NCBI RefSeq assembly: GCF_000020025.1
Contig: NC_010628.1
Coordinates: 6,810,001 to 6,842,000 of the forward strand
Length of the DNA stretch: 32,000 nt
Source: Nostoc punctiforme PCC 73102
GTDB lineage: Bacteria > Cyanobacteriota > Cyanobacteriia > Cyanobacteriales > Nostocaceae
Direction: 5' to 3'
In this document: positions 1 through 32,000 of the stretch, one piece after another
Layout of the letters: each line of letters opens with the position of its first letter
How positions within the stretch are numbered: the first letter of the stretch is position 1
Notes under the pieces: model-generated
Seen by the model: the letters and a program-made list of their open reading frames with translations, nothing else
Told to the model about the DNA's origin: nothing
Database searches by the model: none
Translations under genes and position numbers: made by a program

Positions 1-1319
1 GCGGAGAAATCCACTTTTACTATCCGTTTGGTGACAGAACCGTTAGGGTTGAGGCGAATCAAATCAACAGCACTGCTGCTAGCTCTGGCATCGTTGAATC
101 CCCCAGCAGCGAGTATAGCTTGATTTAAAGAGCTATTTGGTTGAACGTCTGTTAATCCTGGTTTTTTAACTTCACCTACCACACCAACTTGAATACGTGT
201 AGGAGACAAAGTAGTGGTAGCTAATTGAGTAGCTTCTGCGGGGTTAATTTCAGTTGCCGTCGGAATAACAATCGTATCTCCGTCTTGCACGATGATGTCT
301 TGACTAGCGTCGCCACTCTGCAATAGTTGCCAAAGGTTAATATCTATAGCCTGTTCTGAGCCAGTTCTTGTAAGTCGACGTAGCCTGAGATTACGAACAT
401 CAGCCTGTCCTGTAATTCCCCCAGCTAGTTGAATAACCCGTGTCACATTTGGTAAACCATTGGGATTAGCAGTACCACTGTTAGTTGCTGCGCCCCCCTG
501 AGCATCTGTACTGGCTGGGGTGACAAGATACGAACCGGGACGATTAACTTCACCGATAATTGTTACCGTGCGAGGCGTGGTTTGACTGGCGGCAAAATTA
601 GATGCAAATATATTACGAGATTCTGCCACATTGAAGTTGGTTGCTGTTGGCACAACGATGGTGTCTCCATCACGCAAGGTAATATCCTGTGATAACCTGC
701 CCGTTTGAATGAGTTCCTTCAAATTGACGTTAACGGCTTGCTCTGAAGAACGTCCTATTTTACGCCGTAATTGAACTTGAGTCACATCCGCAGCTAAGGT
801 TACTCCCTGCGCTGTTGTCAATGCGGCTAATACAGTTGGGTATTGTACACCTGGATTGTTGCCTGCGCCTCCGCTCAAGCTAAGAGTGTAAGCTCCTGGA
901 CGTGTCACTTCTCCGGCAACGAAAACATTGATAGGACGAGGCGATAATAAATTGACCGAGATTAAGGGACGTTTGAGAAAGCGAGCATATCTTCTAGCAA
1001 TTTCGTCAGCAGCCTGTTCAGTTGTTAGACCGAGGACTGACACGCTACCAATTAAAGGTAGGTTGATTGCTCCACCTGGGGGAACTTGGTATTCTCCTGT
1101 ATATTCAGGTACTTCAAATACATTTACACGGATGAGATCGCCGCCTCCTAATGAATAATTAGTATCTAATTGTGTTTGTGTGCTTGGTGTTTGTGTCGTT
1201 GGTGGTAATGGTTGTCCCTGAGCTAGACTCGCAAATGGCACAGCGACATTGACAGCACTTAACAAAGCCACACCCACAACTGGCTGAGTTAGGAATTTAA
1301 ACAAACTTGTGTTAAGCAT
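1..1319 (-). CDS. Polysaccharide export protein, Wza/Poly_export family with repeated SLBB-like modules. Partial: the C-terminus runs off the left edge.
   Basis: Hand translation of the minus strand from ATG (CAT at 1317-1319) gives MLNTSLFKFLTQPVVGVALLSAVNVAVPFASLAQGQPLPPTTQTPSTQTQLDTNYSLGGGDLIRVNVFEVPEYTGEYQVPPGGAINLPLIGSVSVLGLTTEQAA... This has a signal-peptide-like N-terminus and the Y-x-LG-x-GD-x-L motif typical of Poly_export domains. Downstream GEV-x-(R/K)PG repeats look SLBB-like. The ORF is absent from the track because it is open at the window edge. I translated only positions 1021-1319 (about the first 100 codons) base by base. Confidence 0.75.
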   Translation of the reverse strand, partial: MLNTSLFKFLTQPVVGVALLSAVNVAVPFASLAQGQPLPPTTQTPSTQTQLDTNYSLGGGDLIRVNVFEVPEYTGEYQVPPGGAINLPLIGSVSVLGLTTEQAADEIARRYARFLKRPLISVNLLSPRPINVFVAGEVTRPGAYTLSLSGGAGNNPGVQYPTVLAALTTAQGVTLAADVTQVQLRRKIGRSSEQAVNVNLKELIQTGRLSQDITLRDGDTIVVPTATNFNVAESRNIFASNFAASQTTPRTVTIIGEVNRPGSYLVTPASTDAQGGAATNSGTANPNGLPNVTRVIQLAGGITGQADVRNLRLRRLTRTGSEQAIDINLWQLLQSGDASQDIIVQDGDTIVIPTATEINPAEATQLATTTLSPTRIQVGVVGEVKKPGLTDVQPNSSLNQAILAAGGFNDARASSSAVDLIRLNPNGSVTKRIVKVDFS

Positions 1320-1855
1320 ATTTACCTGAGATTCTGAAACTACGATTAATAAAGTACTGTCTAAACATTTTTATTTTGACTATACCTAAGTATTCAAGTT
1401 CCCCAACACTCTTATTTTCCCCGAAAAGTGTAATTTTCCGGAGGAAATTTGTTTATTGAATTTGAATTTTTAGTGAAGTTAATTTAAAGTTGAGCAAACT
1501 TGAATCTGAGGATTCTCAAAAAATATGTGTCTTACGCAGATAAACAGAGTTTATATAAAAAATTGTCTGTTATGTAAAAAGGTACTTACCAATAACGCAT
1601 TTCTACCAAAGTCAATTAAATGACACTTAAACTGTGATTCTAAATATTCTATTAGTAGTAATTTTTGCAAAAATTATGAACTCCATTATCGATTAACTAC
1701 AAATAACCTTGAAAAAAGGTTGGAATTTAGTTTTTTGTGAGTTTGATTGAGCAAATAAAAACTCAAAAAAGCGGAAATTTAAGGTTATTTTGTAAAAAGA
1801 TACCACGTATCTACGTTGCTCAAACAAATCTAGAATTGAGTATTTGGCAACGAAA

Positions 1856-2839
1856 TTAATTAACTGAGTTATTTTTTCTTTGAATTTGTTGAATAAAAAA
1901 CTCTTCTAGGGAGTAACGCGACAAGTTCATAGCAATAATTTTACCTTCCATCAGACGAACACTAGCGAGGAAATCATAGTAATCGTCTTGTAGTGTACCT
2001 TGCCAGGAACCATCAGGTTCAAATCTAAGAGTGGGTATCCATTTTTTGAGAATTTCCCAGTCACCACCTTGACCTTTTACATAATATGTGTGGTCTACGC
2101 CTAAAAGTTCATTAAGGGAACCAGAGCAAATTAGTTCACCTTGAGCAAGGATGGCAATGCGATCGCAAATCTGTTCTACTTCACTAAGAACGTGGCTATT
2201 GAAAAAAATCGTCTTACCAGCAGCTTTTAGCGCCAGGATAATTTCCCGCATTTGGTAACGTCCCACCGGATCGAGACCAGACATTGGTTCATCCAGAAAA
2301 ACCAAATCTGGCTCGTTAATTAGCGCCTGTGCCATACCAACACGCTGTAGCATTCCTTTTGAATAGCGGCGTAAAAGCTTTTTGCGGGCATCAGCTTGGG
2401 ATAAACCCACTAATTCCAGCAGTTGGGGAATGCGTTGGCGTTGGACACTTTGGGGAATTTGGAATAGTCCAGCAGCTAGCTGCAAAAATTCCCAGCCAGT
2501 GAGATAGTCATACAAATAAGGGTTTTCTGGCAGATAGCCGATATGTTGCTTAACACTGCGATCGCCTATAGGCTTATCCAATAACAATCCCCGTCCAGAA
2601 GTGGGATGAATAATTCCCAGCAATAATTTTAAAAGGGTGGTTTTACCAGCACCGTTTGGTCCTAGCAAACCAAAGGTTTCGCCTTTGTAAACCGTTAAAG
2701 AACAGTTTTTGAGAGATACGATTTTTTGATTTAGCCAAAAACCAGTGCGATAGACTTTTCGCAACTCAGAAGTTAGGACTACTGGCGGAGTGTCTGCCGT
2801 ATTAAGTTGAGAATCAGGGTCATCTGTAACAGACTTCAT
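1856..2839 (-). CDS. ABC transporter ATP-binding protein (ABC-2/DrrA-like, with a C-terminal extension)
   Basis: Walker A GPNGAGKTT, ABC signature YSKGMLQR, Walker B LVFLDEP, H-loop NSH. Confidence 0.9.
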   Translation of the reverse strand: MKSVTDDPDSQLNTADTPPVVLTSELRKVYRTGFWLNQKIVSLKNCSLTVYKGETFGLLGPNGAGKTTLLKLLLGIIHPTSGRGLLLDKPIGDRSVKQHIGYLPENPYLYDYLTGWEFLQLAAGLFQIPQSVQRQRIPQLLELVGLSQADARKKLLRRYSKGMLQRVGMAQALINEPDLVFLDEPMSGLDPVGRYQMREIILALKAAGKTIFFNSHVLSEVEQICDRIAILAQGELICSGSLNELLGVDHTYYVKGQGGDWEILKKWIPTLRFEPDGSWQGTLQDDYYDFLASVRLMEGKIIAMNLSRYSLEEFFIQQIQRKNNSVN

Positions 2840-2979
2840 CTTGGTTCAACCGCTAATTACCAGCTTGGTATTAATTACAAGTTACCTAGTAGGCTGATAA
2901 TAACCATCACCAAGTTATGTGTCAATTATTGGGTATTGGAGATTAGAGGGGAAATAACTAATGCCCCTTTTGACTACTT

Positions 2980-3621
2980 TCAGAGAACGCCTTTAGAACT
3001 GGGAATTAGACCAGCACGACGGGGGTCAATCTCCACTGCTAGCCGTGTTGCTCTTGCAAAGGCTTTAAATGTTGCCTCTATAATGTGGTGGGAATTAATG
3101 CCATCCAGTTGCCGAATGTGGAGTGTCATTTGGCTATGGTTCACCAGTGCTACAAAGAATTCGCGCACAAGTTGAGTGTCATAGGTTCCTACACGCTGGG
3201 TAGGAATTTGCAAGCCGTAGCTGAGGTGAGGTCGTCCAGAAAAGTCTAGCGCTACTTGAACTAAAGCTTCATCCAATGGTGCAAGAAAATTACCAAAGCG
3301 GACAATACCTTTTCTGTCGCCTAGTGCTTGGTTGAAAGCTTGGCCTAAAGTAATGCCTACATCTTCGTTGGTGTGATGGTCATCAATTTCCAAGTCTCCC
3401 TTGGCTTGGACATCTATATCAATCAGCCCGTGGGAGGCAATTTGATGCAACATGTGATCCAAAAACGGAATGCCTGTTGCTGCCGTGCAAGTTCCTCTAC
3501 CATCGAGATTGATGGTAACTTGTACATCAGTTTCACCAGTAGTACGGTGAACAGTGGCAATCCGAGGGTTTTTAGTTGACTGGTCGTAGTTTGAATTAAC
3601 TTGGCGATTGGTTGTTTGCAT
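2980..3621 (-). CDS. hisB: Imidazoleglycerol-phosphate dehydratase
   Basis: 213 aa with the characteristic IGPD motifs: [43 protein letters not shown]. Confidence 0.95.
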
Positions 3622-3755
3622 GGGGAATAGGGAATGGGGAACTTGTACTGAGCGCAGTCGTTGGCGCAGCCTCTCGTAGAGAAGTATGGGGAATGGGGAG
3701 TGGGCAAGAATAATTCTTCACTTAACTACCCCTACTCCTCACTCCCCAAATTATC

Positions 3756-4532
3756 TTACATTCCCATAATTTCATATCCTGCATCTACATATAGAACTTG
3801 TCCGGTAATACCACTGGACAAATCACTACATAAGAAAGCGGCAGTATTACCCACTTCTAGCTGAGTGACAGTACGGCGCAGGGGAGCTACTTCTTCGACA
3901 TGATGGATCATATCCAAAATTCCACCAACTGCTGAAGATGCTAAGGTGCGGATGGGGCCTGCGGAGATGGCATTGACGCGGATATTTTGCGGTCCTAGTT
4001 CAGCAGCTAGGTAACGCACACTCATTTCTAACCCTGCTTTCGCAACTCCCATAACGTTGTAGTTAGGAATTGCTCTGACACCGCCTAAATATGTCAGCGT
4101 GACGATACTACCTCCCTCAGTCATCAAAGGTTTCGCTGCACCACTTAACTGCACCAGCGAGTAGGTACTGATTTCTAAGGCAGTGCTGAAGCCAGAACGA
4201 GAAGTTTGGCTAAAGTCTCCACTTAAATCGTCTTTACTGGCAAAGGCCAGACAATGGATGAGAATGTCTAGCTTCCCCCATTGCTCACGAATTGTCTCAA
4301 AGGTAAATTGAATCTGTTCCTCATCTTGGACATTACAAGGAAGAAATAAGCTTGGGTTGAGGGGTTCTACCAACTCCGCAACTTTTTTCTCCATTTTGCC
4401 GCGTTCATCCGGTAGGTAGGTAATACCCAGGTTTGCTCCGGCTTTATGCAGCTGTTGGGCGATGCCCCAGGCGATCGAGCGGTTATTGGCAATACCTGTA
4501 ACAAGAGCATTTTTTCCAGTCAGATTCAGCAT
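3756..4532 (-). CDS. fabI: Enoyl-[acyl-carrier-protein] reductase (NADH), FabI
   Basis: 258 aa SDR. GIANNRSIAWGIA N-terminus, Y-x6-K region (YNVMGVAKAGLE), ISAGPIRT. Lies upstream of hisB and divergent from ntcA, as I recall for Anabaena/Nostoc genomes. Confidence 0.95.
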   Translation of the reverse strand: MLNLTGKNALVTGIANNRSIAWGIAQQLHKAGANLGITYLPDERGKMEKKVAELVEPLNPSLFLPCNVQDEEQIQFTFETIREQWGKLDILIHCLAFASKDDLSGDFSQTSRSGFSTALEISTYSLVQLSGAAKPLMTEGGSIVTLTYLGGVRAIPNYNVMGVAKAGLEMSVRYLAAELGPQNIRVNAISAGPIRTLASSAVGGILDMIHHVEEVAPLRRTVTQLEVGNTAAFLCSDLSSGITGQVLYVDAGYEIMGM

Positions 4533-4809
4533 AGAAATTGTTAATGCGATCGATCATTAGGAGCATACTAGAATCTGAGGCACGTTTGTCTTTGTTTTAT
4601 ACAGGATTTGCAAAAATGAATATTGAGAAGGGCGTTTGCTATGACAAAAATCTTGATTTTTCCTAAAGATTTTCTCAAGATATCTTTATTTGTTCTTTAA
4701 AAAACCCTTTTTAATACAGTTATTGGAACTACTTATCAACAATTAGTAGCTGAAAGGATCAACAATTATGTATCATTATAAACAAACAGTTATGAAGCGA
4801 TTAGTTTGA

Positions 4810-4823
4810 GTATAGGAAAGTAC
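4810..4823 (+). promoter_or_regulatory. Candidate NtcA box (GTA-N8-TAC) upstream of ntcA
   Basis: The sequence GTAtaggaaagTAC matches the GTA-N8-TAC consensus exactly, 89 nt upstream of the ntcA ATG. I see no clean TAN3T -10 box at the canonical spacing; only TATTCA/TCATTT-like hexamers lie near 4843-4851. Confidence 0.35.
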
Positions 4824-4911
4824 AGAAAGGTTGACGGTGCTTTATTCATTTTTCGGGTGTATTCTTAGGTAATCAGTTTTTGTTTTTCCGGCATTGGGTA
4901 GGGGAAGGGAG

Positions 4912-5583
4912 ATGATCGTGACACAAGATAAAGCCCTAGCAAATGTATTTCGTCAGATGGCGACCGGGGCGTTTCCGCCAGTTGTGGAAACGTTTGAACG
5001 CAATAAAACGATCTTTTTTCCTGGCGATCCTGCCGAACGAGTTTATTTTCTTTTGAAAGGTGCTGTTAAACTTTCTAGGGTGTACGAGGCAGGAGAGGAA
5101 ATAACAGTAGCATTGCTTCGGGAAAATAGTGTTTTTGGTGTTTTGTCATTGCTGACAGGAAATAAGTCGGATAGGTTTTACCATGCGGTTGCATTTACCC
5201 CTGTGGAATTACTGTCAGCCCCAATTGAACAAGTAGAGCAAGCACTCAAAGAAAATCCAGAATTATCAATGTTAATGCTGCGGGGTCTATCTTCGCGCAT
5301 TCTACAAACAGAGATGATGATTGAAACTCTCGCTCACCGAGATATGGGTTCTAGGTTGGTGAGTTTTTTATTAATTCTTTGTCGAGATTTTGGCGTTCCT
5401 TGTGCTGATGGGATCACTATCGATCTGAAGTTATCTCATCAGGCGATCGCAGAAGCAATTGGTTCAACTCGTGTTACCGTTACTAGGCTACTAGGGGATT
5501 TGCGTGAGAAAAAGATGATTTCTATCCACAAAAAGAAGATTACCGTGCATAAACCTGTTACCTTAAGTAGGCAATTCACATAA
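4912..5583 (+). CDS. ntcA: Global nitrogen regulator NtcA (CRP/FNR family)
   Basis: From the ATG at 4912 the 223-aa product starts [15 protein letters not shown]... and carries the C-terminal HTH ([17 protein letters not shown]). This is the NtcA sequence as I recall it from Anabaena/Nostoc. The track start at 4894 is a TTG that adds 6 residues, and I do not favour it. Confidence 0.95.
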
Positions 5584-5751
5584 AATCAATCGGAGAAAGG
5601 GGAATCGGCGCGTGTTCTATTTTGAAAGATGACACTAATAGCTAGAGGTAAATCTAAAATTGAATAATTTCAGCTATTGCCAACTTCCACTTCTCCGCAG
5701 ACAATGCTTAAAAGTAGTAGGCTGTATCTGGAAGGATTTCGGTAGCTAAAG

Positions 5752-7242
5752 ATGACCACCGGATACATCCTCATCGCAGCAATTTTAATCTTGGGAGGCG
5801 TAATTGCAACCGTGGGCGATCGCATCGGCACACGAGTTGGCAAAGCCCGCCTCTCACTTTTTAAGCTTCGTCCGAAAAATACTGCCGTAGTGGTAACTAT
5901 TTTTACGGGCGGTTTGATTTCAGCATCAACATTAGGAATTTTATTCGCTGCCGATGAAGGTTTGCGAAAGGGAGTCTTTGAATTAGAAGATATTCAAACA
6001 GACCTCAGACAGAAGCGAGAACAGCTAAAAACCGCAGAAACTCAGAAAAGTCAGGTAGAAAGTGAGCTAAATCAAGCAAGAATTGCCCAAGCAAAAGCAC
6101 AACAAGACTTACAGGCAATTAATCAGTCTTTACAAGCAGCGAATGCCAAACAACTCCAAACACAAGCTCAGTTGAACCGCACCATTAGTCAACAAGCCCA
6201 AACTCAAACTCAACTCCAACGCACTCAAGGTCAGTTAGGACAAGTTGTAACTCAGTACCAAAAAGCCATAGCTGAGTTGCAAAGCGTTTCCAATCAAAGA
6301 AAAGAGCTACAGGCGGCAGTTGAACTACTGAAGACAGAACGACAACGACTGTACGCTGAAGCGAAAAAAGCGATTGACGAAGCCAAAACAGCTATTGAAA
6401 AACGCGATCGCGAACTGGCTAACCGTCAAGAAGCCATAGAACAACGCGATAAAAAAATTGGCCAACTCGATCAATTGATTCAAAAGCGTAATGTAGAAGT
6501 TGCAGCACGAGAGCAAGTGATTGCCAAACGGGAATCGCGCCTCAAAGAATTGGAAGCACAACAAGAGCAACTAGAACTGGAAGTTGCCAGGCTGGAAAAA
6601 TATTATCAGTCTTACCGCGACCTGCGTCTAGGTAAGCTGGCCTTAATTCGCGGTCAAGTTCTGTCTGCTGCTGTCATTCGTGTTACCCAACCTGCTGCTG
6701 CTCATCAGGCAGTGGTACAACTTTTACAAGAAGCAAATCGCAACGCCAACCTGGAATTAAGTGAGCCTGGGGCAAATCCTGCAAATGTAGAGCTACTGCG
6801 CGTGACTCAGGATAGGGTTGACCAATTGAGCAAGCAGATTAGCGATGGTCAAGAATATGTGGTGCGAATTTTCTCGGCTGGTAATTACGTCAGGGGAGAA
6901 AAACAGATAGAGTTTTTCGCCGATACAGCGCGAAATCAATTGGTTTTTTCAGGAGGTGCAGTGCTAGCAACAACTAGTGCCGATTCCAAAACCATGACAT
7001 CCTATCAGTTACAGCAACGGCTGGAAATACTAATTTCTGCTTCTCAATTTCGTGCCCGTAATGCCGGAATTGTCGAAAATGTGCAAGTAGACGGGACTTT
7101 CTTGCGCTTTGTCGCCCAATTAAGACAGTACAATCAACCCTTAGAAATCAAAGCGATCGCAGCAGAGGACACTTATACAGCCGGGCCATTGAGAGTAAAA
7201 TTAGTGGCAATAGTCAACGGAAAAATTATTTTTAGTACTTAA
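5752..7242 (+). CDS. Membrane-anchored coiled-coil protein, DUF3084-like
   Basis: Two N-terminal TM segments (ILIAAILILGGVIATVGDRIG...; VVVTIFTGGLISASTLGILFA), a long Q/A/E-rich coiled coil, then a globular C-terminus. The position immediately downstream of ntcA matches other Nostocales, from memory. Confidence 0.7.
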   Translation: MTTGYILIAAILILGGVIATVGDRIGTRVGKARLSLFKLRPKNTAVVVTIFTGGLISASTLGILFAADEGLRKGVFELEDIQTDLRQKREQLKTAETQKSQVESELNQARIAQAKAQQDLQAINQSLQAANAKQLQTQAQLNRTISQQAQTQTQLQRTQGQLGQVVTQYQKAIAELQSVSNQRKELQAAVELLKTERQRLYAEAKKAIDEAKTAIEKRDRELANRQEAIEQRDKKIGQLDQLIQKRNVEVAAREQVIAKRESRLKELEAQQEQLELEVARLEKYYQSYRDLRLGKLALIRGQVLSAAVIRVTQPAAAHQAVVQLLQEANRNANLELSEPGANPANVELLRVTQDRVDQLSKQISDGQEYVVRIFSAGNYVRGEKQIEFFADTARNQLVFSGGAVLATTSADSKTMTSYQLQQRLEILISASQFRARNAGIVENVQVDGTFLRFVAQLRQYNQPLEIKAIAAEDTYTAGPLRVKLVAIVNGKIIFST

Positions 7243-7357
7243 AACATTATTTGCACACTGTTATTAGTAAGATTTAAACATATTCAACAGCAGTCAAAAT
7301 AGTTGCTGTGATTGCATTTATTGATTTCTTATTCTTAATTTTTATTTTTAATTTCTT

Positions 7358-7813
7358 ATGACTTCCCGTGAATTTTCACCAACACAACCAGTCATATTAG
7401 GGTTTGATCCAGGTCGAGATAAGTGTGGTTTAGCGGTGATGGGACTGGATCGGCAATTGTATTATCATCAGGTTGTGCTAGCAAAAGAGGCGATCGCTAC
7501 CATTGAAACACTACGTCAAAAGTTTCCGATCTCCTTGATGGTGATGGGCGACCAAACTACAGCCAAGCAGTGGAGGGAAAAATTATATCAGGAATTGACA
7601 GAACCTCTGAGTATTATTTTAGTGGATGAGCGGTATACAACCTTAGAAGCACGCGATCGCTATTGGCAAATGTTCCCACCCAAAGGGCTAACAAAGCTAT
7701 TGCCACAAGGCCTACGACAGCCTCCAAGACCGATAGATGACATTGTTGCCATTCTCTTAATCGAAAGATACTTAAACCGCCTCACAGAATCAACACTCAG
7801 CAGTCAAGAGTGA
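7358..7813 (+). CDS. RNase H-fold putative Holliday-junction resolvase-like protein (YqgF/RuvX-like)
   Basis: 151 aa. The N-terminal ILGFDPGRDKCGLAV resembles the G-x-D-x-G-x-K-x-x-G-x-A motif of YqgF/RuvC-fold nucleases, and there is a later acidic DERYTT motif. Confidence 0.6.
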   Translation: MTSREFSPTQPVILGFDPGRDKCGLAVMGLDRQLYYHQVVLAKEAIATIETLRQKFPISLMVMGDQTTAKQWREKLYQELTEPLSIILVDERYTTLEARDRYWQMFPPKGLTKLLPQGLRQPPRPIDDIVAILLIERYLNRLTESTLSSQE

Positions 7814-7825
7814 GGAATTACATAA

Positions 7826-7918
7826 TTAACTCCTGTACAGACGCGATTAATGAGCCAGCGCGTTGCGGGGGTTCCCCCCGTTGTAGCGACTGGTGTCGCG
7901 TCTCCCTTAACTCCTAAC
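7826..7918. repeat. Small dispersed palindromic repeat (AACTCCTGTACAGACGCGATTAAT ... CGCGTCTC-CTTAACTCCTAAC) carrying a nested ~43-nt insertion
   Basis: The same element occurs at 22601-22655 in the opposite orientation without the central segment GAGCCAGCGCGTTGCGGGGGTTCCCCCCGTTGTAGCGACTGGT. That segment is itself an imperfect hairpin. Confidence 0.8.
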
Positions 7919-7920
7919 TT

Positions 7921-8187
7921 TTAAAGTTCCGCCCGAATAGTAAAAGCATAATCTCCTCCAGGCTCTAGCTGATAATCTTGTTGCTCCAAAAATCGACCAA
8001 GGGGTTCTTTGATTAAAGCGCGGCCTTGGGAAGGCTTGACGGCAAGTTCTCCCCGGCGAAAATGCCACTGGAAATGCCACTCAAACTCACCTGCACTCAC
8101 TTCACCCTCAAGGAAGCCGTGTTGCCAAGATTGGCGGGTGATTCTGACATGGGCAATGGTTTCTGGCAGTCGTCTTTTAGCACTCAC
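7921..8187 (-). CDS. Small hypothetical protein (88 aa)
   Basis: Clean ORF with normal composition, convergent with the resolvase-like gene. I recognise no motif with confidence. The overlapping plus-strand ORFs at 8009-8260 and 8026-8208 look spurious. Confidence 0.5.
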   Translation of the reverse strand: MSAKRRLPETIAHVRITRQSWQHGFLEGEVSAGEFEWHFQWHFRRGELAVKPSQGRALIKEPLGRFLEQQDYQLEPGGDYAFTIRAEL

Positions 8188-8495
8188 AATGCTTTATGTC
8201 AAGTGTAGAATAACAGCCGATCGTGTAGGCTTCTTATTTTATGTACCAAAAATAGCCTAAATAGACAAACTGACAAAGTGAGTATTTTTAGTTGAGTAAG
8301 AATGGTACTAATCGAGAATGCTGCATGTAAAATTTCAGTTAAAAGTGACTCAAGCCTCCTTAAGCTAAGCGTTTCGTGTCCATATAGCAAATCCTAAATC
8401 ATTTGTGATGGACAATATCCCCAGCTTCCTAAATAAGTCAGCGATCTATGACTTCAGTCTATGGGCATAGTGGTAAGTAGTGGAGATAGTTTTTA

Positions 8496-9257
8496 TTAAA
8501 GTTTTAGAAATAAGAGTATCCTAGAAACTGCATATCTAACGCTTCTTTCATCAGTATATTGTGGATTGATTGGGATTTCTTTGAAAGATTTCAGTACAAT
8601 TACAGCCCGATAAAGCTTAGAGTATTTATATTGCTTTTCTTGGATGTCAAAACACAGAATATTTTCTAGTGGATGTTCAATAACTTGATTGCCACGAAGA
8701 CTTTTACGTTCGATAAAGACCTTATCGATACTCTTATAGAAGGTGCAGGTAGTTACAGGTGATGTTGCAAAAAAAGCAGCGATCGCCATGATAATTAATA
8801 TAGATAAACTTAAGAAAAATAGATAGTTTCGCTGATTTTGCTGTACAAATAGCGAAGTTTTATTAGAGTTGATAAAATCGTTTGTTTTCAAGGTAAATTC
8901 TTGATTTTGTTCATAGCTAAGATGGGATAAAAGAGGAAAATCTTGAAATGGAGTCACAATTATAACCTGATAGCTTTTCGACCCTTTGCTGCCAGTCTTT
9001 GTGAGAATGTATGCTTCACTGGGATCAAACATTCTGAGTTTCTCCATCCTTCCCAGCAAATTAAACCGTCTCAATTCACAATTAATTTTGCTTGGCGAGA
9101 GGCGATCGCAATTGAGGCTAACTGAAGCAGACTCAAAAAATAAGCAGTAAATCAAGAAGCTTAAACAGACAGTAAAAATGCACCACCCAATGAACCAATA
9201 TCTGAGTGGCCGATGCTTTAGCTGCAATCTGGTACGGGTTTCCTCTACAATTTTCAT
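8496..9257 (-). CDS. Hypothetical two-TM membrane protein with apparent internal duplication
   Basis: 253 aa, AT-rich codon usage. Two hydrophobic helices (YWFIGWCIFTVCLSFLIYCLFF; YLFFLSLSILIIMAIAAFFA), each followed by an ~85-95 aa soluble segment of similar pattern. Confidence 0.5.
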   Translation of the reverse strand: MKIVEETRTRLQLKHRPLRYWFIGWCIFTVCLSFLIYCLFFESASVSLNCDRLSPSKINCELRRFNLLGRMEKLRMFDPSEAYILTKTGSKGSKSYQVIIVTPFQDFPLLSHLSYEQNQEFTLKTNDFINSNKTSLFVQQNQRNYLFFLSLSILIIMAIAAFFATSPVTTCTFYKSIDKVFIERKSLRGNQVIEHPLENILCFDIQEKQYKYSKLYRAVIVLKSFKEIPINPQYTDERSVRYAVSRILLFLKL

Positions 9258-9416
9258 CAGTGCTTGTGTATAGAATACTTAACCCCTGAGTAGAGTATTC
9301 CCTTAGTAGCCCATTCACTTATCACCAAATCTAAGTACTAGGGAGGATTTATGATAAATCGCTCAAAAAGCTTTGACTAGCTGGGATAATTGGGGCAGAA
9401 AGCTATAGCTAGAAGT

Positions 9417-10283
9417 ATGGAAACCAAACAGCTAGGAAAAACAGGTGTCATCGTAAGTGCGATCGGTTTGGGCGGTATGCCCATGTCAATCTCTAATCGC
9501 CCTCCCGAATCGCAATCAGTCGAAGTTATTCATCGGGCTTTGGATTTGGGTATTACATTTGTTGATACCGCCGATTCTTACTGCAAAGATGAGTCAGAAA
9601 AACACCACAACGAGCGACTAATTCATAAGGCACTTACTAGTTATAAAGGCGATGTTAGCCAAATAATTGTGGCAACTAAGGGCGGTTTGATGCGTCCCGA
9701 TGGCAACTGGACAAGCAACGGTAACCCAGAACATTTGCGCGAAACAATTCGAGTCAGTTTTGAGGCGTTAGGTGGTGCCAAACCCATCGATGTTTGGCAG
9801 TACCATTCGCCCGATAGTAAGTACACCATTGAAGAATCTCTTGCGCCAGTGAAAGAAGCAGTGGAGGCAGGTTTGATTAGGTTTGTGGGAGTTTCTAACT
9901 TTTCCGTTGAACAAATTAAGCGGGCGCAAGATGTAGTAGATATTGTCTCGGTGCAGAATCAATACAGTCCTTGGCAACGACAGCCAGAAAAGGACGGCGT
10001 ATTGAAGTATTGCGAACAGCAAGAATTGACGTTTTTGCCTTGGAGTCCCTTTGGTGGTAGACGTCGCCATCAAGATTTACAAGATATTCCAGCGATCGCT
10101 AACTTAGCTAAAGAAAAAGGCGTGTCAGTGTATAATATCGTTCTAGCGTGGTTACGCTCCAAATCGCCCGCTATTTTGCCAATTCCTGGTGCTAGCAAGG
10201 TTTACAGCATCGAAGACTCAGTACAAGCTATCAATGTGAAATTATCTGAAGAAGAAGTACAAAAAATTGATCGCGCAACTTAA
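9417..10283 (+). CDS. Aldo/keto reductase family oxidoreductase
   Basis: METKQLGKTGVIVSAIGLGGM..., FVDTADSY, HSPD, GVSNFS and IPGASK are typical AKR motifs. The ATG at 9417 is preferred over the track's TTG at 9390. Confidence 0.9.
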   Translation: METKQLGKTGVIVSAIGLGGMPMSISNRPPESQSVEVIHRALDLGITFVDTADSYCKDESEKHHNERLIHKALTSYKGDVSQIIVATKGGLMRPDGNWTSNGNPEHLRETIRVSFEALGGAKPIDVWQYHSPDSKYTIEESLAPVKEAVEAGLIRFVGVSNFSVEQIKRAQDVVDIVSVQNQYSPWQRQPEKDGVLKYCEQQELTFLPWSPFGGRRRHQDLQDIPAIANLAKEKGVSVYNIVLAWLRSKSPAILPIPGASKVYSIEDSVQAINVKLSEEEVQKIDRAT

Positions 10284-10672
10284 TAATTTCACTAGCTAAC
10301 TTAAGTAAGTGAACGTAAATAATTGTCGTTGGGATAAGGCAATATGCAACAGGAAATAGGCAATAGGTATAAGGATTTTAGCCTAGTTCATTTTTCTTTA
10401 CATAGTTTGGTTTTATTGTGCCAACTTACTTATATTTAGTAAAAGTTGTTAAAGATTTGCGCTCACTTTTAGTTAGGTTAAGACAGCGTAATAACTTACT
10501 ATTCAGGTATTTGATGAAATAAGGGATATGTAAAGAAACAGTCTTTCCAAAAACAGGCGATCGCTTAAGCAACCCCGAAACGCTTCATCCGAAGCGTCCC
10601 GCTTGGTGGGAGAATAAAAACGATAAATGATGCAAACCTGGTGTTGTCCCCAGCCCAAAGGAACTCGTATAA

Positions 10673-11218
10673 ATGTGGAAAAGAATTGTATTAATTTTGC
10701 TATTGGTGTTGAGTTTCAGCCTGAGTAATTCTGATATAGCGGCTGCGGCTGGACTCAAAAGCTTTGTAGACACTAGTGATGGCTATCAGTTTTTATATCC
10801 TAACGGCTGGCTGCAAGTTAAAGTTGCCAACGGGCCAGATGTGGTTTTCCACGATTTGATTGAGGTATCTGAAAACGTTTCTGTTGTCATTAGCCCAGTT
10901 CCAGAAGGCAAAACTTTATCAGAATTGGGAACCCCAACAGAAGTAGGATATAAGTTGGGAAAAGCTGCTCTTGCGCCTCCTGACTCTGGTCGTTCGGCTG
11001 AATTAGTCAATGCCGCACAACGAGAAGTAGACGGTAAAACCTACTACCTTTTAGAGTATGAGGTTAAACTTCCCAATAAACAGCAACGGCATAACATCGC
11101 CAGCGTGGCTGTTAGCCGTGGCAAACTTTTTACCCTCAACGCCTCAATTCCTGAAAAACGCTGGCAGAGAGTTAAAGGAATGATTGATGAGGTTGTAAAT
11201 TCTTTTTCTGTCTATTAA
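10673..11218 (+). CDS. PsbP-like (CyanoP family) protein
   Basis: 181 aa with an N-terminal signal-like segment. FVDTSDGYQFLYPNGW, NVSVVISPV, YYLLEY and LFTLNASIPEKRW are typical PsbP-domain strings. Confidence 0.85.
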   Translation: MWKRIVLILLLVLSFSLSNSDIAAAAGLKSFVDTSDGYQFLYPNGWLQVKVANGPDVVFHDLIEVSENVSVVISPVPEGKTLSELGTPTEVGYKLGKAALAPPDSGRSAELVNAAQREVDGKTYYLLEYEVKLPNKQQRHNIASVAVSRGKLFTLNASIPEKRWQRVKGMIDEVVNSFSVY

Positions 11219-11234
11219 TAGGGAATAGGGAATA

Positions 11235-11295
11235 GGGAATGGGGAATGGGGGATAGAAAAGAAATTTAATCACCAATGCCCCATGCCCCGTACCC
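11235..11295 (+). terminator. Imperfect long hairpin formed by a G-rich heptamer (STRR1-like) array and its C-rich complement
   Basis: GGGAATGGGGAATGGGGGATAG (11235-11256) pairs with CCAATGCCCCATGCCCCGTACCC (11273-11295), about 17 of 22 positions by hand. It sits between the psbP-like stop and the maf start. There is no clear U-tract. Confidence 0.4.
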
Positions 11296-11319
11296 AATTA
11301 ACAAGCTTTTATAAATCTC

Positions 11320-11913
11320 ATGAAAATTCCACCTTTTGTACTTGCCTCAGCTTCCCCAGCTCGTCGCCGCTTGTTGGAAACTGTTGGTATTGAACCGATA
11401 GTTCGAGCCAGTGACTTTGACGAGTCGCAAATCCAATTAAGTGAACCAGCAGAATTGGTCAAAACTCTTGCCCAATGTAAGGCGGAAACTGTAGCCCCGC
11501 AGTTTGAATCAGCTTTGATTATGGGTTGTGATTCAGTTTTGTCCATGAATGGTGAAATTCACGGCAAACCAGCAGACACTTCTGAAGCGATCGCCCGTTG
11601 GCAGATAATGCAGGGTAACTTTGGCGACTTGTATACAGGTCACGCCTTAATAGACCTTGAGCAAAACCGCACTATAGTCAAGTCTCAAGTTACAAGAGTT
11701 TACTTTGCTCAAATGAGCGATCGCGCAATTCTTGCTTATGTTGCCACAGGTGAGCCCCTCAAGTGTGCTGGAGCCTTTGCCATTGAAGGTTTTGGCAGTT
11801 TCTTTGTTGAAAAAATTGAAGGCTGTCACAGCAATGTAATAGGACTCAGTTTACCCCTGCTCCGGCACATATTAGCGGAACTAGGATACGATGTCACTGA
11901 TTTTTGGCAATAG
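11320..11913 (+). CDS. maf: Maf-like nucleoside triphosphate pyrophosphatase
   Basis: 197 aa. [14 protein letters not shown] at the N-terminus, GCDSV, and the [18 protein letters not shown] motif. Confidence 0.9.
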
Positions 11914-11935
11914 TGATTATGGGGCTCGTTAATTT

Positions 11936-12583
11936 TCAGTGGTCAGTTGTTTGGCTATTTTCCAACACCTCTAACAAACTTTTCAACATTAAATAAGCAG
12001 AAGTCCCTCCTGGATCTTGATGTCCGATACTTCTTTCCCCCAGATAGCTAGCCCGTCCTTTTTTGGCCTGCATAGGTATAGTTTCTTGTAACCCCTTTTG
12101 GGCTATTGCTACAGCCTGTTGCATCGCTTCCAGCGTTCCCTTACTTTCTCCTACAGCCTGCCCAAAAGCGGTTACAGCTGGAGATAGCACATCTACCATT
12201 GTTTTGTCTCCTAGTTGCGCTTTGCCACGTTGCAGCACGCCGTCTAAGCCTGCCTGGAGTAGCCCCAACACATCTTGTTCTGTTAATTCTTGCTTATCTA
12301 CTACTGCTGTACTAGCTCGTAAAAACCAGGTTCCATAAAGAGGGCCACTAGCACCGCCAATGGAAGAAATCAAGGTCATACTCACAGCTTTGAGAATGTT
12401 GCTGATGTCCTTGTCTGTAAGAGTTGGTAACAGAATACTTACCTTTTTGAAGCCGCGATCCATATTTATACCGTGGTCAGCATCTCCGATCGCAGCATCT
12501 AATTCTGTCAAATAGGTTTTATTCTGCTCTATCTCAGTTGCATAAGCCTGCAACCATTGTAATATCTGCGCCTGACTCAACAT
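11936..12583 (-). CDS. dhaL: Dihydroxyacetone kinase, ADP-binding subunit DhaL (Dak2 domain)
   Basis: LDAAIGDADHGINM and GGASGPLYG motifs. Preferred start is the ATG at 12583 (MLSQAQILQWL...), 2 nt after the dhaK stop codon (TAA, 12586-12588). The track's longer ORF would overlap dhaK by 43 nt. Confidence 0.9.
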   Translation of the reverse strand: MLSQAQILQWLQAYATEIEQNKTYLTELDAAIGDADHGINMDRGFKKVSILLPTLTDKDISNILKAVSMTLISSIGGASGPLYGTWFLRASTAVVDKQELTEQDVLGLLQAGLDGVLQRGKAQLGDKTMVDVLSPAVTAFGQAVGESKGTLEAMQQAVAIAQKGLQETIPMQAKKGRASYLGERSIGHQDPGGTSAYLMLKSLLEVLENSQTTDH

Positions 12584-12585
12584 AA

Positions 12586-13656
12586 TTAGTCCCACCGCCA
12601 ACTTGGTGTTTTGACTGGTGCATCCCATAACCGGATCGTTTCATCATCTAATTTCAGCAGGGTAATTGAGCAACCTTGCATTTCTAGAGATGTAATATAA
12701 GGGCCGATTAAGTTTCGCACAATTTGCAATCCTTGCTGTTCGCAGATTTGGGCGAGTTTGCGGTAAACAATATACAGTTCGGAAACCGGAGTTCCACCCA
12801 TACTATTGACGAAAGCTAATAAGCGATCGCCTTTGGTAAATGGAAGATTTGTTAGTTCTACATCTACCCATTCTCCTTTGTCTTCATCCCACTCGCGCAG
12901 TGTGCGGCTGTATGCTGCATCTTCAAGGAGCGATCGCGTTAAAATTTCGGTAATCTCATCTACTGCTTTGATAGCTGTACGTTCTATTCCTGGTTCACCG
13001 TGGATACCGATACCTAATTCGATTTCGCGATCGCTCAATTCAAATGTCGGTGTTCCATTAGCTGGCACTGTACAAGATGTTAAAGCAATTCCCATACTCC
13101 GCCCATTCAGATTAACTCGGCGACATAAATTTGCTATTTGTGGCAAATCATACCCTGCCTCAGCCGCCGCGCCACAAATTTTTTCCGCTAGTATTGTTGT
13201 TCCTACACCCCGCCGTCCTTGGGTATAGAGGCTATCCTTCACTGCTACATCATCATCAATCAAAATATTTAGCGATCGAATGCCTTCACTACGGGCTAAC
13301 TCTGTTGCCATCTCAAAGTTCATGACATCGCCACTGTAATTTTTGACGATGTAAAGGATACCAGAGCCTCCATCTACAAGCTTTGCTGCTTCTAGCATTT
13401 GGTCAGGAGTCGGTGAAGTGAAAACCTCACCAGGACAAGCTGCATCAAGCATTCCTTTGCCCACGAAGCCAGCGTGCATTGGTTCATGTCCACTGCCACC
13501 ACCTGAAATAATTGCTACTTTACCCGGAATAGGTGCATTGGCTCGATAGACAAAAGCTGGATCGTAGTTTACTTTAATTAAATCGGAATGAGCCGCCGCC
13601 ATACCTTCTAGACTTTCTCGCACAAAGTCTTCCGGCTTGTTGATCAGCTTTTTCAT
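12586..13656 (-). CDS. dhaK: Dihydroxyacetone kinase, dihydroxyacetone-binding subunit DhaK (Dak1 domain)
   Basis: 356 aa. [26 protein letters not shown] and [11 protein letters not shown] are canonical Dak1 strings. Confidence 0.95.
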
Positions 13657-13772
13657 AATCCGTGTTTGGTTAAAAGGTTGCTAAAACTCAGGTTATAGCG
13701 CTTCTCGTTTCTATGCAATAGAGTCTGACCTCTATCTAAATCTCTCTTCTAGAAAGCTACGGTATTGCATAA

Positions 13773-13940
13773 GCATTGCAAGTTGATGCATAGGCATTGC
13801 AGGTTGATGCACTAGCATTGCAAGTCCATGCATTAGCATTGCAAGTCCATGCATTAGCATTGCAGGTCGACGCTTTAGCATTGCAGGTCGATGCACTAGC
13901 ATTGCAAGTCGATGCATTGGCATTACAGGTCAAGATGTGC
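13773..13940. repeat. Tandem repeat, 21-bp unit GCATTGCA(A/G)GT(C/T)(G/C)ATGCA(T/C)TA. Seven good copies plus one degenerate copy.
   Basis: Read directly. Units start at 13773, 13794, 13815, 13836, 13857, 13878 and 13899, with a degenerate unit at 13920. The array lies 117-284 nt upstream of the dhaK start codon. Confidence 0.9.
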
Positions 13941-14019
13941 GGCAGCTTTAAAAGACTTTTGTGTACATCGTATCAGTTATGTTAGTTTTTTCCTGGGCTT
14001 TTCCATATCTCGTGAAATA

Positions 14020-14047
14020 GTAGGGGCGCAAGACCTTGCGCCCCTAC
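14020..14047 (-). terminator. Perfect GC-rich hairpin GTAGGGGCGCAAG-AC-CTTGCGCCCCTAC downstream of the ferredoxin-MBL gene
   Basis: 13-nt arms read directly, located 34 nt after the minus-strand stop at 14081. Only a weak T-tract (CTATTTC) follows on the minus strand. It may also be a dispersed repeat hairpin. Confidence 0.45.
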
Positions 14048-14080
14048 TGCGTGGTCTTTTATCTGAAAATAGCTGTAATG

Positions 14081-14956
14081 TCAATCCAAAGATTCCATTA
14101 ACTCAATACACTTGTGCATCTGCTGGCGCATGGTTTCCTTATCAGCATGAAACCTTCGCCCATGACCTGGTAGCACCCACTCAAAAGAGTAATTAGCTAA
14201 GTTACGCATTGATTTAGTTTGTTCTGACCAAGAATACCAGCAGGCATTGTGGAATGCAGCCAGTTGATGCAAGCTTTCTGACCAAGCGAGATGGTCGCCA
14301 GTGAAGAGAAACTTATTTTTGTAGAGTAGGACAGTTTGTCCTTTAGTGTGACCGGGAACTGGAATAATTAAGAAATCTGGAGTCAAGGCAAATGGTTCGG
14401 AACCAGTTAGCTGTATTTCTACATTGCGAGTATCCGCAGTAATATCATCAGCATGAAGGATGCGATCGCACTGAAAATGCTCGGCAAACTTTTGATGATC
14501 TGCCACATCATCCTTATGAGTTAGGTACATATAACGAATCGACCCCAGTTCTTCTAAACGCTTGACTAAAGGCGGCGTAAACCGGGGAGAATCCACCAAA
14601 ATGTTACCTTCTGGAAGTTGAATTAAATAGCTAGCAGCACCATAAGATTTTTCAGAATGATAGCCGCAGTGGTAAATATTTTCTGTTACTAATATTGGAA
14701 AGCTTTGTTGAACAGTTTTGATATCTTTTGGCTTTTCAACTGTGCCAATGGAACTGGTAGGACAAGCTAAAAGTGCTTGCAGTGCAGCTAATCTTTCCGC
14801 CTCATTCGTTGGTTGATGATAAACAGCCGATTGATCGTCAACATCATAAAATACTTCAGGAGCCATCCAGCGACAGGTATCACAATCAATACAGGTAGTA
14901 TCTACATAAAAATCGCCGTTGACATTTTGAGAGCGACGCTGATTTAAATGAGCCAT
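14081..14956 (-). CDS. MBL-fold metallo-hydrolase with an N-terminal ferredoxin-like [4Fe-4S] domain
   Basis: The N-terminus has C-x2-C-x2-C ... CP (CIDCDTCRW...ACPTSS). The remainder has beta-lactamase-fold strings (YLTHKDDVADH, PGHTKGQ, TGDHL, LPGHG). Confidence 0.75.
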   Translation of the reverse strand: MAHLNQRRSQNVNGDFYVDTTCIDCDTCRWMAPEVFYDVDDQSAVYHQPTNEAERLAALQALLACPTSSIGTVEKPKDIKTVQQSFPILVTENIYHCGYHSEKSYGAASYLIQLPEGNILVDSPRFTPPLVKRLEELGSIRYMYLTHKDDVADHQKFAEHFQCDRILHADDITADTRNVEIQLTGSEPFALTPDFLIIPVPGHTKGQTVLLYKNKFLFTGDHLAWSESLHQLAAFHNACWYSWSEQTKSMRNLANYSFEWVLPGHGRRFHADKETMRQQMHKCIELMESLD

Positions 14957-15373
14957 ATTAATCCTTTTGCTTCCACCAGACGCTTACTGGGGAGCGATAA
15001 ACCTTATATCACTACGCTAGCAAAAGTTACTTGAGACTGTAGACACCACTAGAAGTAAATCCGCTCAAAAATATAAAGACTTGTGAAACCCAGTAAGCAG
15101 AAAATGGGAAAACTGAACATAGACACCATCTGCTTATTCCCAAATATACTTTACTGCTCTAATTCCAGTTGTTCAAATCCATTTAACTCTAATAACAAAT
15201 TGTTTATCTCCTGGGAACTAGATTAATGATTCGATTCTTCTCTGAGTAGTTCTCAATTGAAATGCCAGATTTTTATGTTTTTAACAAGAACAGCGGCAAA
15301 GGTGCAACAATATGGTCTTTACTTATGTGAAAATGAACTTAGTCAAAAATCATACTCTGGGTTGATCATCTAA

Positions 15374-16243
15374 ATGAGCAGTAATGATCAAATCAAAATT
15401 CTGTTTCTGGCAGCAGATCCCAGTAATGCTGCACGATTACGCTTGGGGCAAGAGTTGCGTGATATTCGTGAAAAACTGCAACTAGCAAAAGAGCGAGACA
15501 GATTTATTCTAGACTCCCGTGAATCTGTACGTCTGGGAGATATCAGCCAGGCTATATTCGATGTTGAACCGCAGATTGTGCATTTTTCTGGACATGGAAC
15601 CAGTACGGGTGAGCTTTGTTTTGAAGATTTACTAGGAGAATACCAACCTGTACAACCCGATGCTCTAGCAGCGTTATTTGAACTAGTAGCCGATCAAATA
15701 AATTGTGTGGTGTTGAATGCTTGCTATTCCGAAGCTCAAGCAAAAGCGATCGCACAACATATTTCTTTTGTCATTGGCATGAATAAAGAAATTGGAGATC
15801 AAGCCGCGATCGCTTTTGCTGTTGGTTTTTACAAAGCATTGGCAGCAAGGCGGACGATAGATCAAGCTTACAAGTTCGGTTGTGTCGAAATTAGATTGCA
15901 AGGCATTGCAGAACATTTGACTCCAGTTCTGTACACCAAACAAAACTCAGTGTCTCCAGTCTCAGAGGTACAGCAGATAGACTCCAACAAATCAACTGGA
16001 GTAACCAATGCACAGTCAACTAGTTTAAATCTGGGGCAAAGGCAGCGAATTTTACAGGAAATCGAAAGCCTCCAGCAACAGTATGATTTATTAAGTCAGA
16101 AATTGAGCCGCCTACGGTTGGATTTAGTGATAGAATCTGGCACTGTCATCAAGTTTCAGTTAGAAAAGCAGATTGAAAATGCTGAAGCTGAAAGAACACA
16201 ACTTACTCAAAGGATCGAGCAGCTAGAAAATAGCCTGCAATAA
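15374..16243 (+). CDS. Minimal CHAT/caspase-like cysteine protease domain plus a C-terminal helical adaptor module
   Basis: KILFLAADP...IVHFSGHG (His74 candidate, nt 15593-15595) and VVLNACYS (Cys117 candidate, nt 15722-15724) fit the caspase-fold His/Cys dyad arrangement of CHAT domains. Residues ~225-287 are a predicted helical hairpin homologous to the N-terminus of the next ORF. Confidence 0.75.
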   Translation: MSSNDQIKILFLAADPSNAARLRLGQELRDIREKLQLAKERDRFILDSRESVRLGDISQAIFDVEPQIVHFSGHGTSTGELCFEDLLGEYQPVQPDALAALFELVADQINCVVLNACYSEAQAKAIAQHISFVIGMNKEIGDQAAIAFAVGFYKALAARRTIDQAYKFGCVEIRLQGIAEHLTPVLYTKQNSVSPVSEVQQIDSNKSTGVTNAQSTSLNLGQRQRILQEIESLQQQYDLLSQKLSRLRLDLVIESGTVIKFQLEKQIENAEAERTQLTQRIEQLENSLQ

Positions 16244-16283
16244 AAATAGTAGTATCTCAATAGTTGGGTATCAAAACTCATAG

Positions 16284-17264
16284 ATGTCTTCAGTTCGGCA
16301 TTTACAGCAAAAACGGGAAGAACTTCAACAACACTACGATGCGTTTAGCGAGAAGATAAAGTTGTTGCGGAATCAACACGCCATTGAAGCGGGGGCTTCA
16401 GTAGCTTTTCAACTAGACAAAGAAATTGAGCGGGTTGAGAAAGAACGCGATCGCCTCCTGAAGCAGATTCAGATTCTTGAGAGGTCTTGCAAGAGTGAGC
16501 CAATACACAGTGAACTGTTTCGCCTCAACTACATAGCACAGGTACAGTTATTCCGAGAATTTATTACAGAAAAACGTATAGGAGCTTTCTTAGTTCATGG
16601 TTCGCCAGAATATGGTCAAATCTGGTTACTGAAGCGTTTGTTACAGAAAATTCCTGAAAGTACAGTGACTTCCCCAATCCCATTTCATCTCAAACGCAGG
16701 GCACTTAGGAGTGATATTGCAGCCCTATGGAGAGAGTTAGGCCGTCAGATCGGAGTACAAAATTTTTCATCCCATGAGGAGATTGCCAGGAATGTAGTAG
16801 CTCAATTAAAAACCCAACATATCATCCTAGTTTTTCACGATCTCGATTGCATTGATGAAACCTATCTGCACGAATTAATCCGTGATTTTTGGTTGCCCCT
16901 GGTAAACTCAACCCCACAGACAATTTGCTCAAGCAACGAATTTTTTCTACTGATGTTTTTGCTTGACCAAGATGGTTGTGTCAACACTTGGAATCTTGAG
17001 TTTGCAGATCGGTTCGATCTGGTATGGAAACCCCATATTCCCATTAGGCTACCAATGATTGACACTTTATCTGAGCAAGTCTTACTTAACTGGATGGAAA
17101 ATGCAATTGATGTTCTACCAATCCAGATGACTAAAAAAATTGACTATACAGTTCAGGTGATTTTAGAGAAGAGTGAAGGCATTCCAGAGCGTGTGTTTGC
17201 TGAAATTTTTGGTTTGTGTGGCTGTAACTGGCAGGAGGAAGAAACCCGGTGGTTAGAACTTTAG
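16284..17264 (+). CDS. Helical adaptor module plus a degenerate (probably non-hydrolysing) P-loop NTPase-like domain
   Basis: Residues 5-68 align with the C-terminus of the upstream CHAT protein. The Walker A position reads GSPEYGQI instead of G-x4-GK[ST] (nt 16599-16622). A Walker B-like IILVFHDLD is retained. Confidence 0.55.
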   Translation: MSSVRHLQQKREELQQHYDAFSEKIKLLRNQHAIEAGASVAFQLDKEIERVEKERDRLLKQIQILERSCKSEPIHSELFRLNYIAQVQLFREFITEKRIGAFLVHGSPEYGQIWLLKRLLQKIPESTVTSPIPFHLKRRALRSDIAALWRELGRQIGVQNFSSHEEIARNVVAQLKTQHIILVFHDLDCIDETYLHELIRDFWLPLVNSTPQTICSSNEFFLLMFLLDQDGCVNTWNLEFADRFDLVWKPHIPIRLPMIDTLSEQVLLNWMENAIDVLPIQMTKKIDYTVQVILEKSEGIPERVFAEIFGLCGCNWQEEETRWLEL

Positions 17265-18206
17265 ACGGAAAGCGGCTGAAATATATAGGTAAGGTTCAAC
17301 CCCAGCCAGGAGAGCAAGACCCGGAGACGGGTCAAATCTTGTATCCTTACCTGCCGAGTGAGAAATTGGTAGAGGCTGTGAATTTAGCGATCGCCCTCGA
17401 ACGCCCCTTACTATTAAAGGGAGAACCAGGATGCGGCAAGACAAAATTGGCTCGTGCTGTGGCTTATGAGTTGGGTTTACCCTATGAAGCTTGGTACATC
17501 AAATCTACCAGTCGAGCGCGGGATGGTCTTTATACTTATGATGCCGTTGGCAGGTTGCGGGATGCTCAACTTGCTGCCTCCAAAATAGATGAAGAAGCCG
17601 CAATCAAAGCAAAAAATGCTGATGACTACGTAGAGTGGGGACCGTTAGGACGTGCCTTTCGCAATGAGCAGCCAACTGTAGTTTTAATTGATGAAATAGA
17701 TAAAGCTGACATTGACTTTCCTAACGATCTGCTGTTAGAGCTTGATGAGCAAAGGTTTGAAGTCACAGAAGTAAAACAAAACAGTCCGCTCAAGAAAATT
17801 CAGGCGAAAGCAACACCAATTGTTTTGATCACTAGTAACGATGAGAAAGAAAGACTTGCCTGATGCTTTCTTACGTCGTTGTTTATTTCACTATGTTAAA
17901 TTCCCTGAACGTCAGCAATTAATTGATATTGTCAAAACTCGGTTTTCGGTTTCGCCTTTGGAATTGGTGGACGCAATTATTGACCGCTTTTTAGAACTGC
18001 GTGAAGAGATGCGGCGAGATAAGGGCGAAGCTGGTAAAAAGGTCAGTACCAGCGAACTGATGGATTGGGTGCGGATTCTTAATCATCAAGATGATGAAAT
18101 TCTCAGCAAGTTAAAAACAGAACTCTTGTATCCTGGGGTGTTGCTGAAGAGTTGGGATGATTACCGCCGCTATGGTGAACAGATGCGATCGCAGCCAGAA
18201 GTATGA
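17249..18206 (+). pseudogene. MoxR-type AAA+ ATPase (CoxD/AAA_5-like), reading frame interrupted at 17845-17863
   Basis: The first ORF (17249-17863, GTG start) carries Walker A GEPGCGKT, Walker B VVLIDEIDKAD and sensor-1 ITSN. The second ORF (17841-18206, +1 frame) continues with DLPDAFLRRCLFHYVKFP, the arginine-finger region. Together they make one ~317-aa MoxR. The stop overlaps the vWA start (ATGA). Confidence 0.9.
17845..17853 (+). other. Frameshift site in the MoxR gene: apparent 4-nt tandem duplication (GAAA GAAA)
   Basis: As written, GAT GAG AAA GAA AGA CTT GCC TGA reads DEKERLA-stop. Deleting one GAAA gives GAT GAG AAA GAC TTG CCT GAT GCT TTC, reading DEKDLPDAF, which is continuous with the downstream ORF. 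Confidence 0.7.
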
Positions 18207-19327
18207 AAATAGAAGCTCTCCACGAAGAACTACCACTGCTTGAGCTTTTTACACAACTGCGCGAGGCAGGTTTACCCTTGGGTATCGATGAATACCGCCT
18301 TGTTTTGACAGCTTTACAAGAAGGCTTTGGCACGACTGACCAAGAAGCGTTAGCAGAACTGTGCCGTACCTTGTGGGTAAAATCCCAGGATGAAGAACAC
18401 CTCTTCAACTATCACTTTCAACAAGTAATAACAGAACCTTATCCTGTAAGACCTTTTGTCAGGAAGGAAGAAGAGAAAACATCTTCCAGAATGCAAGAAG
18501 CGGTAGAAAGTGACGATAATTATTCACCTGATTTGCTCAATACAACACCGACCACTGTACCCGTTTCATCGGAATTAATGGAAGTACAGGATGAGATGCA
18601 AGTGGCTGAAGCAGTACAGATTACTACTCAAAAAAATGAGGAAATTACTGTTAATCGCTTTACCGAAACCGATGAGTATTTTCCAGTGACGCGGCGACAG
18701 ATGAAACAAAGCTGGCGGCATTTACGCCGAATGGTACGCCAAGGTTTGCCCACAAAGTTAGACATAGAGGCAACTATTGAGCAATTGGTACGGCAGGGGG
18801 TTTTGCTAGAGCCTGTACTGATGCCCAGTCGGGTAAATAGAACTGAACTACTTTTGCTGATTGATCATAAGGGATCGATGGTTCCCTTTCACGCACTATC
18901 CCAGCGATTAGCCCAGACAGCATTACGAGGCGGACGCTTAGGAAAAGCTAGTATTTACTACTTTCACAATTGCCCAACCAAGTATCTTTACCATGACCAG
19001 ACGCGCCAAAAAGCCGAACCTGTCACAGATTTTCTAGCTCAGTTGCGCCCAGACCGTTCCGCTGTATTAATTTTTAGTGATGGGGGTGCAGCACGCGGCG
19101 GTTTTAGTCTGGAACGGCTGGAGTTAACCCAAAAATTTTTAGACCAGTTGAAACAGCGATCGCGTTATATTGCATGGCTGAATCCAATGGCAACAGAGCG
19201 CTGGTTTGGCACAACAGCAGGAGAAATTGTCCGTTTAGTGCCGATGTTTGAAGTTAGCCGACAGGGTTTTGATGGTGCGATCGATGTGTTGCAGGGTCGG
19301 GGGATCAATGCACAATTAAGGTACTGA
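18203..19327 (+). CDS. vWA domain protein, CoxE-like
   Basis: The N-terminal LLELFTQLREAGLPLGIDEY...AL resembles the CoxE N-region. The C-terminal vWA has ELLLLIDHKGSM (MIDAS position) and AVLIFSDGGA. Translationally coupled to the MoxR gene by a 4-nt overlap. Confidence 0.85.
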   Translation: MKIEALHEELPLLELFTQLREAGLPLGIDEYRLVLTALQEGFGTTDQEALAELCRTLWVKSQDEEHLFNYHFQQVITEPYPVRPFVRKEEEKTSSRMQEAVESDDNYSPDLLNTTPTTVPVSSELMEVQDEMQVAEAVQITTQKNEEITVNRFTETDEYFPVTRRQMKQSWRHLRRMVRQGLPTKLDIEATIEQLVRQGVLLEPVLMPSRVNRTELLLLIDHKGSMVPFHALSQRLAQTALRGGRLGKASIYYFHNCPTKYLYHDQTRQKAEPVTDFLAQLRPDRSAVLIFSDGGAARGGFSLERLELTQKFLDQLKQRSRYIAWLNPMATERWFGTTAGEIVRLVPMFEVSRQGFDGAIDVLQGRGINAQLRY

Positions 19328-19367
19328 CTGTAATCAATTTAACTCGGAGTATTTTAAGGGTAGAGGT

Positions 19368-20936
19368 ATGAAGCCAGAAGTTGCTAGTCGTAGAATTGAG
19401 TCTTTTGGTCAACGCTTTGGGGAAACGCACCTCTACCTGGCTTACCATGCTGCTTTTCCGTTAGCCCTCACACCAGATTTGCTTTACCGCTTGTGGGCCA
19501 ATTTTCAACAAGATATTAATCATGAAGTACTAAATATCCCTTGGATGGCTGTGGCTGATTTACTACTTTCTAGCCTTTGTGATGAGGTGGGACATGAACT
19601 CTATGAGATGGATACAGCAGTACGAAATGCTTTGTTGAAAGAGTTGAGGGAGAATCCTCGTTTTGGCGAAAAGCGGATTAATGAATTGTCTGATTTTTTG
19701 CTTACCTATGTACGGCAACAACTTGATAGCTACGACCCGGATATTCGTGATTTTGCTCAGGCTCAGAAGTGGACAGCGTTAGCCTATACGCGACCAAGTG
19801 AGGCAGCGAGGGATTTAGCATCAGTTCTTGCAAGGTTGAAGTTAGAGGAAAAGGCAGAGTGGGTTCGTATGGCATTGCTGGTGGAAACTTTTGCAGAGCC
19901 ATTAGCAGAATTCCAACCTCTACTAATTTATGCTCGTGGGATGGCAAACTTTGTCTGTGGTTATCAAGAACGTGCGACAACAGAGATTACAGGGTTACTA
20001 GCAAACCAGGAGCCTCAATTACAGATTGCAGGAGTAAACCTGCCAATTCCTGAACAGATAGCTAATTCTTTTGAGGAAGTTAGGTCTATTAATCAGTTCT
20101 CAACTAACTTGACTTCTTCACAATTACCCAGTACTGTTCGCATTTTAGCTGTGGATGATGTAGCAGATAATCTCATCCTAATCCAAACAGTTTTAGAAAG
20201 TGAGGGGTATCAGATAGATTTAGCAGCAGATGGTACAACAGCTTTATCATTAGTTAAAGAATCTCCACCTGATTTAATTATCCTAGATGTAAAAATGCCA
20301 GAAATGGACGGTTATGAGGTTACACGCCGCATCCGCAATAACCATAATCTTCCCTACATTCCGATTCTACTCATCTCAGCATATTTTGAAGCTAGTGTTG
20401 TACAAGGCTTAGATATTGGAGCAAACGATTTTATTCGTAAACCTATTGATGTAGATGAGCTACTAGCAAGGGTGCGCTCGTTGTTGCGGCTAAAAAAAAT
20501 GATTGGTAAAAGTGACAAAATCGAGGATACAGTTGAGTCTACTTTCTACAATATACAAAACAATCCTCTTAGCAATCCGCTTTTTATTAGTACTTATAAT
20601 AATGAAATCAAAGATATTAAAGTTAAGGTTAGACTCTACAATCTAGCAAAAGAACTCAATGTAGACAGCCGAGATATAATGACAATATGTAAGTCTCTTG
20701 GAATTGAAGTCAAAAGCCATAGCAGCACTATTTCTAACACAGATGTTCAGCGAATTCGTGCTGCTTTTAGCAACTATTTGAAAGCTTTTGCACAATCTTT
20801 TCCTACTGAACCTATTACAGAAACAGAAACCCTAAAGGATTCACTCATCTCTCAAAATGGATTAAATTGCTCTCTGTTAGGTGAGCTTCTTACAATAAAA
20901 AATGGCAAGAAGCTGATCAAGAAACCGCACGATTAA
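19368..20936 (+). CDS. Multidomain protein: unknown N-terminal helical domain (~aa 1-235), receiver (REC) domain (aa ~257-377), IF2 N-terminal-like domain (aa ~417-467)
   Basis: REC: ILAVDDVADN, DLIILDVKMPEMDG (Asp307), ILLISA, FIRKP. IF2_N-like: VKVRLYNLAKELNVDSRDIMTICKSLGIEVKSHSSTISNTDVQRIRAAF, very close to the extreme N-terminus of cyanobacterial IF-2 as I recall it. The last ~15 residues look like frame-shifted read-through. Confidence 0.85.
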   Translation: MKPEVASRRIESFGQRFGETHLYLAYHAAFPLALTPDLLYRLWANFQQDINHEVLNIPWMAVADLLLSSLCDEVGHELYEMDTAVRNALLKELRENPRFGEKRINELSDFLLTYVRQQLDSYDPDIRDFAQAQKWTALAYTRPSEAARDLASVLARLKLEEKAEWVRMALLVETFAEPLAEFQPLLIYARGMANFVCGYQERATTEITGLLANQEPQLQIAGVNLPIPEQIANSFEEVRSINQFSTNLTSSQLPSTVRILAVDDVADNLILIQTVLESEGYQIDLAADGTTALSLVKESPPDLIILDVKMPEMDGYEVTRRIRNNHNLPYIPILLISAYFEASVVQGLDIGANDFIRKPIDVDELLARVRSLLRLKKMIGKSDKIEDTVESTFYNIQNNPLSNPLFISTYNNEIKDIKVKVRLYNLAKELNVDSRDIMTICKSLGIEVKSHSSTISNTDVQRIRAAFSNYLKAFAQSFPTEPITETETLKDSLISQNGLNCSLLGELLTIKNGKKLIKKPHD

Positions 20937-21343
20937 TTATTTCGATTGCTGCCGCAGAGAGACAAGGTTGGCTTGGTGTAGAGGAGTTGAAAAATTTTTC
21001 CTGTCAAAATTTACGAACAATTGATCAGCTTTGGGTAAAATACAGTAATGGGAATTTTGGTTTTAGTGTGCAGCAAACTATATGGGAAAGTATTGGATTC
21101 GCTAACAACGTTAGAGACTATTCTATGTGGTGGAATTTTGGTAATCTCGTAGGATGGCGTGTAAAAGATAGATGGCTACCCTACGAACGAATACAATTTA
21201 CAGCCCAAGCTCCCAAAGGACATCTGCCATTTTTTAGAGCATGGATAGGAATGAGAAAAACAGGGCTTGTACATTCAATGCATCAAGTCAATCGTTTTCA
21301 TGCATTTATGTATAGGTGCGCGTTTTGTCACCTGACTCAATAA
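20885..21343 (+). pseudogene. GUN4-like domain reading frame, out-of-frame continuation of the preceding ORF (-1 frame). No credible start codon of its own.
   Basis: The frame opens after the TGA at 20882-20884 and reads ASYNKKWQEADQETARLIISIAAAERQGWLGVEELKNFSCQNLRTIDQLWVKYSNGNFGFSVQ...GWRV...APKGHLPF. This is the typical GUN4-like domain with its upstream W-x-EAD-x-ET helix. The track ORF starts only at a TTG (20987), in the middle of the homologous region. Confidence 0.8.
20897..20903 (+). other. A AAA AAT heptamer at the junction of the REC/IF2_N frame and the GUN4 frame
   Basis: In the upstream frame the codons are ATA AAA AAT GGC. The GUN4 frame reads AAT AAA AAA TGG. One extra A, or a -1 slip on A AAA AAT, joins ...LLGELLTIK to WQEADQET... 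Confidence 0.7.
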
Positions 21344-21465
21344 TAGTTACTATCCTTACAACTAAATAAAAAACAACTCGCTGGTAGGGCTAAAACTGCT
21401 TATGTGGAAAATTTTATAATTTATAGAAAAATAAAAATTGTTGATTTTTGAATATATTTGAAAAT

Positions 21466-21496
21466 GCGATCGCGCCCCTTTACCAAACGCGATCGC
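21466..21496 (-). terminator. Hairpin formed by two HIP1 copies (GCGATCGCG ... CGCGATCGC) downstream of ctaB
   Basis: 9-bp arms at 21466-21474 and 21488-21496 with a 13-nt loop. On the minus strand it is followed by TTTTC (plus strand gAAAA at 21461-21464). It lies 16 nt after the ctaB stop. Confidence 0.4.
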
Positions 21497-21511
21497 TAAA
21501 TTTTCCATCCC

Positions 21512-22465
21512 CTAACCAATAAAATGCAGATGATTACTCACCGCACTAATTAAATTATGGGTAACGGGAAGACTATCAACTACCATCCCCAGACACAACA
21601 GCATCATGTAGGAGATGGAAAAAAGAAACAACTCTTTAGCGACAGCGCGATCCTCTGGATTTTGCAATAAACGCCAAGATTTGTGGATAAATAATCCTCC
21701 CAGAATTAGGGCGATCGCAGCATAAAGAATTCCACTCGCGCCCAAGGGATATACCAATAACACGGTTGCAAACACTGTTACCAGCGTGTAGTACCAAATC
21801 TGCTTTACAGTTGCCGTAGTACCTTCAATCACAGGTAACATTGGTATCCCAACTTTTGCGTAGTCATCTTTAATCATCAGAGCTAAAGCCCAGAAATGGG
21901 GTGGTGTCCACAAGAAGACGATGGCAAAAATCAGCCATGCTGACCAGCTTAATGTCCCCGTGACAGCAGCCCAACCCACTAAAGCCGGAATTGCCCCAGC
22001 CGCACCACCAACAACGATATTCTGAGGGGTGTGGCGTTTTAGCCAGTGGGTATAGACCAAAATATAAAAGACGATGCCAGAGAAAGCTAGCAGCGCGGCT
22101 AACAGATTGGCAAATACTGCCAAGAGTGTAAAGGAAATCGTCGCTAGTGCGATCGCAAAAATTAGAGCATCGCGCGGCTGCACCTTACCCGAAGGTATCG
22201 GACGATGGCGCGTCCGCTCCATGTCATAATCAATATCCCGGTCATAGACACAATTAATCGTCTGGGCGCTTGCAGCAGCCAAAGTGCCACCAGTGAGAGT
22301 TACTAGCAACAGCAATGGGTCTACTTCTCCCTTAGCGGCAATCCACATACTCCCAGCTGTGGTAATCAAAAGCAACGGAATAATCCGAGGCTTGGTTAGC
22401 TGGTAGTAACTTTGAATTACCTGTAAAAATGTTTCGTGGTGGCGAGAGACATTAGTCTCAATCAT
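21512..22465 (-). CDS. ctaB: Protohaem IX farnesyltransferase (haem O synthase)
   Basis: 317 aa polytopic UbiA-family protein. YYQLTKPRIIPLLL, NCVYDRDIDYDMERTRHRP and WTPPHFWALA motifs. Confidence 0.95.
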   Translation of the reverse strand: MIETNVSRHHETFLQVIQSYYQLTKPRIIPLLLITTAGSMWIAAKGEVDPLLLLVTLTGGTLAAASAQTINCVYDRDIDYDMERTRHRPIPSGKVQPRDALIFAIALATISFTLLAVFANLLAALLAFSGIVFYILVYTHWLKRHTPQNIVVGGAAGAIPALVGWAAVTGTLSWSAWLIFAIVFLWTPPHFWALALMIKDDYAKVGIPMLPVIEGTTATVKQIWYYTLVTVFATVLLVYPLGASGILYAAIALILGGLFIHKSWRLLQNPEDRAVAKELFLFSISYMMLLCLGMVVDSLPVTHNLISAVSNHLHFIG

Positions 22466-22600
22466 TTTGGCTCTGATTCCTTATTTTTCAACAACTTATA
22501 TGCAGCCCCCGCTCAAGGTGGCTCTTTCAGGCAAATGAAACACAGATTTTCTGCACCTGCGTGGGTCGCAATACTCGCCGTTGCGGCCATAATTTAGTGC

Positions 22601-22655
22601 TGAGTTAGGAGAGACGCGATTAATTGCGTCTGTTGTACAGGAGTTAGGAGTTAGA
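22601..22655. repeat. Empty copy of the small dispersed palindromic repeat seen at 7826-7918
   Basis: GAGTTAGGAGAGACGCGATTAATTGCGTCTGTTGTACAGGAGTTAGGAGTTAG. Its reverse complement matches the arms of the 7826-7918 copy. Located in the ctaA-ctaB intergenic region. Confidence 0.8.
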
Positions 22656-22697
22656 AATTCTTACTTCCGCTACTCCCCCTGTTCCCTCACTCCATAC

Positions 22698-23636
22698 TCA
22701 GCAGTCATTGCTCAACACTGTGATGTCGCGGCTAGTAGCCCAGTCACGCAGTGCGAGAACTGTAAAAGCCACCAAAGTACCCAGCAAAGCAGCTCCTATA
22801 GCTTGATGAGAGACGGTGAGAGGCTCAACTTGGAGGTGTAATTTGAAAGTGGCGAATCCCAACAAGATTTGTAAGGTTAACAACCCACCAGCTATATTTG
22901 CCAGTCGCCGTAAGGCTGGATGTAGTGCTGGTGTCCGCCAACAGATAAATACCATTGCCAAGGTTGCCACTGTTGGCGGCACCAAACCAGCAATATGGCT
23001 GTACATTACCGTACAAAGTTGAGAACCGCCGAGGCATTGGTGTAGCGCCCAGCGAGAGCCTACCAAAGCACCTAGCAGACTTTGCAGGTAAACCAGAACA
23101 GCAGCAGTTAAACCGACCCAAGGCAACTTACCAACGGTTCCAGTTCCCTGATAGGGAGTGAGTGCCGTGCCGATAATCAGGAGGGTGCTAAAAAATAACA
23201 GCGCCGTTCCTAAGTGAGCGGTAACGATATCAAACCGCAACAGTTCGGTAACGGTGAGTCCTCCCAAGATGCCTTGGAAGACAATTAAAAACAGGGCGAA
23301 TGTGGATGCCCAAGGCAGCCATCTGGGTAAGAAACGACGATGCCACCAGGACAAACCGAAGAGTGCGATCGCGCTTACACCAATTAAAGCCGCATCCAAT
23401 CGGTGAAACCACTCCAGGAACACCTGAAGATTCATTTGCTTGGCTGGCACCAGTTCGCCATAGCATAAGGGCCAGTCTGGGCAAGCAAGTCCAGCATTCA
23501 TCACGCGGGTGGCGCTGCCTATTGCCATCAAAATTAAGGTGGCTATGCATATTTTCCACACCAAGCGACGAATCATTTCCTTGGGCTTTTGCTGCTGAAG
23601 AGCCGCTTCATTTTGTTGTAGGACAAATTCGCTCAT
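22698..23636 (-). CDS. ctaA: Haem A synthase (COX15/CtaA)
   Basis: 312 aa polytopic protein. GLACPDWPLCYG, EWFHR and multiple conserved His residues. Lies upstream of ctaB and divergent from ctaCDE. Confidence 0.9.
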   Translation of the reverse strand: MSEFVLQQNEAALQQQKPKEMIRRLVWKICIATLILMAIGSATRVMNAGLACPDWPLCYGELVPAKQMNLQVFLEWFHRLDAALIGVSAIALFGLSWWHRRFLPRWLPWASTFALFLIVFQGILGGLTVTELLRFDIVTAHLGTALLFFSTLLIIGTALTPYQGTGTVGKLPWVGLTAAVLVYLQSLLGALVGSRWALHQCLGGSQLCTVMYSHIAGLVPPTVATLAMVFICWRTPALHPALRRLANIAGGLLTLQILLGFATFKLHLQVEPLTVSHQAIGAALLGTLVAFTVLALRDWATSRDITVLSNDC

Positions 23637-24040
23637 TAACGATACCTTCTGCCCGCTCTTGGTGGATCTGTTAAAATTTTCAATTTTCTTTTAGCGTCCT
23701 ATCTCCACCCTAGCGTATAGGCTAAGGGTTTATAGATTAGCACTCACTTATACTTTGAATCACTCCAGAAAGGTTTTACCTGAAGCTTTAGGTATTTTTC
23801 AAGATGTCAGAAATGGATTAATCATAATTAATTTAAGCATTCTAAATTTTTCCTTAAACTTTTTCACTGATTTGAATCTATTTTTGGCGTTGTATGATAG
23901 TAAACTCCTACTCAAAATTACTAAAATAGCTAAAAAAATTAATAAAAATTTCAGACCTTTGTCCCCCATGTCTGACAGCCTAGACTACCTTAGTAAGTGA
24001 GTAGCTTCGAGATAACATAGTAAATTCAATTAAGTAAGCC

Positions 24041-25126
24041 GTGAAGATTCCAACTTCCATCTGGACATTACTCATTGGCATCGTGCTAACGCTAGCCAGC
24101 TTTTGGTACGGTCAAAATCACGGTCTGTTGCCAGCAGCCGCCACTGATGAAGCCGTCTTGGTGGATGGTCTGTTCAACGCGATGATGATCGTTTCTACAG
24201 GGATATTTCTGCTCGTTGAAGGTATTTTAATTTACTCTGCATTTAGATATCGTCAGCGTGCAGGTGACAATAAAGACGGTCCACCAGTTGAAGGCAATAT
24301 ACCTCTAGAAATTCTCTGGACGGCGATCCCAGCAATTATCGTTATCGGTATTTCGGTTTACAGCTTTGATGTCTACAACGAAATCGGTGGCTTTGATCCC
24401 CATGCTATTCATGAAGCGCCGATGATGAATCAGGAGTCAATGGCAATGCCTGGAAGTGCGATGGCGGCAACTTTAAGCGATACTCCTCCTAGCACCGAAC
24501 CCAACCTCAATCAAGAAAAATCTGATGAGGCAATGCAAGATCCAGCTACGGCAGCAGTTCGTAATGCTGACCAAATTCCCCAACTGCGGAATGCCCCAGG
24601 TGTAGGTAGTGTTGCTCCGACAATTGGGGGAACTCCTGATAAAGCAGGTAAACCAGCTGAATTACAAGTCAACGTCACTGGTCTACAATATGCCTGGATT
24701 TTCACTTATCCTGAAACTGGTATAACTACAGGTGAAATGCACGTCCCCATCGGGCGAGAAGTGCAAATCAGTATGACCGCCAACGATGTCATTCATGCCT
24801 TCTGGGTGCCAGAGTTCCGCCTGAAACAAGATGCGATTCCTGGTAGGCAAAGCGAGATTCGCTTCACCCCCCAAAAAGCAGGAGATTATACCCTGATCTG
24901 TGCTGAACTTTGTGGCCCCTACCACGGTGCAATGAGAGCGCCAGTAGTTGTTGAGCCACAAGAAGCCTTTGATAAATGGATGCAAGAACAGCTAGTTGCC
25001 AGCAAAGAAACGCTAAATCAAGCCATTGCTGTTAACCCTGCCGATCTATCCCCAAATGAATTTCTTGCTCCTTACACCAAGGATATGGGAATTAAACCAG
25101 AAATTCTGCATCAAGTTCACCATTAA
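24041..25126 (+). CDS. ctaC: Cytochrome c oxidase subunit II
   Basis: GTG start, two N-terminal TM helices, and the CuA site HAFWVPEF...CAELCGPYHGAM. Confidence 0.95.
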   Translation: MKIPTSIWTLLIGIVLTLASFWYGQNHGLLPAAATDEAVLVDGLFNAMMIVSTGIFLLVEGILIYSAFRYRQRAGDNKDGPPVEGNIPLEILWTAIPAIIVIGISVYSFDVYNEIGGFDPHAIHEAPMMNQESMAMPGSAMAATLSDTPPSTEPNLNQEKSDEAMQDPATAAVRNADQIPQLRNAPGVGSVAPTIGGTPDKAGKPAELQVNVTGLQYAWIFTYPETGITTGEMHVPIGREVQISMTANDVIHAFWVPEFRLKQDAIPGRQSEIRFTPQKAGDYTLICAELCGPYHGAMRAPVVVEPQEAFDKWMQEQLVASKETLNQAIAVNPADLSPNEFLAPYTKDMGIKPEILHQVHH

Positions 25127-25151
25127 TCAATATGTTATTTAGTCAAAATCC

Positions 25152-25193
25152 AATGACTAATGACTAATGACTAATGACCAATGACTAATGACT
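25152..25193. repeat. Heptamer tandem repeat (AATGACT/AATGACC) x6, STRR-like
   Basis: Read directly. Six consecutive 7-nt units run into the ctaD start codon (ATG at 25188 lies in the last unit). It resembles the TGAC(C/A)AA-type STRR family of heterocystous cyanobacteria. Confidence 0.85.
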
Positions 25194-26936
25194 ATGACAC
25201 AAGCTCAGTTGCAAGAAACTGCCAATATCCCCGCCCTTAGTGAGGAGCCGGGGATCAGAAAATGGCAAGACTACTTTGGCTTCAACACCGACCATAAGGT
25301 GATTGGGATTCAATACCTAGTCACTACGTTCATTTTCTACTGCATTGGTGGGGTGATGGCTGACTTGGTTCGTACAGAACTGCGAACCCCAGAAGTCGAT
25401 TTTGTCACCCCTGAAGTCTACAACAGCTTATTTACGCTGCACGCCACAATTATGATTTTCTTGTGGATCGTGCCAGCTGGTGCGGGTTTTGCTAACTTCC
25501 TCATCCCCTTAATGATTGGGGCAAAGGATATGGCATTTCCGCGCTTGAATGCTGTTGCCTTTTGGATGATTCCCCCTGCGGGTTTATTGTTGATCGCTAG
25601 TTTAGTGGTAGGCGATGCACCAGATGCAGGTTGGACTTCTTACCCTCCCCTGAGCTTGGTAACAGGTCAAGTCGGTGAGGGAATTTGGATTATGAGCGTC
25701 CTTTTACTAGGTACATCATCGATTTTAGGGGCAATCAATTTCTTGGTGACATTGCTCAAGATGCGTATCCCTGGTATGGGGGTTCATCAAATGCCCTTGT
25801 TCTGCTGGGCGATGTTTGCTACCTCGGCGCTGACTTTGGTATCTACGCCAGTGTTAGCAGCAGGTTTGATTCTGCTTGCCTTTGACTTAATTGCCGGTAC
25901 AACATTTTTTAACCCAACTGGCGGTGGTGACCCTGTAGTTTACCAACACATGTTCTGGTTTTACTCCCACCCAGCGGTTTACATTATGATTTTGCCCTTC
26001 TTTGGCGCAATTTCAGAAATTATCCCCGTCCATTCCCGCAAGCCGATTTTTGGCTATAAAGCGATCGCTTATTCGTCTCTTGCCATTAGCTTTCTGGGGC
26101 TAATTGTTTGGGCGCACCACATGTTTACCAGCGGTATCCCCGGTTGGTTGCGGATGTTCTTCATGATCACCACCATGATCATTGCCGTACCCACAGGGAT
26201 TAAAATTTTCAGCTGGTTAGCAACCATGTGGGGTGGAAAAATCCGGCTTAACACTGCCATGCTATTTGCCATCGGCTTTGTTGGCACCTTTGTGATTGGT
26301 GGGATCAGTGGCGTGATGTTGGCAGCAGTGCCCTTTGATATTCACGTTCACGACACCTATTTTGTGGTGGCACACTTGCACTACGTGCTATTTGGTGGTA
26401 GTGTTCTCGGCATTTATGCGGCGATTTACCACTGGTTCCCGAAAATGACGGGACGGATGGTGAACGAATTTTGGGGTAAGGTTCACTTTGCCTTAACAAT
26501 AGTGGGTCTAAACATGACCTTCTTACCAATGCACAAGCTGGGATTAATGGGCATGAACCGCCGTATTGCCCAGTATGACCCCAAATTTACCTTTCTCAAC
26601 GAAATCTGCACTTATGGCGCTTACATACTAGCAGTTTCGACATTCCCCTTCATCATCAATGCGATTTGGAGTTGGTTATACGGCGAGAAAGCTGGTAATA
26701 ATCCTTGGAGAGCATTGACCTTAGAATGGATGACTACATCACCACCTGCGATCGAGAATTTTGATCAAACCCCAGTATTGGCCACAGGCCCCTACGACTA
26801 CGGTTTGGAAAATGCTAATGAAGGTGTACCTTTATCCGATCCCAATCCAGTCTTATCTGCTGGGCCTAATTCAGTTTTACGCGCCGACCCAGACGAACCA
26901 TACCCAACAATTGAGTCTGAGTTAGAAAAGCGTTAA
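25188..26936 (+). CDS. ctaD: Cytochrome c oxidase subunit I
   Basis: 582 aa. WFYSHPAVY, VWAHHMF and HDTYFVVAHLHYVLF are haem-copper oxidase signatures. The start could be 25188 or 25194. Confidence 0.95.
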   Translation: MTMTQAQLQETANIPALSEEPGIRKWQDYFGFNTDHKVIGIQYLVTTFIFYCIGGVMADLVRTELRTPEVDFVTPEVYNSLFTLHATIMIFLWIVPAGAGFANFLIPLMIGAKDMAFPRLNAVAFWMIPPAGLLLIASLVVGDAPDAGWTSYPPLSLVTGQVGEGIWIMSVLLLGTSSILGAINFLVTLLKMRIPGMGVHQMPLFCWAMFATSALTLVSTPVLAAGLILLAFDLIAGTTFFNPTGGGDPVVYQHMFWFYSHPAVYIMILPFFGAISEIIPVHSRKPIFGYKAIAYSSLAISFLGLIVWAHHMFTSGIPGWLRMFFMITTMIIAVPTGIKIFSWLATMWGGKIRLNTAMLFAIGFVGTFVIGGISGVMLAAVPFDIHVHDTYFVVAHLHYVLFGGSVLGIYAAIYHWFPKMTGRMVNEFWGKVHFALTIVGLNMTFLPMHKLGLMGMNRRIAQYDPKFTFLNEICTYGAYILAVSTFPFIINAIWSWLYGEKAGNNPWRALTLEWMTTSPPAIENFDQTPVLATGPYDYGLENANEGVPLSDPNPVLSAGPNSVLRADPDEPYPTIESELEKR

Positions 26937-27127
26937 TCACATTTAGGGATTGGGCATTGGGGATGGGGCATTGGGTATGAGGAATAAGGCAAGGGCTAAG
27001 AGTTAATGCTCATTCATCATTTCTTCCACAGCTTCCCTAGCTTCTCCAGATCCCTGCTCTGTGCTCCCTTGCTTTTTCCCAATCTCCAATCCCTCTCCCT
27101 AACCTGTCCTTTAAATATTTAAAATTC

Positions 27128-27754
27128 ATGCAAAGTCAAACTATTGACCCAGCTAAAACCGAACTCAATCATCACCATACGGCGGAAGCATCTGTTGGTC
27201 ATCACGAAGAACATCCAGACCATCGTATGTTTGGGCTAGTTGTCTTCCTGATTGCTGAAGGGATGATTTTTATGGGGCTATTCGGAGCCTACTTGGCTTT
27301 CCGTGCTACCTTACCTGCATGGCCGCCAGCAGGTACCCCAGAGTTAGAACTATTGCTACCTGGAGTCAACACCATCAATCTAATTTCTAGTAGTTTTGTC
27401 ATGCACAATGCTGACACTGCTATCAAAAAGAACGATGCGCGGGGTGCCCAGATTTGGTTAGCAATTACTGCTGCAATGGGTGCTATTTTCTTGGTGGGTC
27501 AAGTATATGAATATACCCATTTAGAATTTGGTTTGACTACCAATTTATTTGCTAGTGCATTTTACGTTTTGACTGGTTTCCACGGATTGCACGTTACTAT
27601 TGGCGTTTTGGCTATTGTTGCCGTGTTGTGGCGATCGCGCCTTCCGGGCCACTATAGTAACGAAAAGCACTTTGGCATTGAAGCAGCCGAAATCTACTGG
27701 CACTTCGTTGACGTGATTTGGATTATTTTGTTCGGATTACTCTATCTGCTGTGA
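27128..27754 (+). CDS. ctaE: Cytochrome c oxidase subunit III
   Basis: 208 aa. FYVLTGFHGLHVTIG and YWHFVDVIW motifs. Confidence 0.95.
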   Translation: MQSQTIDPAKTELNHHHTAEASVGHHEEHPDHRMFGLVVFLIAEGMIFMGLFGAYLAFRATLPAWPPAGTPELELLLPGVNTINLISSSFVMHNADTAIKKNDARGAQIWLAITAAMGAIFLVGQVYEYTHLEFGLTTNLFASAFYVLTGFHGLHVTIGVLAIVAVLWRSRLPGHYSNEKHFGIEAAEIYWHFVDVIWIILFGLLYLL

Positions 27755-27796
27755 GTATTAATTATTTAGTTGTTTACTCCACGCGAACAACTTAAT

Positions 27797-27820
27797 AGGC
27801 CCCCAATAGGGGGCTTTTTT
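27797..27820 (+). terminator. Rho-independent terminator of the ctaCDE operon
   Basis: aGGCCCCC-AATA-GGGGGCt followed by TTTTTT, 43 nt after the ctaE stop. Confidence 0.8.
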
Positions 27821-28912
27821 AATTAATAGTTTTATTTTTTACTTAGTAAGGTTTATAGAAAATATACTAAAACAAGCTTAAACTACTCCCAATACTGCTC
27901 GTTTAAAAATTTTAAACTGGAATTTGGTTTGGGGAAAAGGTTACTGGGTTGGGGTTAAAGGTTTTTTCTTTCCCCTTTCCCATTCCCTTTTCCCCTTAAC
28001 CGACAAGTATTGAAACTACTCCTACTATTACTCTTTTAAATGCAACTGACTTATTGCAAGTAGCATATAGGACTCATATTTGATTTTTGAAAAGAACTTC
28101 GTACTCAAAAAGCCTTCTTTCCCATTGCGTCTTGGCTACCCACACAAGTAAGTATGGCTACGCCATACTGCGCGAACAAAACCTATTGAATAACCAGTTA
28201 ATATGCTGTAATTTGATACGTAAAAGATAGGCTAAACCAATAAATAAAGTTTGCAAATTTACACAGGTTGAATTCCAGTACCTATGCAAACAATAGTCAA
28301 AACCATGATTTTCAGTTAGTGATTGTTTGAAAAGTGTTTTACTGTGACTTTGGCACTTTAGAGGAATCTAAAACTTTTGATACCGACAAAAGACTTTTCA
28401 AACATCCTCTTAGAGGCAATTCATGGATTGTCACTGCGGTCTATACTTTGACATAAGTAATTTTTTATCGCGCGAAACAAGGATTATCAGGACTAAAATC
28501 CTTACTACAAACTTAATTTATTTACGCCTAGCTACTCAGTAATGACTAAAACTTGGTAACAAAATTGTGAAATACACTCTAAGCATGTCTGTGTTTTTAA
28601 ACTTTACTCTATAAGATTTTGTCAGTAATCAGACCCAAAGTTAAAATAAATAAATCTCCTAACTACTGAATGTTGCCTTCTGGCTACAGTTATAAATACT
28701 GGGGACTAGTGTTAAATTTACTTAAGTGATAAAATTATTGAACTATTCCAAAAATAAATTTTATATTAAGATATCTTGTAATAGGTATTAAATTAACCAA
28801 ATCAAGGAGCTAGCCATAAAAATGCTCCAAAGGATAGTTTGCCTGAAAAGGTAACTGCCTCAAATACTAACAAATATAGCGGCAGGTATTCATAACCTCA
28901 CCCAAGCTCTGA

Positions 28913-30229
28913 ATGGTCAGTAAATTAACAAGTAGTATACGCCACATGAGCCAGAACCCTCTAGTTAGAAAAAAACTTCGGAGTCGCTTTGAGACTGTCA
29001 AACTCTTGGAAAGCGGAGATTCTGGTAATACTTACTTGTTAGCAGGTGCTAGACGTAACATGCATCAATACTCTCTCACCAGAAAAACACTTCGGAATCG
29101 CTTTGAAATTATCAAGCACTTAGGAAGCGGAGGCTCTGGTGATACATACTTAGCCGTAGACCTAGATTTACCAGGACAACCCCATTGTGTGGTCAAACAT
29201 TTCCAACCAAAAGATTCCAATCCTGCTGTTCTACCCATCGCTAAAAAGTTATTTGATCGAGAAGCAGAAGTTTTATACCAGCTAGGCAACGATCACGATC
29301 AAATTCCTAGACTGTTTGCCCATTTTGATGAAGATGGAGATTTCTATTTAGTCCAAGAGTTTATTGATGGTCATGCGTTAACCCAAGAAATTGTCTCAGG
29401 TCAGCGTCTGAGCGAGAGTGTAGTCTTAAGTTTATTAAAAGACATTTTGGAAGTGCTGGCATTCGTCCATCAAAATAACATTATTCATCGGGATATTAAG
29501 CCCCAAAATTTAATGCGGCGGCGCTCCGATCGGAAGATTGTGCTAATTGACTTTGGGAGTATTAAGAAAATTGGTGCTTTGGGAGCAGGTTTAACTATTG
29601 CTGTTGGGACTCCTGGTTATATGCCAAGCGAACAGGCTAAAGGAAAACCAAAACTTTGCAGCGATATCTATGCAGTAGGGATGATAGGCATTCAAGCTTT
29701 GACAGGTTTAATCCCTGAGCAAATAAAAGAAGATCCCAATACTGGAGAAGTTCTCTGGCGCGATCAGGTACAGGTAAGTGATGCTCTTGCAAATATTTTA
29801 GATACAATGGTTCGCGATCGCTACAACCAGCGTTATCAGTCTGCTACAGAAGCTTTGCAAGCACTTAATTCTGCTCTGCTGTTGCCACAGTCATCAGAAT
29901 CTGCTGGCATCAACCAAAATTCTGATGATACCTATTTGCTAAATTATAGAAACTTTGTTTTGCTTCTAGGAATAGGGCTTGGTGCTACCACTAGTTTTAT
30001 AGTACTAATTTTAATCTATACATTTATTAATACAAGTGCATCGTCTCCAAACAAACCTACTCAATTAAATAATTTTATAGAAAAATTCGTTGAGCAACGA
30101 TTTACTAATGCCAATGTGAATAGCCTAACAGCCAAATCAGTAGCTAAAAAAGGAGTCTGCAAAAACAATTGCAGCATTGCAAAGACTACTAAAAAGCAAA
30201 TCAAATCTCATGATAGCAGTCCACTTTGA
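28913..30229 (+). CDS. Ser/Thr protein kinase (Hanks-type) with a C-terminal TM helix. The 5' end carries a duplicated G-loop segment, so the true start is uncertain (28913, 28946 or 29060).
   Basis: GSGGSGDTYLAV (G-loop), VVKHF (Lys), HRDIKPQN, IDFGS, GTPGYMPSEQ. TM segment FVLLLGIGLGATTSFIVLILIYTFI near the C-terminus. Confidence 0.9.
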   Translation: MVSKLTSSIRHMSQNPLVRKKLRSRFETVKLLESGDSGNTYLLAGARRNMHQYSLTRKTLRNRFEIIKHLGSGGSGDTYLAVDLDLPGQPHCVVKHFQPKDSNPAVLPIAKKLFDREAEVLYQLGNDHDQIPRLFAHFDEDGDFYLVQEFIDGHALTQEIVSGQRLSESVVLSLLKDILEVLAFVHQNNIIHRDIKPQNLMRRRSDRKIVLIDFGSIKKIGALGAGLTIAVGTPGYMPSEQAKGKPKLCSDIYAVGMIGIQALTGLIPEQIKEDPNTGEVLWRDQVQVSDALANILDTMVRDRYNQRYQSATEALQALNSALLLPQSSESAGINQNSDDTYLLNYRNFVLLLGIGLGATTSFIVLILIYTFINTSASSPNKPTQLNNFIEKFVEQRFTNANVNSLTAKSVAKKGVCKNNCSIAKTTKKQIKSHDSSPL

Positions 30230-30456
30230 TTTCTGTTCGCGCAGCGTGCTGTAGCGTAAGTGCGGTAGGTCTAGCTTCGCTAAAATCAAAGATGAGTCCA
30301 TACATTAGAAAAAGTTAATCATCTAGCAGCAATCATAAAAATACCTATTAACTAGCTATTACGTATTTAATTTAAATCTAAATATTCTAAAAATTATTCT
30401 ACGATGAATACTTATAAATTCCTGTAAGATCAATACAATAAACAACACTTAAAAAT

Positions 30457-31533
30457 ATGGACAATACAAATCAAAAAAAAGCTTTAATTAACAGCGAAAT
30501 CTCCCTCTTTCTTAGAGGTTTGATTATTGGTAAAGTGCTGACACTTATGGTTATTGGTGGGCTGCTTTGGTGGTTACTAAAGCCGAATTTATTGTCCCGT
30601 AACAGCGTTAACTCTTCTTCTAATCAAAGTTACAAGACCGTCTCTAATACTGCATCTAGTTTTCAGACAGTTGCAGATGTCCCCACTGCCTCATTTAACT
30701 ACGGAGGAAGTACAGCTTGGGCATCTATTCGGCAATTGGTAGATTCTCAGATTCAGAGCGATCGCCCGGAACTACAATTACGTTATGTAGACCCTGTTAA
30801 TGCTAGCCCTGGTTCTAGCTCAGGTATTAGGATGTTACTTGATGGGAAACTAGATTTTGCTCAGTCTTCTCGTCCCCTCACAGATGAAGAACAAGCTATA
30901 GCAAAAGCGCAAGGCTTCACCCTTGAGCAACGTCAGGTAGGTATAGATGGAATAGCAGTGGTAGTCAACCCATCACTCAATGTCCCAGGTTTAACTGTAG
31001 ACCAATTGCAGCAGATTTATTTGGGGAAAATTACTAACTGGAATCAAGTAGGTGGGCCCAACCTACCCATCACACCTTTATCTCAACGACCAAAGGACGC
31101 AGATACAGTAATATTCCCTAGCAACAGCGACTTGAAGGGGCAAGCACTTGGCTCGAATGTGCAATATGTCTACTCTACTACAGAGGCAGTGCGCCAACTC
31201 AGTAAAATCCCTGGTGGTGTGTATTATGGTTCTGCCCGTTCGGTAGTGCCTCAATGTAGTGTGAAGGCTTTGCCATTGGGTCAGACTGCTGGTCAATTAA
31301 TTCCCCCCTATCGGGAACCTATGGTGTCGTCTGAGCAATGTCCGCGTCAGCGCAATCAGCTAAATACTGAAGCTATCAAAAATGGCAGCTATCCGATGAT
31401 TGCTAATTTGTTTGTGATTATTAAGCAGAATAAAGGTCGGGAACAGCAGATTGGGGATGCATACACCAAACTTTTATTAACTGACCAGGGACAAAGAGCA
31501 ATTGAGCAAGCTGGTTTCGTCAGTGTTGACTAG
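30457..31533 (+). CDS. PstS-family (PBP-like) substrate-binding protein with an N-terminal membrane anchor
   Basis: TM segment LIIGKVLTLMVIGGLLWWLL. Then FNYGGSTAWASIRQ, GSSSGIRMLLDGKLDFAQSSRPLT, IDGIAVVVNP and LTVDQLQQIYLGKITNWNQVGG are typical PstS/PBP_like_2 strings. No pstCAB genes are adjacent. Confidence 0.8.
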   Translation: MDNTNQKKALINSEISLFLRGLIIGKVLTLMVIGGLLWWLLKPNLLSRNSVNSSSNQSYKTVSNTASSFQTVADVPTASFNYGGSTAWASIRQLVDSQIQSDRPELQLRYVDPVNASPGSSSGIRMLLDGKLDFAQSSRPLTDEEQAIAKAQGFTLEQRQVGIDGIAVVVNPSLNVPGLTVDQLQQIYLGKITNWNQVGGPNLPITPLSQRPKDADTVIFPSNSDLKGQALGSNVQYVYSTTEAVRQLSKIPGGVYYGSARSVVPQCSVKALPLGQTAGQLIPPYREPMVSSEQCPRQRNQLNTEAIKNGSYPMIANLFVIIKQNKGREQQIGDAYTKLLLTDQGQRAIEQAGFVSVD

Positions 31534-31565
31534 TAGATTTGGATGACAATTAAGCCTCCTTCCCC

Positions 31566-31600
31566 AAGAACCCCGACTTCTTAAAGAAGTCGGGGTTCTT
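31566..31600. repeat. Near-perfect 17-bp-arm hairpin AAGAACCCCGACTTCTT-A-AAGAAGTCGGGGTTCTT between convergent genes
   Basis: Read directly. It sits between the PstS-like stop (31533) and the xisI stop (31631). No U-tract on either strand. It could act as a bidirectional terminator or be a dispersed repeat hairpin. Confidence 0.6.
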
Positions 31601-31630
31601 ATAGAAGCTCTGAGTTGGAAATATTTACAT

Positions 31631-31966
31631 TTACTCGACAGCATAAGAAGTAAATTGGCGTTTAAAAGGAGAATGAAACCCAATCACAATATCAGAATGG
31701 GGTACACCTAACTCAACCAATCGTTCAGCAACAGACTCTTCTGTACCATTATACTGAATCCATATTTTCTCATTTTGAATATCAAAATGCATGACCGGGC
31801 CAAACACCCGCTTATCTCCTTGCCAGCCAACATAAGCTAGTTGATAATGGTCATTTTCATTGTCTAAAATTAATTGTGAATTTACTGTATCGGTATTAGA
31901 TGCTATTTGTTGATGTTCGCTCAATACTTGTTTGATAAGTTGTCGATAGCGTTCTATTTTATCCAT
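31631..31966 (-). CDS. xisI: XisI family protein
   Basis: 111 aa. MDKIERYRQLIKQVL..., DHYQL...GW and HFDI...KIWIQ.NGTE are typical XisI strings. Confidence 0.85.
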   Translation of the reverse strand: MDKIERYRQLIKQVLSEHQQIASNTDTVNSQLILDNENDHYQLAYVGWQGDKRVFGPVMHFDIQNEKIWIQYNGTEESVAERLVELGVPHSDIVIGFHSPFKRQFTSYAVE

Positions 31967-32000
31967 AGTCGAATTTCCTCACATCTTGGGTCGTAAACTA
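31954..32000 (-). CDS. xisH: XisH family protein, C-terminal fragment only (N-terminus beyond the right edge)
   Basis: The minus-strand translation ...VYDPRCEEIRLWIK-stop overlaps the xisI ATG in the usual xisH-xisI arrangement. Too short for a firm call. Confidence 0.45.
   Translation of the reverse strand, partial: VYDPRCEEIRLWIK

What the first reader, a model, noticed from the sequence alone, without database searches (positions are those of the whole stretch)
15374..21343. Tightly packed same-strand cluster: CHAT-like protease, paired adaptor, dead P-loop protein, MoxR AAA+, CoxE-type vWA and a REC/IF2_N/GUN4 protein. Candidate NTP-gated conflict or cell-suicide system.
Seen: five or six ORFs on the plus strand with 40-nt gaps or overlaps (16-nt overlap at 17249-17264, ATGA overlap at 18203). 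Housekeeping genes flank them on the opposite strand: a ferredoxin-MBL gene on the left and ctaB on the right. The domains I read from the translations are as follows. (1) A caspase-fold His/Cys CHAT-like domain. (2) A ~63-aa helical module shared between ORF1 C-terminus and ORF2 N-terminus. (3) A P-loop domain with an ablated Walker A. (4) A MoxR ATPase with intact Walker A/B, sensor-1 and Arg-finger strings. (5) A CoxE-like vWA domain. (6) An unknown helical domain followed by REC, IF2_N-like and GUN4-like domains. Established: MoxR plus vWA pairs act as chaperone or thresholding modules. From memory, comparative genomics by Kaur, Burroughs, Iyer and Aravind (2020) on multicellular prokaryotes links vWA-MoxR pairs, CHAT/caspase effectors and small effector-associated adaptor domains in predicted conflict systems. 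Inference: this locus is a variant of that logic in which the protease effector is recruited in trans through a homotypic adaptor, and a receiver/IF2_N/GUN4 protein is the sensor or output. I do not know of a characterised system with this exact composition.
Basis: partly seen in the sequence, partly recalled or inferred. Interest (0 to 1): 0.9.

Follow-up and report, generated by a model that had tools for sequence, protein, structure and literature searches.

The report
Broken iSTAND MoxR-vWA conflict gene cluster
This is the Nostoc punctiforme copy of a predicted bacterial "immune or suicide" gene cluster that was already described from genome comparisons (an iSTAND-type MoxR-vWA system with a caspase-like protease), and here two frameshift mutations have probably disabled it.

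Summary
The window comes from Nostoc punctiforme PCC 73102.

The cluster belongs to the "iSTAND ternary system" described computationally by Kaur et al. (eLife 2020). It is the minority form noted by Kaur et al. (eLife 2021), in which the variable C-terminal domains sit on a separate gene next to the vWA gene.

- **Conserved order.** The order iSTAND-MoxR-vWA-carrier gene is intact in 50 of 69 related cyanobacterial loci.
- **Carrier domain.** The unknown helical N-domain of ORF6 is a conserved 235-aa carrier. It is fused to very different C-terminal modules, and FGE-sulfatase is the commonest (18 of 74).
- **Hotspot.** The cluster sits in a variable spot between a ferredoxin-MBL gene and ctaB. 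Nostoc species without it carry HicAB toxin-antitoxin pairs there.
MoxR is split by a 4-nt AGAA duplication inside an invariant motif. GUN4 is cut off by a 1-nt deletion. Independent read assemblies reproduce both, and relatives lack both.

Verdict: an ordinary, probably inactivated member of a known predicted class. No member of this class has been tested experimentally, and the direction of signalling is unresolved.

The parts
15374..16243 (+). ORF1 (ACC83828): an N-terminal CHAT caspase-like protease (aa 6-175, H74/C117) plus a C-terminal EAD9-like coiled-coil adaptor (aa 228-287, nt 16055-16234).
   Evidence: Pfam CHAT 1.4e-7 and PADLOC chat 7e-20. The catalytic dyad is conserved. The adaptor aligns with the ORF2 N-terminus at 47% identity, E 5e-12. 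The EAD9 hit is sub-threshold.
16284..17264 (+). ORF2 (ACC83829, UniProt B2J6Q3): an EAD9-like adaptor (aa 9-68) plus an inactive STAND NTPase domain (aa 78-226). This is the 'third component' of the system.
   Evidence: Pfam iSTAND 2.9e-37. The P-loop position lacks GK[ST] in all 57 homologues.
17249..17863 (+). MoxR AAA+ ATPase, 5' fragment (ACC83830, 204 aa). It carries Walker A (GEPGCGKT), Walker B (LIDEIDK) and sensor 1 (TSN), and ends at a premature stop after the frameshift.
   Evidence: AAA_5 9.3e-11. Relatives encode an intact protein of 316-318 aa.
17844..17851 (+). Frameshift lesion 1. AGAAAGAA is a 4-nt tandem duplication; relatives carry a single AGAA before AGAC.
   Evidence: Alignment with 10 relatives and 3 independent assemblies.
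17841..18206 (+). MoxR 3' fragment in the +1 frame (ACC83831, 121 aa). It carries the arginine-finger motif (LRRC) and the lid domain.
   Evidence: The repaired 317-aa sequence matches AAA_5 over positions 1-138 of 139.
18203..19327 (+). CoxE-type vWA protein (ACC83832, 374 aa). It has no C-terminal effector domains of its own, and its MIDAS motif is non-canonical (DHKGSM).
   Evidence: VWA_CoxE 1.6e-12. The 120 closest homologues are almost all standalone proteins of 360-500 aa.
19368..20936 (+). ORF6 (ACC83833, 522 aa). It holds a conserved helical carrier domain (aa 1-237, nt 19368-20078; vWA-L-like), REC (aa 259-370; D263, D264, D307, S337 and K358 present) and IF2_N (aa 420-467). It ends at a premature stop after the frameshift.
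   Evidence: Pfam. The carrier family has 1932 clusters, always at the N-terminus in the best 150. The structure model has pLDDT 94.9. REC residues were read from the sequence.
20897..20902 (+). Frameshift lesion 2. One nucleotide is deleted within or next to the A-run (N. minutum reads AAAAAGATGG, the window reads AAAAAATGG).
20903..21343 (+). GUN4 domain, out of frame with ORF6. The listed ORF 20987-21343 is ACC83834 (Npun_F5528, 118 aa) and covers only GUN4 profile positions 51-133.
   Evidence: GUN4 4.6e-25. The intact orthologue matches positions 5-133 at 1.4e-37.
14081..14956 (-). Left boundary of the variable spot: the ferredoxin-MBL gene (ACC83827).
   Evidence: The gene is syntenic in Nostoc species with and without the system.
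21512..22465 (-). Right boundary: ctaB, heme O synthase (ACC83835).
   Evidence: UbiA 6e-77. Synteny is shown.

Best explanation
The cluster is the Nostoc punctiforme PCC 73102 copy of an iSTAND-type MoxR-vWA 'ternary' conflict system. It has five genes: CHAT-EAD9, EAD9-iSTAND, MoxR, CoxE-type vWA, and a carrier protein bearing REC-IF2_N-GUN4. It lies in a variable chromosomal hotspot, and in this strain two frameshifts have very probably inactivated it.

How intact relatives most likely work is inferred, not shown. The inactive STAND protein acts as a scaffold. It recruits the CHAT protease through pairing of the two EAD9-like adaptors. The MoxR hexamer and its vWA partner use ATP to remodel the complex through the conserved carrier domain, which holds the swappable C-terminal module. 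The outcome is a thresholded activation of proteolysis.

For this locus I lean to the reading that REC-IF2_N-GUN4 is a regulatory input (phosphorylation and tetrapyrrole binding) and that the CHAT protease is the output. The opposite direction is the published default, and my data do not exclude it.
For: **Identity.** All domain calls are confirmed. The published definition of the class, and of the form with a separate linker-effector gene, fits.

**Conserved order.** The order iSTAND-MoxR-vWA-carrier is intact in 50 of 69 loci. The adjacent genes overlap or lie 40 nt apart, and the scan found no terminator-like site within the cluster.

**Swappable module.**
- The carrier's C-terminal module varies among 74 proteins: FGE-sulfatase 18, CHAT 6, REC 5, AAA_35 4, CHASE2 4, periplasmic-binding 3.
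- The 24% share for FGE-sulfatase matches the published figure of about 22% for iSTAND systems.
- The module differs even at the syntenic Nostoc locus.

**Hotspot.** N. flagelliforme, N. commune and one further Nostoc genome lack the system and carry HicAB pairs or a transposase at this position.

**Decay.**
- A 4-nt duplication lies inside a motif that is identical in 58 of 60 homologues, and a 1-nt deletion lies before GUN4.
- Both are reproduced in independent assemblies.
- Intact orthologues exist.
- The repaired MoxR sequence is absent from 15 billion proteins.

**Lean towards an input role.**
- REC keeps all its phospho-acceptor residues.
- GUN4 is usually the C-terminal appendage of kinases, TIR domains, caspases and trypsin-like proteases in cyanobacteria.
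- Many modules in this position are typical sensor or binding domains: CHASE2, periplasmic-binding, WD40 and FGE-sulfatase.
- Dore et al. proposed this direction for related systems.
Against: - No member of this class has been tested experimentally, so function and mechanism rest on comparative genomics.
- PADLOC recognises no system here.
- The EAD9 matches are below Pfam's cutoff.
- Some modules in the same position are enzymes (CHAT, caspase, Macro, GH25), which fits the effector reading instead.
- A split MoxR could conceivably still assemble.
- Expression of the cluster was not examined.
Confidence: 0.72

Rival explanations
1. The system is the same, but signalling runs in the published direction (Kaur et al.). 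The iSTAND protein senses the invader. The EAD9-recruited CHAT is a signalling peptidase that, with MoxR, cleaves or remodels the vWA and carrier proteins. This releases REC-IF2_N-GUN4 as the effector, which then disturbs tetrapyrrole metabolism or translation initiation.
For: - This is the published model, and EAD9 is said to recruit signalling peptidases.
- REC and GUN4 are listed among the vWA-associated effector domains of related systems.
- Enzymatic modules (caspase, CHAT, Macro, GH25, TIR) occur in the same position.
Against: - REC, IF2_N and GUN4 have no known toxic activity.
- REC is by nature a signal receiver with intact acceptor residues.
- GUN4 is typically a regulatory appendage.
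- Classical sensor domains (CHASE2, periplasmic-binding) occupy the same position.
Confidence: 0.3
2. The cluster still works in PCC 73102. Either the two MoxR fragments assemble into an active ATPase, or slippage at the AGAA repeat restores the frame in some cells (an on/off switch). The truncated effector and a separately translated GUN4 fragment would also remain functional.
For: - The lesion is a short tandem repeat (AGAA, about 2.75 copies) that could slip.
- The second MoxR ORF starts with ATG and overlaps the first by 23 nt.
- The other three genes are intact.
Against: - The break lies inside the AAA+ core, in a motif that is identical in 58 of 60 homologues.
- All relatives have the unduplicated form.
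- No restored sequence exists in any assembly, while the split form occurs on about 98 contigs.
- The GUN4 fragment lacks the first 50 profile positions.
- Similar decay is seen in relatives: L007, L009, L015 and L025.
Confidence: 0.06
3. The cluster is a housekeeping maturation chaperone rather than a conflict system. In this view a MoxR-vWA pair like NorQ/NorD or CoxD/CoxE, together with a porphyrin-binding GUN4 protein, serves the neighbouring heme O and heme A synthases and cytochrome oxidase.
For: - The cluster lies next to ctaB, ctaA and coxBAC.
- The vWA protein is CoxE-type.
- MoxR-vWA pairs are known to insert cofactors into oxidases (abstracts listed).
- GUN4 binds porphyrins.
Against: - The linkage to ctaB is confined to one Nostoc clade. 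Homologous clusters in Scytonema, Calothrix, Tolypothrix and Brasilonema have no ctaB within 10 kb.
- Close Nostoc relatives keep ctaB and cox but lack the cluster.
- GUN4 is replaced by caspases, CHAT, AAA_35 or AbrB at the same locus.
- The iSTAND protein, the EAD pair and the CHAT protease are hallmarks of conflict systems.
- The cluster is broken in a strain that respires normally; this last point is inference.
Confidence: 0.03
4. The two frameshifts are errors in the reference sequence, and the genes are really intact.
For: Both lesions lie in A-rich repeats, which are error-prone in some sequencing methods.
Against: - The same sequence is recovered in assemblies of independent sequencing runs.
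- The assembled contigs include a lineage that differs from the window by a 21-nt repeat unit.
- The split MoxR fragment occurs on about 98 contigs.
Confidence: 0.02

Closest known systems
iSTAND ternary system (MoxR-vWA subsystem 2; Kaur, Burroughs, Iyer and Aravind, eLife 2020, PMC7159879)
   Same: - It has the MoxR plus CoxE-type vWA pair and an inactive STAND third component with an N-terminal EAD.
- A second EAD copy sits on a caspase-like peptidase encoded by the adjacent gene.
- The C-terminal domains are highly variable and FGS is the commonest.
- The class is concentrated in multicellular cyanobacteria.
   Different: - The variable domains sit on a separate gene rather than on the vWA protein.
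- IF2_N is not mentioned among the published effector domains.
- This copy carries two frameshifts.
Systems with a separate vWA-L plus effector gene (iSTAND2, TERNS3 and 'a minority of iSTAND systems'; Kaur et al., eLife 2021, PMC8195603)
   Same: The gene order is third component, MoxR, vWA, then a linker-plus-effector gene. A conserved helical domain carries the variable modules.
   Different: The third component here is the original iSTAND, not iSTAND2 or TERNS3. Sequence homology of the carrier domain to the published vWA-L was not demonstrated.
DGR-linked MoxR-vWA clusters, including the N. punctiforme paralogue Npun_F4885-F4890 (Dore et al., bioRxiv 2023; mBio 2025, PMC12691664)
   Same: They combine CHAT, MoxR, vWA and a variable-module protein. 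In the paralogue these genes were reported to be co-expressed. The variable module is proposed to be the sensor.
   Different: Those loci carry a hypermutated FGE-sulfatase/C-type lectin module and a reverse transcriptase. This locus has REC-IF2_N-GUN4 and no retroelement.
Esr threat-sensing pathway of oral Actinobacteria (bioRxiv 2026, PMC13622651)
   Same: A MoxR-vWA pair relays a threat signal to a phosphorylation-based output. This is the only experimentally studied relative I found, and it shows that such modules can signal rather than kill.
   Different: It uses beta-propeller surface sensors, Ser/Thr kinases and FHA proteins. It has no iSTAND, EAD or CHAT component.
NorQ/NorD, CoxD/CoxE and Mg-chelatase ChlI/ChlD with GUN4
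   Same: Each has a MoxR-class AAA+ ATPase working with a vWA partner. GUN4 is a porphyrin-binding cofactor of Mg-chelatase.
   Different: Those are dedicated maturation machines stably linked to their target enzymes. This cluster is accessory, has a swappable module, and carries a protease and an inactive STAND protein.
Animal apoptosome logic (CARD-CARD recruitment of caspases to a STAND scaffold)
   Same: A caspase-fold protease is recruited to a STAND-type scaffold by a homotypic helical adaptor.
   Different: The STAND domain here cannot bind nucleotide. ATP use is delegated to a separate MoxR, and the adaptor is a coiled-coil EAD9-like module rather than a death-fold domain.

Membership tests
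iSTAND-type MoxR-vWA ternary system | Adjacent genes for a MoxR-class AAA+ ATPase and a vWA protein | tested here: met
   AAA_5 at 9e-11 (5e-11 after frame repair) and VWA_CoxE at 1.6e-12, joined by an ATGA overlap. The MoxR gene is frameshifted in this strain.
iSTAND-type MoxR-vWA ternary system | Third component with a catalytically inactive STAND NTPase domain | tested here: met
   Pfam iSTAND 2.9e-37, 129 bits against a cutoff of 24. The Walker A lysine and Ser/Thr are absent in 57 of 57 homologues.
iSTAND-type MoxR-vWA ternary system | MoxR without the N- and C-terminal extensions (WxhapG and PsWRxa motifs) of VMAP-type systems | tested here: met
   By direct reading, the 50 residues before Walker A contain no tryptophan, and the protein has only 317 aa.
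iSTAND-type MoxR-vWA ternary system | vWA of the CoxE type with an N-terminal 4-helix domain | tested here: inconclusive
   The CoxE-type vWA core is matched. The N-terminal helical domain was not tested separately.
iSTAND-type MoxR-vWA ternary system | Variable effector domains attached to vWA through the vWA-L linker, or on an adjacent vWA-L gene | tested here: inconclusive
   Position, gene order and module census fit. Homology of the 237-aa carrier to the published vWA-L could not be shown.
iSTAND-type MoxR-vWA ternary system | The same effector-associated domain (EAD) on the third component and on a neighbouring peptidase | tested here: met
   The two copies share 47% identity over 60 aa, E 5e-12. 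The pair recurs in relatives. Assignment to EAD9 specifically is sub-threshold.
iSTAND-type MoxR-vWA ternary system | Conserved gene neighbourhood across genomes, mainly in multicellular bacteria | tested here: met
   50 of 69 loci have the intact core in the same order. Nearly all named hosts are filamentous cyanobacteria.
iSTAND-type MoxR-vWA ternary system | Function in defence against invaders or in programmed cell death | not testable with these tools
   I found no experimental study of any iSTAND system.
CHAT / caspase-fold cysteine protease | Catalytic His-Cys dyad in the HG...C context | tested here: met
   H74 (SGHG) and C117 (NACYS) are present and are conserved in 15 of 15 orthologues.
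Response-regulator receiver domain | Acidic pocket, phospho-acceptor Asp, conserved Ser/Thr and Lys | tested here: met
   Pfam 3.5e-29. D263, D264, D307, S337 and K358 were read from the sequence.
GUN4 porphyrin-binding domain | Complete GUN4 fold in one reading frame | tested here: not met
   In the window only profile positions 51-133 are in an ORF, and that ORF is out of frame with ORF6. The domain is complete in the intact orthologue L010.
Catalogued anti-phage defence systems (PADLOC-DB v2) | Matches to the component models of one catalogued system | tested here: not met
   Only isolated domain-level hits were found ('chat' 7e-20, and the GUN4 part of a PD-T4-6 model). There is no model for iSTAND or vWA.
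NorQD / CoxDE-type cofactor-insertion chaperones | Stable genomic linkage to the target enzyme operon | tested here: not met
   Linkage to ctaB and cox occurs only in one Nostoc clade. Relatives keep ctaB and cox without the cluster.

The most novel reading that the evidence does not exclude
In this sub-family the module on the carrier protein is the input rather than the weapon. A phosphorelay signal (REC) and the cell's tetrapyrrole state (GUN4) would be read by the MoxR-vWA machine, which then licenses an EAD9-recruited caspase-like protease on an inactive STAND scaffold. That would link light and chlorophyll status, or two-component signalling, to a bacterial apoptosome-like switch. It would also settle the published disagreement about which end of these systems senses and which end kills.
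Probability: 0.3. Interest if true: 0.6.

Novelty: new member of a known kind. Interest (0 to 1): 0.32.

Why it matters
MoxR-vWA ternary systems are widespread in multicellular bacteria, and they have been proposed as forerunners of the logic of animal apoptosis and immunity. No iSTAND-type system has yet been tested experimentally.

- **Workable material.** This analysis gives a clean set of natural variants. One chromosomal site in closely related Nostoc species holds the same four core genes with about ten different terminal modules, and there are intact and broken copies. N. punctiforme is genetically tractable.
- **Practical warning.** The PCC 73102 copy is broken in its ATPase, so experiments should use a repaired allele or an intact orthologue.
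- **Missing domain model.** The conserved 235-aa carrier domain (1932 sequence clusters, confidently folded) has no Pfam or NCBIfam model and no match among solved structures.

Tried and rejected
- **Linking the ORF6 N-domain to the published vWA-L.**
  - A profile search of 1.8 billion representatives found 1932 relatives, but the best 150 all carry the domain at the N-terminus.
  - The 120 best vWA homologues are almost all standalone proteins, and the two long ones tested (P0339, P0362) show no match to the carrier profile.
  - Pfam and NCBIfam hold no model for it.
  - A Foldseek search of the PDB gave nothing below E 0.001.
  - The supplement part I read from Kaur 2021 lists vWA-L architectures, but none from my loci.
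- **Published data on these genes.** Searches by accession and by locus tag found nothing. My first guess at the tags (F5538-F5543) was wrong. One search shows that the GUN4 fragment is Npun_F5528.
- **'MadB/MadC' names from NCBIfam.** The matches are far below the cutoffs, and the literature search led to unrelated proteins.
- **GUN4 gene beside ctaB in L089.** I considered whether it is a remnant of this system. I rejected this because it is the tail of a kinase-GUN4 gene and is only 39-52% identical.
- **Other scans.** Rfam found nothing in the window. The promoter scan found fewer sites than expected by chance, so it is uninformative.
- **Source organism.** I first guessed Nostoc sp. PCC 7120. 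The exact-match look-up shows it is N. punctiforme PCC 73102.

Full report
**Source.** Exact-sequence look-ups place the window in Nostoc punctiforme PCC 73102 (ATCC 29133). The proteins are ACC83827 to ACC83835. The GUN4 fragment is Npun_F5528, so the cluster is presumably Npun_F5522-F5528; that numbering is inferred. I found no paper that mentions these genes.

**Observation.**
- They sit between a ferredoxin-MBL gene and ctaB, both on the - strand.
- Composition is unremarkable. The scan found no terminator-like site within the cluster.

**Domains.** Every domain call made by eye is confirmed.
- ORF1 is a CHAT protease (Pfam 1.4e-7; PADLOC 'chat' 7e-20). H74 and C117 are conserved in all 15 orthologues.
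- ORF1 residues 228-287 align with ORF2 residues 9-68 at 47% identity, E 5e-12. Both have EAD9 as their best Pfam match, just below the cutoff.
- ORF2 matches Pfam iSTAND at 2.9e-37. Its P-loop position lacks the GK[ST] residues in all 57 homologues.
- The remaining genes are a MoxR-class ATPase, a CoxE-type vWA protein and a REC/IF2_N/GUN4 protein.

- MoxR is split into a 204-aa and a 121-aa ORF. The cause is a 4-nt tandem duplication (AGAA, 17844-17851).
- Ten relatives lack the duplication. It interrupts ITSNDEKDLPDAFLRRC, between sensor 1 and the arginine finger. That motif is identical in 58 of 60 homologues.
- Relatives more than 90% identical encode intact proteins of 316-318 aa.
- A 1-nt deletion at about 20901/20902 puts GUN4 out of frame.
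- The orthologues in N. minutum NIES-26 (658 aa) and Nostoc sp. DedQUE09 (722 aa, with a duplicated IF2_N) are uninterrupted fusions.
- Both lesions recur in assemblies of independent sequencing runs. These include a lineage that differs from the window by one 21-nt repeat unit.
- The repaired MoxR sequence is absent from a collection of 15 billion proteins.
- The other genes in the window show no such breaks. The lesions are therefore real and are concentrated in this cluster.

**What the cluster is.**
- Kaur et al. 2020 define four MoxR-vWA 'ternary' systems. The second has an inactive STAND protein as its third component, often with an N-terminal effector-associated domain (EAD). A second copy of that EAD sits on a neighbouring peptidase. 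They state that EAD9 mainly recruits signalling components.
- Kaur et al. 2021 add that effector domains hang on a helical linker, vWA-L. In a minority of iSTAND systems this linker and its effectors are encoded by a separate gene next to vWA.
- The present cluster fits this description gene for gene.

**The ORF6 N-domain.**
- Residues 1-237 define a large cyanobacterial family: 178 hits in the first search and 1932 clusters in the exhaustive one, at the N-terminus in all of the best 150.
- The model folds with pLDDT 94.9. It has no Pfam, NCBIfam or PDB match.
- It is followed by very different C-terminal domains.
- Among 74 complete proteins the commonest partner is FGE-sulfatase (18, or 24%). 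This is close to the roughly 22% published for iSTAND systems.
- I could not show sequence or fold homology to the published vWA-L, so that identification rests on position and behaviour.

**Neighbourhood.**
- A genome scan with this domain returned 80 loci.
- Of the 69 loci with at least 3.6 kb upstream, 50 have iSTAND, MoxR and vWA as intact single ORFs directly upstream in the same order. About a dozen show broken core genes.
- The CHAT-EAD gene lies directly upstream in the closest sub-family. In more distant relatives it lies downstream or on the opposite strand.

**Island test.**
- In eleven Nostoc-clade genomes the cluster lies beside ctaB, and wherever the locus reaches far enough upstream it lies between the ferredoxin-MBL gene and ctaB. 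The terminal module nevertheless differs among them: REC alone, REC-IF2_N-GUN4, CHAT-CHAT-AAA_35, AAA_35, caspase, AbrB-like, DUF1257 or a STAND-like ATPase.
- N. flagelliforme CCNUN1, N. commune NIES-4072 and one further Nostoc genome lack the cluster. In the same interval they carry HicAB pairs, a transposase or a kinase-GUN4 remnant.
- In other genera the homologous cluster is not near ctaB.
- The cluster is therefore accessory cargo in a variable hotspot.

**Mechanism.** Nothing here is shown experimentally. The structure suggests a scaffold (iSTAND), a protease recruited by adaptor pairing, an ATP-driven remodeller (MoxR with vWA) and a swappable module on a conserved carrier. Two directions of signalling are published.
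- Kaur et al. propose that the third component senses the invader and that the protease releases the vWA-attached effectors.
- Dore et al. propose that the variable module senses and the peptidase executes.
- For this locus I lean to the second view, for these reasons:
  - REC is a signal receiver with all its acceptor residues intact.
  - GUN4 is typically a C-terminal appendage of kinases, TIR domains, caspases and trypsin-like proteases.
  - Classical sensor domains such as CHASE2 and periplasmic-binding domains occupy the same position in relatives.
- Enzymes also occur in that position, so the question stays open.
- A 2026 preprint shows experimentally that a different MoxR-vWA pathway relays a threat signal to a phosphorylation output.

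**Rival readings.**
- A housekeeping role in oxidase or tetrapyrrole maturation is suggested by the ctaB and cox neighbours and by GUN4. The lack of conserved linkage and the module swapping contradict it.
- Residual function through fragment assembly or repeat slippage cannot be excluded, but I found no evidence for it.

**Verdict.** This is a correct and careful reading of domains by the first stage, but the system belongs to a class already described in silico. The copy in this strain is most likely dead. Its value is as part of a natural series of module-swapped and decayed alleles that could be used for the first experimental test of this class.

Noticed in passing
window 13766-13931: A 21-nt tandem array (7.9 copies) lies between the Dak1 and ferredoxin-MBL genes and creates mirror-image repeat ORFs on both strands. 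Two independent assemblies (L001, L003) lack exactly one unit (13813-13833). This is either copy-number variation or assembly collapse.
   Followed up: partly
window 25152-25198 and 11217-11256: Two heptamer tandem arrays: AATGACT x6.9 in the coxB-coxA spacer, and AATAGGG x5.7 beginning at the 3' end of the PsbP-like ORF (10673-11218), ahead of the Maf gene. These look like the short repeats common in Nostoc genomes.
   Followed up: no
window 18203-19327 (vWA), residues 221-226: The metal-binding MIDAS motif is non-canonical across the whole family. It reads D-H/Q/R-K/D/R-G-S-M instead of DxSxS, so the first serine is replaced.
   Followed up: partly
window 19368-20078 (ORF6 residues 1-237): This conserved domain has 1932 sequence clusters and a confident fold (pLDDT 95). 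It has no Pfam or NCBIfam model and no match among solved structures.
   Followed up: yes
L091 8870-11035 (Nostoc sp. DedQUE09): An open 722-aa frame encodes carrier-REC-IF2_N-IF2_N-GUN4, with a tandem duplication of IF2_N. The record on file calls only a 346-aa product from it.
   Followed up: partly
L087, L089, L090 (ctaB to ferredoxin-MBL interval): In Nostoc species lacking the cluster, the same interval holds HicA/HicB toxin-antitoxin pairs, a DDE transposase, a beta/gamma-crystallin-like gene or a truncated kinase-GUN4 gene. It is a hotspot for accessory genes.
   Followed up: yes
L007, L009, L013, L015, L025 and others: Relatives also show decayed copies: a second MoxR frameshift (L007), a MoxR-vWA deletion (L015), a truncated CHAT-EAD9 gene (L013) and fragmented iSTAND, MoxR or vWA genes (L009, L025). 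Many are metagenome bins, so some of this may be assembly error.
   Followed up: partly
L001 1-2187 versus window upstream of 10329: The first 2.2 kb of this assembly (FabH/FabD genes) do not match the window, which has an aldo-keto reductase gene there. This is either a rearrangement in that lineage or a chimeric contig.
   Followed up: no
elsewhere in the N. punctiforme genome (not in the window): A paralogous cluster, Npun_F4885-F4890, encodes CHAT, MoxR, VWA and a retroelement-diversified target. Its genes were reported to be co-expressed in a diel transcriptome study (PMC12691664).
   Followed up: no
L029 (Nostoc spongiaeforme FACHB-130): At the same ctaB-adjacent site, MoxR (88%), vWA (73%) and the carrier (75%) are conserved. 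The third component is only 42% identical and there is no CHAT-EAD9 gene, which suggests that the sensor and adaptor end is swapped as well.
   Followed up: no

Follow-up and report, generated by a model that had tools for sequence, protein, structure and literature searches.

In Nostoc punctiforme PCC 73102, the adjacent genes for a CHAT peptidase (ORF1) and an iSTAND scaffold (ORF2) encode paralogous copies of one small domain, located at the C-terminus of the former and at the N-terminus of the latter, and both copies appear to be divergent and unannotated members of the EAD9 family of effector-associated domains. Pairs of this kind are conserved in related cyanobacterial loci, in which the enzymatic heads are interchangeable. 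Our reading, to which we assign a probability of roughly 0.72, is that the paired EAD9 hairpins recruit the CHAT peptidase to an iSTAND/MoxR/vWA complex. EADs were already proposed as homotypic adaptors by Kaur, Burroughs, Iyer & Aravind 2020 (eLife 9:e52696; PMC7159879), who counted EAD9 among those with a role in recruiting signalling components and described iSTAND systems together with homotypic coupling. The locus is already explained by this published concept and adds one more locus to the described class. Its features are listed in Table 1, with positions that refer to the window, i.e. the whole stretch of 32,000 nucleotides that was analysed.

Table 1. Features of the CHAT/iSTAND locus and their positions in the window.
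Feature	Position	Strand	Size or basis
Degenerate ORF relic with a 4-Cys prefix (zinc ribbon), upstream of ORF1	15146..15198	+	blastn vs L005
ORF1: short CHAT (caspase-like) peptidase, S/T/Q/N-rich linker and C-terminal hairpin	15374..16243	+	289 aa, ORF list
Effector-side EAD9-like hairpin, ORF1 residues 222-289	16037..16240	+	module HMM
ORF2: N-terminal hairpin and inactive STAND (iSTAND) NTPase-like body	16284..17264	+	326 aa, ORF list
Scaffold-side EAD9-like hairpin, ORF2 residues 1-71	16284..16496	+	module HMM, AF2
MoxR-type AAA+ ATPase gene, split by a frameshift into ORFs of 204 aa and 121 aa	17249..18206	+	Pfam AAA_5, AAA
4-bp tandem duplication (AGAA AGAA) causing the MoxR frameshift	17844..17851	+	DNA alignment with L005, L007
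vWA (CoxE-like) co-chaperone, 374 aa	18203..19327	+	Pfam VWA_CoxE E 1.6e-12
Fourth gene: conserved unannotated N-domain (residues 1-250) and variable C-terminus, here REC + IF2_N-like	19368..20936	+	

Residues 225-289 of ORF1 align with residues 6-70 of ORF2 without gaps and with 28 identities in 65 positions, in a register in which ORF1 residue n corresponds to ORF2 residue n-219. BLASTP with compositional adjustment reports 28 identities in 62 positions (45%) with 0 gaps at an E-value of 3e-15. The preliminary description had already placed a homologous module at these two termini, between ORF1 residue 225, which begins at position 16046, and ORF2 residue 68, which ends at 16487, and BLASTP, shuffling and profile comparison confirm it. 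That description counted 21 identities over the last 49 positions, a number that was reproduced exactly. The 14 preceding positions are similar as well, but the single-residue gap introduced there is unneeded, as the ungapped alignment gives 7 identities in these positions, not 8, and 28 in 63 over the whole span. The central core that it had pointed out, I-E-x-G followed by F-Q-L-x-K-x-I-E and E-x-E-R, is shared by the two copies and likewise conserved among homologues.

The Smith-Waterman score of the two modules is 133, compared with 30.9 +/- 5.6 in 5000 plain shuffles and 36.9 +/- 7.2 in 5000 heptad-preserving shuffles. This places the alignment about 13-18 SD above both kinds of control, and the maximum over all 10,000 shuffles was 71 or less. 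A profile-profile comparison, which had been put forward earlier as a check against coiled-coil bias, leads to the same result: hhalign, run with profiles of 38 scaffold-side and 32 partner-side modules, aligned 71 of 71 columns with 99.8% probability, an E-value of 1.9e-29 and a score of 138, while column shuffles reached 10.8 +/- 2.5, heptad-preserving column shuffles 13.6 +/- 2.9, and every control score stayed at or below 20.3.

EAD9 (PF19962) is the best Pfam family for both window copies, which score below its gathering cut-off of 25: the ORF1 segment reaches 17.8 bits (E 0.0028), and the ORF2 segment 23.9 bits (E 3.6e-5) on its own but 18.6 bits when the whole protein is scanned. Because no EAD9 member list was found in a search of the supplement of Kaur et al., membership was tested via Pfam-positive homologues. 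In one of these (P0192), the module profile matches residues 1-65 (E 2.1e-12) and Pfam EAD9 matches residues 5-64 with 28.5 bits, which is over the cut-off; BLASTP aligns both window copies with this EAD9 domain, ungapped and with 38% identity each, at E-values of 2e-12 (ORF2) and 1e-10 (ORF1). The module HMM itself gives 87.8 bits for ORF1 residues 222-289 and 113.4 bits for the ORF2 copy. The module is found at the scaffold N-terminus in 39 of 39 aligned iSTAND orthologues, of which only 7 are matched by Pfam EAD9 at E<0.01, and precomputed Pfam fields leave it unannotated in 55/55 iSTAND homologues. Thus, the Pfam model under-detects the iSTAND-associated copies of Nostocales.

When the alignment of the two module sequences was used in a word-indexed protein search, only 7 close relatives came up, while an exhaustive search of 1.84 billion representatives with the module profile gave 824 proteins (E<=1e-3). 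Among the best 150 of these 824 matches, EAD9 is the commonest Pfam family (40 members, best E 8.8e-8), and the other families include iSTAND, CHAT, TIR, nSTAND1, NACHT, NB-ARC and SIR2_2. Generic coiled-coil families (APG6_N, CC149, CENP-F and others) were also considered for the window copies, and they score below EAD9 and far under their own Pfam cut-offs. The search for the module on other effectors, which the preliminary description had suggested, located it together with Peptidase_C14, TIR, SIR2 and CHAT, and the analogy drawn there to bacterial effector-associated domains corresponds to the published EAD9 family and to the concept behind it (Kaur et al. 2020, PMC7159879). In the literature searched, only Kaur et al. 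2020 and 2021 (eLife) were relevant, and no experimental paper on EAD9 was found among the 10 of 18 matches listed for this domain.

The CHAT domain of ORF1 is recognised by Pfam (E 1.4e-7, residues 27-165) and by the PADLOC 'chat' model (E 7e-20, residues 6-175). Motifs with His74 (SGHG) and Cys117 (NAC) are present and conserved in the homologues P0074, P0147, P0127 and P0160, and the peptidase is apparently active. The CHAT gene lies 40 bp upstream of ORF2, which matches Pfam iSTAND over residues 78-226 (E 2.9e-37). The AF2 model of ORF2 has a mean pLDDT of 75, and Foldseek neighbours of its body include ORC/Cdc6, RFC, NB-ARC and Dark, the latter also in Dark/Dronc complexes. A GK[ST] P-loop is absent from ORF2, in which the P-loop position reads HGSPEYGQIWLL, and its NTPase-like body is predicted to lack activity. 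Both the family match and the ORC/Cdc6-, NB-ARC- and Dark-like fold without GK[ST] agree with the NTPase-like scaffold that had been proposed from the sequence.

The region upstream of ORF1 retains traces of a different head. The segment 7809-8053 of the syntenic locus L005 is 89% identical to window positions 14950-15198 by blastn; the window translation of the relic reads ILYCSNSSCSNPFNSNNKLF and then stops, while L005 encodes an intact MLYCCNTSCSNPFNPDDNKFCIKCGQ fused to the module. L005 is without the CHAT head, and its breakpoint falls at the initial residues of the module, in line with a module that behaves as a unit.

The genes of the locus are tightly packed, with no terminator-like site within 14900-21500. 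The start of the MoxR gene overlaps the end of ORF2 by 16 bp, and the vWA gene overlaps MoxR by 4 bp. The MoxR/vWA pair is kept in 74-80 of 82 loci, vWA itself in 75/82 and the gene order in about 75/82. Directly after vWA, the N-domain of the fourth gene is encoded in 74 of the 82 loci; it has 0 Pfam/NCBIfam matches and is followed in relatives by CHAT, CHAT+AAA_35, pentapeptide repeats, PG_binding_1 or CHASE2. Judged by its gene content, the locus is one of the iSTAND-MoxR-vWA ternary conflict systems that Kaur et al. 2020 described. In PADLOC, the CHAT protein alone was recognised, apart from weak similarities to AAA+ proteins, and therefore the system is not catalogued there as a defence system. 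Membership in MADS was rejected, because the scores against NCBIfam MadB and MadC are far below the cut-off (MoxR, 58.7 vs 475 bits; vWA, 21.3 vs 600 bits). At the site of the MoxR frameshift, L005 and L007 contain a single AGAA copy, and tblastn with the intact 318-aa MoxR orthologue of L005 covers both window frames. The split is also found in four independent SRA assemblies. Due to this frameshift, the system may be inactive in this strain.

Of 82 related cyanobacterial loci, 51 have a further full copy of the module in a neighbouring gene, and the pair has been conserved in Nostocales as well as in Leptolyngbya-type cyanobacteria. On the partner side, the module is joined to CHAT in 27 loci, to Peptidase_C14 (caspase) in 18, to TIR in 3, to a 4-Cys zinc ribbon in 2, and also to CHAT+TRADD-N. 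In CHAT partners the module is located at the C- or the N-terminus, flipping among loci. Related proteins combine the same parts in one chain: P0163 (968 aa) contains the module, iSTAND and CHAT, and P0195 contains TIR, the module and a STAND NTPase.

It is conceivable that the hairpins are instead self-association (coiled-coil) elements, by which each protein homo-oligomerises for proximity activation of CHAT or for the formation of iSTAND rings, without any docking between the two. The module is indeed amphipathic and coiled-coil-like, many generic coiled-coil Pfam families match it weakly, proteins with 2-4 tandem modules (P0106, P0064) and stand-alone copies of 58-110 aa exist, and several loci are without a partner copy within flanks of about 7 kb. 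However, if the two proteins did not have to meet, it would be hard to account for a second copy that is encoded next door in 51 loci and is joined to four unrelated types of head, and the presence of CHAT in the same chain as iSTAND in P0163 suggests that fusion and pairing are alternative routes to one association. Cognate copies are also more alike on average than non-cognate ones (identity 0.42 vs 0.36 over roughly 47 non-redundant cognate pairs; 0/10,000 permutations reach the observed value), but phylogeny is not controlled for in this comparison and the excess is confounded by shared ancestry. Ranked by identity to the scaffold copy of the window, its own cognate takes only place 15 among 47. 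Taken together, we consider self-association without docking to be improbable and prefer recruitment of the peptidase through paired hairpins.

The AF2 model of the ORF2 module consists of a helix (residues 2-34), a 3-residue turn at E-A-G (residues 35-37) and a second helix from residue 38, with a pLDDT of 89-94 over residues 11-60. The helix-turn-helix hairpin assumed in the preliminary description is thus matched by two predicted helices round a short turn at a pLDDT of about 90. Turn variants shared between cognate copies are striking in the loci L085, L083, L075 and L029; the residues around the turn that appear to co-vary between cognates are AIEAG...FQLEK, IETD...FKLDK, ERTDLSP.ERFRLKK and ETDVAVKLKLD. 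P0106, a natural double-module protein, was folded as a proxy for the packing of two modules, and both of its modules adopt the same hairpin fold in the AF2 model (pLDDT >90), the pTM of 0.38 saying nothing about hairpin-hairpin packing. No catalytic motif is found in the module in the alignment of 39 iSTAND orthologues. The module is predicted to be an all-alpha antiparallel helical hairpin of about 65 residues. Assignment to the Death fold (CARD/DD/DED/PYD; bDLD1/EAD3) was rejected, because two helices are predicted and not six, and because Pfam gives EAD9 and not EAD3 or Death-like families.

In HET-s/NWD2 and BASS, the N-terminus of an NLR serves as the template on which the matching C-terminal motif of the neighbouring effector folds, and amyloid signalling motifs have reportedly been described from filamentous bacteria in a bioRxiv preprint of 2020. 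An amyloid or prion-like signalling motif of this type would have the gene geometry that is observed here, in which neighbouring genes encode the C-terminus of the effector and the STAND-like N-terminus. It is nevertheless very improbable for a module of about 65 residues that is rich in E/K/R/Q, is predicted as two long helices (pLDDT 89-97 over the modules of ORF2 and P0106), is without the G/N-rich beta-arch pattern and has the all-alpha EAD9 as its best family.

At the DNA level, identity between the two module segments is 47% overall and 24-25% at third codon positions, the latter being the value expected at random. Thus, the similarity is maintained at the protein level and points to no recent duplication or gene conversion in the window. 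Together with the 62-66% identity of second codon positions, the random third positions suggest an old divergence under purifying selection. Synonymous-site identity of the cognate modules is 0.32 in the window vs 0.64-0.71 in L085 and L029, and in some loci, such as these two, the cognate excess appears to reflect recent duplication or gene conversion. For the window pair, recent gene conversion is ruled out by the random third codon positions and the low synonymous-site identity. It is hardly tenable that the resemblance is a chance or compositional coiled-coil effect, or a functionless leftover of local duplication. Coiled coils often align spuriously and adjacent genes would fit such a duplication, but the heptad-preserving shuffles never come near the observed score, second codon positions are conserved next to random third ones and the pair is kept from Nostocales to Leptolyngbya-type cyanobacteria; this reading is refuted as far as computation allows by shuffles, column shuffles and codon positions.

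In the preferred reading, the hairpins of ORF1 and ORF2 would bind each other, probably in a four-helix bundle or a higher-order assembly, and the CHAT peptidase, tethered by its flexible linker, would be recruited via its hairpin to the iSTAND/MoxR/vWA complex. This would couple the sensing of an invader and MoxR-driven remodelling to proteolytic signalling or effector release, with the fourth-gene protein and its variable C-terminus as a candidate effector. The interpretation in the preliminary description is supported by these data, yet it re-derives a published concept; its docking part, i.e. physical binding, is what we infer from the arrangement, as are the stoichiometry, the peptidase substrates and the role in defence. 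More tentatively, and with the odds against it, the hairpin turn might hold a specificity code that keeps paralogous iSTAND systems in one genome apart, while heads could be swapped by recombination exactly at the module boundary; the N-domain of the fourth gene might then act as another constant adaptor, so far undescribed, by which variable effectors are presented to the iSTAND/MoxR/vWA complex as well.

EAD coupling is a central prediction for the recruitment of caspase-type proteases in bacterial apoptosis-like immunity, and an experimental test was not found in the literature searched. EAD9 pairs provide a compact and well-behaved test case, because they consist of 65-residue hairpins, show natural head swaps between close relatives and have co-varying divergent turns that are usable for specificity swaps.

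Compared with known systems, the window pair follows the EAD9/EAD coupling described by Kaur et al. 2020 in that a small non-enzymatic all-alpha domain occupies the iSTAND terminus and the gene next to it supplies a second copy joined to a peptidase or a nucleotide-utilising head, here CHAT and in relatives caspase or TIR, and the same heads are elsewhere fused directly to a core component (P0163, P0195). Different from the Pfam EAD9 family as modelled, the window copies and most Nostocales orthologues remain below the gathering cut-off. As in iSTAND-MoxR-vWA systems, iSTAND is the third component and carries an N-terminal EAD, MoxR is without long extensions, vWA is of the CoxE type, the host is a multicellular cyanobacterium and the effector domains are variable. 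In contrast to the published systems, the variable domains of this clade are mostly located on the fourth protein behind an N-domain of about 250 aa and not at the vWA C-terminus, and MoxR is frameshifted in the window. HET-s/NWD2 and BASS likewise have a short shared sequence at an effector C-terminus and an NLR N-terminus in adjacent genes, but their motifs are shorter beta-arch amyloids, whereas the window module is predicted to be helical with high confidence. In its logic only, the pair resembles the CARD-CARD contact that links caspase-9 or Dronc to Apaf-1 or Dark, where matching small helical domains are present on a caspase-fold protease and a STAND-type scaffold. Unlike the six-helix Death fold of CARD, the window module is a predicted two-helix hairpin, and in contrast to Apaf-1/Dark, a lack of NTPase activity is predicted for the scaffold, with the energy input delegated to a separate MoxR AAA+ ATPase.

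The CHAT protein ORF1 and the adjacent iSTAND scaffold protein ORF2 carry homologous hairpins of the EAD9 family, one at the C-terminus of the caspase-like peptidase and the other at the N-terminus of the iSTAND core. The preliminary description had placed the copies at residues 225-287 of ORF1 and 5-68 of ORF2, which matches exactly, and its count of 21 identities in 49 positions was reproduced; the single-residue gap it introduced is not needed, the ungapped register giving 28/63 identities. In BLASTP with compositional adjustment, the two termini align gap-free at 28/62 identities and 65% positives (E 3e-15). The local alignment score of 133 compares with 30.9 +/- 5.6 for plain shuffles and 36.9 +/- 7.2 for shuffles that keep heptad positions, and the highest shuffle score in 10,000 trials was 71. 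When 38 scaffold-side and 32 partner-side modules were each made into a profile, the two profiles matched over all 71 columns (99.8% probability, E 1.9e-29, score 138), against 10.8 +/- 2.5 for column shuffles and 13.6 +/- 2.9 for heptad-preserving ones. Because the match lies far above these controls, the similarity persists once coiled-coil bias is removed; its loss was one of the outcomes that the preliminary description had named as refuting the proposal.

The DNA of the two copies is 47% identical, with 62-66% identity at second and 24-25% at third codon positions, and third-position identity at identical amino acids is 0.32. As third positions are thus close to random level, a recent duplication or gene conversion is ruled out for this pair. 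Judged by their codons, the copies are old paralogues whose similarity has been maintained by selection on the protein. BLASTP, shuffle controls and codon-position identities together confirm the proposed homology.

An AlphaFold2 model of ORF2, based on 39 aligned orthologues (mean pLDDT 75), predicts the helix-turn-helix hairpin that had been suspected: a helix at residues 2-34, a three-residue E-A-G turn (35-37), then another helix starting at residue 38, with pLDDT 89-94 over residues 11-60. The best Pfam family for both copies is EAD9 (PF19962), with scores of 17.8 and 23.9 bits that are both below the gathering score of 25 bits; E<0.01 is reached in only 7/39 orthologues, and the precomputed Pfam field lists EAD9 in 0/55 iSTAND homologues. 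Membership was therefore tested indirectly: 34 module sequences were combined into a profile, and a search of 1.84 billion representative proteins with it gave 824 at E<=1e-3 and 214 at E<=1e-10. Among the best 150 of the 824 matches, the Pfam family seen most often was EAD9 (40 members, best E 8.8e-8), beside iSTAND (16), CHAT (8), TIR (7), nSTAND1 (6), EAD7 (6), EAD10 (5), NACHT (5), SIR2_2 (3) and NB-ARC (3). In the NB-ARC/TPR protein P0192, Pfam places EAD9 at residues 5-64 (28.5 bits), about the same N-terminal stretch that the module profile matches (residues 1-65). Ungapped alignments of both window copies to this protein show 38% identity (E 2e-12 and 1e-10). The profile search, the residue overlap and this identity mark the module, at the sequence level, as a divergent EAD9 member, which bears out the earlier analogy with effector-associated domains; the window copies have diverged enough to evade Pfam annotation. 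It is neither a new fold family nor a generic coiled coil. Outside the iSTAND context, the module occurs in four tandem copies behind a ParA/MinD-like ATPase (P0064, 720 aa), twice in one small protein (P0106, 195 aa) and at the C-terminus of a SNF2-family helicase (P0174, 759 aa).

ORF1 is recognised as a CHAT protein both by Pfam (CHAT, E 1.4e-7, residues 27-165) and by PADLOC ('chat', E 7e-20, residues 6-175). Both motifs of the caspase-type dyad, SGHG with His74 and NAC with Cys117, are present and also kept in homologues, and ORF1 is apparently an active caspase-like peptidase; an S/T/Q/N-rich linker of ~35 residues connects its CHAT domain to the module. In ORF2, residues 78-226 match Pfam iSTAND (E 2.9e-37), and the model places an alpha/beta body behind the module, with ORC/Cdc6, RFC, plant NB-ARC resistosomes and the Dark apoptosome as Foldseek neighbours. 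The P-loop position reads HGSPEYGQIWLL, and the absence of GK[ST] agrees with the 'inactive STAND' definition. ORF1, ORF2, MoxR and vWA genes form one operon, and no terminator-like sites were found at window positions 14900-21500.

Features of the locus and of related loci (window positions unless a locus is named)
Feature	Position	Strand	Remarks
21-bp tandem repeat	13766-13931		7.9 copies, 85% matches, consensus TGCATTAGCATTGCAAGTCGA; intergenic between Dak1-like and ferredoxin-domain genes; spurious repetitive ORFs on both strands
Relic of 4-Cys-prefix zinc-ribbon ORF	~15146-15198		upstream of ORF1; degenerate
ORF1	15374..16243	+	289 aa
ORF2	16284..17264	+	326 aa; starts 40 bp downstream of ORF1
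MoxR-type AAA+ gene	17249-18206		overlaps ORF2 end by 16 bp
AGAA AGAA 4-bp tandem duplication	17844-17851		inside MoxR; single AGAA in L005 and L007
CoxE-type vWA gene			directly after MoxR, overlapping it by 4 bp
Fourth gene	19368-20936		522-aa protein; 40 bp after vWA
Fourth-gene N-terminal domain	19368-20120		~250 residues; conserved
GUN4-matching ORF	20987-21343		118 aa, TTG start; C-terminal part of profile only (51-133 of 141)
Zinc ribbon in-frame with EAD9-like module	L005 8001-8288; L011 6890-7183		intact, without CHAT
Chimeric protein	L023 8395-9729		444 aa: fourth-gene N-domain, CHAT fragment, module
iSTAND N-terminal fragment	L023 9763-9939		58 aa; after the chimera

Scanning genomes with the iSTAND alignment yielded 80 cyanobacterial loci, most of them from Nostocales and some from Leptolyngbya-like taxa. 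A module HMM run over all their ORFs found the scaffold-side copy nearly everywhere and, at 51 loci, a neighbouring gene with a further full-length copy. The module thus recurs on other effectors, as the preliminary description had proposed to check. The partner heads, with classes confirmed by Pfam, are CHAT at 27 loci (the module at the C-terminus, as in the window, or at the N-terminus where the gene is divergent or downstream), Peptidase_C14 caspase at 18, TIR at 3 and a 4-Cys zinc ribbon at 2, while Nostoc sp. KVJ20 combines CHAT, TRADD-like-N and module. In P0163 a CHAT head is fused directly to iSTAND, an alternative to the separate partner gene. The pairing persists despite the exchange of heads.

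Such an exchange may be visible in a syntenic locus of another Nostoc (L005), where the iSTAND protein is 93% identical to ORF2 and the gene upstream consists of just a 36-residue 4-Cys zinc ribbon joined to a module 95% identical to that of ORF1. The loci align at window positions 14950-15198 (89%) and 16061-16287 (93%), and ~860 bp coding for CHAT and linker are missing from L005. The breakpoint, at ORF1 residue 230 among the module's first residues, points to the module as a recombination unit. The zinc ribbon is intact in two close relatives and a relic in the window (see table), and the difference is possibly a natural head swap or a headless decoy. In Tolypothrix sp. NIES-4075 (P0004), an iSTAND-type module is joined directly to the fourth-gene N-domain; this protein and the L023 chimera suggest recombination between repeated modules in tandem systems.

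Across 47 non-redundant loci, cognate scaffold and partner copies share a mean identity of 0.42 vs 0.36 for non-cognate ones, a value reached by 0/10,000 permutations, which took no account of shared ancestry. Between the two distance matrices the correlation is r = 0.62, and the window's cognate partner ranks only 15th of 47. Both copies share an idiosyncratic turn region at some loci: ERTDLSP.ERFRLKKQIE in L085 and L083, ETDVAVKLKLD in L075 and KRFRQDLAIEAS.DVKFKLEN in L029. Synonymous-site identity between the copies is 0.32 in the window but rises among the closest pairs to 0.71 (L029) and 0.64 (L085); part of the closeness of adjacent copies is therefore best read as re-duplication or gene conversion, not amino-acid co-evolution.

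Docking of the peptidase onto the scaffold via the hairpin pair is probable (about 0.7). Following Kaur et al. (PMC7159879), the hairpins would bind each other and thereby recruit the peptidase to the complex, ATP-dependent remodelling by the vWA/MoxR pair would act as a threshold, and the recruited peptidase might perform proteolytic signalling or a release step on effectors. EAD9 is placed there among the EADs that 'primarily recruit the signaling components', a listing that the CHAT, caspase and TIR partners fit. Most of the remaining probability falls to hairpins that merely self-associate, each on its own. The model of the natural two-module protein P0106 contains two confident hairpins whose mutual arrangement is not fixed (pTM 0.38). 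An amyloid signalling motif of the HET-s/BASS type would have the same gene geometry but is contradicted by the confidently predicted helices and the charged, 65-residue sequence. Chance or compositional similarity, or a functionless duplication remnant, is excluded by the shuffles, profile controls and codon-position identities. The CARD analogy drawn earlier holds for the logic of docking but not for the fold, and Death-fold membership is unsupported, because the module has two helices instead of six.

Within the MoxR gene, the AGAA duplication causes a frameshift between the sensor-1 and arginine-finger regions and leaves ORFs of 204 and 121 aa. Since four independent SRA assemblies show the identical split, the frameshift is genuine, and sequencing error is dismissed as its source; the gene could be a pseudogene or the duplication a slippage-prone on/off site. 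The orthologues in L005 and L007 are intact, and other truncations occur in several relatives. In closely related Nostoc loci (L008, L009, L010, L037, L040, L041), many of them from lichen-associated MAGs, the iSTAND, MoxR or vWA genes are often truncated or split, which suggests either that the system has been inactivated repeatedly or that the assemblies contain errors. Beyond the fourth gene, the GUN4-matching ORF, called as a shorter 72-aa version in SRA assemblies, may be a truncated GUN4-like gene.

The fourth-gene N-domain has no match in Pfam or NCBIfam and is encoded directly after vWA in 74/82 related loci. The C-termini behind it vary (CHAT, CHAT+AAA_35, pentapeptide repeats, four PG_binding_1 repeats, CHASE2), that of the window being REC with an IF2_N-like domain. 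The N-domain seems to be a constant adaptor that presents variable effectors, and no description of it was found in the text of Kaur et al. 2020 (PMC7159879).

Kaur, Burroughs, Iyer and Aravind (PMC7159879) described MoxR-vWA 'ternary' conflict systems, and the window locus falls into their iSTAND class. The module pairing noticed in the preliminary description is an independent and correct rediscovery of the EAD concept. A literature search found no experimental work on EAD9 among the matches listed. The locus resembles the described systems in its EAD9 adaptor on iSTAND, but differs in that the variable domains of this clade reside mostly on a separate fourth protein. It thus adds an unannotated member to an already described class.

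What the first reader, a model, noticed from the sequence alone, without database searches (positions are those of the whole stretch)
17831..17870. MoxR ATPase gene split between sensor-1 and the arginine finger by an apparent 4-nt tandem duplication (GAAAGAAA)
Seen: the frame carrying Walker A/B ends ...ITSNDEKERLA-stop at 17863. The +1 frame opens at 17841 and reads (MRKK)DLPDAFLRRCLFHYVKFP. Removing one GAAA from GAGAAAGAAAGAC restores ITSNDEKDLPDAFLRRC, which is what related MoxR/AAA_5 proteins look like at this position as I recall them. A 4-nt direct duplication is not a typical homopolymer sequencing error, so this looks like a genuine slipped-strand mutation. Consequence: the ATPase would lack its Arg finger and lid domain unless the two halves reassemble or a +1 frameshift occurs.
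Basis: partly seen in the sequence, partly recalled or inferred. Interest (0 to 1): 0.7.

Follow-up and report, generated by a model that had tools for sequence, protein, structure and literature searches.

The report
Frameshifted MoxR ATPase gene, Nostoc punctiforme
A four-base tandem duplication has really broken the ATPase gene of a predicted defence/cell-death operon in the model cyanobacterium Nostoc punctiforme PCC 73102. It is a recent, ordinary gene-inactivating mutation, not an assembly error or a programmed recoding signal.

Summary
The Walker A/B frame (17249-17863) ends ...ITSNDEKERLA-stop. The +1 frame (ATG 17841 to 18206) continues DLPDAFLRRC. The break lies in AGAAAGAAAGA (17844-17854).

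119 of the 120 best homologues match an SNDEK|DLPDAFLRR-type motif with no extra residue (116 exactly). All 85 related genomic loci that matched the junction motif, plus one metagenome contig, carry GAGAAAGAC where the window has GAGAAAGAAAGAC.

It is not an assembly error. The two fragments exactly match proteins ACC83830 and ACC83831 of Nostoc punctiforme PCC 73102. They are seen on 98 and 84 contigs. Ten contigs from eight sequencing runs are identical across the junction. The repaired 317-aa protein is absent from a 15-billion-sequence collection.

The gene is the MoxR switch of an iSTAND-MoxR-vWA system with a CHAT effector. The insertion lies in the loop between sensor-1 and the Arg-finger helix, inside a 16-residue stretch that is near-invariant in 68 homologues.

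No recoding signal, ribosome-binding site or ortholog conservation supports frameshifting or a designed split. Few unique substitutions suggest the lesion is recent. Six of 15 close Nostoc lineages carry independent lesions in this system.

Verdict: a real but ordinary pseudogenisation. Low interest.

The parts
15374..16243 (+). First gene of the operon: a CHAT (caspase-like) effector with a C-terminal EAD9-like coiled coil.
   Evidence: Pfam CHAT, 31.7 bits against a cut-off of 24. PADLOC 'chat', E 7e-20. The C-terminal 62 aa are 45% identical to the iSTAND N-terminus, E 2e-15.
16284..17264 (+). iSTAND (inactive STAND) third component with an N-terminal EAD9. Its end overlaps the MoxR start by 16 nt.
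   Evidence: Pfam PF19995 iSTAND, 129 bits, E 2.9e-37. The EAD9 hit is weak (18.6 bits, below the cut-off of 25). Exact match to ACC83829 of N. punctiforme.
17249..17863 (+). MoxR N-terminal fragment ORF (204 aa). It carries Walker A GEPGCGKT (17420-17443), Walker B LIDEID (17684-17701) and sensor-1 Asn (17837-17839). It ends in three out-of-frame codons (E-R-L-A) and TGA at 17861-17863.
   Evidence: Pfam AAA_5, 42.3 bits. Exact match to ACC83830.1 / WP_012411774.1, seen on 98 contigs.
17844..17854 (+). Period-4 run AGAAAGAAAGA holding the 4-nt tandem duplication. The ancestral state is AGAAAGA. The phase of the inserted unit (GAAA, AAAG, AAGA or AGAA) is ambiguous. The insertion falls between codon K200 (17846-17848) and codon D201 (17853-17855, in the +1 frame).
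   Evidence: Five orthologous loci all read GATGAGAAAGACTTGCC in the DNA alignment. 85 of 85 related loci have no extra bases. One metagenome contig is single-copy.
17841..18206 (+). MoxR C-terminal fragment ORF (121 aa) in the +1 frame. Homologous sequence starts at D201 (17853). The Arg-finger residues RR are at 17874-17879. Beta5 and the helical lid domain follow. The ATG at 17841 is a fortuitous out-of-frame ATG inside the codons N-D-E. The stop overlaps the vWA start (ATGA at 18203-18206).
   Evidence: NCBIfam MadB profile positions 191-265 continue directly from the N-fragment's 16-192. Exact match to ACC83831.1 / WP_012411775.1 on 84 contigs. The secondary structure comes from the ortholog model.
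18203..19327 (+). CoxE-type vWA partner of the MoxR ATPase. It is intact.
   Evidence: Pfam VWA_CoxE, 47.8 bits against a cut-off of 26.4. Exact match to ACC83832.
19368..20936 (+). Fourth gene of the operon. It has a conserved N-terminal domain of about 230-270 aa with no Pfam match, followed by a receiver domain and an IF2_N domain.
   Evidence: Pfam Response_reg, 101.7 bits, and IF2_N, 49.4 bits. The N-terminal part is conserved while the C-terminal modules differ in relatives.

Best explanation
The window comes from the Nostoc punctiforme PCC 73102 (ATCC 29133) chromosome. The MoxR-class AAA+ ATPase gene of an iSTAND-MoxR-vWA ternary conflict system gained a 4-nt tandem duplication (AGAAAGA to AGAAAGAAAGA). 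Replication slippage between two AGA triplets 4 nt apart most likely caused it.

The +4 insertion shifts the frame after Lys200 and gives a stop 15 nt later. The main product is a 204-aa fragment. It has Walker A, Walker B and sensor-1 but lacks the Arg-finger helix, strand beta5 and the whole lid domain. It should therefore be unable to form hydrolysis-competent hexamer interfaces. The ATPase switch of the system is thus inactivated.

Translational coupling into the downstream vWA gene (ATGA overlap) is probably weakened too.

The mutation is fixed in the sequenced strain lineage and is evolutionarily recent.

Shown by tool results: the insertion, its uniqueness to this strain, its reproducibility across runs, and its position in the fold. 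Inferred: the slippage mechanism, the loss of function, the polarity on vWA, and the recency.
For: Insertion and uniqueness:
- The sequence and frames are as described.
- 119 of 120 homologues match the junction motif with no extra residue; 116 read SNDEK|DLPDAFLRR exactly.
- T195-C210 is near-invariant in 68 homologues: 15 of 16 positions are invariant and D204 is at least 90% conserved.
- All related DNA loci are single-copy at the site: 5 loci in the alignment, 85 of 85 motif-matching loci, and 1 metagenome contig.
- Only one other locus among the 86 fetched is frame-broken, and at a different site.

Real, not an artefact:
- Exact protein look-up identifies ACC83830 and ACC83831 of N. punctiforme PCC 73102 on 98 and 84 contigs. 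The repaired 317-aa sequence is absent.
- Ten Logan contigs from eight runs (four accession groups: SRR8435xxx, SRR6394273, SRR21010xxx, SRR12750585) are identical across the junction and all carry the duplication.
- All 25 other large ORFs scanned in the window are full-length: 24 match a Pfam family end-to-end or nearly so, and one (8496-9257) has no Pfam match. The assembly is not error-prone.

Structural position:
- The ortholog model has pLDDT 86.6. It places the site in the loop 197-203, between beta4/sensor-1 and helix 204-209.
- The fold is closest to NorQ and CbbQ.

Recency:
- The window's MoxR has 4 unique synonymous codons and 1 unique amino-acid change, with no unique amino-acid change downstream of the shift.
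- The other frameshifted ortholog has 1 unique synonymous and 6 unique non-synonymous changes.

Context:
- Six of 15 close lineages carry independent lesions in this system. This fits the turnover typical of conflict systems.
Against: - No functional data exist. The 121-aa C-terminal ORF begins with an ATG 22 nt upstream of the premature stop, so termination-reinitiation could produce it. Fragment complementation or low-level +1 slippage at AAA-G cannot be excluded from sequence alone.
- The C-terminal ORF shows no decay. That fits recency, but it also fits continued selection.
- All runs that carry the allele probably descend from one culture-collection strain. The data do not tell whether the mutation arose in nature or in culture.
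- Consensus assemblies would hide a minority revertant allele.
Confidence: 0.85

Rival explanations
1. The gene is split but still functional. The two fragments are both made, the second by reinitiation at ATG 17841 after termination at 17863. They reassemble into an active AAA+ module. Alternatively, occasional +1 ribosomal slippage (tRNA-Lys moving from AAA to AAG at 17846-17849) yields some full-length protein with one extra residue.
For: - The ATG at 17841 lies 22 nt upstream of the premature stop.
- The downstream ORF is undecayed.
- AAA-G is in principle re-pairable by tRNA-Lys(UUU). This rests on general knowledge of frameshifting, not on a test here.
Against: - No ortholog has this arrangement: 0 of 85 loci.
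- There is no purine-rich Shine-Dalgarno element in the 20 nt before 17841.
- There is no significant RNA structure downstream (z = -0.9).
- There is no prfB-like CUU-UGA shifty stop.
- Any slippage product adds a residue inside a 16-residue near-invariant block.
- The cut separates beta4 from alpha4 and beta5 within the core beta-sheet. That is an unfavourable place for spontaneous complementation.
Confidence: 0.08
2. The site is a phase-variable (contingency) switch. The GAAA repeat expands and contracts reversibly to turn the conflict system off and on.
For: - The lesion is a gain of one short-repeat unit.
- With 2.75 units, the tract is more slippage-prone than the ancestral 1.75 units.
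- Independent inactivations in relatives suggest selection sometimes favours the OFF state.
Against: - The tract is far shorter than known contingency repeats.
- All ten contigs from eight runs, and all 84-98 contigs carrying the fragments, show the OFF state. The ON protein is absent from the collection.
- Relatives are inactivated by unrelated lesions (1-nt insertion, nonsense, kilobase deletions), not at this repeat.
- All 85 other loci have the single-unit state.
Confidence: 0.03
3. The duplication is a sequencing or assembly error in the reference genome.
For: Low-complexity purine runs can be miscalled on some platforms.
Against: - Independent de novo assemblies of at least eight sequencing runs reproduce the duplication at 100% identity.
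- A 4-nt insertion is not a homopolymer-length error.
- The other genes in the window are intact.
Confidence: 0.02

Closest known systems
iSTAND-type MoxR-vWA ternary conflict systems (Kaur, Burroughs, Iyer & Aravind 2020, eLife 9:e52696; PMC7159879)
   Same: - The gene order is iSTAND, MoxR, then a CoxE-type vWA.
- The iSTAND carries an N-terminal effector-associated domain (EAD9-like).
- The adjacent effector (CHAT, caspase-like) carries the matching EAD.
- The host is a multicellular cyanobacterium.
- The effector and C-terminal modules vary among relatives, as the paper describes.
   Different: In this strain the MoxR gene is interrupted by a +4 frameshift, so the system is probably non-functional. 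A fourth conserved gene follows vWA (unknown N-terminal domain plus receiver plus IF2_N). I did not find it discussed in the passages read. The system itself has only been predicted computationally, not tested.
NorQ/NorD and CbbQ/CbbO (MoxR AAA+ ATPases with vWA partners; PDB 9qh4, 9qh6, 6l1q, 5c3c)
   Same: They are the best structural matches to the ortholog model (Foldseek E 2e-13 to 3e-11, TM-score 0.6-0.78). A vWA-domain protein is encoded next to the ATPase.
   Different: Sequence identity is only 17-20%. Those proteins are metal-centre or Rubisco remodelling chaperones, not conflict-system switches. The protein here is about 60 residues longer, including an N-terminal extension.
Slipped-strand frameshift pseudogenes in bacterial defence or conflict loci
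   Same: A short tandem duplication at pre-existing microhomology causes a frameshift. It is strain-specific. Different lesions recur in sister lineages.
   Different: Nothing distinguishes it from this class. It is an ordinary example.
Programmed +1 frameshifting (prfB / RF2 type)
   Same: Two overlapping ORFs in the 0 and +1 frames together encode one conserved protein.
   Different: There is no conservation of the arrangement in orthologues, no shifty stop (CUU UGA), no upstream SD-like stimulator and no structured RNA.

Membership tests
MoxR-class AAA+ ATPase | P-loop Walker A (GxxGxGK[ST]) and Walker B (hhhhDE) | tested here: met
   GEPGCGKT at residues 58-65 and VVLIDEID at 144-151 in the N-fragment. 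These residues are invariant in 68 homologues.
MoxR-class AAA+ ATPase | Profile match to the AAA_5 / MoxR-type ATPase domain above the curated threshold | tested here: met
   PF07728 AAA_5 scores 43.1 bits (cut-off 22) for the repaired protein, covering profile positions 1-138 of 139. The N-fragment alone reaches only position 123.
MoxR-class AAA+ ATPase | Fold closest to solved MoxR ATPases | tested here: met
   The ortholog model (pLDDT 86.6) has NorQ and CbbQ as top PDB hits, ahead of Lon, dynein, Vps4 and RuvB. The model is of the 94%-identical ortholog P0002, not the window protein itself.
MoxR-class AAA+ ATPase | Sensor-1, Arg finger and lid (sensor-2) domain on one polypeptide | tested here: not met
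   In this strain the chain ends 7 residues after sensor-1 N197. The Arg-finger helix, beta5 and lid are in a separate +1 ORF. The ancestral gene met this feature. The present locus is a disrupted member.
MoxR-class AAA+ ATPase | ATP hydrolysis and hexamer formation | not testable with these tools
   This needs biochemistry.
iSTAND ternary MoxR-vWA system (Kaur et al. 2020) | Adjacent genes for MoxR, a vWA protein and an inactive-STAND protein | tested here: met
   PF19995 iSTAND scores 129 bits. The MoxR gene is present but split. PF05762 VWA_CoxE scores 47.8 bits. The genes overlap or lie close together on one strand. There are no promoter-like sites on the + strand between 15374 and 20300, and no terminator-like sites anywhere in the scanned region. 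The definition comes from PMC7159879.
iSTAND ternary MoxR-vWA system (Kaur et al. 2020) | The EAD on the core component is matched by the same EAD on a neighbouring effector | tested here: met
   The iSTAND N-terminus and the CHAT C-terminus are 45% identical over 62 aa, E 2e-15. The Pfam EAD9 hit on iSTAND is below its cut-off (18.6 against 25), so naming this domain EAD9 is tentative.
iSTAND ternary MoxR-vWA system (Kaur et al. 2020) | A role in biological conflict (anti-phage or programmed cell death) | not testable with these tools
   This is predicted only. PADLOC has no model for iSTAND or this vWA, and gives only a 'chat' hit and weak ATPase hits.
MADS MadB/MadC (NCBIfam NF047784 / NF047783) | Score above the equivalog cut-off | tested here: not met
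   MadB scores 89.6 bits against a cut-off of 475. MadC scores 21.3 against 600. The relationship is distant, not membership.
Programmed ribosomal frameshift site | The two-frame arrangement is conserved in orthologues | tested here: not met
   0 of 85 related loci carry the insertion. 119 of 120 homologous proteins match the junction motif uninterrupted; the remaining one (P0016) did not match the search pattern and was not inspected.
Programmed ribosomal frameshift site | A slippery or shifty motif with stimulators (SD-like element, stop or rare codon, RNA structure) | tested here: not met
   There is no SD-like run upstream and no CUU-UGA. Downstream folding has z = -0.9.
Phase-variable simple-sequence contingency locus | Repeat-number heterogeneity among samples of one strain | tested here: not met
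   Ten contigs from eight runs are all identical at the site. The repaired protein is absent from the collection. Minority alleles within read sets could not be examined.

The most novel reading that the evidence does not exclude
Loss of the MoxR switch may be favoured by selection rather than neutral. The iSTAND-MoxR-vWA-CHAT system may be costly or autotoxic in symbiotic or laboratory-grown Nostoc, so lineages repeatedly disable it. Six of 15 close lineages carry independent lesions, four of them in MoxR. In PCC 73102 the 4-nt repeat gain could be a domestication mutation that is revertible by slippage. If so, the standard model strain would be a natural 'off' mutant of a predicted bacterial caspase-linked death system. 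Repairing four bases would then give a direct test of that system's function.
Probability: 0.12. Interest if true: 0.5.

Novelty: new member of a known kind. Interest (0 to 1): 0.2.

Why it matters
The main value is practical. Nostoc punctiforme PCC 73102 is a genetically tractable model for multicellular cyanobacteria and plant symbiosis. The iSTAND-MoxR-vWA systems predicted by Kaur et al. (2020) have not been tested experimentally.

Anyone using this strain to study that system should know that its ATPase gene is frameshifted. The public records list the two halves as separate proteins ('AAA family ATPase' and 'hypothetical protein'). The clean 4-nt lesion offers a simple isogenic repair experiment.

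The pattern of independent lesions in sister Nostoc genomes is a small example of the rapid turnover of conflict systems. Beyond that, this is an ordinary pseudogene.

Tried and rejected
1. One-base repair (EKEDLP or EKKDLP). Rejected because no homologue has an extra residue at the junction.

2. Assembly error. Rejected by the independent run assemblies and by the intact neighbouring genes.

3. Programmed frameshift. Looked for an SD-like element, a shifty stop and a downstream RNA structure. None was found, and the arrangement is not conserved.

4. Quasi-palindrome templated insertion from the nearby inverted repeat (AAGAAAG at 17847-17853 against CTTTCTT at 17867-17873). The duplication lengthens that complementarity from 6 to 7 nt but does not perfect the palindrome. 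Simple slippage at the AGA...AGA microhomology is more parsimonious. This alternative is not excluded.

5. Statistical significance of the tandem 4-mer alone. It is not significant.

6. Search for the source genome in the GTDB-representative genome collection. It was not among the 80 loci returned; the closest was about 94% nt identity. The source was found instead by exact protein look-up.

7. Literature and supplement searches for the accessions, and for 'Nostoc punctiforme' plus 'iSTAND'. No papers were found.

8. Sequence search of the PDB. It gave only P-loop-level matches to midasin and p97. The fold search was needed to place the protein with NorQ and CbbQ.

9. Metagenome scan for either allele. 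One contig was found, with the ancestral state.

Full report
**Observation**

- An ORF from GTG 17249 to TGA 17861-17863 encodes 204 aa. It carries Walker A (GEPGCGKT) and Walker B (VVLIDEID) and ends ...PIVLITSNDEKERLA.
- The +1 frame is open from ATG 17841 to 18206 (121 aa) and reads MRKKDLPDAFLRRCLFHYVKFPERQQ....
- The junction is GAGAAAGAAAGAC, starting at 17843. The period-4 run is AGAAAGAAAGA (17844-17854).

Removing four bases gives ITSNDEKDLPDAFLRRC. Removing one base would also restore the frame but would leave an extra residue.

Tandem 4-mers of this size are common by chance. The window has 99 runs of at least 8 nt against about 93 in shuffles. The repeat alone proves nothing.

**Which repair is right**

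A search with the repaired protein found thousands of full-length homologues of about 310-320 aa.
- Among the best 120, 119 match an SNDEK|DLPDAFLRR-type junction motif with no extra residue, and 116 read it exactly.
- In an alignment of 68 homologues, T195-C210 is near-invariant. Fifteen of 16 positions are invariant and D204 is at least 90% conserved.
- A DNA alignment with five orthologous loci shows GATGAGAAAGACTTGCC in all of them. The window has four extra bases.
- A survey of 80 species-representative genomes plus the other fetched loci found the single-copy state in 85 of 85 loci that matched the junction motif.
- The single matching metagenome contig, 94% identical, is also single-copy.

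The lesion is therefore a 4-nt insertion that forms a perfect tandem duplication. The ancestral AGAAAGA already had two AGA triplets 4 nt apart. That is the microhomology replication slippage needs. The slippage mechanism is an inference.

**Real or artefact**

Exact-sequence look-up identifies the source as Nostoc punctiforme PCC 73102 (ATCC 29133), whose chromosome is 8,234,322 bp.
- The 204-aa fragment is ACC83830.1 / WP_012411774.1 and is seen on 98 contigs.
- The 121-aa fragment is ACC83831.1 / WP_012411775.1 and is seen on 84 contigs.
- The neighbours are ACC83829 (iSTAND) and ACC83832 (vWA).
- The repaired 317-aa sequence is not present anywhere in the roughly 15-billion-sequence collection.

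Ten contigs assembled independently from eight sequencing runs in four accession groups carry the 204 + 121 aa arrangement. They are 100% identical to the window across the junction, and each reads GAGAAAGAAAGAC.

The other 25 large ORFs scanned in the window are full-length. Twenty-four have Pfam matches running end-to-end or nearly so, and one (8496-9257) has no Pfam match. The assembly is not frameshift-prone. The mutation is real and fixed in this strain lineage.

**What the gene is**

The operon (15374-20936, + strand) contains, in order:
- a CHAT caspase-like protein;
- an iSTAND protein (PF19995, 129 bits);
- the split MoxR gene;
- a CoxE-type vWA protein;
- a protein with an unassigned N-terminal domain followed by a receiver and an IF2_N domain.

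The CHAT C-terminus and the iSTAND N-terminus share a 62-aa coiled-coil domain (45% identity, E 2e-15). This is the effector-associated-domain pairing described by Kaur et al. 2020. That paper defines the iSTAND class of MoxR-vWA ternary conflict systems and notes their concentration in cyanobacteria (PMC7159879).

An AlphaFold model of the 94%-identical ortholog (pLDDT 86.6) is closest to the solved MoxR ATPases NorQ and CbbQ, both of which work with vWA partners. The NCBIfam MadB/MadC and PADLOC hits are far below their cut-offs.

**Where the break falls and what it does**

In the model:
- strand beta4 is 191-196 and N197 is sensor-1;
- 197-203 (NDEKDLP) is a loop;
- 204-209 (DAFLRR) is the helix with the conserved arginines;
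- 211-215 is beta5;
- 220-317 is the helical lid.

The insertion lies between K200 and D201. The 204-aa product keeps the nucleotide-binding motifs but lacks the Arg finger, one core strand and the lid. From established AAA+ mechanism, inter-subunit hydrolysis needs the Arg finger and the lid contributes sensor-2. Such a fragment should be inactive. This is an inference.

The intact gene's stop overlaps the vWA start (ATGA at 18203-18206). Premature termination 340 nt upstream may therefore also reduce vWA translation. This too is an inference.

**Rival readings**

- Programmed +1 frameshifting or a designed split. No ortholog shares the arrangement. There is no SD-like element before ATG 17841 and no shifty stop. 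The downstream RNA is unstructured (z = -0.9). Any slippage product would add a residue inside the near-invariant block.
- Phase variation. The tract has only 2.75 units. Every sampled contig is in the OFF state. Relatives are inactivated by unrelated lesions.
- What cannot be excluded without experiments: low-level reinitiation at 17841, and minority revertants within populations.

**Age**

The window's MoxR has four unique synonymous codons and one unique amino-acid change (A126D). None of the amino-acid changes lies downstream of the shift. This is no worse than the intact orthologues.

The other frameshifted ortholog (Nostoc sp. P12567) has one unique synonymous and six unique non-synonymous changes. 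The PCC 73102 lesion therefore looks recent, although the counts are small. The data cannot say whether it arose in nature or in culture.

**Wider pattern**

Six of the 15 closest lineages carry independent damage to this system:
- PCC 73102: the +4 nt duplication in MoxR.
- Nostoc P12567: a 1-nt insertion in MoxR (GAACTGC[T]GTGAA).
- An uncultured Nostoc (ERZ22924615): a nonsense change plus a 1-nt deletion in MoxR, with vWA and the fourth gene deleted.
- Peltigera membranacea cyanobiont 232: a 1.37-kb deletion joining MoxR codon 178 to vWA codon 315.
- Nostoc P12559: internal deletions of iSTAND and vWA.
- Nostoc LPT: a nonsense codon in iSTAND.

Several of these are metagenome-assembled genomes, so some caution is due. 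Deletions and nonsense codons are nonetheless unlikely to be artefacts. The pattern is the usual gain-and-loss dynamics of conflict systems. It leaves open, at low probability, that loss is selected.

**Verdict**

The finding is an ordinary, recent, strain-specific frameshift pseudogene in a known kind of system. It is already deposited as two separate CDSs but is not, as far as I could find, described as a disrupted gene.

Interest is low (0.2). The practical value is for those who would use N. punctiforme to test iSTAND-MoxR-vWA systems.

Noticed in passing
window 13766-13931 (intergenic, between the Dak1 gene and the Fer4_13 gene): This is a 21-bp tandem repeat array of about 7.9 copies. 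It is one unit shorter (window 13813-13833 missing) in contigs from runs SRR8435170 and SRR8435120. All other bases in those contigs are identical to the window. This suggests copy-number variation between sub-lines of the strain, or collapse of the repeat during assembly.
   Followed up: partly
L002/L029 6001-6955; L097 2965-4039; L098 3001-3722; L010 3468-5443; L011 3036-4016: Sister Nostoc lineages carry independent, different lesions in the same system. These are a 1-nt insertion in MoxR, a nonsense plus 1-nt deletion in MoxR with loss of vWA and the fourth gene, a 1.37-kb MoxR-vWA deletion, internal iSTAND and vWA deletions, and an iSTAND nonsense codon.
   Followed up: yes
window 19368-20936 (+): The fourth operon gene has an N-terminal region of about 230-270 aa with no Pfam, NCBIfam or PADLOC match. 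That region is conserved among relatives. Its C-terminal part is swapped between lineages: receiver plus IF2_N here, CHAT plus AAA_35 in L004, and AAA_35 in L098. It looks like an adaptor domain with variable output modules.
   Followed up: partly
window 17624-17626 (codon 126 of MoxR): A126D is the only amino-acid change unique to this strain's MoxR among 13 close orthologues. All eight other sequences in alignment A1 have Ala at this position.
   Followed up: partly
window 20987-21343 (+): A short ORF (118 aa from a TTG start; called as 72 aa in the run assemblies) matches only positions 51-133 of the 141-position GUN4 profile. It lies between the conflict operon and ctaB. It may be a truncated or stand-alone GUN4-like domain.
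   Followed up: no
window 10337-10367, 11217-11256, 25152-25198, 26949-26975: Heptamer tandem repeats occur in intergenic regions: AGGCAAT, AATAGGG, AATGACT and ATTGGGC, at 4-7 copies each. They resemble the short tandemly repeated repetitive (STRR) sequences of heterocystous cyanobacteria. The window also has 33 copies of the HIP1 palindrome GCGATCGC.
   Followed up: no
window 13351 (Dak1 gene, - strand): There is a single-base difference between the window and the contig from run SRR8435120. All other aligned bases are identical. It is a sub-line SNP or an assembly error.
   Followed up: no
window 17835-17881: There is an imperfect inverted repeat around the lesion. GTAACGATG...AAGAAAG pairs with CTTTCTT...CGTCGTTG in the RNA fold. 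The duplication lengthens the inner complementarity from 6 to 7 nt. Template switching across this quasi-palindrome is an alternative mutational route to simple slippage.
   Followed up: partly

What the first reader, a model, noticed from the sequence alone, without database searches (positions are those of the whole stretch)
20885..20936. REC/IF2_N ORF continues into a GUN4-like domain only via a -1 shift on an A AAA AAT heptamer
Seen: homology to GUN4-like proteins (the W-x-EAD-x-ET-A-R helix preceding LRTIDQLWVKYSNG.FGFSVQ) begins at the TGG at 20903, 84 nt upstream of the only possible (TTG) start of the track ORF. That frame is closed by the TGA at 20882. The upstream ORF in the 0 frame reads ...LLGELLTIK-NGKKLIKKPHD-stop, so the two frames overlap by about 50 nt. 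The switch point coincides with ATA AAA AAT, that is A AAA AAT, which fits the X XXY YYZ pattern of bacterial -1 programmed frameshift sites (as in dnaX and IS elements). A seventh A would fuse the frames directly into a ~658-aa protein ending in GUN4. Three alternatives remain: a homopolymer sequencing error, a real 1-nt deletion (pseudogene or phase-variable tract), or programmed -1 frameshifting that yields short (REC/IF2_N) and long (plus GUN4) isoforms.
Basis: partly seen in the sequence, partly recalled or inferred. Interest (0 to 1): 0.7.

Follow-up and report, generated by a model that had tools for sequence, protein, structure and literature searches.

The report
Frameshift mutation splitting a GUN4 gene
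The break between the response-regulator ORF and the GUN4 ORF is a real one-base deletion in Nostoc punctiforme, in an operon that carries a second frameshift, so it is most likely an ordinary recent gene-inactivating mutation and not programmed ribosomal frameshifting.

Summary
A 522-aa ORF (19368..20936: unnamed N-domain, REC, IF2_N) runs into a -1 frame, open from 20885, that encodes a GUN4 domain. The break lies on ATA AAA AAT (20895-20903). The window is Nostoc punctiforme PCC 73102, where the GUN4 piece is annotated as Npun_F5528.

It is not a sequencing error. Three independent read assemblies are base-identical to the window, and the truncated products occur on 57-98 public contigs. 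No repaired version occurs anywhere.

It is not a conserved recoding site. Two syntenic orthologues (Nostoc minutum NIES-26, 658 aa; Nostoc sp. DedQUE09, 723 aa) carry one uninterrupted ORF. Both read AGA TGG (Arg-Trp) where N. punctiforme reads A-A TGG. Loss of that G is the only indel against NIES-26 in 1976 nt, and it created the "slippery" heptamer. The ancestral state was therefore not A7.

There is no downstream stimulatory structure and no Rfam frameshift element, and the heptamer occurs at chance frequency.

The MoxR ATPase gene of the same operon is also broken, by a 4-nt GAAA duplication (17845-17852) that is absent from the orthologues. The same locus is further decayed in other Nostoc genomes.

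Verdict: a recent frameshift mutation in the variable effector gene of an iSTAND-type MoxR-vWA conflict system. Low interest.

The parts
19368..20936 (+). Frame-0 ORF of 522 aa (GenBank ACC83833.1). It holds a conserved all-alpha N-domain (about residues 1-235, no Pfam model), REC (259-370), IF2_N (420-467), the first about 15 residues of GUN4, and then an 11-residue out-of-frame tail, NGKKLIKKPHD.
20885..21343 (+). Segment open in the -1 frame that encodes the rest of the GUN4 domain and a conserved C-terminal tail. GenBank annotates part of it as Npun_F5528 (118 aa, TTG start at 20987). RefSeq annotates a 132-aa protein, WP_419788446.1, whose sequence corresponds to a start at the ATT codon at 20945.
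20897..20903 (+). A AAA AAT heptamer, the site of the lesion. One base (the G of an ancestral AGA Arg codon) is missing between 20901 and 20902, relative to ACA ATA AAA AGA TGG in NIES-26 and GCA GTA GGA AGA TGG in DedQUE09.
20879..20884 (+). SD-like AGGTGA, 12 nt upstream of the heptamer. It is specific to N. punctiforme (NIES-26 has ACGTGA, DedQUE09 has ACAGGA) and is probably coincidental.
   Evidence: read from the sequence
17249..18206 (+). MoxR-type AAA+ ATPase gene, split into 204-aa and 121-aa ORFs (ACC83830.1 and ACC83831.1).
17845..17852 (+). Tandem GAAA GAAA. This 4-nt duplication is absent from both orthologues (GATGAGAAAGAC) and breaks the MoxR reading frame just before the conserved LPDAFLRRC motif.
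18203..19327 (+). CoxE-type vWA protein (374 aa), intact.
16284..17264 (+). EAD9-like coiled coil followed by the iSTAND protein (326 aa), intact.
15374..16243 (+). CHAT peptidase-like protein (289 aa). Its C-terminal EAD9-like coiled coil matches the iSTAND N-terminus.

Best explanation
The break is a genuine, evolutionarily recent single-base deletion in Nostoc punctiforme PCC 73102. The G of an AGA Arg codon was lost, turning AAAAAGATGG into AAAAAATGG.

The gene it interrupts encodes a 658-aa protein: N-domain, REC, IF2_N and GUN4. This is the fifth gene, and the variable effector/sensor gene, of an iSTAND-type MoxR-vWA ternary conflict operon (CHAT, EAD9-iSTAND, MoxR, vWA, effector).

Normal translation now stops 11 codons after the lesion. 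The product is a 522-aa protein with only the first helix of GUN4. The remaining GUN4 coding sequence is a stranded, out-of-frame remnant with no convincing start signal of its own.

The MoxR ATPase gene of the same operon carries an independent 4-nt duplication frameshift. The system as a whole is therefore most likely inactive and at an early stage of decay.

Shown here: the deletion, the duplication, their reproducibility across assemblies, the intact orthologues, and the absence of frameshift stimulators. Inferred: loss of function, and that the slippery look of the site is an accident of the deletion.
For: 1. Identity of the window. The 522-aa product is ACC83833.1 of N. punctiforme PCC 73102.

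2. Reproducibility.
- Logan assemblies of SRR8435170, SRR8435155 and SRR21010780 are 100% identical to the window over 5.3-7.6 kb. That span includes the A6 tract in all three and the MoxR site in the two that reach it.
- Exact look-up finds the 522-aa product on 57 contigs, the MoxR fragments on 98 and 84 contigs, and a 72-aa GUN4 fragment on 81 contigs.
- The repaired 658-aa (Lys or Arg) and 317-aa MoxR proteins are absent from about 15 billion sequences.

3. Intact syntenic orthologues.
- NIES-26 L005 4819..6795 is one ORF of exactly 658 aa.
- DedQUE09 L004 6870..9041 is one ORF of 723 aa.
- Both lie between the vWA gene and ctaB.

4. The DNA alignment shows a single 1-nt gap in N. punctiforme at the A-tract. 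It is the only indel against NIES-26 over 1976 nt, and both orthologues read AGA TGG there.

5. The GUN4 profile match spans the shift.

6. MoxR has a GAAA duplication in N. punctiforme only. The orthologues are 318 aa, and the AAA_5 match becomes full length (1-139) once the gene is repaired.

7. No signs of programmed frameshifting.
- RNA downstream of the heptamer folds no better than shuffled sequence (z = +0.9 to +1.2).
- There is no Rfam frameshift element.
- The heptamer count is at chance.
- There is no + strand promoter-like site or terminator around the GUN4 remnant.
- The only SD-like AGAGGAG directly abuts the TTG at 20987, with zero spacing.

8. The same locus is visibly decaying in other Nostoc. 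In L167-L169 MoxR is split into 176 (or 142) + 125 aa, vWA is a 41-aa stub, and the effector is gone.
Against: - Downstream of the lesion the GUN4 frame is still fully open to the same stop codon as in NIES-26.
- That stretch shows only 3 non-synonymous and 4 synonymous N. punctiforme-specific changes. There is no accumulated decay, which fits a very recent mutation but would also fit continued use of the frame.
- The deletion happens to leave a formal X XXY YYZ heptamer, with an SD-like AGGTGA 12 nt upstream. From my own knowledge, that spacing is in the range that stimulates -1 shifting at E. coli dnaX. Some adventitious slippage cannot be excluded.
- No protein-level or ribosome-profiling data were available.
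Confidence: 0.85

Rival explanations
1. Programmed -1 ribosomal frameshifting on A AAA AAU yields a short (REC/IF2_N) and a long (+GUN4) isoform as an evolved feature.
For: The heptamer has the X XXY YYZ form in the 0 frame, and the frames overlap by 52 nt. An SD-like AGGTGA lies 12 nt upstream. The GUN4 frame is still intact.
Against: - Both syntenic orthologues are in frame with A AAA AGA / A GGA AGA, so there is no slippery site, and the heptamer was created by the deletion.
- The SD-like motif is not conserved.
- There is no downstream structure and no Rfam element.
- The shift falls inside the GUN4 domain, not at a domain boundary.
- A second, non-slippery frameshift breaks MoxR in the same operon.
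- In E. coli the efficient heptamers end in A_AAG. A_AAA_AAC is reported as inefficient, and A_AAA_AAU is not in the authors' list of 18 motifs that are both under-represented in E. coli genes and more than 0.1% efficient without a stimulator (PMC4066793).
Confidence: 0.04
2. Homopolymer sequencing or assembly error; the real genome has an intact 658-aa gene.
For: The break lies in an A-run, a classic error context.
Against: - Independent Logan read assemblies are base-identical to the window.
- The frameshifted products occur on 57-98 contigs and the repaired ones on none.
- The missing base is a G, not an extra A.
Confidence: 0.01
3. Phase-variable (contingency) switch: the A-tract and the GAAA repeat expand and contract to turn the system on and off.
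For: Both lesions are slipped-strand-type indels in short repeats, so in principle they can revert. Conflict systems are costly, so on/off switching would be plausible.
Against: - The tracts are very short (A6 and two copies of GAAA).
- The orthologues have no repeat tract at all (A5G and a single GAAA).
- No length variant is seen in any public assembly of the strain.
Confidence: 0.03
4. Gene fission: the truncated 522-aa REC/IF2_N protein and a stand-alone GUN4 protein (RefSeq WP_419788446.1, 132 aa; or Npun_F5528, 118 aa) are both made and functional.
For: Databases annotate a separate GUN4 ORF, and the frame is intact.
Against: - The candidate starts are ATT or TTG.
- The TTG has its SD-like AGAGGAG at zero spacing. 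That sequence is simply the conserved coding sequence V-E-E-L, also present in the orthologues.
- There is no + strand promoter-like site upstream.
- Such a product would lack the first about 40-55 residues of the GUN4 domain.
Confidence: 0.05

Closest known systems
Ordinary frameshift pseudogene or split gene arising by a slipped-strand indel
   Same: There is a single-base loss relative to intact syntenic orthologues and a premature stop 11 codons later. The downstream part is stranded out of frame. A second indel lies in a neighbouring gene of the same operon.
   Different: Very young. There are no further disabling changes downstream, so it still reads like two clean ORFs and is annotated as such.
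dnaX / IS3-family programmed -1 frameshift sites (A AAA AAG plus upstream SD plus downstream hairpin)
   Same: The site is an A-rich X XXY YYZ heptamer with an SD-like hexamer 12 nt upstream.
   Different: - The heptamer ends in U, not G.
- There is no downstream hairpin.
- Neither the heptamer, the SD-like motif nor the two-frame layout is conserved.
- The shift interrupts a domain instead of joining two modules.
iSTAND-type MoxR-vWA ternary conflict systems (Kaur, Burroughs, Iyer, Aravind 2020, eLife; PMC7159879)
   Same: - The operon has an iSTAND protein (PF19995, 2.9e-37), a MoxR AAA+ and a CoxE-type vWA.
- It has a CHAT effector, with an EAD9-like pair shared between CHAT and iSTAND.
- The last gene carries swappable effector domains.
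- The paper lists GUN4 as a cyanobacteria-only domain and REC as a sporadic effector domain among the effector domains of the related VMAP-type MoxR-vWA systems.
   Different: - The variable effector is a separate gene with its own conserved roughly 235-aa all-alpha N-domain, not a C-terminal extension of vWA.
- The REC-IF2_N-GUN4 combination was found in only three genomes.
- In this strain two of the five genes are frameshifted.
'Savior' indel correction by adventitious frameshifting or transcriptional slippage (review PMC5009743)
   Same: A 1-nt deletion inside a run of A's could be partly corrected by -1 slippage.
   Different: There is no evidence here that correction occurs. The A6 run is short for transcriptional slippage (my own knowledge), and the broken MoxR gene would still disable the system.

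Membership tests
Programmed -1 ribosomal frameshift site | Slippery X XXY YYZ heptamer in the 0 frame at the frame junction | tested here: met
   A AAA AAT at 20897-20903, with codons ATA AAA AAT. The motif is at chance frequency in the window.
Programmed -1 ribosomal frameshift site | Conservation of the slippery site and of the two-frame gene layout in orthologues | tested here: not met
   NIES-26 (658 aa) and DedQUE09 (723 aa) are single ORFs that read AAA AGA TGG and GGA AGA TGG.
Programmed -1 ribosomal frameshift site | Downstream stimulatory hairpin or pseudoknot a few nt after the heptamer | tested here: not met
   Folds of 20904-20963, 20904-20993 and 20897-21020 are weaker than shuffles (z = +0.92, +1.22, +1.02). 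There is no Rfam hit.
Programmed -1 ribosomal frameshift site | Upstream SD-like stimulator at suitable spacing | tested here: inconclusive
   AGGTGA at 20879-20884 lies 12 nt upstream, but it is absent from the orthologues (ACGTGA, ACAGGA). It is a single hexamer and could be chance.
Programmed -1 ribosomal frameshift site | Trans-frame protein product | not testable with these tools
   This needs proteomics, ribosome profiling or a reporter assay. No paper mentions Npun_F5524-F5528.
Frameshift pseudogene | An indel relative to intact syntenic orthologues, exactly at the frame break | tested here: met
   A 1-nt gap at 20901/20902 is the only indel against NIES-26 in 1976 nt.
Frameshift pseudogene | The lesion is real, that is reproducible in independent sequencing | tested here: met
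Frameshift pseudogene | Signs of relaxed selection or further lesions | tested here: inconclusive
   A second frameshift lies in MoxR of the same operon. No extra lesions or raised N/S are seen downstream of the break (3 N / 4 S, too few to test).
iSTAND-type MoxR-vWA ternary system | MoxR AAA+, CoxE-type vWA and iSTAND genes in one operon | tested here: met
   PF19995 iSTAND 2.9e-37, AAA_5 and bpMoxR hits, and VWA_CoxE 1.6e-12. The same order is seen in L004, L005, L165 and L170.
iSTAND-type MoxR-vWA ternary system | Matching effector-associated domain (EAD) on the core component and on an effector | tested here: met
   The CHAT C-terminus and the iSTAND N-terminus are 45% identical over 62 aa (E = 2e-15). 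The Pfam EAD9 hits are below the cut-off (E about 0.002).
iSTAND-type MoxR-vWA ternary system | Hypervariable effector module | tested here: met
   The same syntenic slot holds REC-IF2_N-GUN4 (window, L004, L005), a P-loop NTPase (L165) or a caspase (L170). All share the same N-domain.
GUN4 domain (PF05419) | Significant match to the family profile | tested here: met
   E = 6.1e-37, profile positions 3-133 of 141 in the repaired protein.
GUN4 domain (PF05419) | Tetrapyrrole binding | not testable with these tools
   Biochemical.
Phase-variable contingency locus | Long simple-sequence tract with length polymorphism | tested here: not met
   The tracts are only A6 and (GAAA)2. The orthologues lack them, and no variant product occurs in public assemblies.

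The most novel reading that the evidence does not exclude
The deletion-created A AAA AAU heptamer, helped by the fortuitous SD-like AGGTGA 12 nt upstream, supports enough -1 slippage to keep producing some full-length REC-IF2_N-GUN4 protein. That would be a 'savior' frameshift caught at birth. It would explain why the GUN4 frame is still pristine, and it would show how a programmed frameshift site can originate from a lesion.
Probability: 0.05. Interest if true: 0.45.

Novelty: already known. Interest (0 to 1): 0.12.

Why it matters
Mostly as a caution. A clean X XXY YYZ heptamer at a frame junction is not evidence of recoding, because a one-base deletion in an AT-rich gene can create one.

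For annotation, ACC83833.1 and Npun_F5528 (plus the RefSeq 132-aa GUN4 protein) are two pieces of one disrupted gene. ACC83830.1 and ACC83831.1 are likewise two pieces of a disrupted MoxR gene.

Biologically, this is a small, well-documented example of how MoxR-vWA-iSTAND conflict systems turn over in Nostoc. At one syntenic locus the effector is swapped between strains (REC-IF2_N-GUN4, P-loop NTPase, caspase), and the system is lost by frameshifts and deletions.

Tried and rejected
- **Downstream stimulatory RNA structure.** Three windows were folded and none beat shuffled sequence.
- **Rfam scan for frameshift elements.** The only hit was a meaningless sub-threshold mir-15 match.
- **Enrichment of the heptamer.** None found.
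- **Independent promoter or terminator for the GUN4 remnant.** None on the + strand.
- **More orthologues.** The metagenome scan gave nothing closer than 44% identity. The genome scan added only NIES-26. The protein search added only DedQUE09.
- **Test for relaxed selection after the break.** There are too few lineage-specific substitutions to say anything.
- **Suspected third frameshift between Dak1 and Dak2** (12586..13656 and 11936..12628, minus strand). Rejected: they are separate genes in the orthologous loci too.
- **Identity of the N-domain.** There is no Pfam hit even at E<10. The AlphaFold model is an all-alpha helical repeat with no PDB match better than E=0.13.
- **Literature on Npun_F5524-F5528, the accession numbers and the SRR run ids.** Nothing found.
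- **Nature of the Logan runs (RNA or DNA).** I could not establish this, so I draw no conclusion about transcription.
Full report
**What is in the sequence**

- The ORF 19368..20936 (522 aa) ends ...LLGELLTIKNGKKLIKKPHD*.
- The -1 frame is closed by the TGA at 20882-20884. It is then open from 20885 to the stop at 21341-21343.
- That frame reads ASYNKKWQEADQETARLIIS...LRTIDQLWVKYSNGNFGFSVQ....
- The two frames overlap by 52 nt.
- The A6 run is 20897-20902. The 0-frame codons ATA AAA AAT give the heptamer A AAA AAT (20897-20903).

Pfam assigns REC (E=3.5e-29) and IF2_N (E=3.9e-13) to the 522-aa ORF. It assigns GUN4 (E=6.5e-36, profile positions 17-133) to the -1 frame.

When the two frames are joined by one extra base, the protein is 658 aa and the GUN4 match lengthens to profile positions 3-133. 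The GUN4 domain therefore starts about 15 residues upstream of the A-tract in frame 0 and straddles the break.

The heptamer is not special in this AT-rich DNA: 25 copies in the window against 20.2 +/- 3.8 expected.

**Where the window comes from, and whether the break is real**

The 522-aa product is ACC83833.1 of Nostoc punctiforme PCC 73102. The downstream ORF is Npun_F5528. RefSeq now lists it as a 132-aa "GUN4 domain-containing protein"; matched to the window, its sequence starts at the ATT codon at 20945.

Three assemblies made independently from public read sets (SRR8435170, SRR8435155, SRR21010780) are base-for-base identical to the window over 5.3-7.6 kb, including the A6 tract.

Exact-sequence look-up gives the following:

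| Product | Public contigs |
|---|---|
| 522-aa truncated protein | 57 |
| 72-aa GUN4 fragment | 81 |
| Repaired 658-aa protein (Lys or Arg at the junction) | none, in about 15 billion sequences |

A sequencing error is excluded.

**What the orthologues show**

Two other Nostoc genomes carry the same gene at the same place, between the vWA gene and ctaB/ctaA/coxBAC.
- In Nostoc minutum NIES-26 it is one ORF of exactly 658 aa (L005 4819..6795).
- In Nostoc sp. DedQUE09 it is one ORF of 723 aa, with IF2_N tandemly duplicated (L004 6870..9041).

The nucleotide alignment at the junction is:

| Genome | Sequence | Residues |
|---|---|---|
| NIES-26 | ACA ATA AAA AGA TGG | T I K R W |
| DedQUE09 | GCA GTA GGA AGA TGG | A V G R W |
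| N. punctiforme | ACA ATA AAA A-A TGG | frame broken |

This 1-nt gap is the only indel between N. punctiforme and NIES-26 over 1976 aligned bases (85% identity). The lost base is the G of an Arg codon.

Three things follow.
- The intact state is AAAAAGA, not A7.
- The "slippery" heptamer did not exist before the deletion; the deletion made it.
- Neither orthologue has a two-frame layout or a slippery site.

This fails the conservation criterion for programmed frameshifting.

**Other frameshift signals**

- RNA downstream of the heptamer folds less well than shuffled controls (z = +0.9 to +1.2).
- No Rfam family matches.
- An SD-like AGGTGA lies 12 nt upstream (20879-20884). From my own knowledge, this spacing resembles that at dnaX. 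It is specific to N. punctiforme (ACGTGA and ACAGGA in the orthologues) and is a single hexamer.
- In E. coli the efficient -1 heptamers end in A_AAG. A_AAA_AAC is reported as inefficient. A_AAA_AAU is not in the authors' list of 18 motifs that are both under-represented in E. coli genes and more than 0.1% efficient without a stimulator (PMC4066793).
- Low-level adventitious slippage on such a site cannot be excluded. The concept of translational correction of indels is established (PMC5009743, abstract seen). Nothing here indicates that it occurs.

**The operon context settles the matter**

The gene is the fifth in the operon. The genes are:

| Gene | Coordinates | Note |
|---|---|---|
| CHAT | 15374..16243 | |
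| EAD9-like + iSTAND | 16284..17264 | PF19995, E=2.9e-37 |
| MoxR AAA+ | 17249..18206 | split |
| CoxE-type vWA | 18203..19327 | |
| Effector | 19368..21343 | split |

This is the iSTAND class of MoxR-vWA ternary conflict systems described by Kaur et al. 2020 (PMC7159879). In that paper's survey of the effector domains of the related VMAP-type MoxR-vWA systems, GUN4 is listed as confined to cyanobacteria and the receiver domain as a sporadic effector domain. The CHAT C-terminus and the iSTAND N-terminus share a coiled-coil module (45% identity, E=2e-15). That fits the paper's rule of paired effector-associated domains.

The MoxR gene of N. punctiforme is itself split into 204-aa and 121-aa ORFs.
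- The alignment shows a 4-nt tandem duplication: GATGAGAAAGAAAGAC against GATGAGAAAGAC in both orthologues, which encode 318 aa.
- The duplication lies just before the conserved LPDAFLRRC motif.
- Repairing it restores a full-length AAA_5 match.
- This lesion too is reproduced in independent assemblies and on 84-98 contigs.

Two independent frameshifts in one five-gene operon, both absent from the orthologues, point to inactivation and not to recoding.

**The locus is volatile in Nostoc generally**

The same syntenic slot carries different fifth genes in different strains, all with the same N-domain.
- In Nostoc sp. ATCC 53789 it is fused to a P-loop NTPase (L165 8132..10171, 679 aa).
- In another Nostoc it is fused to a caspase (L170 6001..7641).

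In uncultured Nostoc MAGs the system is largely gone: MoxR is split into 176 (or 142) + 125 aa, vWA is a 41-aa stub, and there is no effector (L167-L169).

More than 2500 proteins share the roughly 235-aa N-domain with many different C-terminal modules: caspase, CHAT, FGE-sulfatase, MORN, CHASE2, TIR, Macro, HisKA and GUN4. The domain has no Pfam model. It is predicted to be an all-alpha helical repeat with no solved relative.

**What argues the other way**

The GUN4 frame downstream of the break is still clean. It ends at the same stop codon as in NIES-26.

Only 3 non-synonymous and 4 synonymous changes specific to N. punctiforme lie downstream of the break. This is too few to test selection. 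It says the lesion is young, which is also what continued use of the frame would look like. No proteomic or ribosome-profiling evidence was available, and no paper mentions these genes.

A stand-alone GUN4 protein is unlikely.
- The candidate starts are ATT and TTG.
- The only SD-like sequence abuts the TTG with zero spacing, and it is simply conserved coding sequence.
- There is no + strand promoter-like site upstream.
- Such a product would lack the first helices of the domain.

**Verdict**

The others rate as follows: programmed -1 frameshifting about 0.04, phase variation about 0.03, functional gene fission about 0.05, sequencing error about 0.01.

The feature is an ordinary, recent frameshift mutation in a known kind of system that turns over rapidly. 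It is already visible as split genes in the public annotation. Interest is low.

Noticed in passing
window 17249-18206 (duplication at 17845-17852): The MoxR AAA+ ATPase gene of the same operon is split into 204-aa and 121-aa ORFs by a 4-nt GAAA tandem duplication. The duplication is absent from the orthologues (318 aa) and is reproduced in independent assemblies.
   Followed up: yes
L165 8132-10171; L170 6001-7641; L005 4819-6795; L004 6870-9041: The fifth gene at this syntenic locus (between vWA and ctaB) is an effector-swap slot. It keeps the same roughly 235-aa N-domain, followed by REC-IF2_N-GUN4, a P-loop/KAP-like NTPase (ATCC 53789) or a caspase (GCA_029379315.1).
   Followed up: partly
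L167, L168, L169 (e.g. L168 2965-4039): In uncultured Nostoc MAGs the same locus is decayed. MoxR is interrupted (176 or 142 aa + 125 aa), vWA is reduced to a 41-aa N-terminal stub, and the effector gene is deleted, so ctaB follows directly.
   Followed up: partly
window 19368-20087 (residues 1-240 of the 522-aa ORF): This conserved N-terminal domain is shared by more than 2500 cyanobacterial proteins with many different C-terminal effector domains. It has no Pfam model. AlphaFold predicts an all-alpha helical repeat (pLDDT 74) with no PDB match better than E=0.13.
   Followed up: partly
L005 4026-4723: In Nostoc minutum NIES-26 a Gp49 (HigB-like) / HTH_37 gene pair, probably a type II toxin-antitoxin module, is inserted between the vWA gene and the effector gene. 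It is absent from N. punctiforme and DedQUE09.
   Followed up: partly
L004 6870-9041: In Nostoc sp. DedQUE09 the IF2_N module is tandemly duplicated (a 186-nt insertion relative to the other two). The public annotation (WP_322667768.1) covers only the last 346 aa of what is an open 723-aa ORF.
   Followed up: partly
window 20945-21343: RefSeq lists the GUN4 remnant as a 132-aa protein (WP_419788446.1) whose sequence corresponds to a start at the ATT codon at 20945. GenBank uses the TTG at 20987 (Npun_F5528, 118 aa). Both are best treated as the 3' part of one disrupted gene.
   Followed up: yes
window 15374-16243 (C-terminal about 70 aa) and 16284-17264 (N-terminal about 70 aa): The CHAT protein's C-terminus and the iSTAND protein's N-terminus share a coiled-coil module (45% identity over 62 aa, E=2e-15). 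It matches Pfam EAD9 only weakly (E about 0.002, below the cut-off).
   Followed up: yes
window 11936-13656, minus strand: The Dak1 (356 aa) and Dak2 (230 aa) ORFs overlap by 43 nt in different frames and looked like a possible third frameshift. They are separate genes in all the orthologous loci as well, so this is normal.
   Followed up: yes
PADLOC hit on L005 4819-6795: The GUN4 domain matches a PADLOC model of the PD-T4-6 defence kinase family (PDLC04062, E=2.2e-36, profile positions 303-431). At least that model therefore appears to cover a GUN4-like C-terminal domain.
   Followed up: no
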